Below, piece by piece: positions 1 through 64,000 of a DNA stretch of 64,000 nucleotides. Origin of the DNA: an uncultured Gemmatimonadales bacterium (GTDB taxonomy: Bacteria; Gemmatimonadota; Gemmatimonadetes; JACCXV01; JAHWKZ01); contig CAZUIY010000327.1 of assembly GCA_964619975.1 (NCBI GenBank), forward strand, positions 1,706-65,705. Direction: 5' to 3'. Under the pieces are notes generated by a model. That model was not told where the DNA came from. It saw nothing but the letters and a program-made list of their open reading frames with translations, and made no database searches. Each line of letters starts with the position of its first letter. Positions within the stretch are counted from its first letter, which is position 1. Position numbers and translations under genes: made by a program.

Positions 1-3000
1 TGATCGGCCAGCCACTTGTCGCGGGGAGACATTCTCTCCCCATCCTTGACCACCGTGGCCTTTTCGCCCGCAGGCTCGCTGTTGGTTGTCATCACCAGCG
101 CAGAACCAAGATGCTTGAGCCTGATTGGCTCCAGCCAGGCAGGCCTTTCGGGATCGTTCAACGGATTCGGATATCGCGCCAACGGCTCGCGACCGACCGC
201 AGCACGAGACGCCCCGATCAGCCACCTCTCGTACTCATGACGCTCGTCGCGCGTCGCATCCTTGTGCGTGCGTACCACGTCCCGGATGTCGTTGATGATC
301 TCCGACCAGTCCTGGTAGTAGGCAGTCTCGGCCTCCCGGTCTACCGGTCGCTGGCGACCCTCCAGGGAATCGTCGCGCTTCGCCGTGTCGAGATCCTGTT
401 TCCGCTCATAAAAATCGTCCATCGACTGGCTGTAGTCCTGCCGCAACTGGAACCCTCGAAAGAGATCGAAGTAGTTCCCGTCGAATGCCCGGCGGTAGAT
501 CCCACCCGAAATGTCGTCCACTAGCCATTCAATCTTGGCCGGCGACACATCAATGCCGATGGATCTCAACCACCCGGCAACCGTGCGAGACGCCTCCAGC
601 GTGCGTCTTGTGTATTGGTTTCTCGGGCTTGCATCCTCCAGGGCCTCCGGGATGATTGGCGTGCCCTTGAAGAAATCCTCGTTAGCCAGCAACTGAGCAG
701 CCTGCGAGATCCCGGCGGGGAGCAGGTTTGGCGTGCTGCTACGAGCCATATGGTCAACCCACTGGTCCAGTGCCTCCGGATTGTTCTCGGCAATCTGGTC
801 GGCCATCGCCTGCACGCCAGCACTGATCGTGTACCCCCACTCGAAGGGGCGCGGGACACGCAGCCACGGCTTGCCCTCGTCGTCAGCAAGCGTCCAGTAT
901 CCGTACCGCAGCCATGTCGGGGATTCCTTGTACCAGTCGTCATCCTTGACGCTGAGCCACCATGCCAACGTTGCGCCGGCCAGCGCCGCCGCGCGCCACA
1001 TCGTTACCGCAGGCTGATCGCGAATCGTTCGGAAACCCTTGTCCAGGCCTTCGAGCCCCGCATTCAGGAACGGAACCATGCGGTTCATCGCCCGCATGTT
1101 CGTGCCCATCCGCTTGAAGTTGGTCGTCACGTCGTTGGCAGCATTGATGGCCTCGACCATCACCCGCCTGGGCGGCTTCTGCCCGCGTTCCACCATCGAT
1201 CGCAACTGATCAACGGTGTAGTACTTCATCAACACTGCCCGATATTCGGCCAGCCGGGGTCCAACCTCGGACGTGGAAAACGCCTCGCGCATGCTGTCCA
1301 GCGTTGAGTTGAAAAGGTTCCCGACAACACGCCGCGGGAGCCCCCAGCTTGCACCCTTGAGGGAGATCGGTTGCCAGACGATCCCGAGATACCGTCGAGC
1401 GATCCCGCTCTTGAGCATCGACTGTGCCGTGCGGATAGTACTCTGGTAGTCCAGTCCGACAAGATTGGCCAATGGGCCGCCGGACGCCTCCCACAGCTTC
1501 ACGATGGGATCAGACTTTGCCGCCTCCCCGCCGTGGAACTCGCGGACCTTGGCCCACACGTAGGACAGCATCGTGCGCGGAATGTCCACGATGCTGCGGA
1601 TGCCCTTGGCCTCCTTGCGCTGCATCAGGAACACGCCAACGTCGCGCACCATGTTTCTTGCGCCGAACGCAGGGTTGATCCCGGTTCGGCCGAGGCGCAT
1701 CAATCCCGCCAGTTGGCCAATCATTTCGATGACCGGACCACCCTTGTACGGAGCAATAGCCTCGACAGCCTCGAACAGTGAAGGCTCGCGGATCTCGAAC
1801 ACGCGACGATTGCCAGAGGCGTCAATCCGCTGGACGTACATCTTGTCGCCAGCCTTCCACTGCGGGCGCCAGATGGTGACCAACTGCTCCAATTGCTGCG
1901 GCGTCAGCGTGTCGAATGCCTGCGGGTCAACGCCGGCCGATTCCAGTTGTGCCCGAAGCTCGCCGACCGATGCGGTTGTCACGTTGAATGACGGGTCGGC
2001 AGGCATGATCCACCCGCCAAGCCCGCCTACCGACTCGGCCGTGTCGATGATCTGGTTCCAGATGATCTGTCGCTGTGCTGACTGGTAGAAGCCAACCGTG
2101 CGATTGATCGTGGCCTGTAGCGGATCAATGACTTGCAGACCAGAGCCACCCTCCGTTCGCCTACGAACGGGAGACTTGGGACGGATCGCGCCAGCGCCAC
2201 CGAGAATCGGAGCCTTCTCCTTCACGCGCTGGAGCGGGAGGTATGTGTCCCACGCCTGCTTCATGGCGACCGCCGAGTCGGCCGTCAACAAGCCGGCATC
2301 AACAGCCATGTCCAGCAAGGCGTTGTTGTGGTCCGTCAGCGCCTGCGCCGCGACCTCGAACCTGTCCAGTTTTTCGGGCGACAGGTTCATCCCGTTGTTC
2401 GTGAAGATGAAGTCGGCATCGGCCAGCGACATGCCCGGATTGTAGGCACCGCCGGACTTCTCGATGGCCTCTTTGGAATGCCGCGCCCACGCCCACACGG
2501 ACCAGTCATCGTACTCCTTGGGGGCGATTTCACCCATCGCCTTCGCCAGCGGAGTCCCGTTCACTCGCACTGGCTGGTCGCCCAGCGTGAACACACCGTT
2601 GAAAATCGCGTCCTCGGCATACTTCGGCGCCGTCTGGTTGAAGGCATCGTAAATCTCCTTGATGCCCTCTCCGACCGATGGCGAGTGTCCGCTGCGAGCC
2701 GCTGCACTCTCGAACGTCTGGATCGGGAAGCCAGCATCCTTGACGACGCGGTATGCTTCACGCATCCGCTCGCCCATGCGACTCGCGACCGTCTCCGCGA
2801 CCGGCGGCTTAGATCCAATCGGCTTGAGATTGGCCTTCAACTGGGCCTCGCGCCCCTGCGCCCGCCAGCCATCGACGTATGCCTTGGCGCGACCAAGACG
2901 CACCGCCCAGTCGCCATTCTGAGTCAACCACTCGTTGAAATGCTGCTCCCAGGCAGAAATGTCGATGCTTCCGTAGTCCTCGCCCATCCACCACATGCGG

Positions 3001-5906
3001 ACATACTCGGCAAACCCCTCGCGGGAGTTCTGACGGCCAGCGTCATAATCCAGAAGGCCAATCTGGCGCAGCGCCAACATCGGGGCACTTGTGATGGCAT
3101 CCGTGGTGTTCTCGATGTGGTGAGCAACCTCGTGCGCCGTGGATCCGATGTCGCCCGCCCACTTGGTGCGAGCAACATGCCGCGTGCGGTCGTATTGCCC
3201 GAGAGCTGCCTTGGCTGCCAGCCGGCGCTCCTCCTGGACGGGAATGCCAACCGCCTGCTCGAGGTAGCGGACCACCTCGTGGTTGCTGCGCGGAACACGC
3301 GGAGGCCGAACCTGACTGACAACGGGGTCGACCGCAGGAACAGACGGAATCCTGAATGACATCCCCAGCGGCTGCTGTTCCTCCATGCGGAACGACAGAT
3401 TGCCTGTGGCGTCAGGCAGGGTCGTCTCCCGAACAACGACCGTTCGAGCATCCGGATCAACAGACGCCACCTCGAACGAGACGCCACTGCCGATCAACAC
3501 CTCGTTTGGGTCGCCGCCCGCAACCACTCGCCCGATGTCGCCAATGAAGGCAGCGCGGCTGATCGGACCCTCAATCCGAATCGTTGTAACGCCGGGTCGC
3601 GCGCCAGACGGTGGCTTCTTGAGAGAAGCGGATCGCGTGCCGACCCCGGACAACACCGTCCCTTCGGTCGCCTCCAGCAGGCGGTCGGCATAGTCACCAA
3701 TGACGGTCCGGTAGATAGTGTCTTGGTCGTAGTTGCCCGACCGGCTGTCAATCAGTTGCTCGATCAGCTCGCCCTTGCGGACCAGATCCTCGTCAAACGC
3801 CTCGCCGCGCTGCGCGGCAGAGATTGCGTCAGACTCCGTGATGTATTCGATGATTGCAGCCGATGTATCGGGGTCGCCGACAATCTGCTGAACCTCAGTT
3901 GGAGCAGATTCCCGCCTGGCTGCCTCTTGGCCCGAGATGGCATCCGCTGCCTCGACGAACATGTCTCCACGCCCAGCCCTGAACGGGATTTCCTCAGCGA
4001 TCGTATTCGGCGCGAGATCTTCGTCGGCCAGTTGCTCCATGCCGAAATCGAGAAACTGTTGATCCAGTTCCGCGTCGTCCGGCAACCGCTGCGCATGATC
4101 GACAAACTCATACCCGGCGTCATTCAAGACGCGCCGGGCAAACACTCCGGGATCTTCCCCGACGTGCCGGGCGGCGTTGTAGATGATCTCGGCCAGGTTC
4201 TTGCCGTCAGGCCCCGCCTCGGCCAGTCGCTTGTCGATCTCTTGCTTGCGGGCTGGCGAATAGTCGGTCCCGTCAATCAGCGCATCCCGAACACTGCTCG
4301 GATCCACAGACTCCAGTTGAGAAAGGTTGGCCCACACCCATGTGTCGCGGCGGACGCGACCGGGAGTAGATGAATCAACCATGCGCCGACGACCCACGTC
4401 TGCGTCCCGCCGCATCACTTCGCGGCGCAACAGACGGTGAAGCTCGTCGCGGCTGTCGGCGTCCCACTGGCCATCCACCACGCCGGACAGTTGATCTTCC
4501 GTCAACTGCTCCGCATCGGCGAGTTGTCGGGCGGCTTGCGGGTTGTCGCCAACAAATGATCGAACAGATGCCTCGTCAGGCGCTGTCAGGATGCGCCCCC
4601 GAACCTCGAGTTCCTGCTGGCCCTCCGGCGTCACGTCGGCAGGGCTGGATTCGCCATCTTCCCACGGGGACTTGGTAAGCTCTCCCTCCTGCTGGCGCTG
4701 AATCCACTGGCGATACCGATCCAATGGGCTCGTTGCCAAGCTCTTGATCTGCTCTGCCGTCTCCCCATTCGGGCGAGCAGTGGCAATGTGCCCGGGCAGC
4801 AGCAGGAACATCGACACCCCGACCGCCTTCTCTGCCGTCTTGACGAAGTTGTCGGCGAACTCCCTGGCGTCGAACTGCTGGTCTTCCAGGTCGCGTGTTT
4901 TGTCGTAGATGAACTTGGCTGCCTCCCGCGTCAGATACTGCGCCAGTTCCTCTGCCGACTCCAGCCCGACGGCCCCGGTGTAGTTAGCAACCCATCCAGC
5001 CGCCTTCTGGTACAGGGAGCGCTTGAGGCCGCCAAGCGCAGCCTGCGGTCCCTTCAGCAGCATCGTTTGCGCGTGCTCGATGCTGCCGGTGATGGGGGAT
5101 GTGACCAGGGACCACAGCCGAGCCTGCTTCTTGTTCATCCCGAACTGCTCGAACTCGCGCTGCGCGTCCGGCATTTCCCGCACTGTCCAATAGGCAATCC
5201 CTCCTGCCGGCCCACCAGCGGCCGTTGCGCCAACGCCAGCCACCAGATCCGGCAACATAGCGACCGCGCCGTTGAAGCTATCCGTCAGCCAGTCGCCCGA
5301 TTCCAGCGTGTCCGCCGACCGTCGCATCCTGTTGGCCAGTCGGTAGAACTCATGCGCAGGATCATCCTCCTGCCACATCCTTGACAGATCCTCGAAGGCC
5401 TCGGTCATCTGCACCGCGCCGCGCAAGAGACCTTCCCCGGTCGCCTGCCATCCCTCCCGCTTGTAGTGCCCGCTGGACAGGACATTTCCCAAAGACGACC
5501 GGAACGTTTGCCGTTCAAGCGGCGTCATCCCCTTGAGGACATCTTCGAGCAAGAACGCGCCACGCTCGCCATCGGCAAACCTGCGCGCAAGCGCGTGCAT
5601 TTGCGATTGCTCAGCCAGCGCCGCAGATGTTCTCTCGCTGTCCAGCGCCGACAACGGGAACCGGGTCTTGATGTCGGCCAAGGCCGTCGTGGTATCGTAT
5701 TCCCCCGCCTTGCCCGGGTTCACCATCCCGTAGCGGCCGGCTTCCTCCATCGCCTTCTGCATGGCTGCTCGACTGTGGACAACTCTGGCTTGCCGGAACT
5801 CGTTGCTCCGCTTGTCATCATCGGCAGTTGTAAAGCCAACCTGGCGAGCCAGTTGCGTTGTCTCGCCCAGCAGTTCCGTAAGTGTTGGCTCGGGCAGTTC
5901 AGGCAT
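1..5906 (-). CDS. Giant virion-associated (internal/ejection-type) protein with HExxH zincin-like motif; C-terminus lies beyond the window start
   Basis: Absent from ORF track because no stop occurs in-window. Manual reverse translation from ATG 5906 (MPELPEPTLTELLGETTQLARQ...) stays open to nt 1 (at least 1968 codons) with GC-rich third positions. All tracked ORFs here lie in other frames and are Arg/Ala-rich. HEVAH at 3120-3134. Last gene of the virion operon. Confidence 0.8.
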   Translation of the reverse strand, partial: MPELPEPTLTELLGETTQLARQVGFTTADDDKRSNEFRQARVVHSRAAMQKAMEEAGRYGMVNPGKAGEYDTTTALADIKTRFPLSALDSERTSAALAEQSQMHALARRFADGERGAFLLEDVLKGMTPLERQTFRSSLGNVLSSGHYKREGWQATGEGLLRGAVQMTEAFEDLSRMWQEDDPAHEFYRLANRMRRSADTLESGDWLTDSFNGAVAMLPDLVAGVGATAAGGPAGGIAYWTVREMPDAQREFEQFGMNKKQARLWSLVTSPITGSIEHAQTMLLKGPQAALGGLKRSLYQKAAGWVANYTGAVGLESAEELAQYLTREAAKFIYDKTRDLEDQQFDAREFADNFVKTAEKAVGVSMFLLLPGHIATARPNGETAEQIKSLATSPLDRYRQWIQRQQEGELTKSPWEDGESSPADVTPEGQQELEVRGRILTAPDEASVRSFVGDNPQAARQLADAEQLTEDQLSGVVDGQWDADSRDELHRLLRREVMRRDADVGRRRMVDSSTPGRVRRDTWVWANLSQLESVDPSSVRDALIDGTDYSPARKQEIDKRLAEAGPDGKNLAEIIYNAARHVGEDPGVFARRVLNDAGYEFVDHAQRLPDDAELDQQFLDFGMEQLADEDLAPNTIAEEIPFRAGRGDMFVEAADAISGQEAARRESAPTEVQQIVGDPDTSAAIIEYITESDAISAAQRGEAFDEDLVRKGELIEQLIDSRSGNYDQDTIYRTVIGDYADRLLEATEGTVLSGVGTRSASLKKPPSGARPGVTTIRIEGPISRAAFIGDIGRVVAGGDPNEVLIGSGVSFEVASVDPDARTVVVRETTLPDATGNLSFRMEEQQPLGMSFRIPSVPAVDPVVSQVRPPRVPRSNHEVVRYLEQAVGIPVQEERRLAAKAALGQYDRTRHVARTKWAGDIGSTAHEVAHHIENTTDAITSAPMLALRQIGLLDYDAGRQNSREGFAEYVRMWWMGEDYGSIDISAWEQHFNEWLTQNGDWAVRLGRAKAYVDGWRAQGREAQLKANLKPIGSKPPVAETVASRMGERMREAYRVVKDAGFPIQTFESAAARSGHSPSVGEGIKEIYDAFNQTAPKYAEDAIFNGVFTLGDQPVRVNGTPLAKAMGEIAPKEYDDWSVWAWARHSKEAIEKSGGAYNPGMSLADADFIFTNNGMNLSPEKLDRFEVAAQALTDHNNALLDMAVDAGLLTADSAVAMKQAWDTYLPLQRVKEKAPILGGAGAIRPKSPVRRRTEGGSGLQVIDPLQATINRTVGFYQSAQRQIIWNQIIDTAESVGGLGGWIMPADPSFNVTTASVGELRAQLESAGVDPQAFDTLTPQQLEQLVTIWRPQWKAGDKMYVQRIDASGNRRVFEIREPSLFEAVEAIAPYKGGPVIEMIGQLAGLMRLGRTGINPAFGARNMVRDVGVFLMQRKEAKGIRSIVDIPRTMLSYVWAKVREFHGGEAAKSDPIVKLWEASGGPLANLVGLDYQSTIRTAQSMLKSGIARRYLGIVWQPISLKGASWGLPRRVVGNLFNSTLDSMREAFSTSEVGPRLAEYRAVLMKYYTVDQLRSMVERGQKPPRRVMVEAINAANDVTTNFKRMGTNMRAMNRMVPFLNAGLEGLDKGFRTIRDQPAVTMWRAAALAGATLAWWLSVKDDDWYKESPTWLRYGYWTLADDEGKPWLRVPRPFEWGYTISAGVQAMADQIAENNPEALDQWVDHMARSSTPNLLPAGISQAAQLLANEDFFKGTPIIPEALEDASPRNQYTRRTLEASRTVAGWLRSIGIDVSPAKIEWLVDDISGGIYRRAFDGNYFDLFRGFQLRQDYSQSMDDFYERKQDLDTAKRDDSLEGRQRPVDREAETAYYQDWSEIINDIRDVVRTHKDATRDERHEYERWLIGASRAAVGREPLARYPNPLNDPERPAWLEPIRLKHLGSALVMTTNSEPAGEKATVVKDGERMSPRDKWLAD

Positions 5907-5917
5907 TGGAGTCCACA

Positions 5918-6142
5918 ATGAGCAAGTTTCTTGACGACCTTGGCTACCAGGACACACACGAGGGAACGAGCGATGTCCTCAACCCTCTGTGGTTCATCGT
6001 TGGTGTGTCGGCTATCGGGGGTGCGCTCCTCATGTCCCCCAGCCGCACAGCGCATCACCTAGGCACGTTTCTGTTTCTGCTCCTGTTCACAGTCGTGATT
6101 GGCATGGGGGTCGGCGCCATCGTTCGATGGCTCAGAAAATGA
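5918..6142 (+). CDS. Small two-TM membrane protein (74 aa) encoded antisense to the virion operon
   Basis: Internal Met of ORF 5882..6142. GGAG at 5908-5911 lies 6 nt before ATG 5918. Two hydrophobic helices (LWFIVGVSAIGGALLM, FLFLLLFTVVIGMGVGAIV). Fills the 225-nt gap between two minus-strand genes. About 70% GC3 by manual count. Confidence 0.6.
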   Translation: MSKFLDDLGYQDTHEGTSDVLNPLWFIVGVSAIGGALLMSPSRTAHHLGTFLFLLLFTVVIGMGVGAIVRWLRK

Positions 6143-8027
6143 ACGGATATTTCTTCTTGAGCTGTTCCATGATCTTGATGGCCTCCTTCGCACTGCTCTG
6201 GCCCCCGGACTTCATCAGCTCGTTGGCGCGGGCAATCTGCTCGCGCAGACCATCCCGGCTTGACTCGGGAACCATGGCAAGCGCCGGATTCTCGCCAGAT
6301 GCGCGAAGCCGCTTCATCTCGTCGTAGGTGTTCCTGTACCGCTCGTACTCGACCTCCCACTCCTTCTTGAAGTTTTCGGCCGTCAGCTCTCGCAAAGCCT
6401 TTCGCGCCTCCTCCAGCTTGACCTTGTTGCCCGTTTGCCGGGCCTGGTCCCGCATTCTTTCCAGCCGCTTGCGATCCTCCTGCCGGAGCTCGGTGACACG
6501 AATGGTTCTGTCGCCAACATCCGGGTGCATCTCGCGCCACTTGTGAATCGGCAGCGGCCCTTCTGATTCCTGAACGTGTTGCGCCATCTTGTCCGTCCAC
6601 ACCCGCTGAACCTCGCCCGGCGATGACTCAGGCGGGACCATAAGGCCTTGGGCGTTGATCTGGCTGTGGATAACTGCTCGGTCGGCAATGTCGGCACGCT
6701 CTGCTTGCGCTTGCGCACGCGCAGAAGATGTCCCTCGCTCAGCATCGTCTTGCGCAACGGCCGACGCTCCACCCGCAACCTCTTGGGCAACAGAGGCCCC
6801 AATGCCCGGGCCCGCGGCCGACGCAAGGCTTCTGCCCACGTCCTCGACAGCGCCCCGGGCAGCATCGAGGGCATTGGCATCGGCTGCTGACGCGCCCCCC
6901 GAGGGCTCTGGTGGAGCGTCGATAGCTTGCCGCAGCGAGCGGAGGTGGTCCTCTCCCAGCCGTCGCTGCTCCTCGGTCAGTTCGTCCGAGAATGGCGCGT
7001 TCTCTGCCTCGAACGCCATTCGTTGCTGACGAACAGCCGCGGCATCATCCGGAGACATGCCGGCTACCGTGGGGTCGAGCCACTCCGGAATCGGCTCGCC
7101 GCGCTTCATTGGCGATCCTTCCGGGAACGTGAGATCAGTTGGCTCCTTCGGTCGCTCGAGGAACTGCCCCTCGCTGTACTGGTCGAATGTGCGCCCGCTG
7201 CCATCGATCATCTTGCCGACCCGTTGGCCAAGATATTCGCCCTCCGGCTGCGGGCCCGACTCGAAGGCTTCGATCGCCGCACGCTTCTGGTTCATGTAGG
7301 CAAGGATCTGATCCTGCGACGGCATGTGGCTTGGATCAGAGCTTTGCGCCATCAACACTTCCCGCGCCTCGTCGTAGAGCTTGGCCGCGTCGATCTGCGT
7401 CCGCTGCTGATCCCGCCCGCGCATCAGGTCCGTGATCTTGATGTTGCCCTTCGCGTCCACCGCGAAGGCGTGCCCCGTCGGCGAAATCTCCATCTGGTCC
7501 CGCTTGGCCCGCTCGATCGGCGACGGCTCCTGCGGTGCGTCAAGGTAGGTCTGCTTCTCGGCCTCCTTCTGCTCCCGCATCTGGCGCTTCTCGTCCGGCC
7601 GCAGGATCGTCGAGCGGTTGATCGTGTCGATCTCGCGCTGGATCTTCTGCAACTGACGGCTCACATGCTGCGGGTAGCGCGGTGTCGGCGGAGCCGCCTG
7701 CTGCATCGCGGACTGCTGCGCAGCCACCAACTCGGCCTGCTCGCGCACCACCCGGTCCTGGTCGAGCTGATGCGCCCTGCCGAACCCACGCTGCTGCTGC
7801 TCGGCGTAGTCCCGCGCGGTCTGCTGCTCGTCCTGCCGGGCCCGCAGCGCATTCATCTGCTGGGCAAGCCCCGTGGACATCTGCGCGCCGGCAATCGCCG
7901 CCTGCTGGTTCAACTGCCGCCAACGCTGCGCCGCTGCCACATCGTGACGACGACGGTCCTCCATCCCGGCCGTGAACCCGGCCTGCGCGTATGCCGCGAC
8001 AGGATCATAGCTTACGCCAATTGGCAT
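6132..8027 (-). CDS. Virion protein, 631 aa, Gln/Arg/Glu-rich coiled-coil N-terminal half (possible internal/ejection protein)
   Basis: ORF track 6132..8027. GGGGAG SD before ATG 8027. Sits in the virion operon between the tail genes and the giant protein. Confidence 0.75.
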   Translation of the reverse strand: MPIGVSYDPVAAYAQAGFTAGMEDRRRHDVAAAQRWRQLNQQAAIAGAQMSTGLAQQMNALRARQDEQQTARDYAEQQQRGFGRAHQLDQDRVVREQAELVAAQQSAMQQAAPPTPRYPQHVSRQLQKIQREIDTINRSTILRPDEKRQMREQKEAEKQTYLDAPQEPSPIERAKRDQMEISPTGHAFAVDAKGNIKITDLMRGRDQQRTQIDAAKLYDEAREVLMAQSSDPSHMPSQDQILAYMNQKRAAIEAFESGPQPEGEYLGQRVGKMIDGSGRTFDQYSEGQFLERPKEPTDLTFPEGSPMKRGEPIPEWLDPTVAGMSPDDAAAVRQQRMAFEAENAPFSDELTEEQRRLGEDHLRSLRQAIDAPPEPSGGASAADANALDAARGAVEDVGRSLASAAGPGIGASVAQEVAGGASAVAQDDAERGTSSARAQAQAERADIADRAVIHSQINAQGLMVPPESSPGEVQRVWTDKMAQHVQESEGPLPIHKWREMHPDVGDRTIRVTELRQEDRKRLERMRDQARQTGNKVKLEEARKALRELTAENFKKEWEVEYERYRNTYDEMKRLRASGENPALAMVPESSRDGLREQIARANELMKSGGQSSAKEAIKIMEQLKKKYPFIF

Positions 8028-8038
8028 CGCTCACTCCC

Positions 8039-8662
8039 CTAGAAGCCGGGCTTGTACCATCCGTACAGAGGATGGCGATTGTAGCCAGCGTTGATCATTT
8101 CCCCGGCGTTGCTCTGGCCCTGTCCGTACTGCTGGCCCATCTGCGCAATCTGGCCCGGGTCCGGGAATCCGTCGTTGCGGCGCTCCATGAAGTCCAGCAT
8201 CTGCTTGCTGAACTCGCCGGCCAATCCCAGCTTCTGCTGCGCCAGCGACGCCTCAAGCCGGTTCTGCGCCGACGTGCGCTCGCGCAGGTTGCCGGTGGCT
8301 GCCGACTGACGCACGGTCGTGTTGCCGAGGCCGCGGCTGTTCAGGTCGGCGTACTGCCCTTGAAGGTGCTCATCGAACTGCCGCGTCAGATCCTGCCGCT
8401 GGTTGCCGGCGAGCTTGTCCAGTTCGCCGACGGCCGTGCGGTACCGGTCCTGGTAGCCACCGAGAATGTCTCCGTAGCGTTGCTCGTTGGCCTGCCGGGC
8501 AGCCTCCCACGCGCGACCAGCAGACTGCATCGGCCCGCCGCGGGTGTTGTACGGGTTGTAGCTGGACGAGTAGGTGCGGTTCGGCACGTTCCACCGGCTG
8601 AATACGCCACCACGCGCCGAGGCCGACGTGTCGTACAGGTTGCTGGTTCCCCATCCGGGCAT
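8039..8662 (-). CDS. Virion-module protein, 207 aa, Gln/Asn/Gly-rich
   Basis: ORF track. Compact spacing with neighbours. Non-shadow composition. Confidence 0.7.
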   Translation of the reverse strand: MPGWGTSNLYDTSASARGGVFSRWNVPNRTYSSSYNPYNTRGGPMQSAGRAWEAARQANEQRYGDILGGYQDRYRTAVGELDKLAGNQRQDLTRQFDEHLQGQYADLNSRGLGNTTVRQSAATGNLRERTSAQNRLEASLAQQKLGLAGEFSKQMLDFMERRNDGFPDPGQIAQMGQQYGQGQSNAGEMINAGYNRHPLYGWYKPGF

Positions 8663-8671
8663 GACGGCCTC

Positions 8672-9229
8672 CTACTGAATGACCCCGATCGTGTCGAGTT
8701 CGGTGCCAATCGACTCCACATAAGCACGAAGATTCTCGTAGGCCGTCCGCAGCGCGTTGACATCGGCCACGGTGGCGTACACCGTCCCGGCCTGTGCGTT
8801 GTCGATCCCGGTGTAGACACCGCTTTCGTCGTCCGCGCTGTAGCTGACCGTGGGCGGCGTGGCGCTGGCTCGAATCACCTCGCGGTCGCCGTAGAACAGG
8901 CTGGTGCTGCCAGACCCGCTGGCCGTGTTCGCCAGTTGGTGGTCGGTGTCGTCGCCCCCGAAGCGAATCGCAGTGCCGACGTAGAGCGTGTTGGTGCCGA
9001 CCGTGTACGTCAGTTCGGCTTCGGTAGTCAGCGTGTTGTCGCTGTCTCCGAACGGGATGTGCGTGGCCGTCACCAGCAGATTCGACTCGGCCAGCGACTC
9101 CACGATGTTCGTCAGGACATTCTTGACGGCGCCCCAATTCCTGTAGTTCGGGCGCGCATCTTGCGGACGTGTCTCGCAAGGGTTGATCGCCTGCAACAGG
9201 TCGTCGATGATTGCCTGGGTAACCGTCAT
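8672..9229 (-). CDS. Putative tail fibre/appendage protein (185 aa)
   Basis: Internal start MTVTQAIIDDLL at 9229 overlaps the stop of the upstream gene (ATGA). Thr/Gly/Ser-rich beta-type sequence directly after the large tail protein. Confidence 0.55.
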   Translation of the reverse strand: MTVTQAIIDDLLQAINPCETRPQDARPNYRNWGAVKNVLTNIVESLAESNLLVTATHIPFGDSDNTLTTEAELTYTVGTNTLYVGTAIRFGGDDTDHQLANTASGSGSTSLFYGDREVIRASATPPTVSYSADDESGVYTGIDNAQAGTVYATVADVNALRTAYENLRAYVESIGTELDTIGVIQ

Positions 9230-11769
9230 CAGACGCGCAGCCTCCCCCGCTGGGCCAGTTGCGCCGTAACAGCTTCCAGCGCCCACGCGCGGTCACTGTC
9301 CGTGCCCGACAGCCGCAGCCGGAACGCACCACCACTGGACCGCGGGCGCACGGTGCGGCTCATGCCGGCGGTCCACGTACCCGTGCTGCTGGCGGTGTCC
9401 GTGTCCACCGTCTCGGATGTGTTGCCGGTGTAGATCGTCCACGTCACGCTGCCGCTGTTCTGCGCCAGCTCGCCGATCAGCTTCTGGACGCTGCCCCGGT
9501 TCTCGTAGTTGCCGCCGTGCTGGATCGGGCCAATCTCGACGTGGCTTTCAATATCGGTCCCGTCATCCGTCTCGGCGTAGCGGTCGAACCAGCGCACGTA
9601 CCCGTCGCGGCAGCCCAGCAGCACGTCGCCGCCGTACTGGAGCAGACTCTGTGGCTCGTGGTCCTCGGCGCCGAACACCACCGGCCAGAACGACTGCGTA
9701 TCCTGCGCCCACCACCAGTGGTCGTGCTGGCCCTTGGAGTTGTCGCCACCGACGAGGAAGATGTGAACACCGCGGGCATTCACGTCGTACTCCATTGCGA
9801 CGCTGACCTGGACGTTCTTCAGTTCGTCCGGCAGACGGCTGTGGCTCATCAACTGCGGGGCGCTCAGGCCACCCGGCGGCAGCATGTACAGACCGTTCTC
9901 CGCGAGGAAGTAGATCTCGCTGTCCGCTCCCCGGCACCACGCATCGGCATTGACGATGCCCACGCTGCGGCTCAGGTTGTCGAGACGGCCATCCTGCATC
10001 GGGTCGCCCCGGAGCACGTACAGTTCCCGTCGAGCGGAAATCACGAGGTAGTCGTCGCCGACAGCGAACAGAGCCGTGATCGGCTGTCCGGGCACGCCCG
10101 TTTTCTGGCTGCTGGTACCGCTGACCGGCTTGCCAGCACCCGTTTGCCCCGTCTCCCAATCCGTCACATTGCCGGCCGCCGACATGTTCCACTGGTGGGG
10201 ATTGTCGGGGTCACCGGCCAGCACCAGGCGGTCAAGGTACGTCTCGACCAGCGGGCACCCGACCGGCACCTCGTTGGCCACGGCGCCGCTGGTCAGGATC
10301 GTCAGCGTGCCATCCGACGGGTTGTAGACCTTGGTCGCGCGGATGGCCCGGAACGTCAGGCTCGACAGGCTGTTTCCGGGAGACGTTGACAGCACCAGGC
10401 TGGTGCCACTCACGCTGCTGATCTGGTACGTCCCGAGCGCGGCGCCAGCGCCAGCCGTGATATCCACCACAAAGTCGTTGGCGTTGACGCCTGCCGTCTC
10501 CCAGTTGCCCACGCTGGAACTGGTGAGCGTGGTACCGGGGCTGCTACTGGTCGCCCCGTCGGTGCCCTCGATCCCATCCGAGTTGTCCGCGATGTAGAGC
10601 TTCTGGCCGATCTCGGTAGCGCGGATGCGGCGATCCGTCGCCGTGCGCAGGCTGGTGCTCACCGCCGTGAAGCCGCCCAGCGCCGGCCGACTGTAGAGCC
10701 GACCGCCGGACAGCGCGACCACCTGTGACTCGTGATCCTCGTGCGCGGTAGACGGCTTGTACGCCACCTCGATCTTGCGCACCTTCAACTCGTCCACATC
10801 CTCGTCGTCCGGCTCCAACGAGAAGCCGAATGACTGCTGCGACCCCTGCCCGGAACTAGCGGCGAACGAACTCTTGAGCGTGTTGCCCAACCAGTAGGCG
10901 CTGACGGCGTTGTTGCTGACTTCCACCCGGAACCAGCCCGGCTTGACGCCTGCGTTGCCGGTGCTCAGGGTGTCGCTCGATACCAGCGAACTACTGTGGT
11001 AGTCCTTGATCGTCCCGCTGTACGCGCCCGTGTCCGACAGCGCCAGCTTCACCTCGACGCCGCTGGTGGTGACGCTCGGGCTGTTGTTTTCCATCCGGCA
11101 ACGGATGTGGTACGTGCCGCCGAACGCACCGTTCACGGGCGTGATGTACAGGCTGATCGCATAGTCGTTGCCGCTGCCGGTCGCGATTGTCTGGCTGGCG
11201 AGGATGCTCACCGGGCTGCCGCCCTGCGAGATGTCCACCGAGGTCATGTCCATGCCGACTTTCGTCGCGTGAACCTCGAACCCGCTGCACGTCACCAGCC
11301 ACGCGAACACCGCGCACGACAGCGCGATCCAGAACCACTGCATCTGCGGAAGCGCCCCCTGTCCCATCGCGATCAGGGCCAGTTCGGGCGGCAGCACACA
11401 CAGGGGCGCGTTGTAGCAGGCGCTGCTGGACACCCCCTCCTCGCCCGTCAACACAGTCGGGAGAGCGTCATCGGCACTGCCGACCGTCCAGCCGCTGCCG
11501 ATGTTCGAGAAGTTGTCCACCCACTGGACGACGCCCTGACGCGCCCACGTCACCTTCCACAGGCCGCGAACCGGACTCCCGCTGTCGAGTTGGTCGTATT
11601 CCCACTTCGACAGTCCCGGCCGGGAGCCCCCTCGTTGACGACGCTTGAACACATCGTCGGGGCGCACGTTCTGCGCCTCGTCGCAGGTATAGGGCGGCTG
11701 CGACTGATAGCTGCGCCGTCGATCCAGACCGGCCAGCGGGAACTGCAACTGGATCGTGCGCTTCTTCAT
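9229..11769 (-). CDS. Large tail/nozzle-type virion protein (846 aa)
   Basis: ORF 9229..11772. ATG at 11769 overlaps the upstream TGA (TGATG). Size, beta-rich composition and position resemble tail tubular/nozzle proteins of podoviruses. Function inferred from synteny only. Confidence 0.6.
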   Translation of the reverse strand: MKKRTIQLQFPLAGLDRRRSYQSQPPYTCDEAQNVRPDDVFKRRQRGGSRPGLSKWEYDQLDSGSPVRGLWKVTWARQGVVQWVDNFSNIGSGWTVGSADDALPTVLTGEEGVSSSACYNAPLCVLPPELALIAMGQGALPQMQWFWIALSCAVFAWLVTCSGFEVHATKVGMDMTSVDISQGGSPVSILASQTIATGSGNDYAISLYITPVNGAFGGTYHIRCRMENNSPSVTTSGVEVKLALSDTGAYSGTIKDYHSSSLVSSDTLSTGNAGVKPGWFRVEVSNNAVSAYWLGNTLKSSFAASSGQGSQQSFGFSLEPDDEDVDELKVRKIEVAYKPSTAHEDHESQVVALSGGRLYSRPALGGFTAVSTSLRTATDRRIRATEIGQKLYIADNSDGIEGTDGATSSSPGTTLTSSSVGNWETAGVNANDFVVDITAGAGAALGTYQISSVSGTSLVLSTSPGNSLSSLTFRAIRATKVYNPSDGTLTILTSGAVANEVPVGCPLVETYLDRLVLAGDPDNPHQWNMSAAGNVTDWETGQTGAGKPVSGTSSQKTGVPGQPITALFAVGDDYLVISARRELYVLRGDPMQDGRLDNLSRSVGIVNADAWCRGADSEIYFLAENGLYMLPPGGLSAPQLMSHSRLPDELKNVQVSVAMEYDVNARGVHIFLVGGDNSKGQHDHWWWAQDTQSFWPVVFGAEDHEPQSLLQYGGDVLLGCRDGYVRWFDRYAETDDGTDIESHVEIGPIQHGGNYENRGSVQKLIGELAQNSGSVTWTIYTGNTSETVDTDTASSTGTWTAGMSRTVRPRSSGGAFRLRLSGTDSDRAWALEAVTAQLAQRGRLRV

Positions 11770-11969
11770 CAATCCTCGACGATCTCGGGGATTGCGTCAT
11801 AAAGCGGCGTCTCCACCACTTTGCGGTTGCCGTCCGCATCACGAACGTACCGGCCGTTCTCATCCGTCTCGTAGCGCACCAGCAAGTCGCCATCGTCATC
11901 GAGCACATACTGGCCATCCAGCGAACTGACGAGGTTCGCGCCAGCAGACATCCACTTCGGGTAGGGCAT
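11769..11969 (-). CDS. Small acidic virion-module protein (66 aa)
   Basis: ORF track. Its stop is coupled to the downstream start. Confidence 0.6.
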   Translation of the reverse strand: MPYPKWMSAGANLVSSLDGQYVLDDDGDLLVRYETDENGRYVRDADGNRKVVETPLYDAIPEIVED

Positions 11970-11993
11970 CTGGCTCTCCTTGTGCTGCGAGGT

Positions 11994-12233
11994 TTACACC
12001 TCGGCGGGTACTTCGGCGGGCTCCTCGACGGGAAGGTTCTCCCGTCGCCGTTCGGCGTCGGCCGCGATGATGTCCCGCATGTTTTCCAGTTCAGCGATCC
12101 CGCCGTTGAGCGTCTGCACATGGCCCAGGTGAGTCTCCCGGGCCTGTTTCAGCAGATCAATGCGGGCCTGAACGTCGTCAACGGTCACGTTCATCGAGTT
12201 CGGCGAGTTCGCCGATTCGCTTCTTTCGCTCAT
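11994..12233 (-). CDS. Small coiled-coil protein (79 aa)
   Basis: Internal start MSERSES at 12233 preceded by GGAG plus 4 nt. Overlaps the 3' end of the upstream gene by 56 nt, so the start is uncertain; an alternative ATG lies at 12194. Confidence 0.5.
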   Translation of the reverse strand: MSERSESANSPNSMNVTVDDVQARIDLLKQARETHLGHVQTLNGGIAELENMRDIIAADAERRRENLPVEEPAEVPAEV

Positions 12234-12579
12234 GGTTCTCCAGTCCCTTGATGGTGATGCCCTTCGCGAGCATTCGCTTCTCCAGCCACAGCGGCGGGCG
12301 ACCACGAGGTCGCTTGACCTTGCCGCCGAACGGCCCGTCCACCTCGATCATCTCGTCACAGTCCCACGCCCACTTCGGCGTGAACTCGAACGTCTGGAGC
12401 AGATCGAAGCCGGTCATCTCCTCCAGTGCGCGGGCCATGCAGCACACGCGCAGGACGACCATGCGCCCGAGGGCGTCGTTCCACTTCTTGAGCGTCATCG
12501 GGATCGAGCAGTCGCAGTAGCGGTGGTCCTTGTGGAACGCCTGCTCGAACTTCGTGACGGTGCCATTGAATTGCAGCAC
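12178..12579 (-). CDS. Hypothetical Cys-rich protein (133 aa) with basic C-terminus
   Basis: ORF track. Plausible composition. Lies in the operon. Confidence 0.65.
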   Translation of the reverse strand: MLQFNGTVTKFEQAFHKDHRYCDCSIPMTLKKWNDALGRMVVLRVCCMARALEEMTGFDLLQTFEFTPKWAWDCDEMIEVDGPFGGKVKRPRGRPPLWLEKRMLAKGITIKGLENHERKKRIGELAELDERDR

Positions 12580-12589
12580 TGGTTCCTCC

Positions 12590-13681
12590 TCAGGTCGTCA
12601 ACTGGTTGGCGGTGCCGCCGGTGCCGGTCAGGAAGAACAGTTCGTCGTCGTCCGTCTCGAAGTCGGCGTAGAGATGGCCGGCATTGGCGCCCGTACCAGT
12701 CGGCGCAGTGCCCGTGGACTTCATCGACAGGTAGTCCGTGCCAACCGTGCTGCCCGGCTGGACTGTGGTGCCGAGTTGCAGCACGCTGATCCCGCCGGTG
12801 ATGTTCACCAGCCCCTCGGCGCCGGCCGTACCGCCGCTGGACGCGCCACCAGCACCCGGCACGAGGTTGATCTTGCCGCCAGCGCCGCCGTCTCCCGAGC
12901 CGGCCGAGGCCGCACCACCGGCACCGGCCGTGATCGTGATGGCTCCACCGGCACCGGCCGCATGGGCGCCCGTCGAGTCGGTATCGCCGCCAGCACCGGC
13001 CGTGAGGGCGAACGCGCCACCCGCGCCACCAACCTGACCCGTGGCACCACCCGTATTCGCACCACCAGCACCGCTGATGATCGACAGCGCGCCACCAGCA
13101 CCGCATGCGACCGCGTTGGCAGCAGAGGCACCGTCACCAGTCTTGAGGTTGAGCAGGCCACCCGCCCGAGCGGCGGTCGGCGTGGCACCGGCGTCCTCCG
13201 TCTCGATGTAGACGCCGTTGCCAGCGGTGTCGGTCTCTGCCGCGAAGCCGCTGATAGCCGCGTTGTCGAGCTGGAGCGCATCCACGGCGTTCAACGCCAG
13301 CGTCATCGGATCCGTCGAGCCGATGCGGAGGTCGCCGCCGTGAACAACCGATCCGTCCGCGTCCAGAACCAGCGCCTTGGAGTCCGCCGCCGTGCCGGCT
13401 GTCACGCCGGACAGGTAGGCGTTCTCCGTGATGTTGTAGTCGATCGCCGTCCACGTCGCGGTCGTCTTGGTGCCCGTGTTGAGGTAGCGGTACGTTGCCT
13501 CGTCGCTGCCGTCGGTGTGGTGCCAGATGGCACCCGGCGCGAACCCCTCCACCGTGATCCCGCCGATCTGGCCGACAGTCTTTCCCCAGCCGCGAAGGTA
13601 TCCCTCCGGCGTGAGTTCGGCCCGCCCCTCGGACGTGAGCGGAGAGTTTTCCAGCAGATACTGCGCGTCATGCCCGGGCAT
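12590..13681 (-). CDS. Glycine-rich repeat protein (363 aa), putative head fibre/decoration or tail fibre
   Basis: Start MPGHDAQ at 13681 preceded by AAGGAGG. The central part (about 12794-13168) is built of GAGG-containing repeats (GAGGALSIISGAGGANTGG..GAGGAFALTAGAGG..GAGGAITITAGAGG..). Confidence 0.7.
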   Translation of the reverse strand: MPGHDAQYLLENSPLTSEGRAELTPEGYLRGWGKTVGQIGGITVEGFAPGAIWHHTDGSDEATYRYLNTGTKTTATWTAIDYNITENAYLSGVTAGTAADSKALVLDADGSVVHGGDLRIGSTDPMTLALNAVDALQLDNAAISGFAAETDTAGNGVYIETEDAGATPTAARAGGLLNLKTGDGASAANAVACGAGGALSIISGAGGANTGGATGQVGGAGGAFALTAGAGGDTDSTGAHAAGAGGAITITAGAGGAASAGSGDGGAGGKINLVPGAGGASSGGTAGAEGLVNITGGISVLQLGTTVQPGSTVGTDYLSMKSTGTAPTGTGANAGHLYADFETDDDELFFLTGTGGTANQLTT

Positions 13682-13692
13682 GGGAGCCTCCT

Positions 13693-14673
13693 TCAGTACT
13701 GGACGCCATCCCACGTCACACGGGTGTGGTAACGCGGGTCGTAGCCGTTGCGTGAATCAGAGTGGTCCGTCATCGGACCGAGGTTTTCCGCCGAGTAGCC
13801 GTGCTGCATGTCGCGCTGGATTGAGCGCTGCAACCGCTGCTCGTACATCTGCGTGTACATCCCGAGTTCGTCGTCCCCGTACAACTCGGCCTTCGCCAGA
13901 CACGAGAGCTTGATCGTCTCGCTGTGCTGCATCCCGCCGAGGTGATAGGCCAGCGAACTCGTCAGCTTGTCGGGGTTGACGCGCTGCCAGAACCAGACCG
14001 TGTAGTCCTGATCCGGCTCCGGCCACACGCGCAGTTCCGCCCGCTGCCCCGCCGCGTTGGTGGACGTTTTCCACGCAATAGCCGCGATGCGAGGCTCGCC
14101 GGTCGCCGTGTCCAGCGAGTGATTCGACACCACCTCGCTTGCGTTGCTCAGGCGGATCCGCCCGTAGCGGTTCTCGCTGCTGTCGTATTCGAGGAACGTT
14201 CCCTCGATGCCGGCGAACGCATCCTCCAGCTGGTAGATGCCGCCCTCCGCGTCGATGCTGAACGTCTTGCTGGTGCAGGTTGCGTTGCCGCTGACCGAGA
14301 TGACCGTGCTGCTGGTGTAGCCGGTGATCGTGAACGTGCCGATGTCCGTGATGACGATGCTGCGGCCGATCATCGTGGCGTAGAACGGCGTGCCGCCCGA
14401 GGCCGTGACGGTCGTCGTGCCCGCCGAGTGAACACCCGTCACCGTCACGTCTGCATCCACGGCCACATCGGACCACAGGACGATCGACGTGATGTGCTTG
14501 AGGAACGACCAGTCGTGCGCCGTGTAGAACTCACGGATGCCCGACTGGAGTACTTCCTCCACGCGATCCGTTTCGTCGCTGGTCCATGCCGCCGTGTCGC
14601 GCCCGAACCCGAGGAAATCCCCGACAGCCACTTGAAGCGTGGTGAACGTTGCTGAGAGTGTGCTTTCAGCCAT
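13693..14673 (-). CDS. Virion protein (326 aa), adaptor/tail-proximal position
   Basis: ORF track. Lies between capsid-associated and fibre genes. Confidence 0.7.
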   Translation of the reverse strand: MAESTLSATFTTLQVAVGDFLGFGRDTAAWTSDETDRVEEVLQSGIREFYTAHDWSFLKHITSIVLWSDVAVDADVTVTGVHSAGTTTVTASGGTPFYATMIGRSIVITDIGTFTITGYTSSTVISVSGNATCTSKTFSIDAEGGIYQLEDAFAGIEGTFLEYDSSENRYGRIRLSNASEVVSNHSLDTATGEPRIAAIAWKTSTNAAGQRAELRVWPEPDQDYTVWFWQRVNPDKLTSSLAYHLGGMQHSETIKLSCLAKAELYGDDELGMYTQMYEQRLQRSIQRDMQHGYSAENLGPMTDHSDSRNGYDPRYHTRVTWDGVQY

Positions 14674-14706
14674 CGGGGACTCCCTGCGGGCTCAGGGGAC
14701 GGACGA

Positions 14707-15552
14707 TCAGGCAGCGGCTTCGGTCGCCTGGTAGCAGGCCACCCAGTCCCAGTGGACGGGATGGCTGGCGTTGGTGGCCTGCTTCACCGACAGGATCGGA
14801 CTCATCCGCTCGTCGTCGGGGAACGTCGCCGCAGCGATGTTGGCCCCCGTGACGTAGGTCGAGATGGGCGCGCCGTTGACGTAGATCGTGATGCGCTTGT
14901 CGGTGGACGCCTTCGGATCGAACACGAACCCGAGGTTGACCGCAGTGGCCGCCGAAAGGGACGTGACCGCCGCGACCGCCGTGGTGAGAGCGCCGCCGTC
15001 CGCCTTGTAGACGAACTTGATGTTGTCGCCATCGTCCTCGTCCAGCCAGAAGCCGATCAGCGCCTGGTCAGCGAAGTCGTTGCCGTCATCCGCCATCCAC
15101 GAGTTGGCCGCCGAACCCTGCTCCGCGAGCCCCATGAAGGCGCCCTTCTGCGTGTTGGCTACCGTCGTCGCCTCGAAGCGGCACTCGAAGAACAGCTTGT
15201 ACTGGCTGCCCACCGTGTCGCCGATCTGGAACGGGGCGCTGTTGGCGTCCCCGTACTGGATCGAGGCCTCGAGGTTGTCCGACGTGGTGCCGGTGTACGA
15301 CAGCCGGCCACCGAACGTGTCGGACGGCGCCAGCGTGACGCTGGTGTCCTCGTAGCCGTTCCACCCGCCGGACTTGCCGGAGTGCGCACCGACGTTCGAG
15401 ACGACGTAGTGGTTGAACCCCACGAAGTCCTCGAAGAAGCCGATGTAGTCCATCGGGTTGCCCCCACCCATCGGGAAGGAGCGGTTCCAGACCTCGCCGA
15501 AGATGATCGGGGAGGGCCGGTTTGCGCTGTTTGCGCCGTGGTAACGTGGCAT
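14707..15552 (-). CDS. Beta-rich capsid-associated protein (281 aa), candidate decoration/cement protein
   Basis: ORF track. Immediately downstream of the major capsid gene. Function inferred from position. Confidence 0.65.
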   Translation of the reverse strand: MPRYHGANSANRPSPIIFGEVWNRSFPMGGGNPMDYIGFFEDFVGFNHYVVSNVGAHSGKSGGWNGYEDTSVTLAPSDTFGGRLSYTGTTSDNLEASIQYGDANSAPFQIGDTVGSQYKLFFECRFEATTVANTQKGAFMGLAEQGSAANSWMADDGNDFADQALIGFWLDEDDGDNIKFVYKADGGALTTAVAAVTSLSAATAVNLGFVFDPKASTDKRITIYVNGAPISTYVTGANIAAATFPDDERMSPILSVKQATNASHPVHWDWVACYQATEAAA

Positions 15553-15577
15553 ATCAATTTCCTCCTTCGATCATGGA

Positions 15578-16642
15578 TCAGGCGCGGTAGCCGACGGCCT
15601 GGTGACGGACGTTCTCGCACACCCAGTTGAACGTGGTGTCCACGTGGAACTCGGTGACCGTGTGCTGCCGACTGGCGCGCGGAATGACGGTCTCCTTCAT
15701 GAAGCGGTTCTTCAGGATGCGCGTCCCGAACTTGTTCAGGTCGAGCATGTAGATCGGGTCCGTCAGCGACGAGTCGCGCAGCTTCGGCACCTGGATCACC
15801 GGGTAACCGCGGAAGAACACCATGCCCTGCCCGGTGCGCGTGAAGCCCTGCGTCTTGCCGCCGAAGGTGGCGAGGTCCGCGCCCAGGTTCTCGTTCTGCG
15901 CGTCCAGCATTTCCTCCATCTGGACGATGGTGTCGGTGTTCACCATCACGAAGCAGTAGCGGTCACCCTTGCGGTCGTAGCCGGGAATCTCCGTCGGCGG
16001 GCGCCAGTTGGTCCGGTACTGCGCCGTGCGCATCTTGCGGACCAGCGACGCGACGCTGAACGCCGAGTAGGTGAAGGTCCAGTTGTTCCACGACGAGACG
16101 CTGCTGGCGTCGATGCCGCCCTTGTCGCTGTGGCCCGACGGGTTGCCGCCGTTGAACCCGTCGCTCGCGTTGTCCGTCACCCAGTAGGGGATGCCGAACG
16201 CGTTGTCGCTGCCGTCCGCCGGAGACGACCACAGTTGCGTCTCCATCAGCTCGGCCAGGTCGATCATCGCGCCAGCGCGACGGGTAGCGACGAGTTCGAC
16301 GATGCGATGCGGCTCACTCGCATTCATCATCACTTCGATCTCGTCGATCGCGTAGTTGACGGTCGAGTGACGCCACTCCACCTCGCCGTTCGTCAGGTTC
16401 GGACGGACATCCACGTCATCGGTTGCCCCGATGCCGGTCATCTTCGCCGCGCCGGACGTGGACGTGATGGCGTTGAAGCGCCCCTTCGTGCCGCCCTGGT
16501 ACCGCCGGTTCTCCTTCCGCATGAAGGTGTCGGCCAGGTACCACTCGAAATTCGACGCCAGGTCCTCGAACTTGTTCGGACCCAGGTGATCCTGCGTTGC
16601 GACCAACAGGTCGGCAATGTCAGATGCCTGCTGAACTGGCAT
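15578..16642 (-). CDS. Major capsid protein (354 aa)
   Basis: ORF track. GGGAGG SD. Directly follows the acidic scaffold gene and portal. Size typical of capsid proteins. No search was run. Confidence 0.65.
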   Translation of the reverse strand: MPVQQASDIADLLVATQDHLGPNKFEDLASNFEWYLADTFMRKENRRYQGGTKGRFNAITSTSGAAKMTGIGATDDVDVRPNLTNGEVEWRHSTVNYAIDEIEVMMNASEPHRIVELVATRRAGAMIDLAELMETQLWSSPADGSDNAFGIPYWVTDNASDGFNGGNPSGHSDKGGIDASSVSSWNNWTFTYSAFSVASLVRKMRTAQYRTNWRPPTEIPGYDRKGDRYCFVMVNTDTIVQMEEMLDAQNENLGADLATFGGKTQGFTRTGQGMVFFRGYPVIQVPKLRDSSLTDPIYMLDLNKFGTRILKNRFMKETVIPRASRQHTVTEFHVDTTFNWVCENVRHQAVGYRA

Positions 16643-16731
16643 GTACGCCTCCCGCGCCGTAGCGCTTCACGGTGCGGGACGCGTGGTTGACCACCTCTCC
16701 CGTCTCCTTGTTCTGGTTGTGTTGCTGCGAC

Positions 16732-17961
16732 CTACTTCCAGCCCTTCTCGCTCATCCACGCACTGACGCCCTTGGCGGCCCGATCCAGACGCTCATCCTC
16801 GGAGACATCGGGGTCGCTGGTGCGAACAGACGTTTCCCGCTGGGCCGGTCGCAGTGTCCGGCGGCGGCGAGCCTTGTTCAGCTTGTCGCTGTCCTTCTTC
16901 TTCTTGCTGCTGGTTTCCGACTGTTCCGACTTCTTGCGGGCGTCCTTGCCGAACAGGGCTTCGGCCGCTTCCCGCCATGCGACATCCAGCGGCACCTCGT
17001 TGGCCGCCGCGATGGCGTATGCCTTCTCGTTGATCTTGAGCAGGTTCTTCCCCACCTCGCTGTCGGGGTGGTTCGTGAACGGGCTGCCGTTGCCGACGAA
17101 CGGCTCGTACTCGCTGCCGAGGCCCGACATCGACCGCTCGAAGCGGGTCATGTGCAGATTGTTGTGCAGCTGGTCGATCTGGCTGCGGGCCTGCTTGTCG
17201 CGCTCGGAGTAGTGGGCGTTGATCTTCTTGAGCAGTTCCCGCTCGCGCTTCGTCCGCTCGCCGTGATGACTGTTCATCTTCTGGAGCACCGAGCGGAGGG
17301 CCTTGCCGGCGTCCGGGTCCATCTCGTCGATGGCGGTCATGTCGTCGCCGAAGTCGAAGTCGGGCGCGTCCTTGTCGAGCGCTTCCAGCTCCTTCTCGAT
17401 GTCCAGTTCCGCGGCCGGTTCCGGCTGCTTGCGGTCGCCCTTGTCGGTCGCGTCGTCCTTGCCGGCCGGATCGCCGTCGGACTTCTGCGTTTCGCGTTCC
17501 ACGAGCGCTGCCAGCGCCTTGTCGCCCATGTCCGCGATGACATCAGGGTCGAAGCCGAGGTCTTCCGCGCGCAGTTCCAGCCGCATCCGATCGCGACTGA
17601 TCGGAGCCTCGTTCCGCGGCGTGTCGTCGTCGCTGTCATCGGCATCCGATTCGTCCGCGTCGTCGTCGGCATCCTCGTCATCGGCATCGTCGGCGTCGTC
17701 ATCCTCCTCGTCGCCAGTCTCGCCAGCATCGTCCGGCTGGTCTGCGGACTTCTGCTCGACTTCGGCCTCGTACTCGTCTTCCGACAGGTCATCCGCGCCA
17801 GACGCCGGGGTCGCAGCGGGCTTCGATTCCGCCTCGTCGGCAGGGCCCTCCTCCATGCGAATGCCGGCATCCTTGAACTGGTCAAGGTAGGCATCGGTTG
17901 CGGCCTTCATCGCGTTCGAGTCCGGCAGCGCCTGGGTTTCTTCGGTGTCGGGGTGCGGCAT
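16732..17961 (-). CDS. Scaffolding protein (409 aa, highly acidic)
   Basis: Start MPHPDTEE at 17961 after AAGGAGG. Long Asp/Glu runs and helical heptad-like segments. Portal-scaffold-capsid order. Confidence 0.6.
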   Translation of the reverse strand: MPHPDTEETQALPDSNAMKAATDAYLDQFKDAGIRMEEGPADEAESKPAATPASGADDLSEDEYEAEVEQKSADQPDDAGETGDEEDDDADDADDEDADDDADESDADDSDDDTPRNEAPISRDRMRLELRAEDLGFDPDVIADMGDKALAALVERETQKSDGDPAGKDDATDKGDRKQPEPAAELDIEKELEALDKDAPDFDFGDDMTAIDEMDPDAGKALRSVLQKMNSHHGERTKRERELLKKINAHYSERDKQARSQIDQLHNNLHMTRFERSMSGLGSEYEPFVGNGSPFTNHPDSEVGKNLLKINEKAYAIAAANEVPLDVAWREAAEALFGKDARKKSEQSETSSKKKKDSDKLNKARRRRTLRPAQRETSVRTSDPDVSEDERLDRAAKGVSAWMSEKGWK

Positions 17962-17974
17962 GATTGCCTCCTTG

Positions 17975-18331
17975 TCAGTCCGGGGCTCGCTCGCTGTAGC
18001 CCGCGTTACGGTCATGGAATCCCATCAGCGCAAGGTGCTGCCGCTTGTGGGTCTTGTCCCGGTAGACGGGCTGTCCGTTCCGGTATTCAGTCGGCACACC
18101 GCAGGCATCGCACTTCTTCATCATCAGCACCGAGTCCTCGGCGTTGACTTCGAGGGCGGTGCCAAGCTGCGGCCAGTTGCCGGGAGTTGCGCGATACCCG
18201 CGTTGCTCGGCAACCACGTCACGGCGATAGACCACGCCACCCCGTTCGATGGACGCGGGACGCTCCTCGTGAATCGAGAACACTTCCTCGATGGTCACGC
18301 CGTCATCGGATGTGAAGCAGTAGACCGGCAT
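17975..18331 (-). CDS. Hypothetical protein (118 aa)
   Basis: C-terminal part of ORF 17975..18661. Start MPVYCFTSDDG at 18331 abuts the upstream stop at 18333. The N-terminal part of the tracked ORF is an Arg-rich shadow. Confidence 0.6.
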   Translation of the reverse strand: MPVYCFTSDDGVTIEEVFSIHEERPASIERGGVVYRRDVVAEQRGYRATPGNWPQLGTALEVNAEDSVLMMKKCDACGVPTEYRNGQPVYRDKTHKRQHLALMGFHDRNAGYSERAPD

Positions 18332-18332
18332 G

Positions 18333-18668
18333 TCACTTGCTCTTGCTGGTGGCCTTGGTCTTTTCTTCCTCGCGCATCTTGCGGACCCGCTCACGCTCGC
18401 GAGCCGGCTCCATCTTCTCCTCGTGACGCACCCACCACGCCGCGCGCCTGGCGTGGGTCGCGTACGTGCCGACGAGTTCGCTGGCCTTCGACCACGAGAA
18501 GCAGTGGTCGTGCTTTTCGACCTTCGGGAAGCGGGCGTTGCCCTCCGCGTCGGCCGTCGGCGCATGTCGCTTGCACAGGCCGTTCTCGTGCCACCCGCAG
18601 GAATGGCAGAAGGGAAACTCCTCCAGTTCATTCTCGTTCGGAAACACAATCGGTTCGTCATTCGGCAT
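18333..18668 (-). CDS. Cys/His-rich small protein (111 aa) with Lys/Glu-rich tail
   Basis: ORF track. Contains CHSCGW..C..H. Confidence 0.6.
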   Translation of the reverse strand: MPNDEPIVFPNENELEEFPFCHSCGWHENGLCKRHAPTADAEGNARFPKVEKHDHCFSWSKASELVGTYATHARRAAWWVRHEEKMEPARERERVRKMREEEKTKATSKSK

Positions 18669-18671
18669 TGA

Positions 18672-20486
18672 TCAGTACCCCCCTCCGTTTCCGTTGTTCC
18701 CGCTCCCGTTCTGCCCGTTGTTGGACCCCATCATCCGGTCCATCATCATTCGCGTCCGGTTCTGCCGGGTCGGGCCCGGAGCGCGATTGACCCGCTCGTA
18801 TGTGCGCGTGGTCTGCGCCGGCTTCGGCATCTCCTGGCCGGGTTCCACCGGCCCGCGCTGGCCCTCGTCGCTGGCCCCCTGCAACTGCATCACGTCGAGG
18901 ATTTCCGGCGTGTTGCTGTACTTGGCGAATAGCCGCGTGAACTCGATCATGTCGGGGGCCACGCCCTGCTCGGCGTAGAGCGGGATCGACGGCATGGCCA
19001 CTTGCGTGAACCACGTCATCAGCGTCTGCAACCGCTGGCCCGGCGACTGGTAGGTCATCGAGTAGGGCTCGACCGTGAAGTTGTAGTCGAGCCAGTCGCC
19101 CTCGGTTTCTTCGGCCGAGAACACGCCAGCGACCGCCGCGTTGGTCACGCCCGGTACCTGCTTGACGATTGGAATGCGGATCGTGGGGTCGTGCCACATC
19201 CACCAGCCCAGCGACTCCATCACGCCCTGCGTGAAGGCCACCGTCTGCTCCTGCATGTCCTCCATGCGACGGCTTGCCGCCTGCGCGAGGATCTGGTCCT
19301 GGCCGATGGTTTCGGACTGCGGCGAAATGCCTGCCTGCAACGCGAGGTTGCCGGACATCTCGGAGAACTTCTCCTCCGAGGCCATCGCGAACATCATCAG
19401 TTCCTGGCTGACGCCGCCGAACTGAGCCTCGACGAAGTCCTGCGCGCGCGGGCTGTTGACCGCTACCGCGTCACCGTCATCGCTGGTCTTGATGTTCTTC
19501 GCGTCGCGGTCATTGCCGCGCATGAACAGGCCGAGTCGCTTGAGACGCTTGGCCTGCCGCTCGAGCTTGCGCCACATCGCGTTGACCGACAGGTGCAGAT
19601 CAAACACGGTCGACAGCGGCGGCACGGGCATCACCTGGCCCGGCATCGGCGTGTAGCGCAGGAAGTGGAACGGGCCACGCTCGGGACCATCCCATTCGTA
19701 GTCGCGGACGATCTTGCCGGGGTGGTTGACCGGCACGGTAATCATCCGGCCGACGCCACCTTCCGACGGCAGATAGAACTCCCACACCTCCACATAGTCG
19801 AGGAAGCCGTCGTCGTGGGAACTGTAGTTGCTGCGACCGATGAGGTTGGCACGCTCCTCGCCGGACTCATCGAATGGACCCTGCGAGCTGGCCGTCAGGC
19901 AGTCCTTGTTCGTGTACAGATCGCTGTCCATCACGTAGTCGAGCGGCAGCATCTGGCGGTAACCGCAGTAGCTGAACTGCTCGGGACGGCGCGCGCCCGT
20001 GTCGTGTACCCAGTCGTCAAACGGGATCGGGTCGGCGAACGGCTGACCCACGTCGTGCATGACGCCGCCGATTTCCACCTGGGGGCCATCGGCCATGCCA
20101 ACGCGCATGATGGCCATGCCCATCAGGGCTTCCATGACCACCTCGCGGATCATGTCGCCCAGCGTGATTTCCCTCGACAGGTGATTCAGCGCCAACTCGA
20201 GTTCGGCCGCCTGCATCTTGAGGTCGCGGTGCGGCGTGTAGATCAGGACCGCCGGGTGGTTGGCCACCAGACCGCGGCTGTACGTGTTGAGGTACAGCTC
20301 CACGAGGTTGACCGGCACCGGCTTTTCAGCCGCATTCGGGCCATAGTGGCGCCCCGCGTACTGCTTCCGCGCTTCACGGGAGAACGCCCGGAACGGCTCC
20401 AGGTTCCGGCGGTCACGCTCTTGCGCACGCGCCAGATTGGCGAGCATCCGCTCCTGCTTCCGGTCAGTCTTGGCGTAGGTCACCAT
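18672..20486 (-). CDS. Portal protein (604 aa)
   Basis: Start MVTYAKTDRKQE at 20486 overlaps the TerL stop by 7 nt. Size and position immediately after TerL fit a portal. Gly/Asn-rich C-terminal tail. Confidence 0.75.
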   Translation of the reverse strand: MVTYAKTDRKQERMLANLARAQERDRRNLEPFRAFSREARKQYAGRHYGPNAAEKPVPVNLVELYLNTYSRGLVANHPAVLIYTPHRDLKMQAAELELALNHLSREITLGDMIREVVMEALMGMAIMRVGMADGPQVEIGGVMHDVGQPFADPIPFDDWVHDTGARRPEQFSYCGYRQMLPLDYVMDSDLYTNKDCLTASSQGPFDESGEERANLIGRSNYSSHDDGFLDYVEVWEFYLPSEGGVGRMITVPVNHPGKIVRDYEWDGPERGPFHFLRYTPMPGQVMPVPPLSTVFDLHLSVNAMWRKLERQAKRLKRLGLFMRGNDRDAKNIKTSDDGDAVAVNSPRAQDFVEAQFGGVSQELMMFAMASEEKFSEMSGNLALQAGISPQSETIGQDQILAQAASRRMEDMQEQTVAFTQGVMESLGWWMWHDPTIRIPIVKQVPGVTNAAVAGVFSAEETEGDWLDYNFTVEPYSMTYQSPGQRLQTLMTWFTQVAMPSIPLYAEQGVAPDMIEFTRLFAKYSNTPEILDVMQLQGASDEGQRGPVEPGQEMPKPAQTTRTYERVNRAPGPTRQNRTRMMMDRMMGSNNGQNGSGNNGNGGGY

Positions 20487-22354
20487 GCTCCGTAAGCGGG
20501 TTCGGTTGATTCTTCTTGCAGAACACGCCACGCGAACGACCCGACCGGCGGCTCGAAGTCGATAACGTCGTCTTCCGCAGCCCGTACGGAGCCGCTGATG
20601 ATGTCCTTGACGGCGTGCCACGCGACGGCATCCGCAATCACGCGGTCGCCGTGGTTGTCACCGGCTCCCGACAGGTCATCGGTGGTGGCCGCAGAGGAGT
20701 GCTCGATGCGGCCCTTGGCGAACCGGTACGCCCGGCATTCGTTCAGCGCCGCCTCGGACGGGTTGAGGAACCGGCCCACGGACAGGGCTTCGGCGTAGTC
20801 CTCCAGCAGCGGCTGCTTCGTGGTTTTGGTGGACCACCAGCCGACGTTGTCCGTCACTCGCCGCGAGATGCTGTTCGTGTTCTCGCGGTAGTGGAGGTTC
20901 GAGTATCCGCGGTCCAGCACCTCGTCGCGGAACGACTGGCCGGGTCCGTTGCACTCCCAGATCAGGTAGGCATCGTGGAACATCCGGCAGAGAGCGATCA
21001 CGTCCTTGGCGAAGGCGTGCGGCTTGAGGTAGGGCGTGACGTACTCGCCCACCTTCTCGCCGGTCCGGGCATTGACGACCGAGGCGCAGGAATTGGAGGC
21101 GCCGGTGCCGTTCGAGATGTCGCAGCCGACGACGTACTCACCGGGCGGAACCTTCCCGCCGCGCTCGTACTCGCACCACAGGTAGAGCGCGCCGGCCTCG
21201 TTGTGCGTGATGCCCTGCGGTTCGAGCGTGTGAGGATCGCGCCGGATGTTGCCCCGGTGACGGGCCACCGTCGCGTGGTTGGCCTTGAGCTGTTCGATGA
21301 TCTTCAGATCGAACAGCGGCCGACCCGACCCGTGGTAGTCCAGGTCCAGCTGCTCGGCGACCAGCCGCGGCGACCGCACCCGGCACTCGCGGTCGTACCA
21401 GGGGGAGCGCACGCGGTACGACCCCGGCATGTCCAGCACGAACTCGTAGTTGTCCGGGTAGCGATAGTCCTCATCGAGGATCTTCAGTTCGCCGTTCTCG
21501 TCTGCCGTGTAGAGGCCGGCGCTCTTGCGAGGGTCGGTGGACCAGTGCAGGGAGATGCTGATGATCGGAGAGTTGGGCTCCTCCGACCGCTGCTTCATGT
21601 CGTAGAAGGCGTTGTCGACGCCCTTGGGCGTGGAGACGAACACGCAGTTGTTCGTCACGTCGAACACGGAGCCGAGGGCTTCGGTGCCCATCCCCGGCTT
21701 CACGTCATCGAACGTCGCGAACTCGTCCATCATGACCATCGTGCGACGGTCACCGCGGCCGACGTTGCCCGACGTGGCCTCGCCGTCCACGACGGTGCGC
21801 GTGTCCGGGTTGTAGCGGTGGAATGCCTGCCGACAGTCGTGATTGTCCGGGTCGTAAAGCGGCGTCAGCCAGCGAGGCGCCCACTCCCCGAGGAAATCGA
21901 ACTTCCAGAACAGGGACTTCGGGTTGCCCGGCTTCTCGACGTAGTCTGCGGTGCGCGAGACGAACAGGTAGGACTCGTCCACGTAGAAGTTGAATCGCCA
22001 CCGCTTGAAGGCGATCGGCAGCCACGATCCGCCTGTGTCGCGTGACTTCTCCAAGAAGACGTGGTTGCGCCCGAGATTGTCCCGTAGCTTGATCAGAACG
22101 TCATTCTGCGCATCCCACGTGATGAAGGGGACGATCTGGTAGCCCGGTTTGAGGCGCGGGTCGTAGGTCCAGGCGAACACGTTCACGTAGAACAGGACAT
22201 CCCGCTGGCACATGCACCGGAGAACCGCCTGCTCCTCGGGGTTCCCGCGGGCGGACTCCAGCACGTAGCGACGGAAGTGAAGGTTTGCCTCTTCGTCCGT
22301 CGGCACCAACTGGCGGTAGTACTCGCTCGTGTACTCGCTCTTGTAGGTCGTCAC
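20480..22354 (-). CDS. terL: Terminase large subunit (624 aa)
   Basis: GTG 22354 in a GTGA overlap, preceded by GGAGGA. Walker-A-like KSRDTGGS and Walker-B-like MVMMDEFA. C-terminal nuclease-sized domain. Confidence 0.85.
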   Translation of the reverse strand: MTTYKSEYTSEYYRQLVPTDEEANLHFRRYVLESARGNPEEQAVLRCMCQRDVLFYVNVFAWTYDPRLKPGYQIVPFITWDAQNDVLIKLRDNLGRNHVFLEKSRDTGGSWLPIAFKRWRFNFYVDESYLFVSRTADYVEKPGNPKSLFWKFDFLGEWAPRWLTPLYDPDNHDCRQAFHRYNPDTRTVVDGEATSGNVGRGDRRTMVMMDEFATFDDVKPGMGTEALGSVFDVTNNCVFVSTPKGVDNAFYDMKQRSEEPNSPIISISLHWSTDPRKSAGLYTADENGELKILDEDYRYPDNYEFVLDMPGSYRVRSPWYDRECRVRSPRLVAEQLDLDYHGSGRPLFDLKIIEQLKANHATVARHRGNIRRDPHTLEPQGITHNEAGALYLWCEYERGGKVPPGEYVVGCDISNGTGASNSCASVVNARTGEKVGEYVTPYLKPHAFAKDVIALCRMFHDAYLIWECNGPGQSFRDEVLDRGYSNLHYRENTNSISRRVTDNVGWWSTKTTKQPLLEDYAEALSVGRFLNPSEAALNECRAYRFAKGRIEHSSAATTDDLSGAGDNHGDRVIADAVAWHAVKDIISGSVRAAEDDVIDFEPPVGSFAWRVLQEESTEPAYGAW

Positions 22355-22563
22355 CCGCGGTCCTCCGCAGGCGACTCCCGCCGCTCGTTCATGTTCGGAC
22401 GGGCATCCTCCAGGATCGTCCACACACAATGCGGGTGATCCCAGCGGACTAGATTGCCGTCGAACAGGGCGTATTCGCCGTCATGCCCGTCGTGCTCCAC
22501 GAGGCTGTCGATCTCGCGAACCCACCACAGCTTCTCGTCGTACTGCACCAGCACCCACATCAT
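22351..22563 (-). CDS. Small hypothetical protein (70 aa)
   Basis: Start MMWVLVQYDEK at 22563 in an ATGA overlap with the upstream stop. Confidence 0.55.
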   Translation of the reverse strand: MMWVLVQYDEKLWWVREIDSLVEHDGHDGEYALFDGNLVRWDHPHCVWTILEDARPNMNERRESPAEDRG

Positions 22564-22811
22564 AGGTCGGCCCCCTGCTTGCACCGGGGAACCGCTTCCA
22601 TGTGGAAGCTCGGGTACCAGTAGCCATCGGCGGGCTCGGGCTGGTTGCCCGTCACCCGCCCTGACGCCTCAAGGTCCGATTCGCAGACGCGGAGATTGCA
22701 GACCGCCGGCAATTGCCCGTCGCCGTAGTTCGCCGTGAGACTGTGCAGCAACAGATAGCGAAGCTGGTCGTCATTGAACGTCGGATGACGCAGTTCGAAC
22801 TCGACGGTCAT
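22560..22811 (-). CDS. Small hypothetical protein (83 aa)
   Basis: Start MTVEFELRHPTF at 22811 after GGAAAGGA. The upstream part of the tracked ORF is a shadow. Confidence 0.55.
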   Translation of the reverse strand: MTVEFELRHPTFNDDQLRYLLLHSLTANYGDGQLPAVCNLRVCESDLEASGRVTGNQPEPADGYWYPSFHMEAVPRCKQGADL

Positions 22812-22813
22812 CT

Positions 22814-23455
22814 TCACCCGGCCATCCTTTCCGCCCGCTCGCGGAAGTCGGCCAACTTCACGCATTGTTGGATGATGTGGTCGCCATGGATCTCGATGGC
22901 CCTGTGTCGCTCCATCGTTTGCACGCGCTTCGCCAGCGACTCGTAGAACCGGGCACGAGCCTGCGCGTAATCGGGGTTCATGTAGTAGAGCCACATGCCC
23001 TTCACGCCGGGAGTGGGGAACGTCGTAATCCCGTCCGTTGAAAGAGCATGGAACAGCCAGACCAGTTGTTCCTCGCTCAGGGGCTCCATGGAGCCGAGCG
23101 GAGCATCCGGGTCAAACTGCTGGGGCGGTGGCTTCTTCTTCTCGGTCGGCGCGTAGTCGTCGTCCGGCTCGTCTGGTCCCTCGACGCGAGGATTCAGGTC
23201 GTCCTTCTTCGCGTTGGCCCGACGGTTGAGCACGCTGGCGTATGGCTCGACCTTCTTCAGTCGCCGCAGCGCCACCTCGTTGAGGTGTTCGCGCTTCTCC
23301 GCGCGGATGTCCTTCTTGTCGGCGATGGCACCGGTCTTGACCCACTGCTTCTCGACAGCCTTCTTCTCGCGCTCGAGCGCCGCCTTCCACTGCTTGAAGA
23401 TCCCGGCCTCGCGCAGCTTGCGCTTCTGGATGTCGTTGAGTTGCCGGGCGCCCAT
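22814..23455 (-). CDS. Candidate terminase small subunit (213 aa)
   Basis: Basic, helical N-terminus, then a charged linker. Lies upstream of TerL. Call rests on position only. Confidence 0.45.
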   Translation of the reverse strand: MGARQLNDIQKRKLREAGIFKQWKAALEREKKAVEKQWVKTGAIADKKDIRAEKREHLNEVALRRLKKVEPYASVLNRRANAKKDDLNPRVEGPDEPDDDYAPTEKKKPPPQQFDPDAPLGSMEPLSEEQLVWLFHALSTDGITTFPTPGVKGMWLYYMNPDYAQARARFYESLAKRVQTMERHRAIEIHGDHIIQQCVKLADFRERAERMAG

Positions 23456-23736
23456 CAGTTGCCCCCGTTCCGTCCGGATGGAGGCATGGCCTTGCCAAAG
23501 CTGTCGAGCAGGACGGGCGTCGGCTTGTGACGCTTCATCCCCTCCGCGATGCAGTGCAGGAGCGCCGGATGGTCGTCATGCGCCGGGCCGCCACCCTTGA
23601 AGGAGCACTTGCCCGACTGACCGTCCGGCCGCTTGAAGGACAACTCGCGGGCCTTCCCCGACGCGGCCTCATAGACGACATGCACGGCGGTGCGCGAATC
23701 CTCGTCGAAGAAGTCACAAGTGAGGATGATGGCCAC
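23455..23736 (-). CDS. First gene of the late operon, hypothetical (93 aa)
   Basis: GTG 23736 (VAIILTCDFFDEDSR). The start is uncertain. Confidence 0.45.
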   Translation of the reverse strand: MAIILTCDFFDEDSRTAVHVVYEAASGKARELSFKRPDGQSGKCSFKGGGPAHDDHPALLHCIAEGMKRHKPTPVLLDSFGKAMPPSGRNGGN

Positions 23737-23812
23737 GGCGAACTGCCTGTTTCCGGGGGCCTCTGGATTCCGGGCGCCAGAATGTGGGGATATCAGCACC
23801 GGTTTGAGTAGA

Positions 23813-23954
23813 AGTGTGCAACAGGATGAACACTTGGTCAAGCAGAAGTGTCTAATCCGTTGAACACTTTGGCGCGCAACGGCTTGCGCGTCCCGGAAAT
23901 TAGGGACTTGTCCCCAATGGAATCGTGTTGCACACTGTCTAGCAGATTAGACAC
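23813..23954. promoter_or_regulatory. Divergent control region with operator-like repeats
   Basis: Two tandem units: GTGTGCAACAGGATGAACACTTGG (23814-23837) and GTGTCTAATCCGTTGAACACTTTGG (23848-23872). Their left halves recur inverted as TGTTGCACACT (23926-23936) and GATTAGACAC (23945-23954). Confidence 0.6.
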
Positions 23955-23977
23955 CCGGCAGCCGACATGAGTCAGCG

Positions 23978-24265
23978 ATGAGCGACGAGATCAAGCCCGA
24001 CGACCAGCAGCAGTGCGTGGACGATCTGCTGGAGGTTCTGCTGTTGCAAACCGCCGAGATCCCGGCCGAGCTGGAGGCGATCCGTCGCAACAGCGAGAAC
24101 GCGCTGAAAACCGTCCAGCAGTTGCAGGAGTCCGGCGGCTGCAAGTTTGACTGCTCAAAGGATGGTGATGTGACCACCTTTCGCCTGCGAGGCGGAAAGA
24201 CGGTCATCCACATCAACCCACGGGCGCGGTTCGCAGAGCGAATCAAGGTGGAGCGCAATGACTGA
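23978..24265 (+). CDS. Small acidic protein (95 aa)
   Basis: ORF track. First gene of the plus-strand island. Confidence 0.65.
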   Translation: MSDEIKPDDQQQCVDDLLEVLLLQTAEIPAELEAIRRNSENALKTVQQLQESGGCKFDCSKDGDVTTFRLRGGKTVIHINPRARFAERIKVERND

Positions 24266-24791
24266 CCCGCGCCTGACCCCCGCCGACGAGAACGCCGACG
24301 GCGTGCAGGATACCGTCCCGGTGGATCGCAACCGCGACGGCGTGATTGACGAGCGGGACGCACCCGAGGCGCCGGTCTACCGGATGCCGTGGGGCGATGG
24401 CGTTGAGTTGGAGGTGGCGGTCACCGACGTGCGCATGGAGCCCCGTGCGGCGCCGACGATCCGTGACGTGGTCGCCCGCATCCAGTCGGACGCCGACGCG
24501 CGCATTGCCGAGGTGGAGGCCGCTGCTGACGGCGCGTACCGGGCGGCCAAGAAGTGGCTGCACTGGTTTGTCGGCACGCTGTCGGTGTCCACGGTCGGCG
24601 GCATCCTGTGCATCGTCTACTACTCGGCGGTGCTCACAGGCAATCTCGGCACGACCGTGGAGACGGTCTACCAGGCGCCGCCGGCCGCCGAGGCGTGGCT
24701 GGAGAGCGTGCGCCCGCTGCTGGACGACCCGACGACCGACGAGGACGACTATTCGCGCGGGCGCGATGCGCTCGGGCTGGAGGGGGAGTGA
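24258..24791 (+). CDS. Membrane protein (177 aa), single central TM
   Basis: ORF track. TM segment WLHWFVGTLSVSTVGGILCIVYYSAVL. Confidence 0.7.
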   Translation: MTDPRLTPADENADGVQDTVPVDRNRDGVIDERDAPEAPVYRMPWGDGVELEVAVTDVRMEPRAAPTIRDVVARIQSDADARIAEVEAAADGAYRAAKKWLHWFVGTLSVSTVGGILCIVYYSAVLTGNLGTTVETVYQAPPAAEAWLESVRPLLDDPTTDEDDYSRGRDALGLEGE

Positions 24792-25258
24792 TGGACCTGT
24801 TCACCATGGTCGGGCTGGGAACGATTGTCGGACTGGTCGTGCTGGCTCTGGCGTGGCTTTGCGCGCGCGTTGCTGGCCGCCTCTGGCTGGTGTCGCTGGC
24901 GTGTATGCTTGCCTGCTCCACCGGCTGTGCCGGACAGACGTGGCAACTCGGCCCTGACGGCTTGACCATCACCAACCCGCGCACCGGCCAGACCGGCGTG
25001 CTCATCAGCGATCACCGCACCGGCGATGGTGGCGACGACGCCGACGGACACGCCGGCATCCCCGGCTGCGCCGAGTGGATTCGCGCCAAGCGACTCGACA
25101 CGCCCGACGCATGGGCTACCGCTGGTCGCGCGTATCAGGACGGCGTCCGTCAGGCATTCCGCGCCGCGAAAAGCGCGAAGGGCAGGGTGGCCGGCACCGA
25201 GGCGCGGGCTGGCGAGGCGTTCGGCGAGTTGGATGAGCGGATGGGGGAGACGTACTGA
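24791..25258 (+). CDS. Membrane protein (155 aa), two N-terminal hydrophobic segments, Cys-rich junction
   Basis: Start MDLFTMVGLG at 24791 in a TGATG overlap. Hydrophobic segments GLGTIVGLVVLALAWL and LWLVSLACMLACSTGC. Confidence 0.65.
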   Translation: MDLFTMVGLGTIVGLVVLALAWLCARVAGRLWLVSLACMLACSTGCAGQTWQLGPDGLTITNPRTGQTGVLISDHRTGDGGDDADGHAGIPGCAEWIRAKRLDTPDAWATAGRAYQDGVRQAFRAAKSAKGRVAGTEARAGEAFGELDERMGETY

Positions 25259-25281
25259 GCTACGCGAAAGGAGAAGATGAA

Positions 25282-25419
25282 ATGCGAATCGCAATGACCA
25301 CTTCGTTCAACGACGACACCTATCAGTCTGTCTGCGTGACCGTGAATGACGACGGCAGCCGGCGCGTGTGGGTTGACGGCGTGTACCGCTCCGACCTGGA
25401 CGTGGAGGACGATGACTGA
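25282..25419 (+). CDS. Small acidic protein (45 aa)
   Basis: Below the ORF-track cutoff. GGAG at 25270-25273 lies 8 nt before ATG 25282. Its stop overlaps the next start (TGATG). Confidence 0.45.
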   Translation: MRIAMTTSFNDDTYQSVCVTVNDDGSRRVWVDGVYRSDLDVEDDD

Positions 25420-25724
25420 TGCAGATCGGCAACATCAAGTTCTATCCATACCCGTACCCGGATTCGACGCGCGGGTGGACACCGTTCGACAAGACCGTGG
25501 TCGGAACGTGCTCGCACTGCGGCGGGAAGGTCACGCTTCCGAACGTCATCTGGAGCGTCGTGCCACCGGAGCCGACGTGCGAGACGTGCGGCGCAGTCGC
25601 GCAGAAGCCGCAACTGCCAGTGATCCCGATGGAGCCGCCGCCGAAAGCGAGCGCCGAGTATGTGTTTGTCCAGCGGCGTGGCAGCACGTCGGGGCAAGGG
25701 GTGATCGGGGGGCTGCTGACGTGA
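25419..25724 (+). CDS. Zinc-ribbon protein (101 aa)
   Basis: ORF track. CSHCGG...CETCG. Confidence 0.65.
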   Translation: MQIGNIKFYPYPYPDSTRGWTPFDKTVVGTCSHCGGKVTLPNVIWSVVPPEPTCETCGAVAQKPQLPVIPMEPPPKASAEYVFVQRRGSTSGQGVIGGLLT

Positions 25725-26020
25725 CCCGCCACGCCGACAACCACCAGACCCGCCGCGAGCTGGTCGCCTTCCTCTTGGCGTGGGTCGCCATCTGCGCGCT
25801 GGTGCTGTTGCTCGCCACGGGATGCGTCAGCCAGGGCGAGTTTGACGCGGTGCTGACGCAACTGGAAACGACGAAGGGCCAGCTCGCCACCGTGCGCAAG
25901 CGCAACGCCGAGATGGTCAGGGATGCGCAGGAGTCGGCCGCTCTGTGGCAGGCCGTGCTTGATTGGCTGGACGAGGATGATGCGCGCCTGCGCAAGATCC
26001 TGTTGGGAGGGACGCGATGA
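25721..26020 (+). CDS. Putative lipoprotein with coiled-coil (99 aa)
   Basis: GTG 25721 in a GTGA overlap. Signal-like LVAFLLAWVAICALVLLLATGC with a lipobox-like ATGC. Helical remainder. Confidence 0.6.
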   Translation: MTRHADNHQTRRELVAFLLAWVAICALVLLLATGCVSQGEFDAVLTQLETTKGQLATVRKRNAEMVRDAQESAALWQAVLDWLDEDDARLRKILLGGTR

Positions 26021-26652
26021 TCCGAACCATCACCATCGCCGCCCTGCTGCTGATCCTCGCCGCCCCTGCCTTCGCGCAATCGGAGCAGGAACGGGAGCGG
26101 ATGGCCGACCGCATCAACACCAACGCGCAGATCCGCAAACTGGCCACGCGCGGACTCGCCGCCAACGAACGAATCATCGACAACGGCAAGGCCAATGACG
26201 CCGACCTCGTCGATGTCGAGACTGTCGTCGGCGAGGTAGCCGCGACCGTCACCGAGTGGAAACAACTGAGCAACCCCGAGGCGTGGATTGCCGGCATCGG
26301 CGCTTCGCTGGCGGGGATCGCGGGCGTCGGCTGGCTGTTCAAGCGCGGGCGCGACGCGAAGCAGGGCGCCGAGGCGCTGATGCAACAGGTGCTGTCGCTG
26401 GGTGGAGAGCCGGTCGCGGAGGCCGGCAAGCGCCCCTTTCGCTACGCACCGCCGGCCGCTGGGGGTCGCACGGGGAGCGGGACGATTCGGGGCACACACA
26501 GCGGAGGAAGCAGCGGCGGACACGCTGATGAGCAGCATCTTGCCGTGAAGCCCCCGAACGCGATGCCCGCGCCGACCGAGTCGGGCACCTACGAGATCCC
26601 GCCGGGCGTGCGCATTCGCATGGGCGGCACGACGGGAGGGAACGGGCACTGA
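26017..26652 (+). CDS. Secreted/membrane protein (211 aa): signal peptide, helical segment, TM, Gly-rich tail
   Basis: ORF track. MIRTITIAALLLILAAPAFA followed by QSE. Internal TM AWIAGIGASLAGIAGVGWLF. Confidence 0.7.
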   Translation: MIRTITIAALLLILAAPAFAQSEQERERMADRINTNAQIRKLATRGLAANERIIDNGKANDADLVDVETVVGEVAATVTEWKQLSNPEAWIAGIGASLAGIAGVGWLFKRGRDAKQGAEALMQQVLSLGGEPVAEAGKRPFRYAPPAAGGRTGSGTIRGTHSGGSSGGHADEQHLAVKPPNAMPAPTESGTYEIPPGVRIRMGGTTGGNGH

Positions 26653-26926
26653 TGGGCATGTGGGCCGACTACTGGAGACTCCGCGCCGGCCAACGCGCCA
26701 CAGCGCCGCGCGAGCCTCCGCGGCGATGCGCGCGCGGAATCGCTGGTCGCGTCGGCCGCGCTCCGTGCGGTGTCGCCGGGGCCGGAGCGGTCCACGCGAC
26801 GCACGCAGCGGATGCCGCATCAACGGCGATACAGCAAGCGCTGGGGATCACACGGGTAACCCGCAGGGGCGCCCATCGCCTCCAGCGTTGCCCCTGTCGC
26901 GACCCGCTCCACCCGCTGGATGCACG

Positions 26927-26957
26927 AGCGCCCCGGACCAGCCGGGGCGCTTTCGTG
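26927..26957 (+). terminator. Intrinsic terminator of the plus-strand island
   Basis: AGCGCCCCGG-ACCAG-CCGGGGCGCT stem-loop followed by TTCGTGTT. Lies in the convergent gap. Confidence 0.6.
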
Positions 26958-26966
26958 TTCAGGCGA

Positions 26967-27311
26967 TCATTCACCATCCACCCAGAACAGTACGCTATCG
27001 GCGCGGCCCCCTCTGCCAATGTCGCCCTCGAGCGGGACGCCCTCGATTCGCGCCCCGCGCAGCCTCTCGATGAATCTCCGACCATCGGGTCCGGGGGTTG
27101 AAACAAACCCGGTCACCGGCAAGTCCTCGAACAGGGCGCGACATTCCTGCGCATCGCCCGGTAGCCGACCGCCAGCCGCCCGTTGGCATCGAAGCCGGTA
27201 GGCGTGGCGTGGTGTGGTGAACGATACGTCATACCACGACCCGCCAGACTTCTGCATTGGCGTGCGCCACGCTATTTCAGCCGCGCTGCGTGCCTTTGGG
27301 CGAAGTCTCAT
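26967..27311 (-). CDS. Hypothetical protein (114 aa)
   Basis: Start MRLRPKARS at 27311 in an ATGA overlap with the upstream stop. Confidence 0.55.
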   Translation of the reverse strand: MRLRPKARSAAEIAWRTPMQKSGGSWYDVSFTTPRHAYRLRCQRAAGGRLPGDAQECRALFEDLPVTGFVSTPGPDGRRFIERLRGARIEGVPLEGDIGRGGRADSVLFWVDGE

Positions 27312-27709
27312 ACCTCGAACTCCGACCCGGGCTCGCCTTCCGCCACCCACTTATCTAGCATCTCCAGAGCATCCTCGCCGTCCAGCGTCAGCCATCCGGG
27401 GGCCGAGGTGCCGTGTTCCTCCAGCCCGAGTGCCCCGAGCATGTACAGAACGAAGTAGTACAGGCCAACGTTGCGCTCGCCATTCGGGCCAAGACCGACA
27501 GCTTCATCGAACGCCGACGTGTGAGCATCCTGCTGGGCGCGATACTCCGGGTCGTTCCAGTCAGCAAAAAATCCCGTGGCCCGACGGCTGCGGCTCCAGT
27601 CCGACTGGTTCTTCATGGCCCGCAGGACTCCACGTAGCCACCGAGCCGCTTCCTCGGGTTGGCCGCATCCACAGAGCTTGCAGCGTTCAATGATTTGATC
27701 CAGGTTCAT
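27308..27709 (-). CDS. Hypothetical protein (133 aa)
   Basis: ORF track. Plausible composition. Confidence 0.7.
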   Translation of the reverse strand: MNLDQIIERCKLCGCGQPEEAARWLRGVLRAMKNQSDWSRSRRATGFFADWNDPEYRAQQDAHTSAFDEAVGLGPNGERNVGLYYFVLYMLGALGLEEHGTSAPGWLTLDGEDALEMLDKWVAEGEPGSEFEV

Positions 27710-27999
27710 TCCGCCTCCATGATCCGCGTCGGATAGTCTGTGTCGTCAAAGGCTTCCGCCCAGTCGGACCACGCCTTGATGCGTGCAGCCTTCCAGCCAG
27801 TGACAGCGCCCGACGTGATGGCCTCGCGAAGGGCCTCGATCACTTCGGCAGGCGGGCCCATCGTCGGGATCATCGCCCCGCCATCCGACAGGTAGACAAC
27901 CTCGCCCGTCGAGTGCTGGGCGGCGCAGTTCGGGCACGTTCCCCACGAGTTGAAGGCGGTCGAGCACTCCACGCACCGGTAGATCGCCTCGTCAGCCAT
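27706..27999 (-). CDS. Zinc-ribbon protein (97 aa)
   Basis: ORF track. CVEC...CPNC. Confidence 0.7.
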   Translation of the reverse strand: MADEAIYRCVECSTAFNSWGTCPNCAAQHSTGEVVYLSDGGAMIPTMGPPAEVIEALREAITSGAVTGWKAARIKAWSDWAEAFDDTDYPTRIMEAE

Positions 28000-28258
28000 C
28001 GTCGCCGCCTTCCCGCCTTCGCTTCTCGAAGTCGTAGAAGTCGTCGAATGAGTCGAAAGGCCGCTTGCCCAGCAGGGCGTTCATGTTATCGATGCAAGCC
28101 TGAATGGAAGGGAATCGGCCGTGTAGCGCCCAGTACGCGTCAAGCGCCCGCTGAGACGGTGGAGATGGCCGGGCTCCGTCAGTGGCCAGCGACGAGTCGA
28201 TCCACTCGGCCTCTTCGCGGCTCAGTTCCTCGCCCCGGTAGTACACGTTAGTCCCCAT
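27992..28258 (-). CDS. Hypothetical protein (88 aa)
   Basis: Start MGTNVYYRGEE at 28258. Confidence 0.6.
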   Translation of the reverse strand: MGTNVYYRGEELSREEAEWIDSSLATDGARPSPPSQRALDAYWALHGRFPSIQACIDNMNALLGKRPFDSFDDFYDFEKRRREGGDDG

Positions 28259-28694
28259 CGCCCCGCTCCTTCTTGCCAAACGGCCGCAATGCGTTGGGGT
28301 TCTGCGACAGATTTGCGCTGTATACGATGGACCGCTCTTTGGCGGTCAGGCCAGGCATCGACCGCACCTCGTCATCGGTGAGGTCCAGTGAGCCAACAAG
28401 TTCATCAGGATCTGGCAAGTCACACTCGACAAGGCCGTCCGGTTCGATGCCGAACACCTCGCGATCAAATATCACCGCATTGAATCGACCGCTGACAACG
28501 ACACGGAGCGTGACCCGTCCATCTTCGGTTTCGTCGAAGCTGCGCAATGTCACGCGGTGCCGACTGGAGGGCATCCAATAGAGCGTCCACGGATCGAATT
28601 GCTCCGCCACGGCACGCACTTCGGGGGGGCGTTCTGCGACCCACTCCCGCCATGCCCGCTCTTGCTCGGGGGTTGGCTCCACAAACCTAGCCAT
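28248..28694 (-). CDS. Hypothetical protein (148 aa)
   Basis: Start MARFVEPTPEQ at 28694 after GGAG. The upstream part of the tracked ORF is a shadow. Confidence 0.65.
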   Translation of the reverse strand: MARFVEPTPEQERAWREWVAERPPEVRAVAEQFDPWTLYWMPSSRHRVTLRSFDETEDGRVTLRVVVSGRFNAVIFDREVFGIEPDGLVECDLPDPDELVGSLDLTDDEVRSMPGLTAKERSIVYSANLSQNPNALRPFGKKERGDGD

Positions 28695-28872
28695 CACTCC
28701 GCTCCTTCCCTTCAAGCTCGCGAATCCCGATCTCCATTGCCATCCGCAGGATGTTGGACCGCGACTGCGGCAGATCGCCGGGAAGCGGCATTGTCTCCAC
28801 GAGGGCATCGGCCCTGTCCAGCAGATCGGCCGGGACGCGCAGCGTGATTTGTCGCTTGCCCCGGTTGCTCAC
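28687..28872 (-). CDS. Ribbon-helix-helix (CopG/Arc-like) DNA-binding protein (61 aa)
   Basis: KRQITLRVPADLLDRADALV...SRSNILRMAMEIGI fits a beta-strand, helix, helix pattern. Confidence 0.6.
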   Translation of the reverse strand: MSNRGKRQITLRVPADLLDRADALVETMPLPGDLPQSRSNILRMAMEIGIRELEGKERSDG

Positions 28873-30527
28873 GGCTTCACCTCATAGCCGTCGCGGTGCT
28901 TGTCGAGGATGGCGCGGAGCCACGTCTGCCAGTTTGCGTCGTCGTCAAGCTGGTCAGCGTCGGCCAACGGCCATGAGAACCACTTGTCGTCACGCTGCCA
29001 GTGCGCCTGCAAAGGTCCAATGCACCCGAACCGCTCGCCGTTCGGCCCCGGCGGGGGCGTCCACGTCACGCGGTCCAAGGCTGGCGCCTCGTAGTAGCGG
29101 GTGATGCCATCTGCATCGGGGCGCACCGCGATGGATCCAGACCACGGTCCCGGCAGCGCCACGCGTCCCTGCTGGCCCTTGAACTCGCCGACTTTGATCC
29201 GCACGCGATCACCTTGCTTGAACTTCGGCTCGCGCGACTTGTCGGCCACCCAGTACGGGATGCCGACGCTGGCCGGCAAGGTCGTCGTGTGCGACGGCGT
29301 GGGGGTGTGCTTCGGCGCTGGCTCGTCATCGTCGGCGGCCGGGTAAATCTCGTCCTCGTCGCGAACCCCGCCGCCCACCAAGTCGTACTTCGTCTCGCTC
29401 GTCTTCAGAACTACTGGATCGAGAAGAATTGCACGCGCCGGCTTCCGGTGAACGGCGCTGATCGTCCGGCATTGCCCGTTCGACATCACGCGGTCGCCCA
29501 CCTTGTAGAGCGGTTCGTACACCTCCCCGGTGTAGTCGTGGACGGCCTGCCGCATCTCGTCGTCGGTCGGCAGGGCTATGCCCTTGTAGACCTTCCGGCG
29601 AACGGGGGTCATCGCATTCGGGTCCGGCATCGCCACCGTCTCGGTGCGGCCGAAGGCTTCGTCGGCCGTCACCACCCGGTGCTGTCGCTCCCGCTCGATG
29701 CCAATCCCGATCTCGCGCTGATGTGCCAGTCGCTTGCCGTTGTACCGCGACCACACGCACTTGAGGGGGTCGAACGTCGCCACATGGGCAGGGGTTCTGC
29801 GAGCAGCGTCAAGTAGCCTGCTCTCGCCGGGCGTTACCCACTCGCACCCGACTGTACGCGGATGGCGGGCTTGTTCGATCACCTCAAGCATCCGGCGCTT
29901 GTCGTACACCGTGTAGCCGCCGCGCAGGATCTTGATGGCGTCGGCCTCGTCGCCGGGCGAACTCGCGGTCTTGTCGCCCACCATGAGCGCCACGCTGCCG
30001 TCTGCACCGTCGCTGGCGGACACCGTCATCGAGGCGTGGAACGGCGGGCCGTTGTCCTTCGGCGTCCAATTGAAGCGCTGCGCATACTTCGCGTGCAGGA
30101 CGGCGTACCGCTCATTCGCCTTGGCCAGTTCGTCGCTGAGATAGTCGGTGAGTCCGCGGCTGGCCCAATACTGCGCGTCGTCATCGGACGACGGCTCCCC
30201 GTGTGCCGCCACCCACGCCGCGTACTGCCCCTGCAGCAGCCGCTTCGCGCGCGTCACGCGCTTGACGTAGCCCCGCAGCGGGAGCTTCTTGACGATCTCG
30301 TGCGCCTGCCAGCCGGGCGCCGTCGCGTCGAGGTACGTCCACATGTCGTCGTCGGTCGCGACGATCGTGATGCGGAGGGGCGTTGGCGGGGTGGGGCGGC
30401 GGCGGAACAGGCGAATAGCCGCCGCCAGATGAATGACCACAAGCCAAGCCGCCAGGATGACCACGGTGGTCAACAAGGCGGCCTCGGGAGTCGTTGCCAG
30501 CCAGTCGGTCAGGTCATGCAGGTTCAT
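28869..30527 (-). CDS. Membrane-anchored protein (552 aa) with C-terminal KOW/SH3-like motifs
   Basis: Start MNLHDLTDWL at 30527 (TGATG overlap). N-terminal TM LLTTVVILAAWLVVIHLAAAI. GDRVRIKVGEFKGQQGRV near the C-terminus. Confidence 0.7.
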   Translation of the reverse strand: MNLHDLTDWLATTPEAALLTTVVILAAWLVVIHLAAAIRLFRRRPTPPTPLRITIVATDDDMWTYLDATAPGWQAHEIVKKLPLRGYVKRVTRAKRLLQGQYAAWVAAHGEPSSDDDAQYWASRGLTDYLSDELAKANERYAVLHAKYAQRFNWTPKDNGPPFHASMTVSASDGADGSVALMVGDKTASSPGDEADAIKILRGGYTVYDKRRMLEVIEQARHPRTVGCEWVTPGESRLLDAARRTPAHVATFDPLKCVWSRYNGKRLAHQREIGIGIERERQHRVVTADEAFGRTETVAMPDPNAMTPVRRKVYKGIALPTDDEMRQAVHDYTGEVYEPLYKVGDRVMSNGQCRTISAVHRKPARAILLDPVVLKTSETKYDLVGGGVRDEDEIYPAADDDEPAPKHTPTPSHTTTLPASVGIPYWVADKSREPKFKQGDRVRIKVGEFKGQQGRVALPGPWSGSIAVRPDADGITRYYEAPALDRVTWTPPPGPNGERFGCIGPLQAHWQRDDKWFSWPLADADQLDDDANWQTWLRAILDKHRDGYEVKP

Positions 30528-30970
30528 CAGACCACTCCCGCGAAGAAGAACGACGCCAGCCACGCCAGCAGCAGAACGCCAGCCGGCCCGCCAATCCCAC
30601 GCCCGCACGCCTCCGCGTGGGCATCCGAATCCGACAGAAGCTGCCGCACCCTATCGCCATTGCCGCCGCTCGGCGAGGCAATCCAGCGCACCAACTGGAG
30701 CATCCACACACCCGCCATCGCCTGCCAGTAGCCGACCGTCGCGGACACCGAGAAGCCGCACGCCGCGAGGAACGGGGCGCCGTACCACTGCCACGTCAGC
30801 ATGACGACAACGGCCGTGATGAACATGCCGCCGATGGAGAAGGCCATCAGCACCATGAAGCGGCCGAACATCGCCATGCCGTCCGGCTTCGGTGGCTTGG
30901 CCCCCTCGATCATCTCGTGCAGCTTGTTCGGCGGGCTGGCCCTGTCCAGAATCTCTTGCGTGCCGGTCAT
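30527..30970 (-). CDS. Polytopic membrane protein (147 aa)
   Basis: Start MTGTQEILD at 30970. 3-4 hydrophobic helices. Confidence 0.65.
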   Translation of the reverse strand: MTGTQEILDRASPPNKLHEMIEGAKPPKPDGMAMFGRFMVLMAFSIGGMFITAVVVMLTWQWYGAPFLAACGFSVSATVGYWQAMAGVWMLQLVRWIASPSGGNGDRVRQLLSDSDAHAEACGRGIGGPAGVLLLAWLASFFFAGVV

Positions 30971-31281
30971 CACTCGCGCTCCTTCGCGGCTCTCCGCTCC
31001 GCCGGGATCTCCACGCGCTCGTTGAATGCGGCCAGCAAGTCCTCCACCGTGCCGTGCGGCGCCAGCGGCACCAGCTTCGCCGGATCGATCCGGCGCGCCA
31101 GAATCGCCTGCGCCAGTGGAGACTCCACCGACTCCACAATTCCGACCGGCTCCATGTGGCCGATGTCGGACGCGCAGCGCAACAGGAGCCACGGGCCGGC
31201 GCTCTTGCGCTTCGACTTCCACATGGCGATGTTGTACAGGGCGTGCCACATGTCGGAATTCAGTTGCTCATTCGGCGTCAT
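30970..31281 (-). CDS. Hypothetical protein (103 aa)
   Basis: Start MTPNEQLNSD at 31281 in an ATGA overlap. Confidence 0.6.
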   Translation of the reverse strand: MTPNEQLNSDMWHALYNIAMWKSKRKSAGPWLLLRCASDIGHMEPVGIVESVESPLAQAILARRIDPAKLVPLAPHGTVEDLLAAFNERVEIPAERRAAKERE

Positions 31282-31670
31282 CGCCCGTCCTCCGCTTCGA
31301 GTGCCCGGTAGGCCGCCATCGCCACGGCGCGGGGCAGGGTGTCGTCGCGAGCCTCGTACCTGACGCCCCACGACCAGTCGAGCATCACCAGCCAGTCATC
31401 GCGGACACCGCGTGTGATGTGGATATCCAGCTTGTCCAGCATCGCGCCGGGCTTGTCGGTGCCTTCCAGTTTCGCCAGCGCCTCCAGCAGCTCGACCATC
31501 GCGTTGCCGTCGCGCAGGCAGTCGGGCGCCCTATCCCTTGTGCGCCACAGGCCACCGGGCAACGGCTTGGCCCACATATCAATCAGGCCGACTTGCCCGA
31601 GGTTGAACTCCCACCCACAGAAGCGGGCCAGCCGCTCGTTCACGGCGCTGTCAGTCGGTTGCGTCATCAT
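31278..31670 (-). CDS. Hypothetical protein (130 aa)
   Basis: Start MMTQPTDSAV at 31670, overlapping the upstream 3' end. Confidence 0.6.
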   Translation of the reverse strand: MMTQPTDSAVNERLARFCGWEFNLGQVGLIDMWAKPLPGGLWRTRDRAPDCLRDGNAMVELLEALAKLEGTDKPGAMLDKLDIHITRGVRDDWLVMLDWSWGVRYEARDDTLPRAVAMAAYRALEAEDGR

Positions 31671-32079
31671 CGTCCCCCTCAGTCCCTGCGGCTCGCGCAA
31701 CCAGCTTGTCGCCCCGCAAGAACACCTCGTATTCCCCATCCTCGTCCGGCACGTAGCCGATGCAGTACGCCGCTCGCACGAGAGCCTGGTGGGGCACCAC
31801 AAACCACTCCTGCAACGACCGCGAACGGTCCGCGACGGCGCTGACGGCATCGAAATCGGCAAGCGCTTGCCGCACGCGCTGCGCAGCAAGCCCGGCAGCT
31901 CCGGAAGCGCTCATCCCGCGAACCTCGATCCCGTCCAAAAGGACCGGTGAGCAAAAGCCAGAGCAGCGCGTCGGGCTCTCATTCAGCCACGGTGGCCGGG
32001 GCCAGTCAAAGCTATCAAGACTGCCAACTACAGCCCGGACCAGATTGTCTATCTCTCGCGACCAATCGATGATGTGCAC
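31651..32079 (-). CDS. Hypothetical protein (142 aa)
   Basis: ORF track. Confidence 0.65.
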   Translation of the reverse strand: MHIIDWSREIDNLVRAVVGSLDSFDWPRPPWLNESPTRCSGFCSPVLLDGIEVRGMSASGAAGLAAQRVRQALADFDAVSAVADRSRSLQEWFVVPHQALVRAAYCIGYVPDEDGEYEVFLRGDKLVARAAGTEGDDDDATD

Positions 32080-32324
32080 TACTCGTCCTCCGCTCCCCTA
32101 CCGTTCCACAGTTCGATCGCACGGGCGGTATCCGCCTCGTCGGGCGTGCCCTGTCCGTACTGATCCAGCTTCTCTCCCGCCAGCACCACCAGCGGGCCCC
32201 GTGCGCAGCAAAGCGGGCACTCGACAAACACGCTGGTGCCGGCGGCGCTCGACGTGTTCCACGACTCCGTTTCGATGCGGGGCGAGTCGCAGGCGCAGAA
32301 CGGGCAGGGGGCCGCGTCGTTCAT
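32079..32324 (-). CDS. lar: Lar-family restriction-alleviation-like protein (81 aa)
   Basis: CPFC...CPLCC zinc-ribbon spacing and a C-terminal AIELWNGR motif match my recollection of the Lar family signature (CPFCG ... A..WN.R). Confidence 0.55.
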   Translation of the reverse strand: MNDAAPCPFCACDSPRIETESWNTSSAAGTSVFVECPLCCARGPLVVLAGEKLDQYGQGTPDEADTARAIELWNGRGAEDE

Positions 32325-32911
32325 TCCGACTTATCGGCTCTCGCAAGCTGGACATGCCCGTCAGCCGCACGATGAACCATCATGCTGCCCTCCGGGTCAG
32401 GCACGCAGCCCGTGATGAACGTCGAGTACACGCAGTGCCGCTGGGGGTGGCTCCGCCACCTCCCGTACGAATGGTTGGTGACGACCACCGCTCCGGCATC
32501 GGCCATCGCGTCCAGCGCCTTCTGGAACCACAGGCGCAGCGCCTCATCGATTGGCAGCGGTTCCGTCGAGCACTCCTCGAAGGGGATGACATCCACATCA
32601 AACAGGCGAACCGGACGTACCGTGACGGAGTCCGGCACGCCGATCTGGCAATGGCAGTCAATCTGTAGCTCATCGACGGTGAGGGTCGCCTCCACGAACC
32701 CGCACAGCGTCGGCTCCTCGCCGAACCACGCGGGCGTCGTCACCCGGTAGCGGTCGAGATCACCCAGCATGGCACGCAGCCGGTCCTCGAACGACGGCGG
32801 TCCGGCAGTCGGGACCATGGCGTCCGGGTGCGGGGTGCCCTTGGGGTCCAGCCGGTGCGCCTCCAGCAGCAAGTGCCGCGCGGCCTTCTTGTAGGCTTCT
32901 GCGTCGTTCAT
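32321..32911 (-). CDS. Hypothetical protein (196 aa)
   Basis: ORF track. Confidence 0.65.
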   Translation of the reverse strand: MNDAEAYKKAARHLLLEAHRLDPKGTPHPDAMVPTAGPPSFEDRLRAMLGDLDRYRVTTPAWFGEEPTLCGFVEATLTVDELQIDCHCQIGVPDSVTVRPVRLFDVDVIPFEECSTEPLPIDEALRLWFQKALDAMADAGAVVVTNHSYGRWRSHPQRHCVYSTFITGCVPDPEGSMMVHRAADGHVQLARADKSE

Positions 32912-32975
32912 TCCGACTCCTTGATCGATGCAGCCCCTGGCGCCGGCCGCAGGCTGAGGTCAGTCATCGCCCCCG

Positions 32976-33281
32976 TCATTCTCCGTTGGCCCTGGCAATA
33001 GCGGATTTCGCTCTCTCGATCAGCGACTCTGGCGGAACGTCGTCGCAGCCGACGACATCCACAATCTCGCGCAGGCAGTCCAGTAACCCGGGGGACTCGG
33101 CCATCAGGCGAGCATTCGCCTCGGCCGATCCCGGCGCTATCTCGATGCCGCCTCCCCGGTTGATCGTGTGCCCCAGCACGAGCGTGGCAATAACGGCTCC
33201 GCAGCAGGGCGACGACACCGAGTAGCCCTTGTGCGGAGGCGCCGGTGCGTATTCCCACGGACCCGGCGTGTGCTTCGGCAT
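32976..33281 (-). CDS. Hypothetical phage protein (101 aa) with HTPGPWE N-terminus and ANARLMAESPGLL motif
   Basis: Start MPKHTPGPWEY at 33281 after GGGGGAGGG. From memory, this motif pair is common in small phage proteins of unknown function. Confidence 0.65.
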   Translation of the reverse strand: MPKHTPGPWEYAPAPPHKGYSVSSPCCGAVIATLVLGHTINRGGGIEIAPGSAEANARLMAESPGLLDCLREIVDVVGCDDVPPESLIERAKSAIARANGE

Positions 33282-33311
33282 CAGAGCAGCCCTCCCCCAG
33301 CGCATATCCCG

Positions 33312-33340
33312 AGCATATCCCACGCGGGATGCGAAGTCAA
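33312..33340 (-). promoter_or_regulatory. Sigma70-like promoter (TTGACT-17-TATGCT)
   Basis: Minus-strand -35 at 33335-33340 and -10 at 33312-33317, about 30 nt upstream of the 33281 start. The 24-nt motif copy (33347-33370) sits just upstream of the -35. Confidence 0.55.
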
Positions 33341-33476
33341 ATGTTCGTGTGCAACAGAATGGACAGTGGCGTCAGCGGGCAACTCTGTTCCTCTCCTGTT
33401 CCTCTCTGTTGCCCGTCAGCAACTCAGTTGCTCTCCGGCGGGGCATAGTGGCCGCCTCCTTTATTATCGGCCATAG

Positions 33477-33782
33477 TCACCTCGCGGCCCTTGGGGTTAT
33501 CACGTCCACGCCGTCCGCCAGCTTGACGGCCTTCGCCCGCCGACCGGGGAACCGGACCGACTCCAGCAGGCCATAGCGGTGTTCAGCCCGCCACAGCATG
33601 GCCCGGACCGCGCGACGATCCTTCTGCTCAACAGCGCCCAGCAAGCGATACACGGCAACGGTCGGGTACGGCTCTCCCTTGGGCGCCAGAGCCGCGTACA
33701 GCATGACCTCGTGATCAGTCAGCACGCGACCGTCGGCCACGCGGGTCCCCAGGTCAATCGTCGTGCCGGCCTGCTCAGCCAT
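33477..33782 (-). CDS. Hypothetical protein (101 aa), possible winged-helix
   Basis: ORF track. Confidence 0.65.
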   Translation of the reverse strand: MAEQAGTTIDLGTRVADGRVLTDHEVMLYAALAPKGEPYPTVAVYRLLGAVEQKDRRAVRAMLWRAEHRYGLLESVRFPGRRAKAVKLADGVDVITPRAAR

Positions 33783-33796
33783 CGCCCCAACCTCCC

Positions 33797-34153
33797 TCAG
33801 ACAAACGACTTAACGTCAAACAACTTCGTCCGATCCGTAACCCGGACCAGCACCGGCCGCACCTCCGGCCCACCGTCCACCTCCATCAACCCCACCAGCC
33901 TCTCACGAGCCTCCTGGTACCCGTCCAGCACCGACCCCCCATCCTTCTCCACCAGCACCACCGCCTCGGGCCCGCCATCCACATCAGCCGTCAACGTCAC
34001 CCGGTACCGTCCACCCCCCGGATCCGAGATGCACAGACTGCATAACACCCGCTCCGCCGGCCGACGCTGACCCCACGGCTTCACCGTCCGCCACAGTTGC
34101 GACTCGGCAACATCCCGGCAACGAGGCTTCCGGCCCTTGGTCTTCTTCTGCAT
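33797..34153 (-). CDS. Hypothetical protein (118 aa), first gene of the leftward early operon
   Basis: ORF track. Basic N-terminus. Confidence 0.65.
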   Translation of the reverse strand: MQKKTKGRKPRCRDVAESQLWRTVKPWGQRRPAERVLCSLCISDPGGGRYRVTLTADVDGGPEAVVLVEKDGGSVLDGYQEARERLVGLMEVDGGPEVRPVLVRVTDRTKLFDVKSFV

Positions 34154-34195
34154 CCCGCGACCCCAGCCCGCACCAGAACATGTCCAACGAAATGA

Positions 34196-34224
34196 ACACT
34201 ACCGCCACCAGACAAGAACCGCAA
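34196..34224 (-). promoter_or_regulatory. Candidate leftward promoter (TTGCGG-17-TAGTGT)
   Basis: Minus-strand -35 at 34219-34224 and -10 at 34196-34201. Its -35 element lies 7 nt from the -35 of the plus-strand promoter, back-to-back. Confidence 0.4.
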
Positions 34225-34231
34225 CAACCCC

Positions 34232-34260
34232 TTGACGAATACTGCAAATCCGGGTATGAC
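34232..34260 (+). promoter_or_regulatory. Candidate rightward promoter (TTGACG-17-TATGAC)
   Basis: -35 at 34232-34237 and -10 at 34255-34260. No ORF follows for about 900 nt. Confidence 0.45.
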
Positions 34261-35078
34261 TGCCGTCCTGCGGCGGTTCATTGAGAGAAGTCCTCGCGCG
34301 CGCCCGCGCTGCAGCGAGCGACCACCGGGAGCGAGCGAATCCAGGCTTGCCAAGCAAGCCGCACGCCCCATAGCGGAGCGATCCTCCTAGCGAAGCGATC
34401 CGACAACACCCGCAACATGGCGTAACAGGCGCCTGCGCGACCTGCGGCTAGGCGTCTGGACGAAAGCGCGATAGGTGTCCGTGCAACCTACCTTGTAGAG
34501 TCCCGGCTGAAACCCCCCGGGGGGCGTGGTCAAGAAACAGCAAGCCGGCGAGGGGCCCCAAGGGTACCAACGCCCTGCGCCGGCCGCAGCGGCGGGTGAT
34601 GTACACGCCATGCGCACGCTGCGTACGCTGCACGTACAGTAGCTCAAGGCGTCGCACAGCAGAATTGGCCAGCGGGAGAGGAAAGGCCAAAAGCGGACTG
34701 GGGAAATGCGATATTCGGCAGTGATAATGCAGAAACGGACGTTCACGGGATCGGGGACACGCCGAGCTGAGTAAACAGCGGGCACACCGGGAACGCTCTG
34801 TGCCCGGCAGAGAGGATCGCCATAAGTCCTTGGTACGCAAGGGGCAGGAGCGAGCGGCCTGAGTGTGCCGTCGCCCCTCCGGTGCATCTGCTGGGTGTTG
34901 CTGGTGGTCGGAAGCGTTACTTACCTACCTGTAGGTAGGCTGGAGTCGGCCTGTTTCCGTACCCAAGTCATCCCCAATTGGACGCGCTACATATGTCAAA
35001 GGCCCTTGCTGGGCGGGTTGTAGAGCGACGCACTGGGGAAATGGGTGGATGCGCCGTGAGGGTTGGCTGATTTTCCAC
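34261..35078 (+). other. ORF-free, palindrome-dense island (candidate large non-coding RNA or cis-acting DNA element)
   Basis: Only Arg/Cys-rich shadow ORFs on either strand. Hairpins at 34344-34360, 34779-34806 and 34924-34939. Palindromes CCCCCCGGGGGG (34513-34524), GGGGCCCC (34552-34559) and GCGTACGC (34621-34628). Confidence 0.4.
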
Positions 35079-35106
35079 TTGACTTGCGGTGTGTGTGGTG
35101 TAGGCT
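35079..35106 (+). promoter_or_regulatory. Candidate promoter of the rightward early operon (TTGACT-16-TAGGCT)
   Basis: -35 at 35079-35084 and -10 at 35101-35106, about 80 nt upstream of ATG 35185. Confidence 0.5.
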
Positions 35107-35184
35107 GGGTGTGTGGGCTTGGTCCGTGGTGCGGTGTGTAGCCGCTGGGCTGGGCCTGCAGGACGATGACACGAGGGGAAGACG

Positions 35185-35403
35185 ATGGCTACGATGCAGA
35201 CTCAACCGATGTACGTGGTGCGTGACGGTCGGGCCACGGCTCGCGAGGCGGCTGACATGTTTGCTGCTACGTGGTGGGCAGAGCCGCGCAAGATTGACCG
35301 CTACAACGGCGGGCGCTTCCAGCTCCGGCACGGCTTGCGGTGGTATCGCGTCGAGATGACGCCTGCCGGCTGGGCAATCTACCTTGACGGTACAGACGCC
35401 TGA
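35185..35403 (+). CDS. Small early protein (72 aa)
   Basis: ORF track. Confidence 0.65.
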   Translation: MATMQTQPMYVVRDGRATAREAADMFAATWWAEPRKIDRYNGGRFQLRHGLRWYRVEMTPAGWAIYLDGTDA

Positions 35404-35495
35404 TTCGCTCCGTGCGGCGGGTGCGATCCCTGCCGCCGGCATCTGTCCCAGCGAGGGGCGGAGTGAATCGAGACGATGACACGAAAGGCGAAGCG

Positions 35496-35768
35496 ATGAC
35501 TATGGATCAGCGGTACGTGGAGGCGAAGCAGCGGCGGGAATCGCTGGAGGCAGAGCTGTCCGCTGCTACTGCCACGTACCCGGCCGGGACTGGCGCCGGC
35601 AATGGCGGACTGACTCCCGACAAGGTAAAGCAGTCGCCCGAATGGCAGGCAGCGCATACGGCCGTGAAGCGGGCGATGAAGGCCCTGCAGGACTGGAACG
35701 CGTACATGGTGCGCACCTTCAAGCGGCAGATGCAAGCGGAACGCCGCAACCGGTTCGCAAAGCGCTGA
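35496..35768 (+). CDS. Small helical early protein (90 aa)
   Basis: Start MTMDQRYVEAK at 35496. Confidence 0.6.
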   Translation: MTMDQRYVEAKQRRESLEAELSAATATYPAGTGAGNGGLTPDKVKQSPEWQAAHTAVKRAMKALQDWNAYMVRTFKRQMQAERRNRFAKR

Positions 35769-35876
35769 TTCCCTCCCGTGGCCGGTTCGATCCCGGCCGC
35801 ACCATTCGCGGACCGCAACGGGCGGGCGCGGGAGCAGAGGCTAGCCGGGTGTAGCCGGCGCAGACGAGGCGAGACG

Positions 35877-36260
35877 ATGACCGGACAAGCGCGAGCAAAG
35901 AAGGGCGGCGAGATCGGGACGAACGGCGAGTTCTACGAGGGTGGCAAGTTCCTGCCGACCACAGAGAAGCCGAAGCGCCACGGCTCCGGCAAGCGCAGCA
36001 CCGGACGCGAACAGTACGAGCCGTACACGTGGGCCGTGCCCCCGGCTGACGGCCTGCGCCCGGTGTTCCGCCATGTCGGCGTGTTCATCGTGCTGGGCCG
36101 CGACGGCCACGCATCGCTGCATCCGACCGTCAACTGGGCATATTTCCGCACGTCTCCCGAGTTCGGCCAGAATCTCGCGGACGCGTGGAATGCGGGCATG
36201 CGATGGGAGACGGCCGATAGCTCCGAGTTCTTCCCTCACGCCGACGCGCTGGACCGCTGA
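35877..36260 (+). CDS. Early protein (127 aa)
   Basis: Start MTGQARAKKGG at 35877 in the GAGACGATGAC context. Confidence 0.6.
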   Translation: MTGQARAKKGGEIGTNGEFYEGGKFLPTTEKPKRHGSGKRSTGREQYEPYTWAVPPADGLRPVFRHVGVFIVLGRDGHASLHPTVNWAYFRTSPEFGQNLADAWNAGMRWETADSSEFFPHADALDR

Positions 36261-36334
36261 AACGAGAAGTGCCCGGGGCGTGTGTAGCACCCCGGGCGTG
36301 TACCCCCCGGACGATGACACCACAGGGAGAACAC

Positions 36335-36634
36335 ATGCAGACTAGCACGACGATCCCCGAGAATCAACCCGAGCTGGCCGGCTTCGCCGACGGCGACCCC
36401 TGCCCGGTGCACGGCACGGCGTTCCGCAAGCTGTACACGTTCGGCAGCAGCATGACGGCCGAGACGGACGTATGCACCTTCCACGGTTGCCGGTGCGCGG
36501 TGGCGATCCCTCACGACCCGGTCGGCACGTTGCATCTGTCGGCGGTCTACTGCCGGACCTACGATGCGGCTGCGGGCATCGGCCGGATGCGGGCGATGGA
36601 TTGGTCTGCGCGGATGAGTCGGGGCGGCTTCTGA
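36335..36634 (+). CDS. Early protein (99 aa), Cys/His-containing
   Basis: Start MQTSTTIPEN at 36335 after GGGAG plus 5 nt. An in-frame alternative ATG lies at 36314. Confidence 0.6.
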   Translation: MQTSTTIPENQPELAGFADGDPCPVHGTAFRKLYTFGSSMTAETDVCTFHGCRCAVAIPHDPVGTLHLSAVYCRTYDAAAGIGRMRAMDWSARMSRGGF

Positions 36635-36724
36635 CCGTTGCTCCGCTGGCGGGTGCAACTCCCGCCGGCTGGATCTGCCCGAGACGGGCGGAGCAACCAC
36701 GAGGCACCGACGAGGTACAGGACG

Positions 36725-37303
36725 ATGACGACGATGACCGACACGCAATACGACAAGCTGCAAGAAATCGGCCGCAACGCGATGGCCAGCATCCGTGAAA
36801 TGGTCGCGGCCCTGGAAGTGGACTACGACCGCCTGCAGGAACTGCGGCAGGATCGCGAGTACCGACAGGAACGGCTGGAGGAACTGCGCGACGCCCGAAC
36901 GGATCTGCAGGAGGACGGCGACGATCTGCCGGAGGATCAGGCCGCCGAGCTGGCCGAACTCGAAGGCGAATGGACCGACGCGGAGAAACTGGCTGAACTC
37001 GAGGAGGCAGCGGGCGAGTGTGAGGACGATGACGACGCCCGGCAGCGCATCCACGAAGACCCGCTTTCGATCCAGTACCGCAGTGGCTGGGCGAGCAGCC
37101 CGGCCGAATTCGAGGCTCAGGAGTACGAAATCCTGTTGGGGACCGGCGGGCCGGCCGTGCGGATCCTCGGTGAAATCGGCGGCGGGTGCGTGCTGCAGAC
37201 GCAGGACTGGGGCACGCAATGGACGGACTACCACGGGGGCGATGCCGACGACCGCGCCGCGCTGGAGGCATACGTGGACTGCCTCGGGGTCAACGATCTC
37301 TGA
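36725..37303 (+). CDS. Acidic coiled-coil early protein (192 aa)
   Basis: Start MTTMTDTQYDKL at 36725. Confidence 0.65.
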   Translation: MTTMTDTQYDKLQEIGRNAMASIREMVAALEVDYDRLQELRQDREYRQERLEELRDARTDLQEDGDDLPEDQAAELAELEGEWTDAEKLAELEEAAGECEDDDDARQRIHEDPLSIQYRSGWASSPAEFEAQEYEILLGTGGPAVRILGEIGGGCVLQTQDWGTQWTDYHGGDADDRAALEAYVDCLGVNDL

Positions 37304-37410
37304 CCCACTGACCCACCGCCGAAACCCGCTCACGCGGGTCTGCCGGTCGCTCCGGCACTGACGAGGCTACGCCGGGCAGCACCCGGCACCACCACGAACG
37401 GAGCAGGACG

Positions 37411-37668
37411 ATGACGACCGAAAACAAGATCATCGTGTCCATCGATCGCGACGGCGTGTGGGCAGGCGACGGCGTGTGGACCGCTGACTGCACTATCGTG
37501 GATTGCGCTGCCGTCTTGGGCAGTAGCCAGGACGAGAGCGACGAGACCTACGAGGCTTTGGAGGCCGCGTTGGCGTCGCTGCCGCAGGACGCCGAGCACT
37601 GGCGCGGCCCGGTATCGGTCGAGCGGCCCGATGGCGTGTACTCGGCGGTCCTGCTCGACGAGGCCTGA
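37411..37668 (+). CDS. Small acidic early protein (85 aa)
   Basis: ORF track. GGAGCAGGACGATG leader. Confidence 0.65.
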   Translation: MTTENKIIVSIDRDGVWAGDGVWTADCTIVDCAAVLGSSQDESDETYEALEAALASLPQDAEHWRGPVSVERPDGVYSAVLLDEA

Positions 37669-37708
37669 CAAACCCGCCGGGAGCACCCGGCACAACGGAG
37701 ACGAGACG

Positions 37709-37948
37709 ATGAGATGTGAAATCTGCCAAGCGCCTCCCGCGCCTGGGGACTGGCTGTGCGGACCGTGCCGCGCGACCCGCTGCACCAAGTGCGAAGCGCC
37801 TCCCGCCCCCGGAGACTGGATGTGCAAGGAATGCCGCCGAGACTATGAGTGGCAGGTCGGATACGCGCAGGGACGACTCGGCGGTTCGCAAACGGCCGGG
37901 TCGATGGCTGGTTATGACGCTGGCCGTGCCGATGGTCGGCGGTCGTGA
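37709..37948 (+). CDS. Tandem zinc-finger protein (79 aa)
   Basis: Start MRCEICQ at 37709. Duplicated C..C.APPAPGDW.C..CR motif. Confidence 0.6.
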   Translation: MRCEICQAPPAPGDWLCGPCRATRCTKCEAPPAPGDWMCKECRRDYEWQVGYAQGRLGGSQTAGSMAGYDAGRADGRRS

Positions 37949-37981
37949 CGACCACAACCAAAACACGAGAGGAACGAGACG

Positions 37982-38236
37982 ATGACCGACACGATGACCG
38001 ACACCATCAAAGCCGCAATCGCCCAGATTCTAGACGACCGCGCAGGAAGCGCCGCAATCGAGTTGGTCCGCCACGCCCACGGGGATGAATACGTGGCCCG
38101 GCTACGACACGCCGTGTCGGCGGCGAGCGATGCGCTGGACCACCTGGCCGACGTGGCGTCAGATGGAGCCGGCGAGTGCCTGCTACGCAGCGAGGTCGCC
38201 GGCCCGCTGACTACCACCGCGAACGGAGAACTGTGA
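37982..38236 (+). CDS. Small early protein (84 aa)
   Basis: ORF track. Confidence 0.6.
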   Translation: MTDTMTDTIKAAIAQILDDRAGSAAIELVRHAHGDEYVARLRHAVSAASDALDHLADVASDGAGECLLRSEVAGPLTTTANGEL

Positions 38237-38454
38237 TGAAGACCACCGCCCACATCATCGCCGGCATCGCCAAGCTGCACGCCACCGGCCAGTACGACCA
38301 CTACGAGGTGTCGCCGTTGTCCGGACCTCACGAGGGACCGCTGCCTGCCGGGTACGCAGGCGAAGCGTACTCGCTCACGGACCCCGATCTGATCGCGGCG
38401 CTCACCGCCCTCGCGGACGACGGCCACGCGTTGCCCGGGATCGAGGCCCGATGA
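38236..38454 (+). CDS. Small early protein (72 aa)
   Basis: Start MKTTAHIIAG at 38236 in a TGATG overlap. Confidence 0.6.
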   Translation: MKTTAHIIAGIAKLHATGQYDHYEVSPLSGPHEGPLPAGYAGEAYSLTDPDLIAALTALADDGHALPGIEAR

Positions 38455-38492
38455 CGGCCATCCAACCACAAAACACGAACGGAGACGAGACG

Positions 38493-38765
38493 ATGACGAC
38501 CGCAACCGCTTACCTGCTGGATCGTGACCGCCTGGGTAATGCCAAGAGCCTGCCGAACTACGCGCCCGGCTGGACCTTCAACGGCGCCGGGCACCACGAT
38601 GAGGAGCGCCGCGTAGTCCTCCCGGACGGCTGGACGCCGAACGACGAACAGCCGGAGGTGTTCGATGCCGCCGGAAACAAGGTGCTCATCGTTGGCGCGA
38701 ACAATGCCGCACTTGTGGTCGAATGTATGGATTCGACGCGCGTTGCCCTGCCTTGGGCTCGCTGA
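38493..38765 (+). CDS. Small early protein (90 aa)
   Basis: Start MTTATAYLLD at 38493 after GGAGACGAGACG. Confidence 0.6.
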   Translation: MTTATAYLLDRDRLGNAKSLPNYAPGWTFNGAGHHDEERRVVLPDGWTPNDEQPEVFDAAGNKVLIVGANNAALVVECMDSTRVALPWAR

Positions 38766-38808
38766 CACGCAACCCGCCGGGCAGCACCCGGCACAACGGA
38801 GCAGGACG

Positions 38809-39006
38809 ATGGCTGATATTCAAGACTACAAGGGTCCGTGGTCGGTTCGCTGCGCATGTGGATCGCTGCTGCGATGCGAGGAGCGCCGGCAAGTTCGCTG
38901 CGCATGCGGGAACAACTTCACGGCGGGGCAGCTTCGACACAAGAACGAGACCGACGAGGACGACCGCGAGAAGCGCGCAATCGTCCACGACTTCACCGGA
39001 TCCTGA
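38809..39006 (+). CDS. Small Cys-rich protein (65 aa)
   Basis: Start MADIQDYKGPW at 38809. CACG...CACG. Confidence 0.55.
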   Translation: MADIQDYKGPWSVRCACGSLLRCEERRQVRCACGNNFTAGQLRHKNETDEDDREKRAIVHDFTGS

Positions 39007-39087
39007 CCCCCACCCACCACCCCGCACCAGCCCGCCACCGCGCGGGCTTGCGGGCGTAGAGGGCCACCAGTACGGAGCCGACGGACG

Positions 39088-39762
39088 ATGACAACCGCCA
39101 TAGCCTACTGCCGCATCTCCACCGACGAACAGGCCGACGGGCTCGCCGCCCAGCGCGACGCCTGCTGGGCGTGGTGTGACCGCGCCGGCGCCGAACTGCT
39201 CGCCATCCACGCCGACGAGGGCGTGAGCGGCAGCACGGGGCTCGACAAGCGCCCGGGTCTACTCGAAGCCATCGCCAGCCTGCAGAAAGGTGCCGTGCTG
39301 GTCGTCGCCCGGCGTGACCGACTCGGGCGCGACCCGATCCACGTGGCGATGATCGAAAGCGCCGTCGCACGCAAAGGCGCCCGCGTCGTGTCGGCCGCTG
39401 GCGAGGGCACCGACAACGATGATCCGGCCAGCATCCTCATGCGCCGGATGATCGACGCATTCAGCGAGTACGAGCGGCTCATCATCAAGGCGCGGACCCG
39501 CGCTGCGATGCAGGGCAAGAAGCGCCGGGGCGAATTCACCGGCGGGGAACCGCCGTTCGGCTGGCGACTTGCCGCCGACGGCACCAGCATTGAGCCGTGT
39601 CCACTGGAGCAGCCCGTGCTGCAGACCATCGAGCAGATGCGCGCGGACGGGCTCGGAACAAGGGCAATCGCCGAACGGCTGAACGCGGAGGGAATGCCGG
39701 CTCGAGGCACGCGATGGCACCGGACCACGATCCGTCGCGCGCTGGAACGGGGGACAAACTGA
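39088..39762 (+). CDS. Serine recombinase (224 aa): resolvase-type catalytic domain plus a short recombinase-domain fragment
   Basis: YCRISTDEQ active-site motif at the N-terminus, VVARRDRLGR, and a C-terminal PFGW...LNAEGMPARGTRW segment resembling the start of the large-serine-recombinase DNA-binding domain. No zinc-ribbon or coiled-coil region. Confidence 0.8.
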   Translation: MTTAIAYCRISTDEQADGLAAQRDACWAWCDRAGAELLAIHADEGVSGSTGLDKRPGLLEAIASLQKGAVLVVARRDRLGRDPIHVAMIESAVARKGARVVSAAGEGTDNDDPASILMRRMIDAFSEYERLIIKARTRAAMQGKKRRGEFTGGEPPFGWRLAADGTSIEPCPLEQPVLQTIEQMRADGLGTRAIAERLNAEGMPARGTRWHRTTIRRALERGTN

Positions 39763-40337
39763 TGGGCAGACCAGCACTGCGGCAGAAGGTGAAGCTCGCC
39801 GACGGTACGATCGTCGGCGGCGGCGCGACCGGCAAGGCGAAGCTGAACAAGCTGGAGAAGCTGATTATCGCGGACCTCGCCGAGCGAGAGGGCGGGCTCG
39901 TCACGATCGCCGAGCTGTGGAAGCGCTCGCTCGAGATCGGGATGAACTACAAGCGGAACAGCGTGTACCGCACCGTGGCGAAGCTGGCCGACCCCAGCAC
40001 CTACCCGAAGTTCGTCCGACCGCTGGTGTACCGCGACTCCACCGGCGACGGCGAAACGCTGGTCGGACTGGTTGGTGGCGTCGAAGTCGAATGGGAGGGG
40101 TACGAGATCCCGCGGCCGAAGGGCGAGAAACTGATTGCGCAATCCGTGCTGGCCATGGATGACCTTCTGGACATCGAGCGGGTGGTTCGGAACGCCGTCA
40201 ATGACATCATCCACCGCGAGATCAACCGGCTGCTGCTCGAGTTGGGTCTGCCGACTCGCTGGCGTCCGGACTACAGATCGCAGCAGGACGCAGCAGAAAA
40301 CGGCTCAGGGGCCAACGAGTCAGACGATGAGGGGTAG
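39762..40337 (+). CDS. Hypothetical protein (191 aa), translationally coupled to the recombinase; possible wHTH
   Basis: Start MGRPALRQKV at 39762 in a TGATG overlap. Confidence 0.6.
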   Translation: MGRPALRQKVKLADGTIVGGGATGKAKLNKLEKLIIADLAEREGGLVTIAELWKRSLEIGMNYKRNSVYRTVAKLADPSTYPKFVRPLVYRDSTGDGETLVGLVGGVEVEWEGYEIPRPKGEKLIAQSVLAMDDLLDIERVVRNAVNDIIHREINRLLLELGLPTRWRPDYRSQQDAAENGSGANESDDEG

Positions 40338-40363
40338 GGGTCCAGTTGCCCGACGATCCGGCC

Positions 40364-40729
40364 TTAAATCGAATCCTCGCAAGCCATATCCAGGTGCGTT
40401 CTGTGCGGTAGGGCGTTTGCTGCCAGAAGGACGCACGCCAGCAGCTCGCAGTCCCACAGCAGCACTTCCTCGCGGACTGGCGTGTACCAGCGGCGGCGCT
40501 GCGCGATGAACGTCCCGGCAGGATACGACTCCACCCGCAGGCGCCGCGCGCGCTGTTCGTACCACTGCTCGCGCTCTACATTCATCGCGAACCAAACGGC
40601 AGGACTGCCAGCCGTCGCCGGATGGTCGAAGCCAATGTAGTACGGCGTGGGCACAAACGGCGTGATCACGCGGGCGCAATGCTCACGTTGCCGGGCGTAG
40701 GACGCCGCCAAGCGCTTGTCATCCTTCAT
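40364..40729 (-). CDS. Hypothetical protein (121 aa)
   Basis: ATG 40729, 8 nt after GGGGAG. Confidence 0.55.
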   Translation of the reverse strand: MKDDKRLAASYARQREHCARVITPFVPTPYYIGFDHPATAGSPAVWFAMNVEREQWYEQRARRLRVESYPAGTFIAQRRRWYTPVREEVLLWDCELLACVLLAANALPHRTHLDMACEDSI

Positions 40730-40753
40730 CAGCACTACTCCCCTGCCAGCGCT

Positions 40754-40945
40754 TTACACGTCCAGCCCGCGTTGGCGTAGTTGGGCTCGGATGTTGCGGT
40801 GTGCGCGGTAGTCGGACGGCGTTCGGTGGATGGCGACGGGCGTCAGGCTGCGGTCTGGTGGCAGCAAGAGCCAGCCGGCACGGGTAGTCTGGATTCGCCA
40901 GCCAGCGGATCGGGCGGCGCGGATGATGCGGCGGATGTGGCTCAT
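40754..40945 (-). CDS. HicA/YcfA-like small protein (63 aa)
   Basis: AGWRIQTTRAGWLLLPP...HRTPSDYRAHRNIRAQLRQRGL resembles the HicA-fold pattern from memory. No obvious HicB partner. Confidence 0.35.
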   Translation of the reverse strand: MSHIRRIIRAARSAGWRIQTTRAGWLLLPPDRSLTPVAIHRTPSDYRAHRNIRAQLRQRGLDV

Positions 40946-40952
40946 GCCTCAG

Positions 40953-41999
40953 CTACTCCCCTGCGCCTACGCTGGCGACCCACGCTCGCGCGATCGTGCG
41001 CCCGCTGGTGAGCGTGATGGTGTCGTGGGCGTCGCGGCGGTCGAGTTCGTCGGCTGGGTCCAACACGTCGGCTACGAGGCCGACGGCGTGTGACCACCAC
41101 CCGCGCAGCGCCACGCCGCCGTTGCGTTCGTCTTCCCATCGATCCGACCAGACCCGACCATCCCCGCCGTCGTAGTCCTCGCCGGGGGCGCGGCGGCCGT
41201 CCGACCGGCCCGTTGTCGCGCACACGGGGCAGTCCGGGTTCACGTACCCGACATGCCGGCCCAGATAGTCCTCGGGGCTGGTGGGCAGCGACGCCAGCCA
41301 GCGGTTCCAATCCGGCGAGCCCTGAGACGCTGACGGTCGCTGGATCACGCACCCGCACACCCCCGCGTCCTGCTCCTGCTCGACGCGCTCCGGCATGATG
41401 CGGCCTGTGCCACGCCGCAGATCGCCGTCTCCGCACTCGGAGCACGCAACCGGCGAACCATCCTGAAAGTAGGGCGGCGTTCCGCCCCAGTCGGTCATGC
41501 CCTCGCCACCGCACGCCTCACACTCCACCCCCGTCGCGCCGCGGAACGGGATCAGCGCGCGCAGTTGGCGAGTGGTGATGCGCACCCGCGCGTCCGCGTC
41601 CTGCGTGGGCCGCCACCAGCCGATCGGAAGCGGCGTGACGGTGCGCGCGGAACCCCGCTCGGAAATGTCGCTCACCGTCTGCCACCGGACCCAATCGCCG
41701 AGTCGACCAACGCGCTCCAACTCGGCATCCGCCTCCACGTCCGCGTCTGCCGCCAGCACCCTGCGCAATGGCACGGGAAGGCCCTGCTGGCCCGGTGGCG
41801 CTGGCGCGGCTTCGTAGCGGTCGGTGTCGGCCGCAAGGCGGTAGCCGATGCCGGACTGGCCAGCGCGGGTGTTGCCGAAGAACGCCGCCCACTGCTGGGT
41901 TGTCGCCGGCCCCATGTCGAGCCTTGCGCGGATGGCGAAGTACCGCATCACCATACGACGCGGATATCGTGGAGGCAGGTGCACCATCGTCTCGCTCAT
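40953..41999 (-). CDS. Hypothetical protein (348 aa) with CxxCxGxG zinc-finger motifs
   Basis: ORF track. CEACGGEG, CSECGDG, CPVC. Confidence 0.65.
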   Translation of the reverse strand: MSETMVHLPPRYPRRMVMRYFAIRARLDMGPATTQQWAAFFGNTRAGQSGIGYRLAADTDRYEAAPAPPGQQGLPVPLRRVLAADADVEADAELERVGRLGDWVRWQTVSDISERGSARTVTPLPIGWWRPTQDADARVRITTRQLRALIPFRGATGVECEACGGEGMTDWGGTPPYFQDGSPVACSECGDGDLRRGTGRIMPERVEQEQDAGVCGCVIQRPSASQGSPDWNRWLASLPTSPEDYLGRHVGYVNPDCPVCATTGRSDGRRAPGEDYDGGDGRVWSDRWEDERNGGVALRGWWSHAVGLVADVLDPADELDRRDAHDTITLTSGRTIARAWVASVGAGE

Positions 42000-42301
42000 C
42001 GGGTTGCCTTTCCGCGCAGTTCGTCCACAGCAGCGACCAGCGCCTCAGCGTTCGACTCAGTCGGGTGCTTGCGCCACTTCTTGGCCGCCGACAGAACGGC
42101 CCGTTCGCGCCTCTTGCGGTCGGCGCGTGCCTTCCGCTTGGCCTCGTGCCTTTCCATCGACTTGCGCGTGCGCTCCTCTCCGCGCTTTATGGCTGCGCGG
42201 CAGATGTTGCACAGTCCGTCATCGCCGGTCGCATCCCGGTAGCAACGAGCATCGAATCTGCCGGTTCCGGTCCAGTTGCGGCATTGCGTCGTCTCGCTCA
42301 T
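41996..42301 (-). CDS. Basic small protein (101 aa)
   Basis: ORF track. Confidence 0.6.
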   Translation of the reverse strand: MSETTQCRNWTGTGRFDARCYRDATGDDGLCNICRAAIKRGEERTRKSMERHEAKRKARADRKRRERAVLSAAKKWRKHPTESNAEALVAAVDELRGKATR

Positions 42302-42441
42302 CGGTCAGTCCCCCTGGCTTTGTCCAGCGCGTCCAGAACCTCGCGGATTCGGTTGTGCTCGGCTCGGTAGGCTGGGCCGACGAGACGCCGGACTTCGGCT
42401 TCGAGGCGCAGCAGCAGTTCGCGTTCGCGGTCGGCGCTCAT
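42298..42441 (-). CDS. Small helical protein (47 aa)
   Basis: Below the track cutoff. ATG 42441 (MSADRERELLLRLEAE...). ATGA overlap with the next gene. Shares an 18-nt initiation region with 41996..42301. Confidence 0.45.
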   Translation of the reverse strand: MSADRERELLLRLEAEVRRLVGPAYRAEHNRIREVLDALDKARGTDR

Positions 42442-42444
42442 CGG

Positions 42445-42654
42445 TCAGTCCCTTCCATCATCGCCCGCGTCGGGATGAACGTCTTGGCTGGCATCGCGGA
42501 TCGCCTGCTCGATGTCGAACGGCAGCATGATCGACTGAAGCATGCAGAGTTCGAGGTACCGCACCATCGCCTCGAGATGCTGCCGGGTGCCGTGCGATTC
42601 CTCGCGGTCGCGGTCGATGAAGCGGATGCGGTTGTCGTCTGGCTGGTCGGTCAT
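42445..42654 (-). CDS. Small protein (69 aa)
   Basis: Start MTDQPDDNRIRF at 42654 in an ATGA overlap. Confidence 0.55.
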   Translation of the reverse strand: MTDQPDDNRIRFIDRDREESHGTRQHLEAMVRYLELCMLQSIMLPFDIEQAIRDASQDVHPDAGDDGRD

Positions 42655-43319
42655 CCGCCCACCTCCAGTTCTGCCGTCGCAACGTCGCGGAACGCGAGTA
42701 CCGCGCGGACTCTGCGGTTCCACTTCGCCAGGTCTAGGCCGGCCGCTTGTGCGCACTCCATCGCATCCCGCCGACACGACCGGGCATCCACGGTATAGCC
42801 CCGGTCGCGAGCGTACACCTCTTTGACCCACCAGCGGATCGCGAGGTCGGCACGATTGGCCGGTTCCGGTTCTCCCGACAAACGCGGCCAATCCACCTCT
42901 GGCAGGCCGCCGGACAGCGCCTCGCGCCAATGCCTCAGGTCTGACGCATCCTCCAGAATCGGCAGCACCATCCAGCACGCCTCGCGGACAGCGATGTGCG
43001 CGCACGACGGCGACAGTCCGGCAAGGGGGTCGTCGGGGTCAAGCGTGTTGGTACGGCCGGTGCCGCGACAGTCCGAGCAATCGGTGATCCATCCAGTCGC
43101 ACGCCGCTCATAGATAGTGCTGGCGCGGGTAATGGCCATGGATAGTCTCCTTCCGGTACCGGCGCACTCCACGCACGGCTCCACGTCCGCCAGCCGCTGG
43201 TGCGGGCCGTCCGGCACGAACACGGTCGCACGCGGCGCGTCGAGGTGCGCGCGGATCGCGGCGTAGTCAGCGGTCGTGGTCGCGGTGGTTGCGGTGATTG
43301 CGTCAACGGTATGCGGCAC
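42651..43319 (-). CDS. Hypothetical protein (222 aa) with two CxxCxGTG motifs
   Basis: ORF track. CVECAGTG, CSDCRGTG. Confidence 0.65.
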   Translation of the reverse strand: MPHTVDAITATTATTTADYAAIRAHLDAPRATVFVPDGPHQRLADVEPCVECAGTGRRLSMAITRASTIYERRATGWITDCSDCRGTGRTNTLDPDDPLAGLSPSCAHIAVREACWMVLPILEDASDLRHWREALSGGLPEVDWPRLSGEPEPANRADLAIRWWVKEVYARDRGYTVDARSCRRDAMECAQAAGLDLAKWNRRVRAVLAFRDVATAELEVGG

Positions 43320-43500
43320 TGGTCCCCCCGTTCATCTTCCGCGCCGTCTCAGCGATGATCCCGCGTTGTTCACGGCTTCGCTCCCGGATCCAGCGGCACG
43401 CCTCGCACGGGCACGTTAGCGCGTGTCCGTACACCCGCTGGCCGTCCGATGTGACGACGGCTCCCGGCCAGAATGGCGGCTCGTCCTTGAAAAGATCCAT
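43303..43500 (-). CDS. Small protein (65 aa)
   Basis: Start MDLFKDEPPFW at 43500. Confidence 0.55.
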   Translation of the reverse strand: MDLFKDEPPFWPGAVVTSDGQRVYGHALTCPCEACRWIRERSREQRGIIAETARKMNGGTSAAYR

Positions 43501-43805
43501 CACCGCGTCCTCCCCTTTTGCTCCGGCCACTTGGAAGAATCAAACAGGTCCCACGTTCTGGTTGCGCACCACCACCACTCAGCGCCAGCAATGATCGGTG
43601 CCGACAGCACGACGAGGATTCCCACGGCGACGAGACTGGTGACGCGAGCGGCCAGCGATGCCGGAGCACCGAGCACGATGCACGCACGGCCAAGCGCCTC
43701 TGCCGACCTCGGACGGCCGAAGAACCAGCGTGCGGGAACGACGTAAGGCAGCCGCGCGAAGAATCCCGATACCGCCAGGGCGGCGGCTGCCAGCATCCAC
43801 CACAT
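43500..43805 (-). CDS. Small membrane protein (101 aa)
   Basis: Start MWWMLAAAALAVSG at 43805. 2-3 TM segments. Confidence 0.6.
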   Translation of the reverse strand: MWWMLAAAALAVSGFFARLPYVVPARWFFGRPRSAEALGRACIVLGAPASLAARVTSLVAVGILVVLSAPIIAGAEWWWCATRTWDLFDSSKWPEQKGRTR

Positions 43806-44119
43806 CAATGCCCCGCCTCCTTCGCGCACGCGCCGCAGTAGTGTGTTCCCTCATCGCTGCTGACGATCGCGCTGCGCGGGTGGCCGCAGGGCTGTGTGTC
43901 ACGCTCCAGCCACGCCGCGCACTCGGTACGGAATTGCTCGGCCCCGGCAAAGCTGCCGGGATAGCGGCTTGCGTCCTCGATCAGCCGCCGCGCTTCGGCC
44001 AACTGCGCGCGGGCTTCGTCGCGCTCGCGCAGGTACTGGCCGGCCAGCGCATCGATCTCGTCGCGGGATGCGCGCGTGATGTTCGCGAGGTTGTCGGGCT
44101 TGTGATCGCGCTCACTCAT
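43805..44119 (-). CDS. Hypothetical protein (104 aa)
   Basis: Start MSERDHKPDN at 44119. Confidence 0.6.
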   Translation of the reverse strand: MSERDHKPDNLANITRASRDEIDALAGQYLRERDEARAQLAEARRLIEDASRYPGSFAGAEQFRTECAAWLERDTQPCGHPRSAIVSSDEGTHYCGACAKEAGH

Positions 44120-44453
44120 CAGTCGGCTCCTCGTTCGGTGGCGGTGGCGGCGTGATCGGCCGGCGCGACCAGCGTTTGTGCTTGCACGGACGATTGCTGG
44201 GGCCAATCCACTCAGGCTCCGGTTCGGCCCACGTGGTGGACACATCGAGACTCCAGTGCAGGGCGCGGTCGTCTGGCTTGTCTGGCACCTCGCCGGCCGG
44301 CAGCCAGTCGCCCTGCGCCTGCTCGTAGGACGCGAGGGCTCGCCTCAGCGGCTCCGCTAGGCCTGAAAGGTCATTTCCGCACATGAGGGCCGAATCGAGG
44401 TATTCGAGGATCGGCCGCACCGCCTCCACCAGCTTGTCGGTCGCGTCACTCAT
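44112..44453 (-). CDS. Hypothetical protein (113 aa)
   Basis: ORF track. Confidence 0.6.
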   Translation of the reverse strand: MSDATDKLVEAVRPILEYLDSALMCGNDLSGLAEPLRRALASYEQAQGDWLPAGEVPDKPDDRALHWSLDVSTTWAEPEPEWIGPSNRPCKHKRWSRRPITPPPPPNEEPTDE

Positions 44454-44916
44454 CGCTGTTGCCTCCGTTGCTCAGCGCCTCACGGGCAATACGGCGCATG
44501 GCCGCGCACCGCTCGTCGTCCATATACCCCTCTCGGCAGCCTTCGATCGCTCGCATTGCCACCGTCAGTTGCTGCGCCCGCCGCTCCGCGTCCCGCACGC
44601 GCTGGATGAGGCATTCCGCGTCCCGGAGCAGCATCGCCATAAGCCGGCCAAGGTCGTGCCGCCACTCGAAGTTCTGGTTGGCGCTGGCAATGACCGCCGT
44701 CCGTCCCATCGCGGGCAAGTCGCCGTCGTTAATCTCGGCGAGAATCGACCCCGCGTCCTGATAGTAGTCGCCCGGCGAGCCATCACCCGGCCTTGCGGTG
44801 TGGATGTCAACGCGCCCCTTCACGGCCGCAATTGCCGCCTCGATCCTCGCCAGTTCGTCATCGTCCGCGGGCTCCGGCGCAGGCTCGCGAGCGGTGGGTT
44901 GGTCATTCGTCGTCAT
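44446..44916 (-). CDS. Hypothetical protein (156 aa)
   Basis: Start MTTNDQPTARE at 44916 after GAAAGGA. Confidence 0.6.
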   Translation of the reverse strand: MTTNDQPTAREPAPEPADDDELARIEAAIAAVKGRVDIHTARPGDGSPGDYYQDAGSILAEINDGDLPAMGRTAVIASANQNFEWRHDLGRLMAMLLRDAECLIQRVRDAERRAQQLTVAMRAIEGCREGYMDDERCAAMRRIAREALSNGGNSDE

Positions 44917-45082
44917 CGTGCGTCCTTTCGATTGCTCGCGTCCCGCAACTTGCGACTCGCTGCGTACCCGAGTGCCTGCCGCTTGGCCGTAGCCTGCTCG
45001 CCGGGTCGCAGTGGTCGCTCGGCAAACAGAGCTGGGAGGATGGTGGCCAGTAGCCGCGCGGCTGGTTGCCAGTGGAGGGTAG

Positions 45083-45496
45083 TCACAGTGCGTCCTCGTG
45101 AAGCACTGGCATGATCGGATCCGACGACGTGTCAAGGCCGGTCAGCCGGTGCCCGAGATCACCCCAACACGCCACCCACAGGGGCGTGTGCTCGTCCATG
45201 ACAAAATCGCCACCCTTGTACCCCTCAAAGGTCTGGCCGATCAGGCTGCGGGCGTACTCAGCCAGCCGCCCAGCCGTTGTCGGCTCCGAATCAGCAAACG
45301 GCTCGAAGGCAAGATCGGCGTAGTATCCACGGTAACTGTCGGCCGTCATCGACATCGCAACGCGGCGCTCGGGATCAACACCGTCGAGCACGTCGATCAG
45401 CCTGCGAAGCGTCAACTGCGTGAGCGCCCGTTTGGCTCGGTGGCCATCAAGCAATTCGTTGAACAAGTTCTGTATCCACTCATCTCGCGGCATCAT
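45083..45496 (-). CDS. Hypothetical protein (137 aa)
   Basis: Start MMPRDEWIQNL at 45496. Confidence 0.6.
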   Translation of the reverse strand: MMPRDEWIQNLFNELLDGHRAKRALTQLTLRRLIDVLDGVDPERRVAMSMTADSYRGYYADLAFEPFADSEPTTAGRLAEYARSLIGQTFEGYKGGDFVMDEHTPLWVACWGDLGHRLTGLDTSSDPIMPVLHEDAL

Positions 45497-45530
45497 ATCG
45501 CTCCTGTTCGCGTCTCGCTTGCTCCTTGGG

Positions 45531-45791
45531 TCACCCGAATGCCGGGGCTGCGCCGTCGAGGTCGTCCTGGGTGGTGCCGGAGGGGTACCGGCTCGCGGGC
45601 GCCGGATACCGGCTGCGACCGACAATTCCTCGGCGTCGACGCGCCCGCTTCACCGTCTGGCGGTCTGCTCCAATGGCCATCACGATTTCGATGTCCGGCC
45701 GCTGGCCAAGGGGCAGATCGTCCCACGGGTAGGACTCGCCCTTGCCCCTCTCACCCCGCTTGCGTCGGCGCAGTTCCTTCATCCCGGCCAT
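45531..45791 (-). CDS. Small basic HTH-like protein (86 aa)
   Basis: Start MAGMKELRRRK. DIEIVMAIGADRQTVKRARRRRGI. The start is uncertain. Confidence 0.5.
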   Translation of the reverse strand: MAGMKELRRRKRGERGKGESYPWDDLPLGQRPDIEIVMAIGADRQTVKRARRRRGIVGRSRYPAPASRYPSGTTQDDLDGAAPAFG

Positions 45792-46455
45792 TCGAGTTCT
45801 CCTGTTCTTCGATCCACTCCACGGACCCGATTTCATCCAGCCGGCGCAGGTCGAACCCGTGACGGCGACGGATCTCTGCTGCCTTCTCCGCTGTCACTGG
45901 CGGTCCGTGCTCCACAGCCTCCCCGCCATGGATCGTCGGCCGCGGCGGTCCACCACCCTTGCGCAAGTGCGGCATCTCCACCCACTCGCGCTGCATCAGC
46001 AGTGATAGCCTTGACCGCAGCCCGTCGTCGCCGTTGTACGCCTCGGCCAGTTCCTTCGCGGAACGGTTCGCCGTCACGATCACAAAGGCGTCCGAAGCCA
46101 GCGCCGCGTCGAGCAACTGGAACATCACGTCCTGGCCAAACCCGTCGCGTTCACGGCCGAGGTCGTCCAGCAGAACCACGTCCGCCGCCTCGATCTGTCG
46201 GCGCATTGCGAACCTCGTGCGGGCGTCACGGTCGCCGGCAAACGTCGCGTGAACCTCGTCAACGAGGTCGGCCGCCTTGCCGGCGAACTTCCGATGTGGT
46301 CGCAGGGCGCGAGCCAGCTCGTGGGCGCAGTGCGTTTTGCCGGTGCCGGGCTTCCCATGCCAGAACACGCCGCGGAACTGTGCCGACGGCCACGCCGCGA
46401 CCAGATCCAGCGCCTCGGACCAGAACGGTGCCTGCTCGGGTGTTGGCTTGAACAT
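45751..46455 (-). CDS. DnaC/IstB-like AAA+ helicase loader (234 aa)
   Basis: Start MFKPTPEQ at 46455. Walker A GKPGTGKTH and Walker B VVLLDDLG. Immediately downstream of the initiator. Confidence 0.7.
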   Translation of the reverse strand: MFKPTPEQAPFWSEALDLVAAWPSAQFRGVFWHGKPGTGKTHCAHELARALRPHRKFAGKAADLVDEVHATFAGDRDARTRFAMRRQIEAADVVLLDDLGRERDGFGQDVMFQLLDAALASDAFVIVTANRSAKELAEAYNGDDGLRSRLSLLMQREWVEMPHLRKGGGPPRPTIHGGEAVEHGPPVTAEKAAEIRRRHGFDLRRLDEIGSVEWIEEQENSNGRDEGTAPTQAG

Positions 46456-47309
46456 CAGAACTCGTCCTCTCGCAGCCGGTACCCGGCGCTGACCTTGGGC
46501 GCGCCGCGCTTGTGCCCGTTGCTTCCGTTGCCACCCTTCATTGCCCGCGCCAGCCACGCCTCGGGGTCGTTGTCGTAGTCGGCCGCGTTCATCCAGACAA
46601 CGATGCCGCGCCAACTGCCATCCGGGTTGCTGGCGGCCATCGCGCCGTATTGCGCGCCGGATTCCATGACGCGCTGCCGGAAGCCGGCTTCCATGCCGTC
46701 AAGCAGCTTGAGCGCGCCGCCCTTGGAATCGCGGACGGTCACCGGCAGGTTGCTCCACCACGACTCGAACCACTGAGGGTACTTCGTCGCTGTCCGCTTC
46801 TTGGCCGCCGGCCTCTTGCTCGACTCGCTTCCGGGATAGAGACTCGCGCCCGCGCGCGTTTTCTCTCTCTCTTTCTCTATCTCTTGTTTCTCTCTGGCAT
46901 TACCGTTTCCGAAAGAAACAGACCCCCCCTCCCCCCAAGCCATAGCGGAACCAGCGTTCCGGTGTGGAACGTCAATTCCGGAATTATGGTGCGAGGATTC
47001 CGGAATCAGCGTTCCGGAATCAGGCTTCCGGTGTGGCCATAATCGGAATCGCCACGACCGCCCTGCCTTTTCGCGGGTGACAGCGCCGACCGTTTCCAGT
47101 TCCCGAATCCGGTCGCGATACCACCGGTCGGTTCTGTCGATGCCATCCATGAGGTCCGACGTACTGGCGATGCAGAACGCTTCGCCACCGGCCACGCAGA
47201 GTGCGTGAAGCCGCAGCCAGATACGGATAGCGCCGTCGGAAATGGACGACTCGGAAAGCCAGCGGGGAACCCTGTCAAACTCCACGCTGTCCCACTTGCG
47301 GAAGTTCAT
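46455..47309 (-). CDS. Replication initiator-like protein (284 aa) with an internal iteron-encoded linker
   Basis: ORF track. N-terminal wHTH-like part. The central low-complexity linker is encoded by the TTCCGG iterons and CT tract. Precedes the DnaC-like gene. Confidence 0.6.
   Translation of the reverse strand: MNFRKWDSVEFDRVPRWLSESSISDGAIRIWLRLHALCVAGGEAFCIASTSDLMDGIDRTDRWYRDRIRELETVGAVTREKAGRSWRFRLWPHRKPDSGTLIPESSHHNSGIDVPHRNAGSAMAWGEGGSVSFGNGNAREKQEIEKEREKTRAGASLYPGSESSKRPAAKKRTATKYPQWFESWWSNLPVTVRDSKGGALKLLDGMEAGFRQRVMESGAQYGAMAASNPDGSWRGIVVWMNAADYDNDPEAWLARAMKGGNGSNGHKRGAPKVSAGYRLREDEF
46861..47050. repeat. Candidate replication origin: CT-rich tract plus five TTCCGG(AA) iterons inside the initiator gene
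   Basis: Polypyrimidine run at 46861-46897. C-run at 46923-46936. TTCCGG cores at 46957, 46976, 46998, 47012 and 47026, three of them as palindromic TTCCGGAA. CGTTCCGG and TTCCGGTGTGG sub-repeats. Confidence 0.55.
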
Positions 47310-47914
47310 TCGGCGCCTCCCCTCTTATGGCGGCCGTTCCGCTCGTGGTAGCCCTTGTGACACCGATGGCAGAGAACCGTCAGGTCGGCCGGGTGCTCGT
47401 CTCCTAGCCGCTCGTAGGTCGTGTGGTGGACGTGCAGTTCCAGGTTGCCAGCCCCGCACAGCTGGCAGCGGTAGTAGGCCCGCTTGAGGGCTTCCTTTCG
47501 CTTCAAGTGCCAGTGCGGGGTTTGCAGATACTCCGCGTACGGCAACTCGTTCAGCGGCGTGGGCGGTGGGCGTCTGTCCATCTCCCGCAACCATGCCCTG
47601 TTTTCGGCCAACTCCCGCGCTTCGGCTTGCTCCTTCTCCTCTGCCTCGCGCCGCTTCTTCTCGCGCATGATGGCAAGGATTTCTTCTCTGGTTGCGTTCT
47701 CCGGGTACCCGAGCATCTCGCAAAAGAACTTGCTTCTGGTGAGCGAGAACACCCGATCGGCAGCCTCCTCCTCCAGTTGACGCTCGTGTTCTTCTCGCTT
47801 GCGGCGCTGGGCTTCTTTGCGTTCAGCAAGCTCCTCGGGGGTTTCCTCGTGGTTGATGGCGGCCTTCAACTTCGCGAGAAAGGCCGAGAACTTTTCTTGC
47901 TTCTCGTTGCTCAC
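47306..47914 (-). CDS. HNH-motif protein (202 aa)
   Basis: GTG 47914 in a GTGA overlap. C-terminal CQLCG...LHVHHTTYERLGDE...DLTVLCHRCH..H. Confidence 0.6.
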   Translation of the reverse strand: MSNEKQEKFSAFLAKLKAAINHEETPEELAERKEAQRRKREEHERQLEEEAADRVFSLTRSKFFCEMLGYPENATREEILAIMREKKRREAEEKEQAEARELAENRAWLREMDRRPPPTPLNELPYAEYLQTPHWHLKRKEALKRAYYRCQLCGAGNLELHVHHTTYERLGDEHPADLTVLCHRCHKGYHERNGRHKRGGAE

Positions 47915-49137
47915 GACGCTCCCCCCTCCCGGCGGCCGTCCACCTCCACACGCACACGCTCGCCCCACTGGCTGGCCATGTAGGCCCGCACGAACAGCGC
48001 CCCTACGGCTGGGACGATGGCGTTGCCGGCAAGACGCAGCGCAGCCACGCGACCGCGAACGGTCCCAACTGCAACCAAAGGCTGAAGCCCGGATTCAAGC
48101 ACTGGCGAGGGGATTCGGCGGTGTCGTCCGTCGGCGCAGGCGATCCAGTGGTCGCCCCAGTCATTTGCGCTGTCGTCGCCAGATCGTTGTTCGCGCCCTT
48201 GCGCTCGGCTTCTCGCATCGCGCCTTCGGGCGTCCGCTCGTTCTTCTCGCCGTCCGTTGCTCGCGGCGTCGCCCATCCCGCGAGGCTCACTTGCCGGCCC
48301 AGCAGCGCGTTGATCGGCGTGTTCTCCAGCGTCGCGCCGCCGTCCTTGTGGTCGCGGGTCGTCGGCGTTGCCCATCCCGCTGCTTTGCTGACGGCGTCCA
48401 CCAGCGTGTCTCCGGCGTAAATCCCCGTTGGTGGAATCTTGTTTCGCTTTGCCGTCGAGTTTCGGGCTGATCGACTGTCCCCCACCATCGGCGTCGGCCA
48501 CGCCGCTAGCTGCTCCACCGCGTTCAGGCTCACTGTCGCTTTGCTGCCGTCCGGCCGTCTGCCGGTGGGGCTGGCATCCTTCGCCATCTGCGATCCATCC
48601 GCGTTCCCCTTTGTTGGCGTCGGCCATCCGGTCGGCAACCCACCAGAGCCGCTGTCGCTGGTGCGGCGCGCCGACGCTGCAAGCTGGGAGACGGGAAGCC
48701 CCGACCCGGTAAAGCTCTGACTCCAGGTCAGCGAGTATTCCGGTGAGCCATTCAAATCCACCAGCTCCACTAACTTGCTCGCCAATCGCAACGAGAGGGC
48801 GACACTCGCAGATGAGGCGTAGTGCCTCCGGCCAGAGGTGCCGTTCGTCGTCGGCGCCTTGCTGCTTGCCCGCGACACTGAACGGCTGGCAGGGGCAAGA
48901 GGCTGTCCAAACAGGTCGGTCGTCGGGCCAGCCGGCGAGTCGCAGGGCGAGGGACCATCCGCCAAGCCCGGCAAACAGGTGCACTTGCGTGTATCCGGCG
49001 AGGTCGGCTGGCTGGATGTCTGCGATTGATCGGCCATCCACGTCTCCCGGTGCAATCAGCCCCTCCGCGATCAGCCGGCGCAGTGTCTCGCAGGCGTGCG
49101 GGTCGATGTCGTTGTAGTAGGCGGTGGGTTCAGGCAT
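47911..49137 (-). CDS. dcm: DNA cytosine-5 methyltransferase (408 aa) with a low-complexity central linker
   Basis: Start MPEPTAYYNDID at 49137. Motifs FAGLGG (I), PCQPFS (IV), GEQV (VI), QRQR (VIII) and GNAIVP (X) all lie in this frame. Confidence 0.75.
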   Translation of the reverse strand: MPEPTAYYNDIDPHACETLRRLIAEGLIAPGDVDGRSIADIQPADLAGYTQVHLFAGLGGWSLALRLAGWPDDRPVWTASCPCQPFSVAGKQQGADDERHLWPEALRLICECRPLVAIGEQVSGAGGFEWLTGILADLESELYRVGASRLPACSVGAPHQRQRLWWVADRMADANKGERGWIADGEGCQPHRQTAGRQQSDSEPERGGAASGVADADGGGQSISPKLDGKAKQDSTNGDLRRRHAGGRRQQSSGMGNADDPRPQGRRRDAGEHADQRAAGPASEPRGMGDAASNGRREERADARRRDARSRAQGREQRSGDDSANDWGDHWIACADGRHRRIPSPVLESGLQPLVAVGTVRGRVAALRLAGNAIVPAVGALFVRAYMASQWGERVRVEVDGRREGGAS

Positions 49138-49864
49138 CGGCCACCTCCACGCGCTCGAACCCCAGCACCCACACCCACGGCGAGTCCGCCCACGCGCACC
49201 CCGGCCGCTTGCCGTTGATGGCGTCCCACGCGCGGGCGAACGCCACGCGGTGCAGGTTGCCCGGCTCCAACCGGCCGTATCCCTCGATGCCCAGGTGTCC
49301 GCGAGCGCCGTTGGCGGTGATGAACGCCTCGCGTTCGGGGTCGACGCCTTCGGCCTGCGCATCCGCCTCGCTGATCTCCGTTACCCGCTCCACGCGCACG
49401 TCTGTGATGCGCAGGGTCAGGCGCGACGCCCAGCGCGGCATGTGGATGGGCGACTTCCACGGCCCAACCCGAATGCACCGCACGGTTCCGTCGGCCGCCA
49501 CGTAGTTGAAGCAGTCATGTTCGTCACACCCGGCTCGGTAAGCGACGATCTGCCGGCCGTCGTCCATGTCCAGCACGGCCCATGTCTCCCGCACCCAAAG
49601 CATGTCGCCCGGCGCCCCATACGGGCAGCGCCACGCCTGCTCGCCGTCCAGCGTCGAGACGCCGAACACCGGATCGCCGGGATGCGCGATGCCGCCGGCA
49701 CCGACCACGGTCGGGTGGTACCACTTGGCCGACGTGAGGGCGCAGTCGCCGTCCGGCTGCGGCTTCACCACGCGCCGCGTCATCGTCTTGCGGCCGTCGA
49801 GGATCGCGCAGATGTTGGCGCCGCCAAAGATGATCGGGCGGCTCTTGGTGGTCGCGTCACCCAC
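49130..49864 (-). CDS. ASCH-like domain protein (244 aa)
   Basis: IIFGGANICAILDGRKTMTRRV...GDMLWVRETW...MPRWASRLTLRITDVRVERV pattern recalled from phage ASCH-type proteins. Confidence 0.45.
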   Translation of the reverse strand: MGDATTKSRPIIFGGANICAILDGRKTMTRRVVKPQPDGDCALTSAKWYHPTVVGAGGIAHPGDPVFGVSTLDGEQAWRCPYGAPGDMLWVRETWAVLDMDDGRQIVAYRAGCDEHDCFNYVAADGTVRCIRVGPWKSPIHMPRWASRLTLRITDVRVERVTEISEADAQAEGVDPEREAFITANGARGHLGIEGYGRLEPGNLHRVAFARAWDAINGKRPGCAWADSPWVWVLGFERVEVADA

Positions 49865-50186
49865 GGTCCACCTCCCCCGCCTCGCGGCCCTCCACCCAGT
49901 CCGCGAGCACGCGCCGGCCCGCGGCCGATCGAATCGTGATCAGCCCGCAGCCGGCCAACCACTGCATGGCGTCAGCGTTAGCCGAGATGCCGAACGAGTC
50001 GATGGTGACCCGGCCCGGCGTGGTGTGCGTCAACTCGTCCGTCGAGCAATGCTGGTTGATCAGTTCGAGAACGTGCTGCTGGGCGACCTCCAACGCGGCC
50101 GACCGCACCCGCAGCGCTGCCCGCGCCTCGTCCCGCTCGCGCCGCAGCGCGTCGATCTGATCCTGCGTGATGCGGTCACTCGGCAT
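49857..50186 (-). CDS. Hypothetical protein (109 aa)
   Basis: Start MPSDRITQDQ at 50186 after AGGAGG. Confidence 0.6.
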   Translation of the reverse strand: MPSDRITQDQIDALRRERDEARAALRVRSAALEVAQQHVLELINQHCSTDELTHTTPGRVTIDSFGISANADAMQWLAGCGLITIRSAAGRRVLADWVEGREAGEVDRG

Positions 50187-50697
50187 GGTCGGCCTCCTGC
50201 TGCTTGTGCTCGCCGTTCTGCATCGCCACGATCCGCAACCGCTCGGCCTCTCCGGCGCAACCGGCCAGCCGCCGAGCCAGCGAGAGCAGCAGCCGGTTCT
50301 CGTTGGCCATCTGCCAGAGTGTCCGCTTGCGCTCGATGCGGCGATCACGACGGCCGACGATCTTGCGTACAGTCGTGCCCCACACCTCAGCCAGCAGCCA
50401 TCCATCGGGCAGTTCGTCGGGCTTGATCAGCCCCTTCGGCGTCAGGTACCAGCGTTCGTCACCGAGTCCGCCGTCGGCGTTCTTGCGGTGATGCTTCTTG
50501 CGGTCGCGCAGGAAGTCGTCGCGGCTCGTCTTGCACTCGACCACGATCGAGCGGTGAGCGGTCCAGCCCATCGCGTCCACCTGTTCGGACGTGACCGTGA
50601 ACTCGCTGATGACGATGGAGCAGCCCATGGTGCCGCGAAGCCAGCGCAGGGCGCGGCATACCAGTTCGTCGTGGCTGGTGGAGGTGGATGTGGTCAC
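50176..50697 (-). CDS. PD-(D/E)XK-type nuclease-like protein (173 aa)
   Basis: GTG 50697 in a GTGA overlap. VDAMGW...SIVVECKTSRDDF fits D...E-x-K. Confidence 0.5.
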   Translation of the reverse strand: MTTSTSTSHDELVCRALRWLRGTMGCSIVISEFTVTSEQVDAMGWTAHRSIVVECKTSRDDFLRDRKKHHRKNADGGLGDERWYLTPKGLIKPDELPDGWLLAEVWGTTVRKIVGRRDRRIERKRTLWQMANENRLLLSLARRLAGCAGEAERLRIVAMQNGEHKQQEADHAE

Positions 50698-50930
50698 GCG
50701 CCATCCCCTTCCGCGCCGTCGCCGGCCTGCTCGCGCATCTCGGCCAGTTGCTGGTGCAGCGCGTCACGCTCCCACGCCAGCCCGTCCCGCTCGCGAATCA
50801 GCCGCATCACGGTTTGCGCGTGTGGCGTCAGCGACTTGTCGCCAAAGGCCCGCGTCGGCAGCACGCACCACGCGGCGTCGTCCCACAATGCTTGTTCGTC
50901 GGCGGGTCGCCGGGGCTGGTCAGCGGGCAT
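50694..50930 (-). CDS. Small protein (78 aa)
   Basis: Start MPADQPRRPADE at 50930, inside junction cassette copy 1. Confidence 0.55.
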   Translation of the reverse strand: MPADQPRRPADEQALWDDAAWCVLPTRAFGDKSLTPHAQTVMRLIRERDGLAWERDALHQQLAEMREQAGDGAEGDGA

Positions 50931-51303
50931 CGTCGCCTCCGTCGTTGGAGGCGGCCTGCTGGCGCTGGAGCCGGTCAATCTCGGCCGCAATCAGGGCACC
51001 GGCCCGCACGAGATCATGCAGCCTGTCCCCCTTGGTCTTCGGATGCCCTTGCACCCACTCCTCTTCGTATCTCGTCAGCCTTGTCAGAAATGGCCAAGGA
51101 TGACTGAATTGAATCCCGCCCTCGTGAATCGCGATCTTGGAGTAGTCCGGCGCCGCATACGAAATGGCGGCCAGCGCAAGCTGCCCCTTGACGTGCTGGT
51201 CGTCGTGCTCTGGCGTCCAGCCCTCGACAGACTGCTGCCGCTCGCGCTCGCGTGCGATCAGTTGGGCGCCGGTCAGGTTGTCGGTGGGTTGCTGGTCAGG
51301 CAT
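50920..51303 (-). CDS. Hypothetical protein (127 aa) ending in AASNDGGDDAR
   Basis: Start MPDQQPTDNL at 51303. Confidence 0.6.
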   Translation of the reverse strand: MPDQQPTDNLTGAQLIARERERQQSVEGWTPEHDDQHVKGQLALAAISYAAPDYSKIAIHEGGIQFSHPWPFLTRLTRYEEEWVQGHPKTKGDRLHDLVRAGALIAAEIDRLQRQQAASNDGGDDAR

Positions 51304-51514
51304 CGTCGCCTCCAATCTCGTGTCCGAAATGGGCGGTCAACAAGCCGTCCCGCTCCCGCTTTTTGCGCTCCACGGCCATCTGCCAGACGAGCAGGGACAA
51401 CATCCCGGCCATCGGCACATTCCTCTCGGCCGACTCTCGCTTCAAGGCATCCAGAAGATGATGCGGGAGGTCGCACACCACCCTCGTTCGGTCGCCGGTG
51501 TGATCAGCAGGCAT
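51296..51514 (-). CDS. RHH-like small protein (72 aa)
   Basis: ORF track. RVVCDLPHHLLDALKRESAERNVPMAGMLSLLV. Confidence 0.5.
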   Translation of the reverse strand: MPADHTGDRTRVVCDLPHHLLDALKRESAERNVPMAGMLSLLVWQMAVERKKRERDGLLTAHFGHEIGGDDA

Positions 51515-52142
51515 CGTCGCCTCCGTCGTTGGAGGCGGCCTGATACACGCGCGGCACCATCAGGCCGGCTGCGCGATCGCAGTAGAACTGCCACTCATCG
51601 AGGAACGACGCTTTCGCCTCGTCCGGCCCCCACGGCTCGATCTCGATGCCGTCGATGGCGTCCGGAACATCCCAGTCCCCGCGGTCGGCCATGCCGAACT
51701 CGCGGGCCTCGGTGGCCAGGATCGCGTTGTCCACCGCCTGGATGATGTTGGCGAAGGGATACGCGAGCCTGAACTGGCGGAAGATGCTCGCCGCCAGCGC
51801 CTTCTCCAACGCCTTGTAGCCGGGCAGCATCAGCTTCAACGGGCGCGGAATGTCGGCCATGTAGGCTTCGGCCGCGTCGTGCAGCATAGCGGCCTTGGCC
51901 AGCCACGCCTCGCCGGTGCGCTCCATCACCTGTTCGGCGACCAGCACCGAATGCTGGGCGACGGAGTAGAACGTCGGGCACTGGCCAGCAAACCGGCAGA
52001 TATGCGCAAGCCCGTGGGCGATGTCCTCGATGGAGTAGCGGTTCTCGCGCCGCCGCTCGCCGAAGTAGACGCGCCGCCCGGATGCCGTGGCGATCCAGCC
52101 TTCGTCGCGGGCCGGCTGGTTGGTGGGTTGATGGTCACTCAT
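51504..52142 (-). CDS. HD-domain phosphohydrolase, YfbR-like 5'-deoxynucleotidase type (212 aa)
   Basis: Start MSDHQPTNQ at 52142. SVAQHS...MLHDAAEAYMADIP gives the H...HD...E...D pattern. Confidence 0.6.
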   Translation of the reverse strand: MSDHQPTNQPARDEGWIATASGRRVYFGERRRENRYSIEDIAHGLAHICRFAGQCPTFYSVAQHSVLVAEQVMERTGEAWLAKAAMLHDAAEAYMADIPRPLKLMLPGYKALEKALAASIFRQFRLAYPFANIIQAVDNAILATEAREFGMADRGDWDVPDAIDGIEIEPWGPDEAKASFLDEWQFYCDRAAGLMVPRVYQAASNDGGDDAC

Positions 52143-52407
52143 GGCTGCCTCCGTCGTTGGAGGCGGCCTCCTGGCGTCCCACAATGTCGCAGCGGCGGAT
52201 TTCGCGCGCCCCGGTGTCGCGCTTCAAGCGCGCAACGTCGCCCTCGATGTCGCTCACGATCACCCGACCGTCGGCCACATAGAGGTAGCCGCAGTAGACC
52301 GGGTAGTCGTCCGCGAGAACGGGCTCGTCGTAGTTGTCTGGTGTGGGTTGCGCCGCGTCGGTCTTGTTGACGGACGGATCGCCGCTAGGTAGCGTGGGCT
52401 CAGTCAT
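52135..52407 (-). CDS. Small protein (90 aa) ending in AASNDGGSHE
   Basis: ORF track. Confidence 0.6.
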   Translation of the reverse strand: MTEPTLPSGDPSVNKTDAAQPTPDNYDEPVLADDYPVYCGYLYVADGRVIVSDIEGDVARLKRDTGAREIRRCDIVGRQEAASNDGGSHE

Positions 52408-52571
52408 GACGACTCCTCTTCAGTCGTTGTGATCAGGGCTGCGGGAAGGGGTGAGAGCCTTGCCGTAGCCCGCCTGCTCGCGGAGGGATTGGCCCCCTCC
52501 GCTACGAGCAGTTTACGACGAACGCGGCGGGCTAGGCAAGGCAGTATTTTCGGTGGTCTGGTGGCAGTCAT
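52404..52571 (-). CDS. Doubtful small ORF (55 aa)
   Basis: ATGA overlaps at both ends, but low GC3 and an Arg-rich product. It may be a non-coding spacer. Confidence 0.25.
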   Translation of the reverse strand: MTATRPPKILPCLARRVRRKLLVAEGANPSASRRATARLSPLPAALITTTEEESS

Positions 52572-54730
52572 GCGAACAGCCTCCGTTGTGAGCCGAGGCG
52601 CTTCTTCGCGATGGCGCAATACTCGGGCGACAGCTCGATCAAGGCCGCGCGGCGCAGCAGGCTCTCGGCAACAACGCCCGTAGTGCCGCTGCCGCCGAAC
52701 GGGTCGAGCACGGTGCAGGGGATCGGGTCGCCGGCATCACACGCGCAGGACGGCGACCAGCCGGTGGTGCTCGGCGGTGCGTAAGAGTTCCACTCCTTCT
52801 GTCCGCCGCCCAAGTTCCGGCGCTCGCCGCCGTCCGGTCGTCCGTTGTTGCGTGCCGCCTTTGTGTAAGCGTCTCCTTTACCGCTCTCCACCTCCCGCAC
52901 CCACGGCGCGCCGCACGCCGGGCAGCAACCGCGTTCGCTCGTGCCGGCCTTGATGCACGGCTCGACAAGGCGCGTCGGGAAGGTGTTCCCGGTGATGAAG
53001 ATTCGGCCGTTGCGCCGTGCCAGCCATGTGCCGAGAGGCAGCTTCGGGCACCACACGATCCCGCTGTACCTTTCAACCGCGGGCGGCGCCCCGGCTCCGG
53101 CAGTCCCGCGGAACGACCGTGTCTTGTGCTTGGTCAGGTAGCACGTCCATAGATCGCCAGGAGCCATCCGTGGGCTGACGCACGCGGCAAGGCCGCACCT
53201 GACAGCCAAGGCTTGAAACATGTCGATCTGGTCGGCGCCCCTCTGTACGAAACAGGCCCGACCGTCTTGCCGAGTGTGACCGTCTCCGTGAATCAGCCCA
53301 CGCAAAAGCGCTTCGCACCTATCGTGCGACCACATGAGTGCGCTGACCGGGATGCGCTTCTTTGGTGCCAATTCACGGAGCCGCATGGCTCCGTAGCCAG
53401 CGACGCGATATGCATTCTGGACTGACGGGCGATCTTTCCACAGGCGTTCGGCTTGCGCCCGTGTCCACTCGACTCCGGTCTGCCGCAACAGTTCTTCGAT
53501 TCGTCGGCAGTGTGTCGGGTTGGCAGATTCGGACTGGTAGATTTCGACCGCGAGGGACGACTTGTTCTCGTATCCTTCTGCTATGTACCAGCCAAGCAAT
53601 TCAGCCCACTCCAGCGGCAAGGACGAGTCGCCGCAAGGCTCCCACTCGGCTACCACCGGCACCCCGTGACTGGCCTTCAGTTCGTCGGCACGCACGACCA
53701 CAGGCTTCTGATACTCGCGCGTCTTGTTGTGGCGAAGCTGAACGACGCACCTGTGGTTCGGCGTCAGAACCATTCGAAGGTCGCGGTTGCGTGCAACAAC
53801 CATTTCTTGGTCGGTCACGCTGTATCTGGCCACGTCCTCGACCGCGCCCCACGAGAGGCGCTGCGAGTCAATATCGAACTGCGCGGCAAGCGAGCCAGGC
53901 TTGATCTCGTCGTGTCGCTTCCAGCCTTCCGATGTAAGACACTCCGTGTCGGCATCGACGCACGCGAAGTGCGCGTCGGGGAACGGCTCGGACGGGATGG
54001 TCCACACGTCGCGGAGGTTGCGGCCGGTTGCTTCGGCCAGCGATTGGGCCGAGTGTCGATCCCCTCCAATCCGGCCCTTTGGCCCCGGCCATCGGTCTAG
54101 CCTGCCGGCGCCATCCTCCCGCACAGCCTCCGCGTCGAAGTAGTAGCGAGGCGCTTTCGCTAGCAGGAACAGGTACTCGTGCGCCTTCGTCGGCCGGTCG
54201 CGGACGGACTCCGGCATCGGTGATGGCTTGTGCCAGATGATGTCGCTGCGCAGGTACCAGCCAGCGGCACGCAGGGCGAAGGCGACCATCCACGGCTGTC
54301 CGATGAGGTCCTTTGACTTCAATCCGCCAACAACCGTGTTCATCTTTTGCGCGTGCCCTGACTTGAGAGTTTCGCGGTATTTTCCGTTGCTCCCATTGGC
54401 TCCATTCAGGCCGCTTGTTCGACCAACCCCCTCGACATTGCCCGGCGGCGAACTGGCGTAGCTGTCCCCCAGATTCAGCCACAGCGTGCCGTCGTCGCGC
54501 AGCACGCGGCGCACCTCATCAAACACCGCAACCAACCGCGCGACCCATTCGTCTACGGTCTCCTCCAGACCAATCTGCCCGTCCACGCCGTAGTCTCGCA
54601 GCCCCCAATACGGCGGCGACGTGACGACGCAGTGAACCGACGCGGCCGGCATCGCGCGCAGCACGTCGATGCAGTCGCCGTTGAAAATGCGCAGGCCATC
54701 CCGCTCGTAGTAGGGTGTCGGCAGGCTCAC
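52568..54730 (-). CDS. Beta-class N4/N6 DNA methyltransferase interrupted by an intein (720 aa precursor; about 394 aa after splicing)
   Basis: GTG 54730 in a GTGA overlap after GGAGGTGGGG. Motif IV TSPPYW near the N-terminus and motif I DPFGGSGTTG near the C-terminus. The conserved H-x-A-x-FP block is split as HFA / TFPTRL. Confidence 0.8.
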   Translation of the reverse strand: MSLPTPYYERDGLRIFNGDCIDVLRAMPAASVHCVVTSPPYWGLRDYGVDGQIGLEETVDEWVARLVAVFDEVRRVLRDDGTLWLNLGDSYASSPPGNVEGVGRTSGLNGANGSNGKYRETLKSGHAQKMNTVVGGLKSKDLIGQPWMVAFALRAAGWYLRSDIIWHKPSPMPESVRDRPTKAHEYLFLLAKAPRYYFDAEAVREDGAGRLDRWPGPKGRIGGDRHSAQSLAEATGRNLRDVWTIPSEPFPDAHFACVDADTECLTSEGWKRHDEIKPGSLAAQFDIDSQRLSWGAVEDVARYSVTDQEMVVARNRDLRMVLTPNHRCVVQLRHNKTREYQKPVVVRADELKASHGVPVVAEWEPCGDSSLPLEWAELLGWYIAEGYENKSSLAVEIYQSESANPTHCRRIEELLRQTGVEWTRAQAERLWKDRPSVQNAYRVAGYGAMRLRELAPKKRIPVSALMWSHDRCEALLRGLIHGDGHTRQDGRACFVQRGADQIDMFQALAVRCGLAACVSPRMAPGDLWTCYLTKHKTRSFRGTAGAGAPPAVERYSGIVWCPKLPLGTWLARRNGRIFITGNTFPTRLVEPCIKAGTSERGCCPACGAPWVREVESGKGDAYTKAARNNGRPDGGERRNLGGGQKEWNSYAPPSTTGWSPSCACDAGDPIPCTVLDPFGGSGTTGVVAESLLRRAALIELSPEYCAIAKKRLGSQRRLFA
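52985..53962 (-). mobile_element. Intein (326 aa) with LAGLIDADG homing-endonuclease domain
   Basis: Begins with Cys (CVDADTECLTSEGW). Block-B-like LTPNH. Two LAGLIDADG-type motifs (LLGWYIAEGY, LLRGLIHGDG). Ends ...RIFITGN followed by Thr(+1). Removal restores the HFA-TFPTRLVEPCI methyltransferase motif. Confidence 0.75.
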
Positions 54731-55299
54731 GTCCCCACCTCCCCCGGCTCCACGCGCTCGGCCGCCGGGCGCTCCGTCCCGCAGTCGGGCGTCTCGCGGT
54801 GCAGGCGGTACGTGCCGGATACGCCGTCGTCCTCGATCAGGCGCCGGACGCACTCGGCGATGCGCGCCACATCAACGGCAATCGCCCCCCAGCCAACAGG
54901 CCCGCCGAGGTCGATGGCCTCCAGCCCGCATCGCACCGCGTACTGCACGGCGTCAAGCAGTTCCTCGTAGCAGTCCCGCGCAGCGTCGCGCCCGTCGTGC
55001 GTGTGCAGCGGCTGCCCGTACCGCTCACGGCCGACGCGATCACGCTCGGCCACGTCATCGGCAAGGCTGTTGAGGTTGATGTCGTCCAGCAACTGCATGA
55101 CGGCGGGCGTCACCGGCTGGCTGCGGGCGGTGTTGACGGGGGTTGGTTGGCTGGCAATCGGCTTGGCGTCCAGCGCATCCAGCGCAGCATCCAATGTAGC
55201 GATCAGATCGGCTGCCAGTCCGGGCGGCGCCAGCATCATGATGTGCGGCGCTAGTTCGCGCGTGGCTTGGATCACGGCTTCGCGTTGGTCAGTCATCAT
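54727..55299 (-). CDS. Hypothetical protein (190 aa)
   Basis: ORF track. Confidence 0.65.
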   Translation of the reverse strand: MMTDQREAVIQATRELAPHIMMLAPPGLAADLIATLDAALDALDAKPIASQPTPVNTARSQPVTPAVMQLLDDINLNSLADDVAERDRVGRERYGQPLHTHDGRDAARDCYEELLDAVQYAVRCGLEAIDLGGPVGWGAIAVDVARIAECVRRLIEDDGVSGTYRLHRETPDCGTERPAAERVEPGEVGT

Positions 55300-55555
55300 C
55301 GCTCCCCTCGTATTGCTGGCACCCCTGATGCTCGAACGTCAGCAGCCCGCAGCGATGTGACGCCGGATTCCAGCAGACGCCCCAATCCGCCCCGCGCCGG
55401 CCTTCCAACGTGTGGAAGAATCGGCAGCCGGTCGAGCAGTCCGGGTACGCCTGATCGCCGTGCTCCCAGCGGGTCACATCGCCCCACGGGTCGTAGTCGC
55501 CGGGCAGTTTCTTGCAGGCCGCCCATAGCTGGTCGTGTGTCGCTTCGGCGGTCAT
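55289..55555 (-). CDS. Small Cys-rich protein (88 aa)
   Basis: Start MTAEATHDQLW at 55555 in an ATGA overlap. Confidence 0.6.
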   Translation of the reverse strand: MTAEATHDQLWAACKKLPGDYDPWGDVTRWEHGDQAYPDCSTGCRFFHTLEGRRGADWGVCWNPASHRCGLLTFEHQGCQQYEGSDDD

Positions 55556-56016
55556 GCGCGTGCTCCTTCGGTCACCTTCGGCTGCGCCCATTCGCGACCG
55601 GGCTCTTTGATCGGCAACACCTCGACAATCACGCCCGGCGCCTCGCCCTGCGCGCCGGTCACCTTCTCCACGGTCAGCACCGCGATCTGGCTGTCGTCCA
55701 TCCACAGCACGCCCGTCCCGGCGTCCTTGACGCATTTCGCGATGTTGTCGGCGTCGGGTCGCTTCGTGTGCCATTCGCGCGGTCGCGGCTCGCGCTTGCG
55801 ATACCGGCTCTTTGGCATCGTGAAGATCGCCGTGATGGTCACCGCCAGCGGGCCATCGAGAACCGCACCGTTAGCGCGCTGCGCCAGCATGTGCTGCTGC
55901 GCGGTCGCCTTCCAGTTGCGCGACTTGGCCGGGTCGTACACGCGGGCGCGTCCGTTGACCGTCGTGGCCTTCGGTCGCCCTTGCGCGACTGGTTCGCCGG
56001 GTATCTCGATCTTCAC
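55552..56016 (-). CDS. rusA: RusA-family Holliday junction resolvase (154 aa)
   Basis: GTG 56016 after AGGAG. GEPVAQGRPK...KRPDADNIAKCVKDAGTGVLWMDDSQI. Confidence 0.7.
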   Translation of the reverse strand: MKIEIPGEPVAQGRPKATTVNGRARVYDPAKSRNWKATAQQHMLAQRANGAVLDGPLAVTITAIFTMPKSRYRKREPRPREWHTKRPDADNIAKCVKDAGTGVLWMDDSQIAVLTVEKVTGAQGEAPGVIVEVLPIKEPGREWAQPKVTEGARA

Positions 56017-56169
56017 GGTCGCTCCTGTGCAGCCTGCGACGCCGCGCGCAACGCGGCATCCTGTCTCTCGGCGGGGCCTGTCCTGCTTGTGATAGGCCGG
56101 CGGGGCCTCGAACCCCTGCCGCGAGCCACCCCCGAGGCTCACGGCTGCCCTGTGCTACCGGCCTGGTGC

Positions 56170-57114
56170 TCAGTCGTCGGACCCACCGTCGGGCGCATCC
56201 ACCCGCGACAGCTCGAGCGCCAGCCGATCGCGCACGGCCTCGTACTTGTCGGTGGACAGGTCGATCAGGCTTTGCGCGCCGGTCTGCTCGCGGAAGTCCT
56301 CGACGATCAGGTTTTTCGGCCACCCGGCGGCGACAAGCTTGTCGGCAAGGTCGCGGATGTCGGTCGCCACGCCGCTGTGGCGCCGGAGTCCAGTGAGCCA
56401 GTGCCCCTCGCGCTCGGCAGGCGGCGCCTCCGGTTGCGCAGGCGTGTCTGCGGCCGGCGCGGCAGCCGTCGCCAGAGACGATTCCAGCCGCTGCTGCAAC
56501 GCCTGCGCGGAACCGGCCTGCGTCACCTCAACGTGACGAACCGCGTGCATGTCGTCAACCTCGTCGGTCGTGTGGATGCCCAGCGACAGCTCCGGGCAAT
56601 AGACCCGCTGCCAGAACGCCGCCGCGCGGTAGCGCAGCATCTGCTCGGGCATCGTCAGCCACTTGCTGCCGCTCTTGGTGCTCCATCCCTCCGCCTTCGC
56701 CATCTGCATGGTGATGAGCGTTCCCTCGCACTCCGTGTCCGTTTCCAGGCACGTCGCGTAGGCGCGGCACCCCCATTCCGGCGATCCGCGTTCGCCCTCG
56801 AAGCGGAAGCGGAGGGGCGTGAACCGCTTGCTGGCGTTGACGGTCGCGATCAGGAACGTGGCCCGCCACGACGGCCGGCCGTGGATGATGTCGAGGTTCT
56901 GCATCACCGCGAACGGGGACGCGCCGATCCGCTGCGCCACGTCAATCGCGATCATCACGTTGTCGACGTTGCCCTGATACTCCTTCGGCACCAGCGTCGA
57001 GTTGGCGAGGCTCTTGACCATGCCGGCCATCGGCAGCGAGTCCTTGATGGTCAGCGGGGCCTTCGTTGCCTCGCCGTTCTTCGGCGTGGCGAGCGTGGTT
57101 GCAGTCTCAGTCAT
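56170..57114 (-). CDS. recT: RecT-family single-strand annealing protein (314 aa)
   Basis: ORF track. VPKEYQGNVDNVMIAIDVAQRIGASPFAVMQNLDIIHGRPSW...SKWLTMPEQMLRYRAAAFWQRVYCPE. Confidence 0.75.
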   Translation of the reverse strand: MTETATTLATPKNGEATKAPLTIKDSLPMAGMVKSLANSTLVPKEYQGNVDNVMIAIDVAQRIGASPFAVMQNLDIIHGRPSWRATFLIATVNASKRFTPLRFRFEGERGSPEWGCRAYATCLETDTECEGTLITMQMAKAEGWSTKSGSKWLTMPEQMLRYRAAAFWQRVYCPELSLGIHTTDEVDDMHAVRHVEVTQAGSAQALQQRLESSLATAAAPAADTPAQPEAPPAEREGHWLTGLRRHSGVATDIRDLADKLVAAGWPKNLIVEDFREQTGAQSLIDLSTDKYEAVRDRLALELSRVDAPDGGSDD

Positions 57115-57628
57115 GATTGCCTCCGCTGGTCTTTTCCGTAGCCACAGGTCGTTTCAAAAGGGCCGTATCCGGCTCACGCTGTTCCACCGCCGCAAGCGCA
57201 AATTCGGCATCTGCAATGATCGAGAACAGGTCGACATCGGGAGCCTTCAGCTGCCAGTCGCACAGCTTCCGGCATACCGCGTATAGATGGGGCGCGTTGA
57301 CGATCAGCGGCCGGTTGCGCTGATTGACGCTCTCGCAAATCAGGTCGCCGCCGTACTCCTCGCGAGATCGTTCTTCGTCCACGAATGATTCGGGCGCGAC
57401 GATTGATCCGTATGAGACTTTTCCGATGTGAACGGGCTGTCCGGGGGATGTGTCCACCCACGGGGCGGGCGTGAAGTCCGCCCGGCGCTGAAGGTTCCGT
57501 GCGCGCTGCAAGAGAAGCGATGCCGCGTTCCCGTATCCCGCGCTCATGTCGCTGTCAGTGGCGTCTTTCTCGGCTTGCAGAAGCCACTCTGCTGCCCGGA
57601 TCATCAGTTCCGCGTCCGTGCCGGTCAT
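57107..57628 (-). CDS. Hypothetical protein (173 aa) between the exonuclease and RecT genes
   Basis: Start MTGTDAELMI at 57628 in an ATGA overlap. Confidence 0.6.
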   Translation of the reverse strand: MTGTDAELMIRAAEWLLQAEKDATDSDMSAGYGNAASLLLQRARNLQRRADFTPAPWVDTSPGQPVHIGKVSYGSIVAPESFVDEERSREEYGGDLICESVNQRNRPLIVNAPHLYAVCRKLCDWQLKAPDVDLFSIIADAEFALAAVEQREPDTALLKRPVATEKTSGGNHD

Positions 57629-58455
57629 CGCTTCCTCCGTGGCAGGTACAGGGTTTGAATCTCGCTGGGGTAGCCGGGCCACTCGCCCGTCTCCACGCAC
57701 TCGGCAATCCGCAGCATCGCGGCCCGTCGTTCGTCGCGGGCCTCGTCGATGGCCGACTCGTCAATCTGGTAGACCGCCACGGCGTACGGCGGTTCCTTCT
57801 CGACGGCGGCAAAGATGAAGTCGCAACGCTCCCCGACCGCCTCCGCGCCGGCCGTGTAGTGCGCGACTTGCAGGTCGTATCCGTAGTCGCGGCACGACCA
57901 CGCGAAGCGTCCGGCGTCGGCAACCTGCGTCGTCTTGACATCCACCATCAGGTTCATGCCGCCCCGCGCCCACCAGTCCGGCCGGCACTTGCAGGGCAGG
58001 CCCGTCTCCGGGTCGATCCACTCGACGGTTGCCTCAGCGACGTACTCGGCGGCCAGTAGCCGCCCGATCAGCGGATGCTCATGCAGGCTCTTGACGATCC
58101 CGGCAACGTGGAGAAAGTCCTCACCGCTGATCGGCTCGCGGCCGTTCGCCTGCGCCTTCCACGCGCGGTAGCGGTCCCGCTCGGCCTTGCGGCGGCGGTC
58201 GCCCCACGCGGGCTCGATCACGTACTGCTCGCGGAAGCGGTCGAACTCCAGCACGGCCGCGTGAACGGCGCGACCGAATGCCAATGCGGGCGACTCGTCG
58301 GCGGGTCGATCTGGCGTCTCGACCCATGCGCGGTAGTGCGCTGGCGTCCGCCGCATGGCCTTGAGAGCGCCAGTGGTGACGGTGCCCAGCTCGCGGCGGT
58401 GGTATTCCTCCGGCGGCACATCGAGCCGCACGCGGGCCTCGGAAAGCGTGTCCAT
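57625..58455 (-). CDS. PD-(D/E)XK exonuclease, RecE/exonuclease VIII-like (276 aa)
   Basis: Start MDTLSEARVR at 58455. CRPDWW...MVDVKTT motif. Paired with RecT. Confidence 0.6.
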   Translation of the reverse strand: MDTLSEARVRLDVPPEEYHRRELGTVTTGALKAMRRTPAHYRAWVETPDRPADESPALAFGRAVHAAVLEFDRFREQYVIEPAWGDRRRKAERDRYRAWKAQANGREPISGEDFLHVAGIVKSLHEHPLIGRLLAAEYVAEATVEWIDPETGLPCKCRPDWWARGGMNLMVDVKTTQVADAGRFAWSCRDYGYDLQVAHYTAGAEAVGERCDFIFAAVEKEPPYAVAVYQIDESAIDEARDERRAAMLRIAECVETGEWPGYPSEIQTLYLPRRKR

Positions 58456-58712
58456 CACAGCGCCCTCCGTTCCGTCGCGACCACCGGCGGCAACGTCTGC
58501 TGGTGGACCGACCAGATGGCGTCGGCCAGTTCGTGGCGCCCCTCGTCCTGCGCGGCGCACATCGCAGCGAGCAGCATGTCGGACACGCGATCGCGCTTTG
58601 GCGGGAGGATTGTGGTTGTCGAAATGCGCGGGCGGCCCTTCGGCGGATCGTCGTCCGGGTGATAGGCACCGTCGGGCCGCTCGGATTCGAGGATGTGCGG
58701 GCGGTTCGTCAT
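58455..58712 (-). CDS. Small protein (85 aa)
   Basis: ORF track. Confidence 0.55.
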   Translation of the reverse strand: MTNRPHILESERPDGAYHPDDDPPKGRPRISTTTILPPKRDRVSDMLLAAMCAAQDEGRHELADAIWSVHQQTLPPVVATERRAL

Positions 58713-58966
58713 CGCGCCACCTCCCGCGCCCGCCGCACCCGATCCAGCGGCACGCTCGGCTGTTGCAGCGGGATCACCCGGCGGTGTACGTCGGCCAACT
58801 CATCCGCGGTCAGCGTCTCGACCACGCGCAGGCTCGCGTGCGCCGGCAGGTGACTGCGCCCGTTACGCGCCGACTGGATGGCAGCGGCTGGCGACTCGCC
58901 GGGGAACCAGCCCGCGTGGTAGGCGATCCCGCTGTGCTGGGCGACGATGCGGTGGTAGAGGGTCAC
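58709..58966 (-). CDS. Small protein (85 aa)
   Basis: GTG 58966 in a GTGA overlap (VTLYHRIVAQH). Confidence 0.55.
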   Translation of the reverse strand: MTLYHRIVAQHSGIAYHAGWFPGESPAAAIQSARNGRSHLPAHASLRVVETLTADELADVHRRVIPLQQPSVPLDRVRRAREVAR

Positions 58967-59208
58967 GGCGCCACCTTCTTTCGCTTCGGCTTCTGGCGCT
59001 CGGCGCACGTCTCGCATTCACTGGCGAACGACTCGTCGGCCTTGAACGCCACAACGGTCATGCGCTCGACGGCCAGCCCGTCGCGGATCATCTGCCCGCA
59101 GAACTTGGCGACGTTCTTCGCGTTCTTCGGGTCGTCGATGATGACGGCGCGGATGTGCCCGCACGTTGCGCGTCCGACGTAGCAGTGGGTTGGTTTGGTG
59201 GTGGTCAC
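58963..59208 (-). CDS. Small Cys-containing protein (81 aa)
   Basis: GTG 59208 in a GTGA overlap. Confidence 0.55.
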   Translation of the reverse strand: MTTTKPTHCYVGRATCGHIRAVIIDDPKNAKNVAKFCGQMIRDGLAVERMTVVAFKADESFASECETCAERQKPKRKKVAP

Positions 59209-59609
59209 GGCGCCACCTCCCGCTGCTGGTCGGCCGGGCGTGCCATCTCGACGGCCGCGCGAAGGTCATCGATAAGAACGGTTGCGGCCACCCCATCGCG
59301 CGTCATCACGACGTTCACACCGGCCAGCAACCGCTGTGCGGCGGCATACAGCTTGCCGAGGCAGTCGGCCTCAAGGGCTTCCATGGGCACGCCAGCGCAG
59401 GCGTTGACGCACGCGACGATACGGCGGGCAAACTTGTCCTGATCGCCAGGCCACAATGCCGGCCAGAACGGACCGCCGCCGGTGTCCGTGCCCATGCAGA
59501 TGGTGGTCAGTGGCCTTGGCGTCGAACTGGTGACAGCCACCGTGTAAGGTCGTCGTCCCAAAGCCATCACTGACCACGGTTCGCAATAGTTCGGCGTGAT
59601 CTCACCCAC
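59205..59609 (-). CDS. Hypothetical protein (134 aa)
   Basis: ORF track. Confidence 0.6.
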   Translation of the reverse strand: MGEITPNYCEPWSVMALGRRPYTVAVTSSTPRPLTTICMGTDTGGGPFWPALWPGDQDKFARRIVACVNACAGVPMEALEADCLGKLYAAAQRLLAGVNVVMTRDGVAATVLIDDLRAAVEMARPADQQREVAP

Positions 59610-59811
59610 GGGCCACCTCGCTTTCGTCGTTGCTCTCGCCGTCCGCCCGCGCCACCAGCGCCGGCAACTCGCGCTGCAACCGCTCGACGGCCGGCCAGTC
59701 CTCGCGGTTCACCGCGTCGTGGATCGCCTGCGTGAGCGGGTCGCGCTCGCGGCGTGTGCGGGTGCGCGGCTCGTCGCTGCGCGGGGTCAGGGGGTCGGTG
59801 TGGTGGGTCAC
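59602..59811 (-). CDS. Small protein (69 aa)
   Basis: GTG 59811 in a GTGA overlap. Confidence 0.5.
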   Translation of the reverse strand: MTHHTDPLTPRSDEPRTRTRRERDPLTQAIHDAVNREDWPAVERLQRELPALVARADGESNDESEVARG

Positions 59812-60266
59812 GATGCACCTCCCTTCCCGGCGACGAGGTCGCGGAACGACGAGCCCCACATCTTCGACGGGCGGTAGCCCAGCGCCTTCGCCAGCCCAGC
59901 CAGCGCTTCAAGTGCGGTGTCCCCGAAGCCGACAGGCGACTCCGCGATGTTGATGAAGTCCGCCGTGTGCGCTAACAGCGCCGACTCGTCGCGCTTGATG
60001 CTTACGCCGATATGCTTGGCGTAGATGCGCGCATCGTCGTCGTCGCACTTCCACAGCGCCGCCAACTGGCGTACGCGGCCGGGATTCGCGCCAGCCGCCA
60101 GCGCCTCAACCAGAAGCGACCACGCGCTTTCACGGTCGGTGGTGTCTATCGACCAGAGCGCCTTCGCGAGATCACTCTCACGGATGTCCGCCGCCGTGCC
60201 CGGTAGGTCTCGCTTGAATATCAAGTCACCGTTGATGTGGAGGTAGTACCAGCCGTGGGTGGTCAT
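59808..60266 (-). CDS. Hypothetical protein (152 aa)
   Basis: ORF track. Confidence 0.65.
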   Translation of the reverse strand: MTTHGWYYLHINGDLIFKRDLPGTAADIRESDLAKALWSIDTTDRESAWSLLVEALAAGANPGRVRQLAALWKCDDDDARIYAKHIGVSIKRDESALLAHTADFINIAESPVGFGDTALEALAGLAKALGYRPSKMWGSSFRDLVAGKGGAS

Positions 60267-60625
60267 CGCCCCACCTCCCGCCGCCGCTCACTCGCGGCTT
60301 CCTCGATCTGCGCGGCCACGTTCGCCAGCCGCAGATGCGGCCCGCACGCCATCTGCCACACGTCATTCGCGGCGTCCGCGACCGTCTCCCACTCGTCGGC
60401 CGTCAGCAGCCGCGTGGAGCCGAGAGCAAGCGTGCGCAGCACGTCGGTGATCGCCCGTTGCAGCGCGAGGCCCAGGTCGGCGAGGCCGCCGTCGACGGTG
60501 TTGAGCAGTTCATCGTGGCAGCGCTGGGCGCACTCGTCGTGCCAGCGGCCGGAGGGGCGCAGCTGGTCGAGGAGGCCGTCGTCCGGGTGGCGGGGGGCGT
60601 GGTGGGCGGTGTGGAGGGTGGTCAC
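60263..60625 (-). CDS. Hypothetical protein (120 aa)
   Basis: ORF track. Confidence 0.6.
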   Translation of the reverse strand: MTTLHTAHHAPRHPDDGLLDQLRPSGRWHDECAQRCHDELLNTVDGGLADLGLALQRAITDVLRTLALGSTRLLTADEWETVADAANDVWQMACGPHLRLANVAAQIEEAASERRREVGR

Positions 60626-60888
60626 GATGCACCGCCTTTCGCGTCACGGGCGGCGATCATCGCGTCGGCGATGCGATACGACGCTTGGGCGATCTCCGAG
60701 GCGACGGCGCCCTCCTCGACCCCCTTCGAGGCGAGTCCAGCCAGCGCCTGACCGGCGAACCAGTCGCGGAGGCTCATACCGCCGCCGTCTTCCATGTCGC
60801 AGGAAAACGTCACCCCCTCGTTGTGGCCGTCCGCCACAGCTTGCGGGAACGCGGGTCCGCCGTCGTTGATGGGTGTGCGATCAGCCAC
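60622..60888 (-). CDS. Conserved phage protein of unknown function (88 aa; GGPAFP...GMSLRDWFAGQAL motif)
   Basis: ORF track. The motif is recalled from many phage genomes. Confidence 0.6.
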   Translation of the reverse strand: MADRTPINDGGPAFPQAVADGHNEGVTFSCDMEDGGGMSLRDWFAGQALAGLASKGVEEGAVASEIAQASYRIADAMIAARDAKGGAS

Positions 60889-61384
60889 GGCTCACCTCCC
60901 GGCCGGTGGCCCTGGCGATGGCGGCTTGAAGCTCGTCGCACACCGCATCGAGTTCGTGGAACGACACCAGAAAGTGATCTGCCATCGCGTACATCAGGTC
61001 GGGTTCGGCCTGGTCCACCTGCAGGATCACCAGCGGCTTGCGGGCGCCGACGAAGTAACCCGCCTCCAGGTGCGCCGAGCGTCCGCAAGGCATCACCATC
61101 ACGCACGCATCCGCCCACTTCATCGCGTCGAGGTCGGAATCAAACCCCGCCCGCGCCACGGGGTGACTCAACGCTTTGCGATGCTGCGCAGGCGTCCAGT
61201 CCTGCCAGTCAGCGTCGATTTCCCGCCACGAAAACCCGTTGTCGCCCTCCCGCGGGTTGCGGAAGTCGTACACATCGAATCCCGCTTGCCGCAGCGTCTG
61301 CACTACGTGCGGCTGGTATTCGTTGCGCCAACTCGATGCGACATAGATGCGCCCCTTGCCCTCGTGTGTCGCGTCTGCCATCAT
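60881..61384 (-). CDS. Nucleoside 2-deoxyribosyltransferase-like protein (167 aa)
   Basis: RIYVASSW...GRSAHLEAGYFVGARKPLVIL pattern. Assignment from memory only. Confidence 0.4.
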   Translation of the reverse strand: MMADATHEGKGRIYVASSWRNEYQPHVVQTLRQAGFDVYDFRNPREGDNGFSWREIDADWQDWTPAQHRKALSHPVARAGFDSDLDAMKWADACVMVMPCGRSAHLEAGYFVGARKPLVILQVDQAEPDLMYAMADHFLVSFHELDAVCDELQAAIARATGREVSRG

Positions 61385-61500
61385 GATCTCCGGTTACGGT
61401 TCGCTTGCTCGTGTTCGCTGCTCGTGCTCGACCCGGCCCGGTGATGCTTCGCGGCGCACCGGGCCGTGGTTCGTTTCACGACATGGTCAGTGACTCCGGG

Positions 61501-61854
61501 TCAGGGGGTTGCGTGATAGCGGTGGATCGGCAGCCCACGCTTGCGGGCCTCCTCGATCATGTTGGCGGTGCCGCGGCTCTCGCCGTCCCACACAGCGATC
61601 AGCGCGTCCGCGTACTCGGCCATTTCGCGGTTGCGCATCGGGCCAGCAGCGCGTCCGTGTGTGCGCCAGTCGGCCGGGAACCGCGTGATGGCGATGCCTC
61701 GTTCTGCGGCCCACGCCTCGGCCAGCGTGTCCACACCGCGCGCACCACCGCTCACGACTTCGGCGATGCTGCCGCGCCAGCCGGATGCCTTGATGGCGGC
61801 CTCGACGGTGGCGAGGTTGGTGATGGTGCGTGAGCCGGCGATGATGACGCGCAT
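61501..61854 (-). CDS. SLOG/DUF2493-like protein (117 aa)
   Basis: MRVIIAGSR...VVSGGARGVDTLAEAWA...PADW...AGPMRNREM...GESRGTANMI. Confidence 0.65.
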   Translation of the reverse strand: MRVIIAGSRTITNLATVEAAIKASGWRGSIAEVVSGGARGVDTLAEAWAAERGIAITRFPADWRTHGRAAGPMRNREMAEYADALIAVWDGESRGTANMIEEARKRGLPIHRYHATP

Positions 61855-61857
61855 GGG

Positions 61858-61971
61858 TCAGTTGCTCCGGTAGTCGGCTCGCGGCGCGGCGACGAGCGCC
61901 AGCAGCGCGAGCGGCAGCAGCACGGTCAGGGTGAGGGCACAACAGAGGTAGACGGTGAGGCGGCGGGTCAT
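61858..61971 (-). CDS. Small single-TM protein (37 aa)
   Basis: Start MTRRLTVYLCCALTLTVLLPLALLALV at 61971 in an ATGA overlap. Confidence 0.45.
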   Translation of the reverse strand: MTRRLTVYLCCALTLTVLLPLALLALVAAPRADYRSN

Positions 61972-62282
61972 GCGTGGTGCTTGCCGTTGCTGTTGCTGCG
62001 GCGCTTGAGTTCCGCCAGCAACGCCTCGGTGTCGAGACGTTCCAGTGGCACCGGTGGATCCTTGCGCTCGGCCACGTTGGCCGTGTAGCCGTCGCGGTCG
62101 GCGGCCAGCGAAATGGCGGTCTGCTTGTTCCCCGACCACACGTAGACGATGCCGCCAATCGCCGGGGGCCGGCTAACCTTCCAGATGCGTGCCTTCTCTC
62201 CACCGGCCCGATTAGCCTTGGCGTCGTCCAGGGTCTTGTGAATGCGGTTCTCGGTTCCTGCGAAGTTGTTGGTCCGTCCCAT
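61968..62282 (-). CDS. Hypothetical protein (104 aa)
   Basis: Start MGRTNNFAGTE at 62282 after AAAGGAGAAACC. Confidence 0.6.
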   Translation of the reverse strand: MGRTNNFAGTENRIHKTLDDAKANRAGGEKARIWKVSRPPAIGGIVYVWSGNKQTAISLAADRDGYTANVAERKDPPVPLERLDTEALLAELKRRSNSNGKHHA

Positions 62283-62365
62283 GGTTTCTCCTTTTGTTTC
62301 GTGTCCCGTCGTAGTCCTCGCGGGGTGGGGGGCGCCCCGCAAGCGCCCGTGCCCACCCCGCCGAT

Positions 62366-62611
62366 TTAGTTGCCCGAGTCGGCGATCAATGCTTGGACCC
62401 GTGCGCGCCCCTTGTCCGTTGGCGCGAAGGCCGGTTCATCGCCGCGAAAGTCGATCCCGGCATCGCCGTCGAGAACCACAGAGAGCAGCCCGTGGTCGAT
62501 CAAGATGCACTCGGCCCACTTGCATGCGCGCACCAGGTCATCCTCGGTGAACGAGCCCTGGCCGTGGCCAAGCGCGATCGCCAACTGCTGGATCTGTTCG
62601 CTCGTCAACAT
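62366..62611 (-). CDS. Small protein (81 aa)
   Basis: Start MLTSEQIQQL at 62611. Confidence 0.55.
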   Translation of the reverse strand: MLTSEQIQQLAIALGHGQGSFTEDDLVRACKWAECILIDHGLLSVVLDGDAGIDFRGDEPAFAPTDKGRARVQALIADSGN

Positions 62612-63537
62612 CAGCCCCTCCACTCAAGCGCGGCGTAAAACGTCGTCTCGTTGCCGCTGTCGCCAACGCTCAGCCCGCGCCCCCACCACAGCGGCTGCAC
62701 ACCGCCGTTGCCGTTGTTGGGCAGCACCACGCCGCAGCGCAACGCCAACCCCGACTCGTGCTGCACGCCCACCCACACGTCGAGCCACGCGCCAGACGCG
62801 CCGCCAGAGCCGCCGTGAAGCAACAGGTCCAAGCCGAACCCACCCCAGCCAGGCCACGCGTGGATGTGGGCCAGCAGGTACACCGCGAAGTCGCTGCGCC
62901 CCTGCCACGCCACGTCGACCAGCACGCCGCCGTGCGCGGACTCGGCCTCGCCGAACGCGCCAAGTCGCAGCGACAGGTCGTAGCCGCTATCGGCACCGGC
63001 GAACGCGCCAGCGGTGTGCGAGTAGCCGGAGACGTGCGCCGACAGTTCGAGGTTGTCGCCGGCGGTCAGTGACCCCCATGCATGCCCGAAAAAGCCCATG
63101 CGCCCGCCGTTGCTCCAGCTGTCGGTGTAGGTCTGCACCTCGACGCCGCCATAGCGGTGCGCGAACGCAAACCCGAGCAACCCGCCGTACAGCCCGTTCT
63201 GTTGCCGCGTGTCCACAAGCAGCCACCCGCGAAGCTGCCACGGCGAGCTGATTGCGCGGTCGGAGGGCTCGTCGCTGGGCTCGGTGACGACCGGCGGCGG
63301 GCCAGCGGGATAGCGGGGGAGGTCGGAATCGTCGTAGCGGGCGGCGCGGTCGGAAGTGGACTGCGCGGACGCCTCGCGCACTTGCGTGAGCGTTGCGAAT
63401 GCCAGAACGGCGAGGGCGTAGATCAGCAACCACACCACGAGGCCGAGAACCTTCACTTGACGGTCCAGACGTGCGAGGTGCAACTCGTGTGCGGTCACGG
63501 CGGCGGCGAGGTCGGGGGGTGGCTGGGTGGTGGTCAT
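62611..63537 (-). CDS. Exported Gly/aromatic-rich protein (308 aa), candidate outer-membrane beta-barrel
   Basis: ORF track. Hydrophobic segment VLGLVVWLLIYALAVLAFA with ASA-Q after it. The C-terminal 200 aa show alternating hydrophobic/Gly/aromatic patterns. Confidence 0.6.
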   Translation of the reverse strand: MTTTQPPPDLAAAVTAHELHLARLDRQVKVLGLVVWLLIYALAVLAFATLTQVREASAQSTSDRAARYDDSDLPRYPAGPPPVVTEPSDEPSDRAISSPWQLRGWLLVDTRQQNGLYGGLLGFAFAHRYGGVEVQTYTDSWSNGGRMGFFGHAWGSLTAGDNLELSAHVSGYSHTAGAFAGADSGYDLSLRLGAFGEAESAHGGVLVDVAWQGRSDFAVYLLAHIHAWPGWGGFGLDLLLHGGSGGASGAWLDVWVGVQHESGLALRCGVVLPNNGNGGVQPLWWGRGLSVGDSGNETTFYAALEWRG

Positions 63538-63767
63538 CGGCTGATCTCCATCTCGGCAGCCTTGGCGGCACCGTCACCTGCGAGTGTCCCGCCCAACTGC
63601 TCGATCAACTGCCGAGCGTGTCGGACAGCGGAATCGACGTGGTGGTGGTAGCCGCACGCCGCGCCGCCGATGCGCACGACCCACACATCGCGATCATCGC
63701 GAGCGCGCTCGATGGTCACGGCGCACGCGACGGTGCCGATGGTGGTGCTGCTGTTGGTGGTCGTCAT
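63534..63767 (-). CDS. Small protein (77 aa)
   Basis: ORF track. Confidence 0.55.
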   Translation of the reverse strand: MTTTNSSTTIGTVACAVTIERARDDRDVWVVRIGGAACGYHHHVDSAVRHARQLIEQLGGTLAGDGAAKAAEMEISR

Positions 63768-64000
63768 GACGCCTCCTGTTGGTTTACGGTCCGAATCCAG
63801 CCATCCACCGCCGCGATGTCCGCCGAGCTTGCCGGGCTGAACAGTGGCGCCGACTCCACCAGCATCGACAGCGAATCCAGCACCCGCCGGCAGCTATCGA
63901 ACGGCGGCGCCGGGCACGAGCACTTGCGTTGCTTCACCGGCGGTGGCACCGCCTGATCGGGCGGCACGGCCACCCACACGACGGCATCGCGATTCTTCGA
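63764..64000 (-). CDS. Hypothetical protein, N-terminus possibly beyond the window end
   Basis: ORF 63764..63979. The frame stays open upstream to nt 64000. Confidence 0.45.
   Translation of the reverse strand, partial: SKNRDAVVWVAVPPDQAVPPPVKQRKCSCPAPPFDSCRRVLDSLSMLVESAPLFSPASSADIAAVDGWIRTVNQQEAS

Follow-up and report, generated by a model that had tools for sequence, protein, structure and literature searches.

A putative LAGLIDADG endonuclease-containing intein in the H-x-A/T-F-P motif of a phage-borne beta-class DNA methyltransferase

Inteins of phage N6_N4 DNA methylases were reported in 2016 (DNMT-1, DNMT-2; 11 inteins; PMC5050341), in 2023 (PMC9957025) and in 2025 (bioRxiv 10.1101/2025.01.02.630785), so that a DNA-modification enzyme is not the unexpected phage intein host that a first-pass annotation of the present locus had supposed. 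The mycobacteriophage representatives (DNMT-1/2, Kelley et al. 2016, PMC5050341; Dorothy_75/Akhila_67, Gosselin et al. 2023, PMC9957025) are homologous over their full length to the intein found in the window, that is, the whole stretch of 64,000 nucleotides that was analysed, with about 30-33% identity and tblastn E-values of 6e-31 to 1e-24. They have nearly the same length (327 aa in Dorothy_75/Akhila_67 vs 326 aa), the same Cys1, LTPNHR, VWC and FITGN blocks, a phage PF01555 methylase as host and a LAGLIDADG endonuclease. However, Akhila_67 and Atcoo_55 interrupt WLYG/SGFPKS (the slash marks the insertion point) in the DPPY-type subfamily and are followed by Ser+1, whereas the window intein is found at HFA/TFP of an SPPY-type enzyme, with Thr+1.

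Another close system is the AceL NrdHF class 3 split intein (PDB 6ZGQ; Hoffmann et al. 2020, PMC7891396), which is also phage-derived and shares with the window intein the PNHR sequence with Arg at B:11, Cys at F:4, the T-G-N end and the lack of the two canonical histidines. AceL NrdHF starts with Ala1, is split in nature, its two halves being separated by a free-standing GIY-YIG endonuclease gene, and resides in RNR beta, while the window intein has an invariant Cys1 and is contiguous with an in-frame LAGLIDADG domain. The Bethlehem gp51 RDF intein (PMC5050341) resembles it in that it is a class-1 intein from a phage and has Gly ahead of its terminal Asn, but its host is a metallophosphoesterase-type RDF. 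Finally, the archaeal and yeast inteins TliVMA (7QSU), PI-SceI (1VDE), PI-PfuI (1DQ3) and PI-PkoII (2CW7) display the same HINT plus LAGLIDADG architecture, with TM-scores of 0.6-0.7 on query length. They are only 12-15% identical to the window intein and differ from it by a canonical penultimate His-Asn, Asp at F:4 and extra DNA-recognition regions.

In the window, the gene encoding an intein-containing beta-class N6_N4 DNA methyltransferase is located on the minus strand at 52568..54730, stop codon included. Its 720-aa product starts at GTG 54730, which is preceded 7-11 nt upstream by a GGAGG Shine-Dalgarno, and is identical to the recorded protein P0003 of the protein collection; read from the first possible start, GTG 54853, the open reading frame would reach 761 aa. 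Motif IV TSPPYW, in the context VVTSPPYWGL, lies upstream of the AdoMet motif I DPFGGSGTTG, the order of beta-class N6_N4 enzymes, and the contig is phage-like, in line with the setting first proposed. The N-extein (256 aa, 53963..54730, minus strand) contains motif IV and the motifs that follow it and ends with ...PDAHFA. It is followed by the 326-aa insert (52985..53962, minus strand), which runs from CVDADTECLT... to ...RNGRIFITGN, and by the C-extein (138 aa plus stop, 52568..52984, minus strand) that begins with Thr+1 in TFPTRLVEPCI, after which come a conserved four-Cys cluster and, further on, motif I. Once joined, the extein DNA across the HFA-TFP junction reads ...CACTTCGCG/ACCTTCCCG... 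The translation and coordinates first given for the insert are exact, and all the motifs then quoted are present, including LTPNH, LLGWYIAEGY and LLRGLIHGDG.

The boundaries of the insert are apparent from homologous proteins. Ten homologues without the intein, about 400 aa long and 52-61% identical in the exteins, align with the joined exteins without any gap over HFA/TFP, and ten others, about 720 aa long, have the insert exactly where the query has it. The insert is therefore an in-frame insertion in a conserved motif, absent from collinear homologues. In the same way, its removal in silico increased the PF01555 score from 132.5 to 148.6 bits (Pfam E 2.8e-38 in the precursor, 3.5e-43 without the intein) and extended the best PF01555 stretch from profile position 167 to 182. 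The alignment that had been suggested as a check thus bears out the view that excision restores a contiguous H-x-A-T-F-P. End-to-end matches to the insert (residues 1-326) also occur within 208 larger proteins of the retrieved set, which consisted of the 150 listed representatives and the homologue-search hits, and a search at E <= 1e-3 gave 6514 matching cluster representatives; such an observation is far beyond what chance would give. These 208 are the full-length family members on which the conservation values below are based. The nearest homologue of the query is 57% identical, and deposited phages, when searched with the gene by megablast, gave no close relative, only a 188-nt match of 80.6% in Burkholderia phage BgManors32.

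The predicted fold is that of an endonuclease-containing intein, a HINT splicing domain split by a LAGLIDADG endonuclease domain. The AlphaFold2 model of the insert reached a pLDDT of 95.7 and a pTM of 0.92. All 15 best Foldseek matches in the PDB were inteins of this type (TliVMA, PhoVMA, PI-SceI, PI-PfuI and PI-PkoII; E 6e-16 to 3.5e-10; probability 1.00 to solved inteins), followed in the ranking by LAGLIDADG endonucleases and then by HINT-only domains. The endonuclease domain, predicted at about residues 116-255 (53200..53617, minus strand), matches I-DmoI, I-Tsp061I and I-SceI in structure, and the model shows over residues 117-264 the alpha-beta-beta-alpha-beta-beta-alpha pattern of two-motif LAGLIDADG proteins. 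Motif 1 is LLGWYIAEG, with E129, and motif 2 is LIHGDG, with D227; these acidic residues are conserved in 99% and 98% of the 208 family members, and Lys202 is conserved too. In the profile searches that had been advised as a check, LAGLIDADG_3 matched the insert weakly (E 0.002, below the gathering score), the Pfam models for intein and Hint stayed under their thresholds, and the other Pfam/NCBIfam matches, to intein-containing RNR or Tes, were likewise sub-threshold. A single-sequence phmmer search with the intein found no match among PDB chains; a family profile was needed, and it matched intein chains at E 5e-8, recovering from sequence the inteins that the structural comparison had given. 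Taken with the conserved residues, the model upholds the assignment to LAGLIDADG-type inteins.

The key residues of the intein and its junction are Cys1, T67-P-N-H70 followed by R71 in block B, W304-C305 in block F, T324-G325-N326 in block G and Thr+1, blocks being numbered from an alignment, made here, with the block definitions in the literature. Across the 208 members, Cys1, His B:10 and Asn G:7 are present in 100%, Thr B:7 and Arg B:11 in 98%, and Cys F:4 and Thr G:5 in 99.5%, while the +1 residue is Thr, Ser or Cys in 100% and Thr or Ser in 98%. The penultimate position (G:6) is occupied by Gly325 and not by His, as had been noticed at once, but the accompanying suspicion of an unusual or compromised copy is not sustained. 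Gly is found there in 208 of 208 members, and judging from these sequences the residue is a feature of the family and not a defect or a sign of decay. A penultimate His is common in inteins but not obligatory. For instance, a mycobacteriophage intein with a penultimate Gly splices completely and is slowed when Gly is changed to His (PMC5050341); the AceL NrdHF intein, with T-G-N at its end and Arg at B:11, was shown to splice as well, its G145H mutant is dead, and the Arg makes contact with the C-terminal scissile carbonyl (PMC7891396). Block B of the latter (VSPNHRM) aligns with LTPNHRC of the window intein. By our reading of block F, the family would also be devoid of the block-F His, and since neither histidine is available the catalyst of Asn cyclisation is here assumed by analogy.

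Altogether, the insert is very probably a functional intein of class-1 type with a LAGLIDADG endonuclease, lodged in the H-x-A/T-F-P motif of a phage-borne beta-class methyltransferase, splicing and homing being deduced from sequence and model. The gene would be translated as a 79.6-kDa precursor (calculated mass, as for the products), which would probably lack activity, given the break in a conserved motif. Cys1 would form a thioester at the HFA/C junction upon activation by Thr67 and His70 of block B, the N-extein would move to Thr+1, and cyclisation of Asn326 would leave the exteins joined. The products would be a 42.9-kDa enzyme, in agreement with the roughly 43 kDa first estimated, and a free intein of 36.7 kDa. 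In place of the missing penultimate His, the conserved Arg71 of block B most likely takes over its role, as demonstrated for the related AceL NrdHF intein, whose block B likewise reads PNHR and whose end is also T-G-N. The endonuclease domain would cut intein-less methyltransferase alleles at the sequence coding for HFA/TFP, and repair would copy the intein in.

Such homing would account for the patchy distribution of the intein among homologues. In a tree built from the exteins of 76 homologues, obtained by a quick search from a sample picked by similarity to the intein-bearing query, 43 sequences contain the intein and 33 do not. Intein-bearing and intein-free alleles are interleaved: presence and absence require at least 12 changes, four of which are forced by well-supported branches, and the nearest relatives of the query on the tree are without intein. 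The family is very large, mostly metagenomic and viral, and HFA/TFP in SPPY-type PF01555 methylases is a homing site in heavy use, occupied in 183 of the 208 full-length members retrieved. The remaining 25 are at non-methylase sites. The hosts of the family include mycobacteriophage DNA methylases, a nucleotidyltransferase, terminase, RNR beta, portal and RtcB; the mycobacteriophage DNA methylase intein at WLYG/SGFPKS is 33% identical, and one such protein is annotated as DNA methylase plus intein. A degenerate pattern of the exact DNA junction was found in 11 IMG/VR viral contigs and gave only two matches in species-representative genomes. No record spanning the HFA/intein junction was present in a collection of 50,697 phage genomes, and a related-locus search with a single protein as query returned nothing. 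The GC content of the intein is 0.619 vs 0.651 and 0.691 for the exteins, which places it at the 4th percentile of same-size windows.

Other explanations of the insert were considered. It could be an ordinary lineage-specific domain of the methyltransferase, such as a target-recognition module, instead of a mobile element, and its identical position in 43 of the 76 homologues of the tree would agree with this. Yet it is entirely absent, with neither gap nor replacement, from the other 33, the same domain recurs end to end in unrelated proteins and at other sites, and its predicted fold is HINT plus LAGLIDADG, so that a normal domain of the family was rejected as extremely improbable. A decayed or domesticated intein, no longer splicing or homing and left either as a permanent domain or as an inactivating insertion that makes the gene a pseudogene in effect, was rejected as well, as very unlikely. 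It is true that the Pfam intein models miss the insert, that the canonical penultimate His is absent and that recent homing cannot be demonstrated in the absence of close relatives (the nearest being 57% identical). But the frame of 720 codons is intact, the copy keeps every splicing residue invariant in the family and both acidic residues of the endonuclease, and Gly is family-wide. Moreover, an unspliced protein would hardly be under selection, because the insert interrupts a motif that stays in one piece in every intein-less homologue.

The order of the splicing steps deserves more attention, since Cys F:4 and Thr G:5 are class-3 hallmarks and a residue other than Cys1 might act as first nucleophile. 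Cys305 could attack the N-terminal junction first, or both cysteines could be redundant, and Cys1 would then be dispensable or regulatory. This class-3-like route appears unlikely, although several observations speak for it. The near-invariance of Cys F:4 and Thr G:5 (99.5% each; C305 and T324 here) and a +1 Thr or Ser in 98% are class-3 signatures (PMC2807308), Trp at B:12 completes a WCT triplet in 10 of the 25 members at non-methylase sites, and the closest endonuclease-less intein (sequence E about 2-3e-6, and structural matches) is AceL NrdHF, experimentally a class 3 intein (PMC7891396). Against this, the N-terminal nucleophile is missing from typical class-3 inteins, in which the B:7 Thr is often lost too (PMC2807308, PMC6195587), whereas Cys1 is invariant here (208 of 208) and the class-1 activating pair Thr B:7/His B:10 is intact. 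B:12 is Cys72 in the window intein and C, T, V, N or M, never Trp, at the methylase site. Surveys assign phage methylase inteins to class 1 (PMC5050341, bioRxiv 10.1101/2025.01.02.630785), and class-3 inteins occupy only four hosts (bioRxiv 10.1101/2025.01.02.630785). A step further, and somewhat less likely again, the family could represent a living intermediate between classes 1 and 3, in which splicing proceeds from the block-F Cys despite Cys1, or in which Cys1 and Cys F:4 form a redox switch timing methyltransferase activation during infection. This reading starts from the combination of an invariant Cys1 with class-3 hallmarks fixed in the family, counted here as Cys F:4, Thr G:5, Gly G:6 and Arg B:11, and from the Trp at B:12 of some members elsewhere than at the methylase site. 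Class 3 inteins with Ser or Cys at the start were reportedly described by Tori and Perler in 2011.

The class-1-type intein is well supported but ordinary: phage methyltransferase inteins of this family are already described, together with their odd Gly-Asn end, and current understanding is unchanged. No description of the HFA/TFP intein site in phage methyltransferases was found in the literature. The points of interest for intein biology, modest in value, are that the signature of Cys1, Arg B:11, Cys F:4 and T-G-N, found across the family, connects the phage methylase inteins of class 1 with the class-3 active site of AceL type, and that the family is a natural variant set for asking how class 3 arose.

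Regarding the host enzyme, the gene should be annotated as an intein-containing DNA methyltransferase with a mature product of 394 aa, and the spliced sequence is the right input for methylome or host-range predictions. A motif IV that reads SPPY is characteristic of N4-cytosine enzymes, and the motif suggests that this SPPY-type methyltransferase possibly has N4-cytosine specificity. A link to anti-restriction would be reasonable by extension from orphan phage methylases. Relatives of the methyltransferase in the PDB are 2zie, CcrM and M.PvuII. In the cysteine cluster of the C-extein (P0003 numbering), C603, C606 and C662 are invariant in the homologue alignment and C664 is nearly so.

The methyltransferase gene lies on the minus strand, within a 761-codon open reading frame that runs in translation from its first GTG at 54853 to 52568. 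The GTG at 54730 is the likely start, since GGAGG is found 7-11 nt upstream and the 720-aa product matches P0003, the intein-containing N6_N4 DNA methyltransferase of the protein collection (52568-54730). Positions 52985-53962 (minus strand) encode exactly 326 residues, from CVDADTECLT to RNGRIFITGN, preceded by PDAHFA and followed by TFPTRLVEPCI. This translation is identical to the insert described in the first-pass annotation, and the protein contains all the motifs quoted there. Calculated masses are 79.6 kDa for the precursor, 42.9 kDa for the joined exteins and 36.7 kDa for the insert. A homologue search of 5.8 billion proteins returned proteins of two kinds, of about 720 aa with the insert and of about 400 aa without it, the latter being 52-61% identical to the exteins. 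In the alignment, all the longer homologues open the insert with CVD..TE.LT and close it with FITGN followed by T, and the shorter ones run gap-free from HFA into TFP. The comparison with intein-less homologues suggested in the first-pass annotation thus finds contiguous flanks and rules out that the insert is a normal domain of the methyltransferase family, an objection raised there.

P0166, a homologous methyltransferase of 1181 aa, carries two inteins of the same family, one at CGAWKG/SLGLEPT, a G-x-x-GLE motif just after motif IV, and the other at HFA/TFP. Several other matches hold 2-6 intein-like stretches, for instance P0232 (1867 aa).

The host protein belongs with Pfam PF01555 (N6_N4_Mtase; E 2.8e-38 for the whole protein). 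In-silico excision of the insert raises the score to 148.6 bits (E 3.5e-43) and lengthens the best stretch from profile position 167 to 182. Among solved structures, the joined exteins are related to beta-class enzymes, namely the TTHA0409-like 2zie, CcrM, M.PvuII and an N4-cytosine methyltransferase. AHFATFP aligns with DHPAPFP of 2zie, and therefore the insert splits a motif conserved in the beta class. Motif IV reads TSPPYW, and a Ser in this motif is typical of N4-cytosine methyltransferases. In the C-extein (52568-52984, minus strand), C603, C606, C662 and C664 of P0003 are invariant or nearly so in 21 of 21 aligned homologues. They lie within GCCPACGAPW and GWSPSCAC, between the HxATFP motif and motif I, and this four-Cys pattern resembles a zinc-binding ribbon within what is presumed to be the target-recognition region of the methylase subfamily.

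Judged by its predicted fold and its sequence family, the insert is an intein. As a single sequence it found no match among PDB chains, and in Pfam only a sub-threshold LAGLIDADG_3 match. A profile of 35 family members matched the PDB chains of the TliVMA inteins (E 5e-8), PI-PkoII, the AceL NrdHF intein and PI-MtuI; the search was repeated with 28 members, whose alignment also served as AlphaFold2 input. The resulting model (mean pLDDT 95.7, pTM 0.92) has endonuclease-containing inteins as its 15 best Foldseek matches in the PDB, including TliVMA (6e-16), PhoVMA, PI-SceI, PI-PfuI and PI-PkoII, followed by I-DmoI-type LAGLIDADG endonucleases and then by HINT-only domains. Searched exhaustively with HMMER, the insert by itself gave 6514 cluster representatives at E <= 1e-3, of which 224 reach E <= 1e-30, and the match spans residues 1-326 inside a larger protein in nearly all the 150 representatives listed. 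All of 208 such full-length matches have Cys1, His B:10, Gly G:6, Asn G:7 and a +1 Thr/Ser/Cys; Thr B:7 and Arg B:11 are each kept in 98%, Cys F:4 and Thr G:5 in 99.5%, the two LAGLIDADG acidic residues in 99% and 98% and Lys202 in 93%. The window intein has every one of these residues, and their retention suggests that both splicing and endonuclease activity are under selection across the family.

The Gly before the terminal Asn, present in 208 of 208 members, is fixed in the family and not a lesion of this copy. Mycobacteriophage class 1 inteins often lack the penultimate His, and a Gly-penultimate intein was shown to splice completely, its Gly-to-His change slowing the reaction (Kelley et al., PMC5050341). 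The solved AceL NrdHF intein likewise ends in T-G-N and lacks both canonical histidines (Hoffmann et al., PMC7891396). There, G145H kills activity, the scissile carbonyl at the C-terminal junction is 2.5 Å away from Arg B:11, and splicing is slower in the R69A mutant (PMC7891396). Of the inteins that have no endonuclease domain, AceL NrdHF is closest to this family, and its VSPNHRM aligns with LTPNHRC; Arg71 of the window intein would therefore, by analogy, have the same role as Arg B:11 of AceL NrdHF. Cys1 and the intact T-x-x-H place the window intein by definition in class 1, and phage methylase inteins have been treated as such in published surveys (PMC5050341; bioRxiv 10.1101/2025.01.02.630785). 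Splicing by a class-3-like or dual-nucleophile route would be in keeping with the Trp at B:12 of 10 of 25 family members at non-methylase sites, but set against these class 1 hallmarks it is rather improbable.

Phage PF01555 methylases are known intein hosts: their inteins appear as DNMT-1/2 in a 2016 catalogue (PMC5050341), a detailed analysis followed in 2023 (PMC9957025), and a 2025 re-survey lists the methylase host as previously reported, with three methylase-intein groups (bioRxiv 10.1101/2025.01.02.630785). The first-pass observation holds in full and its interpretation was largely right; given these reports, its view of a DNA-modification host as unexpected was out of date, and the Gly that it held atypical is a documented variant. 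The inteins of Akhila_67 and Atcoo_55 share with the window intein the blocks C-L-T-x-D, LTPNHR, VWC and FITGN, but are located at WLYG/SGFPKS in a DPPY-type methylase. What is new is limited to an insertion site that, from these sequences, is unlike theirs, the abundance of the allele in uncultured viral data and a family-wide signature tying the family to the AceL-type active site.

In 183 of the 208 members the intein sits at H[FY][AS]/[TS] in methyltransferases, the rest being at other junctions. End-to-end matches of the insert to inteins of deposited phage genomes fall in several hosts, among them the mycobacteriophage DNA methylases RedBird_75, Bobi_73 and Akhila_67 (33% identity) and Atcoo_55 (annotated 'DNA methylase + intein'), C1-cluster nucleotidyltransferases, a Gordonia terminase, RNR beta subunits, a portal protein and RtcB. 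A protein query spanning the HFA/intein junction had no match across it in 50,697 deposited phage genomes. A tree of 76 extein sequences from a quick maximum-likelihood search requires no fewer than 12 changes in intein presence, of which at least 4 are imposed by well-supported branches, and the nearest relatives of the window methyltransferase on it are intein-free. Given its biased sample and short search, the tree shows patchiness among the sampled sequences but no rates. GC of the intein is 0.619, slightly below the 0.651 and 0.691 of the exteins of its host gene (GC3 0.72 vs 0.79 and 0.83), and falls at the 4th percentile of same-size windows.

Searched as a degenerate DNA pattern, NG..FITGNTFP had 2 matches among 185,579 species-representative genomes, one in a MAG and one in Streptomyces chiangmaiensis, and 11 in IMG/VR viral contigs, one of which was read and has the same AHFA/CVDEET...FITGN/TFP arrangement. 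P0039 (862 aa) of S. chiangmaiensis carries the same intein at the same site under the NCBI name 'DNA methyltransferase', which omits it; the pattern match in this species is on contig NZ_BAAAYZ010000148.1, and the copy may be a prophage one. P0066, another homologue with the intein, is listed by NCBI as a methyltransferase of a Methanoregula sp. MAG, and the IMG/VR viral contig IMGVR_UViG_3300037067_008509 (L012; 44,908 bp) has the junction pattern. If the contig of P0066 is L012, the HFA/TFP allele is also present in an archaeal virus or provirus.

The window is part of a 69-kb contig. The metagenome-assembled genome to which this contig belongs is fragmented (447 contigs) and 72% complete, and no second copy of the intein was found in it. 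Neighbouring genes match phage families, among them a terminase large subunit (20480-22429; weak match), a dNMP phosphatase (51504-52184) and RusA (55552-56142). A C5-type DNA methyltransferase (47911-49362, minus strand; PHROG 363, E 1.5e-67) is located 3.2 kb from the intein-bearing one, so that the element encodes at least two orphan methylases. At 50920-52407 (minus strand), three consecutive small genes have near-identical C-terminal peptides in translation, AASNDGGDDAR, AASNDGGDDAC and AASNDGGSHE.
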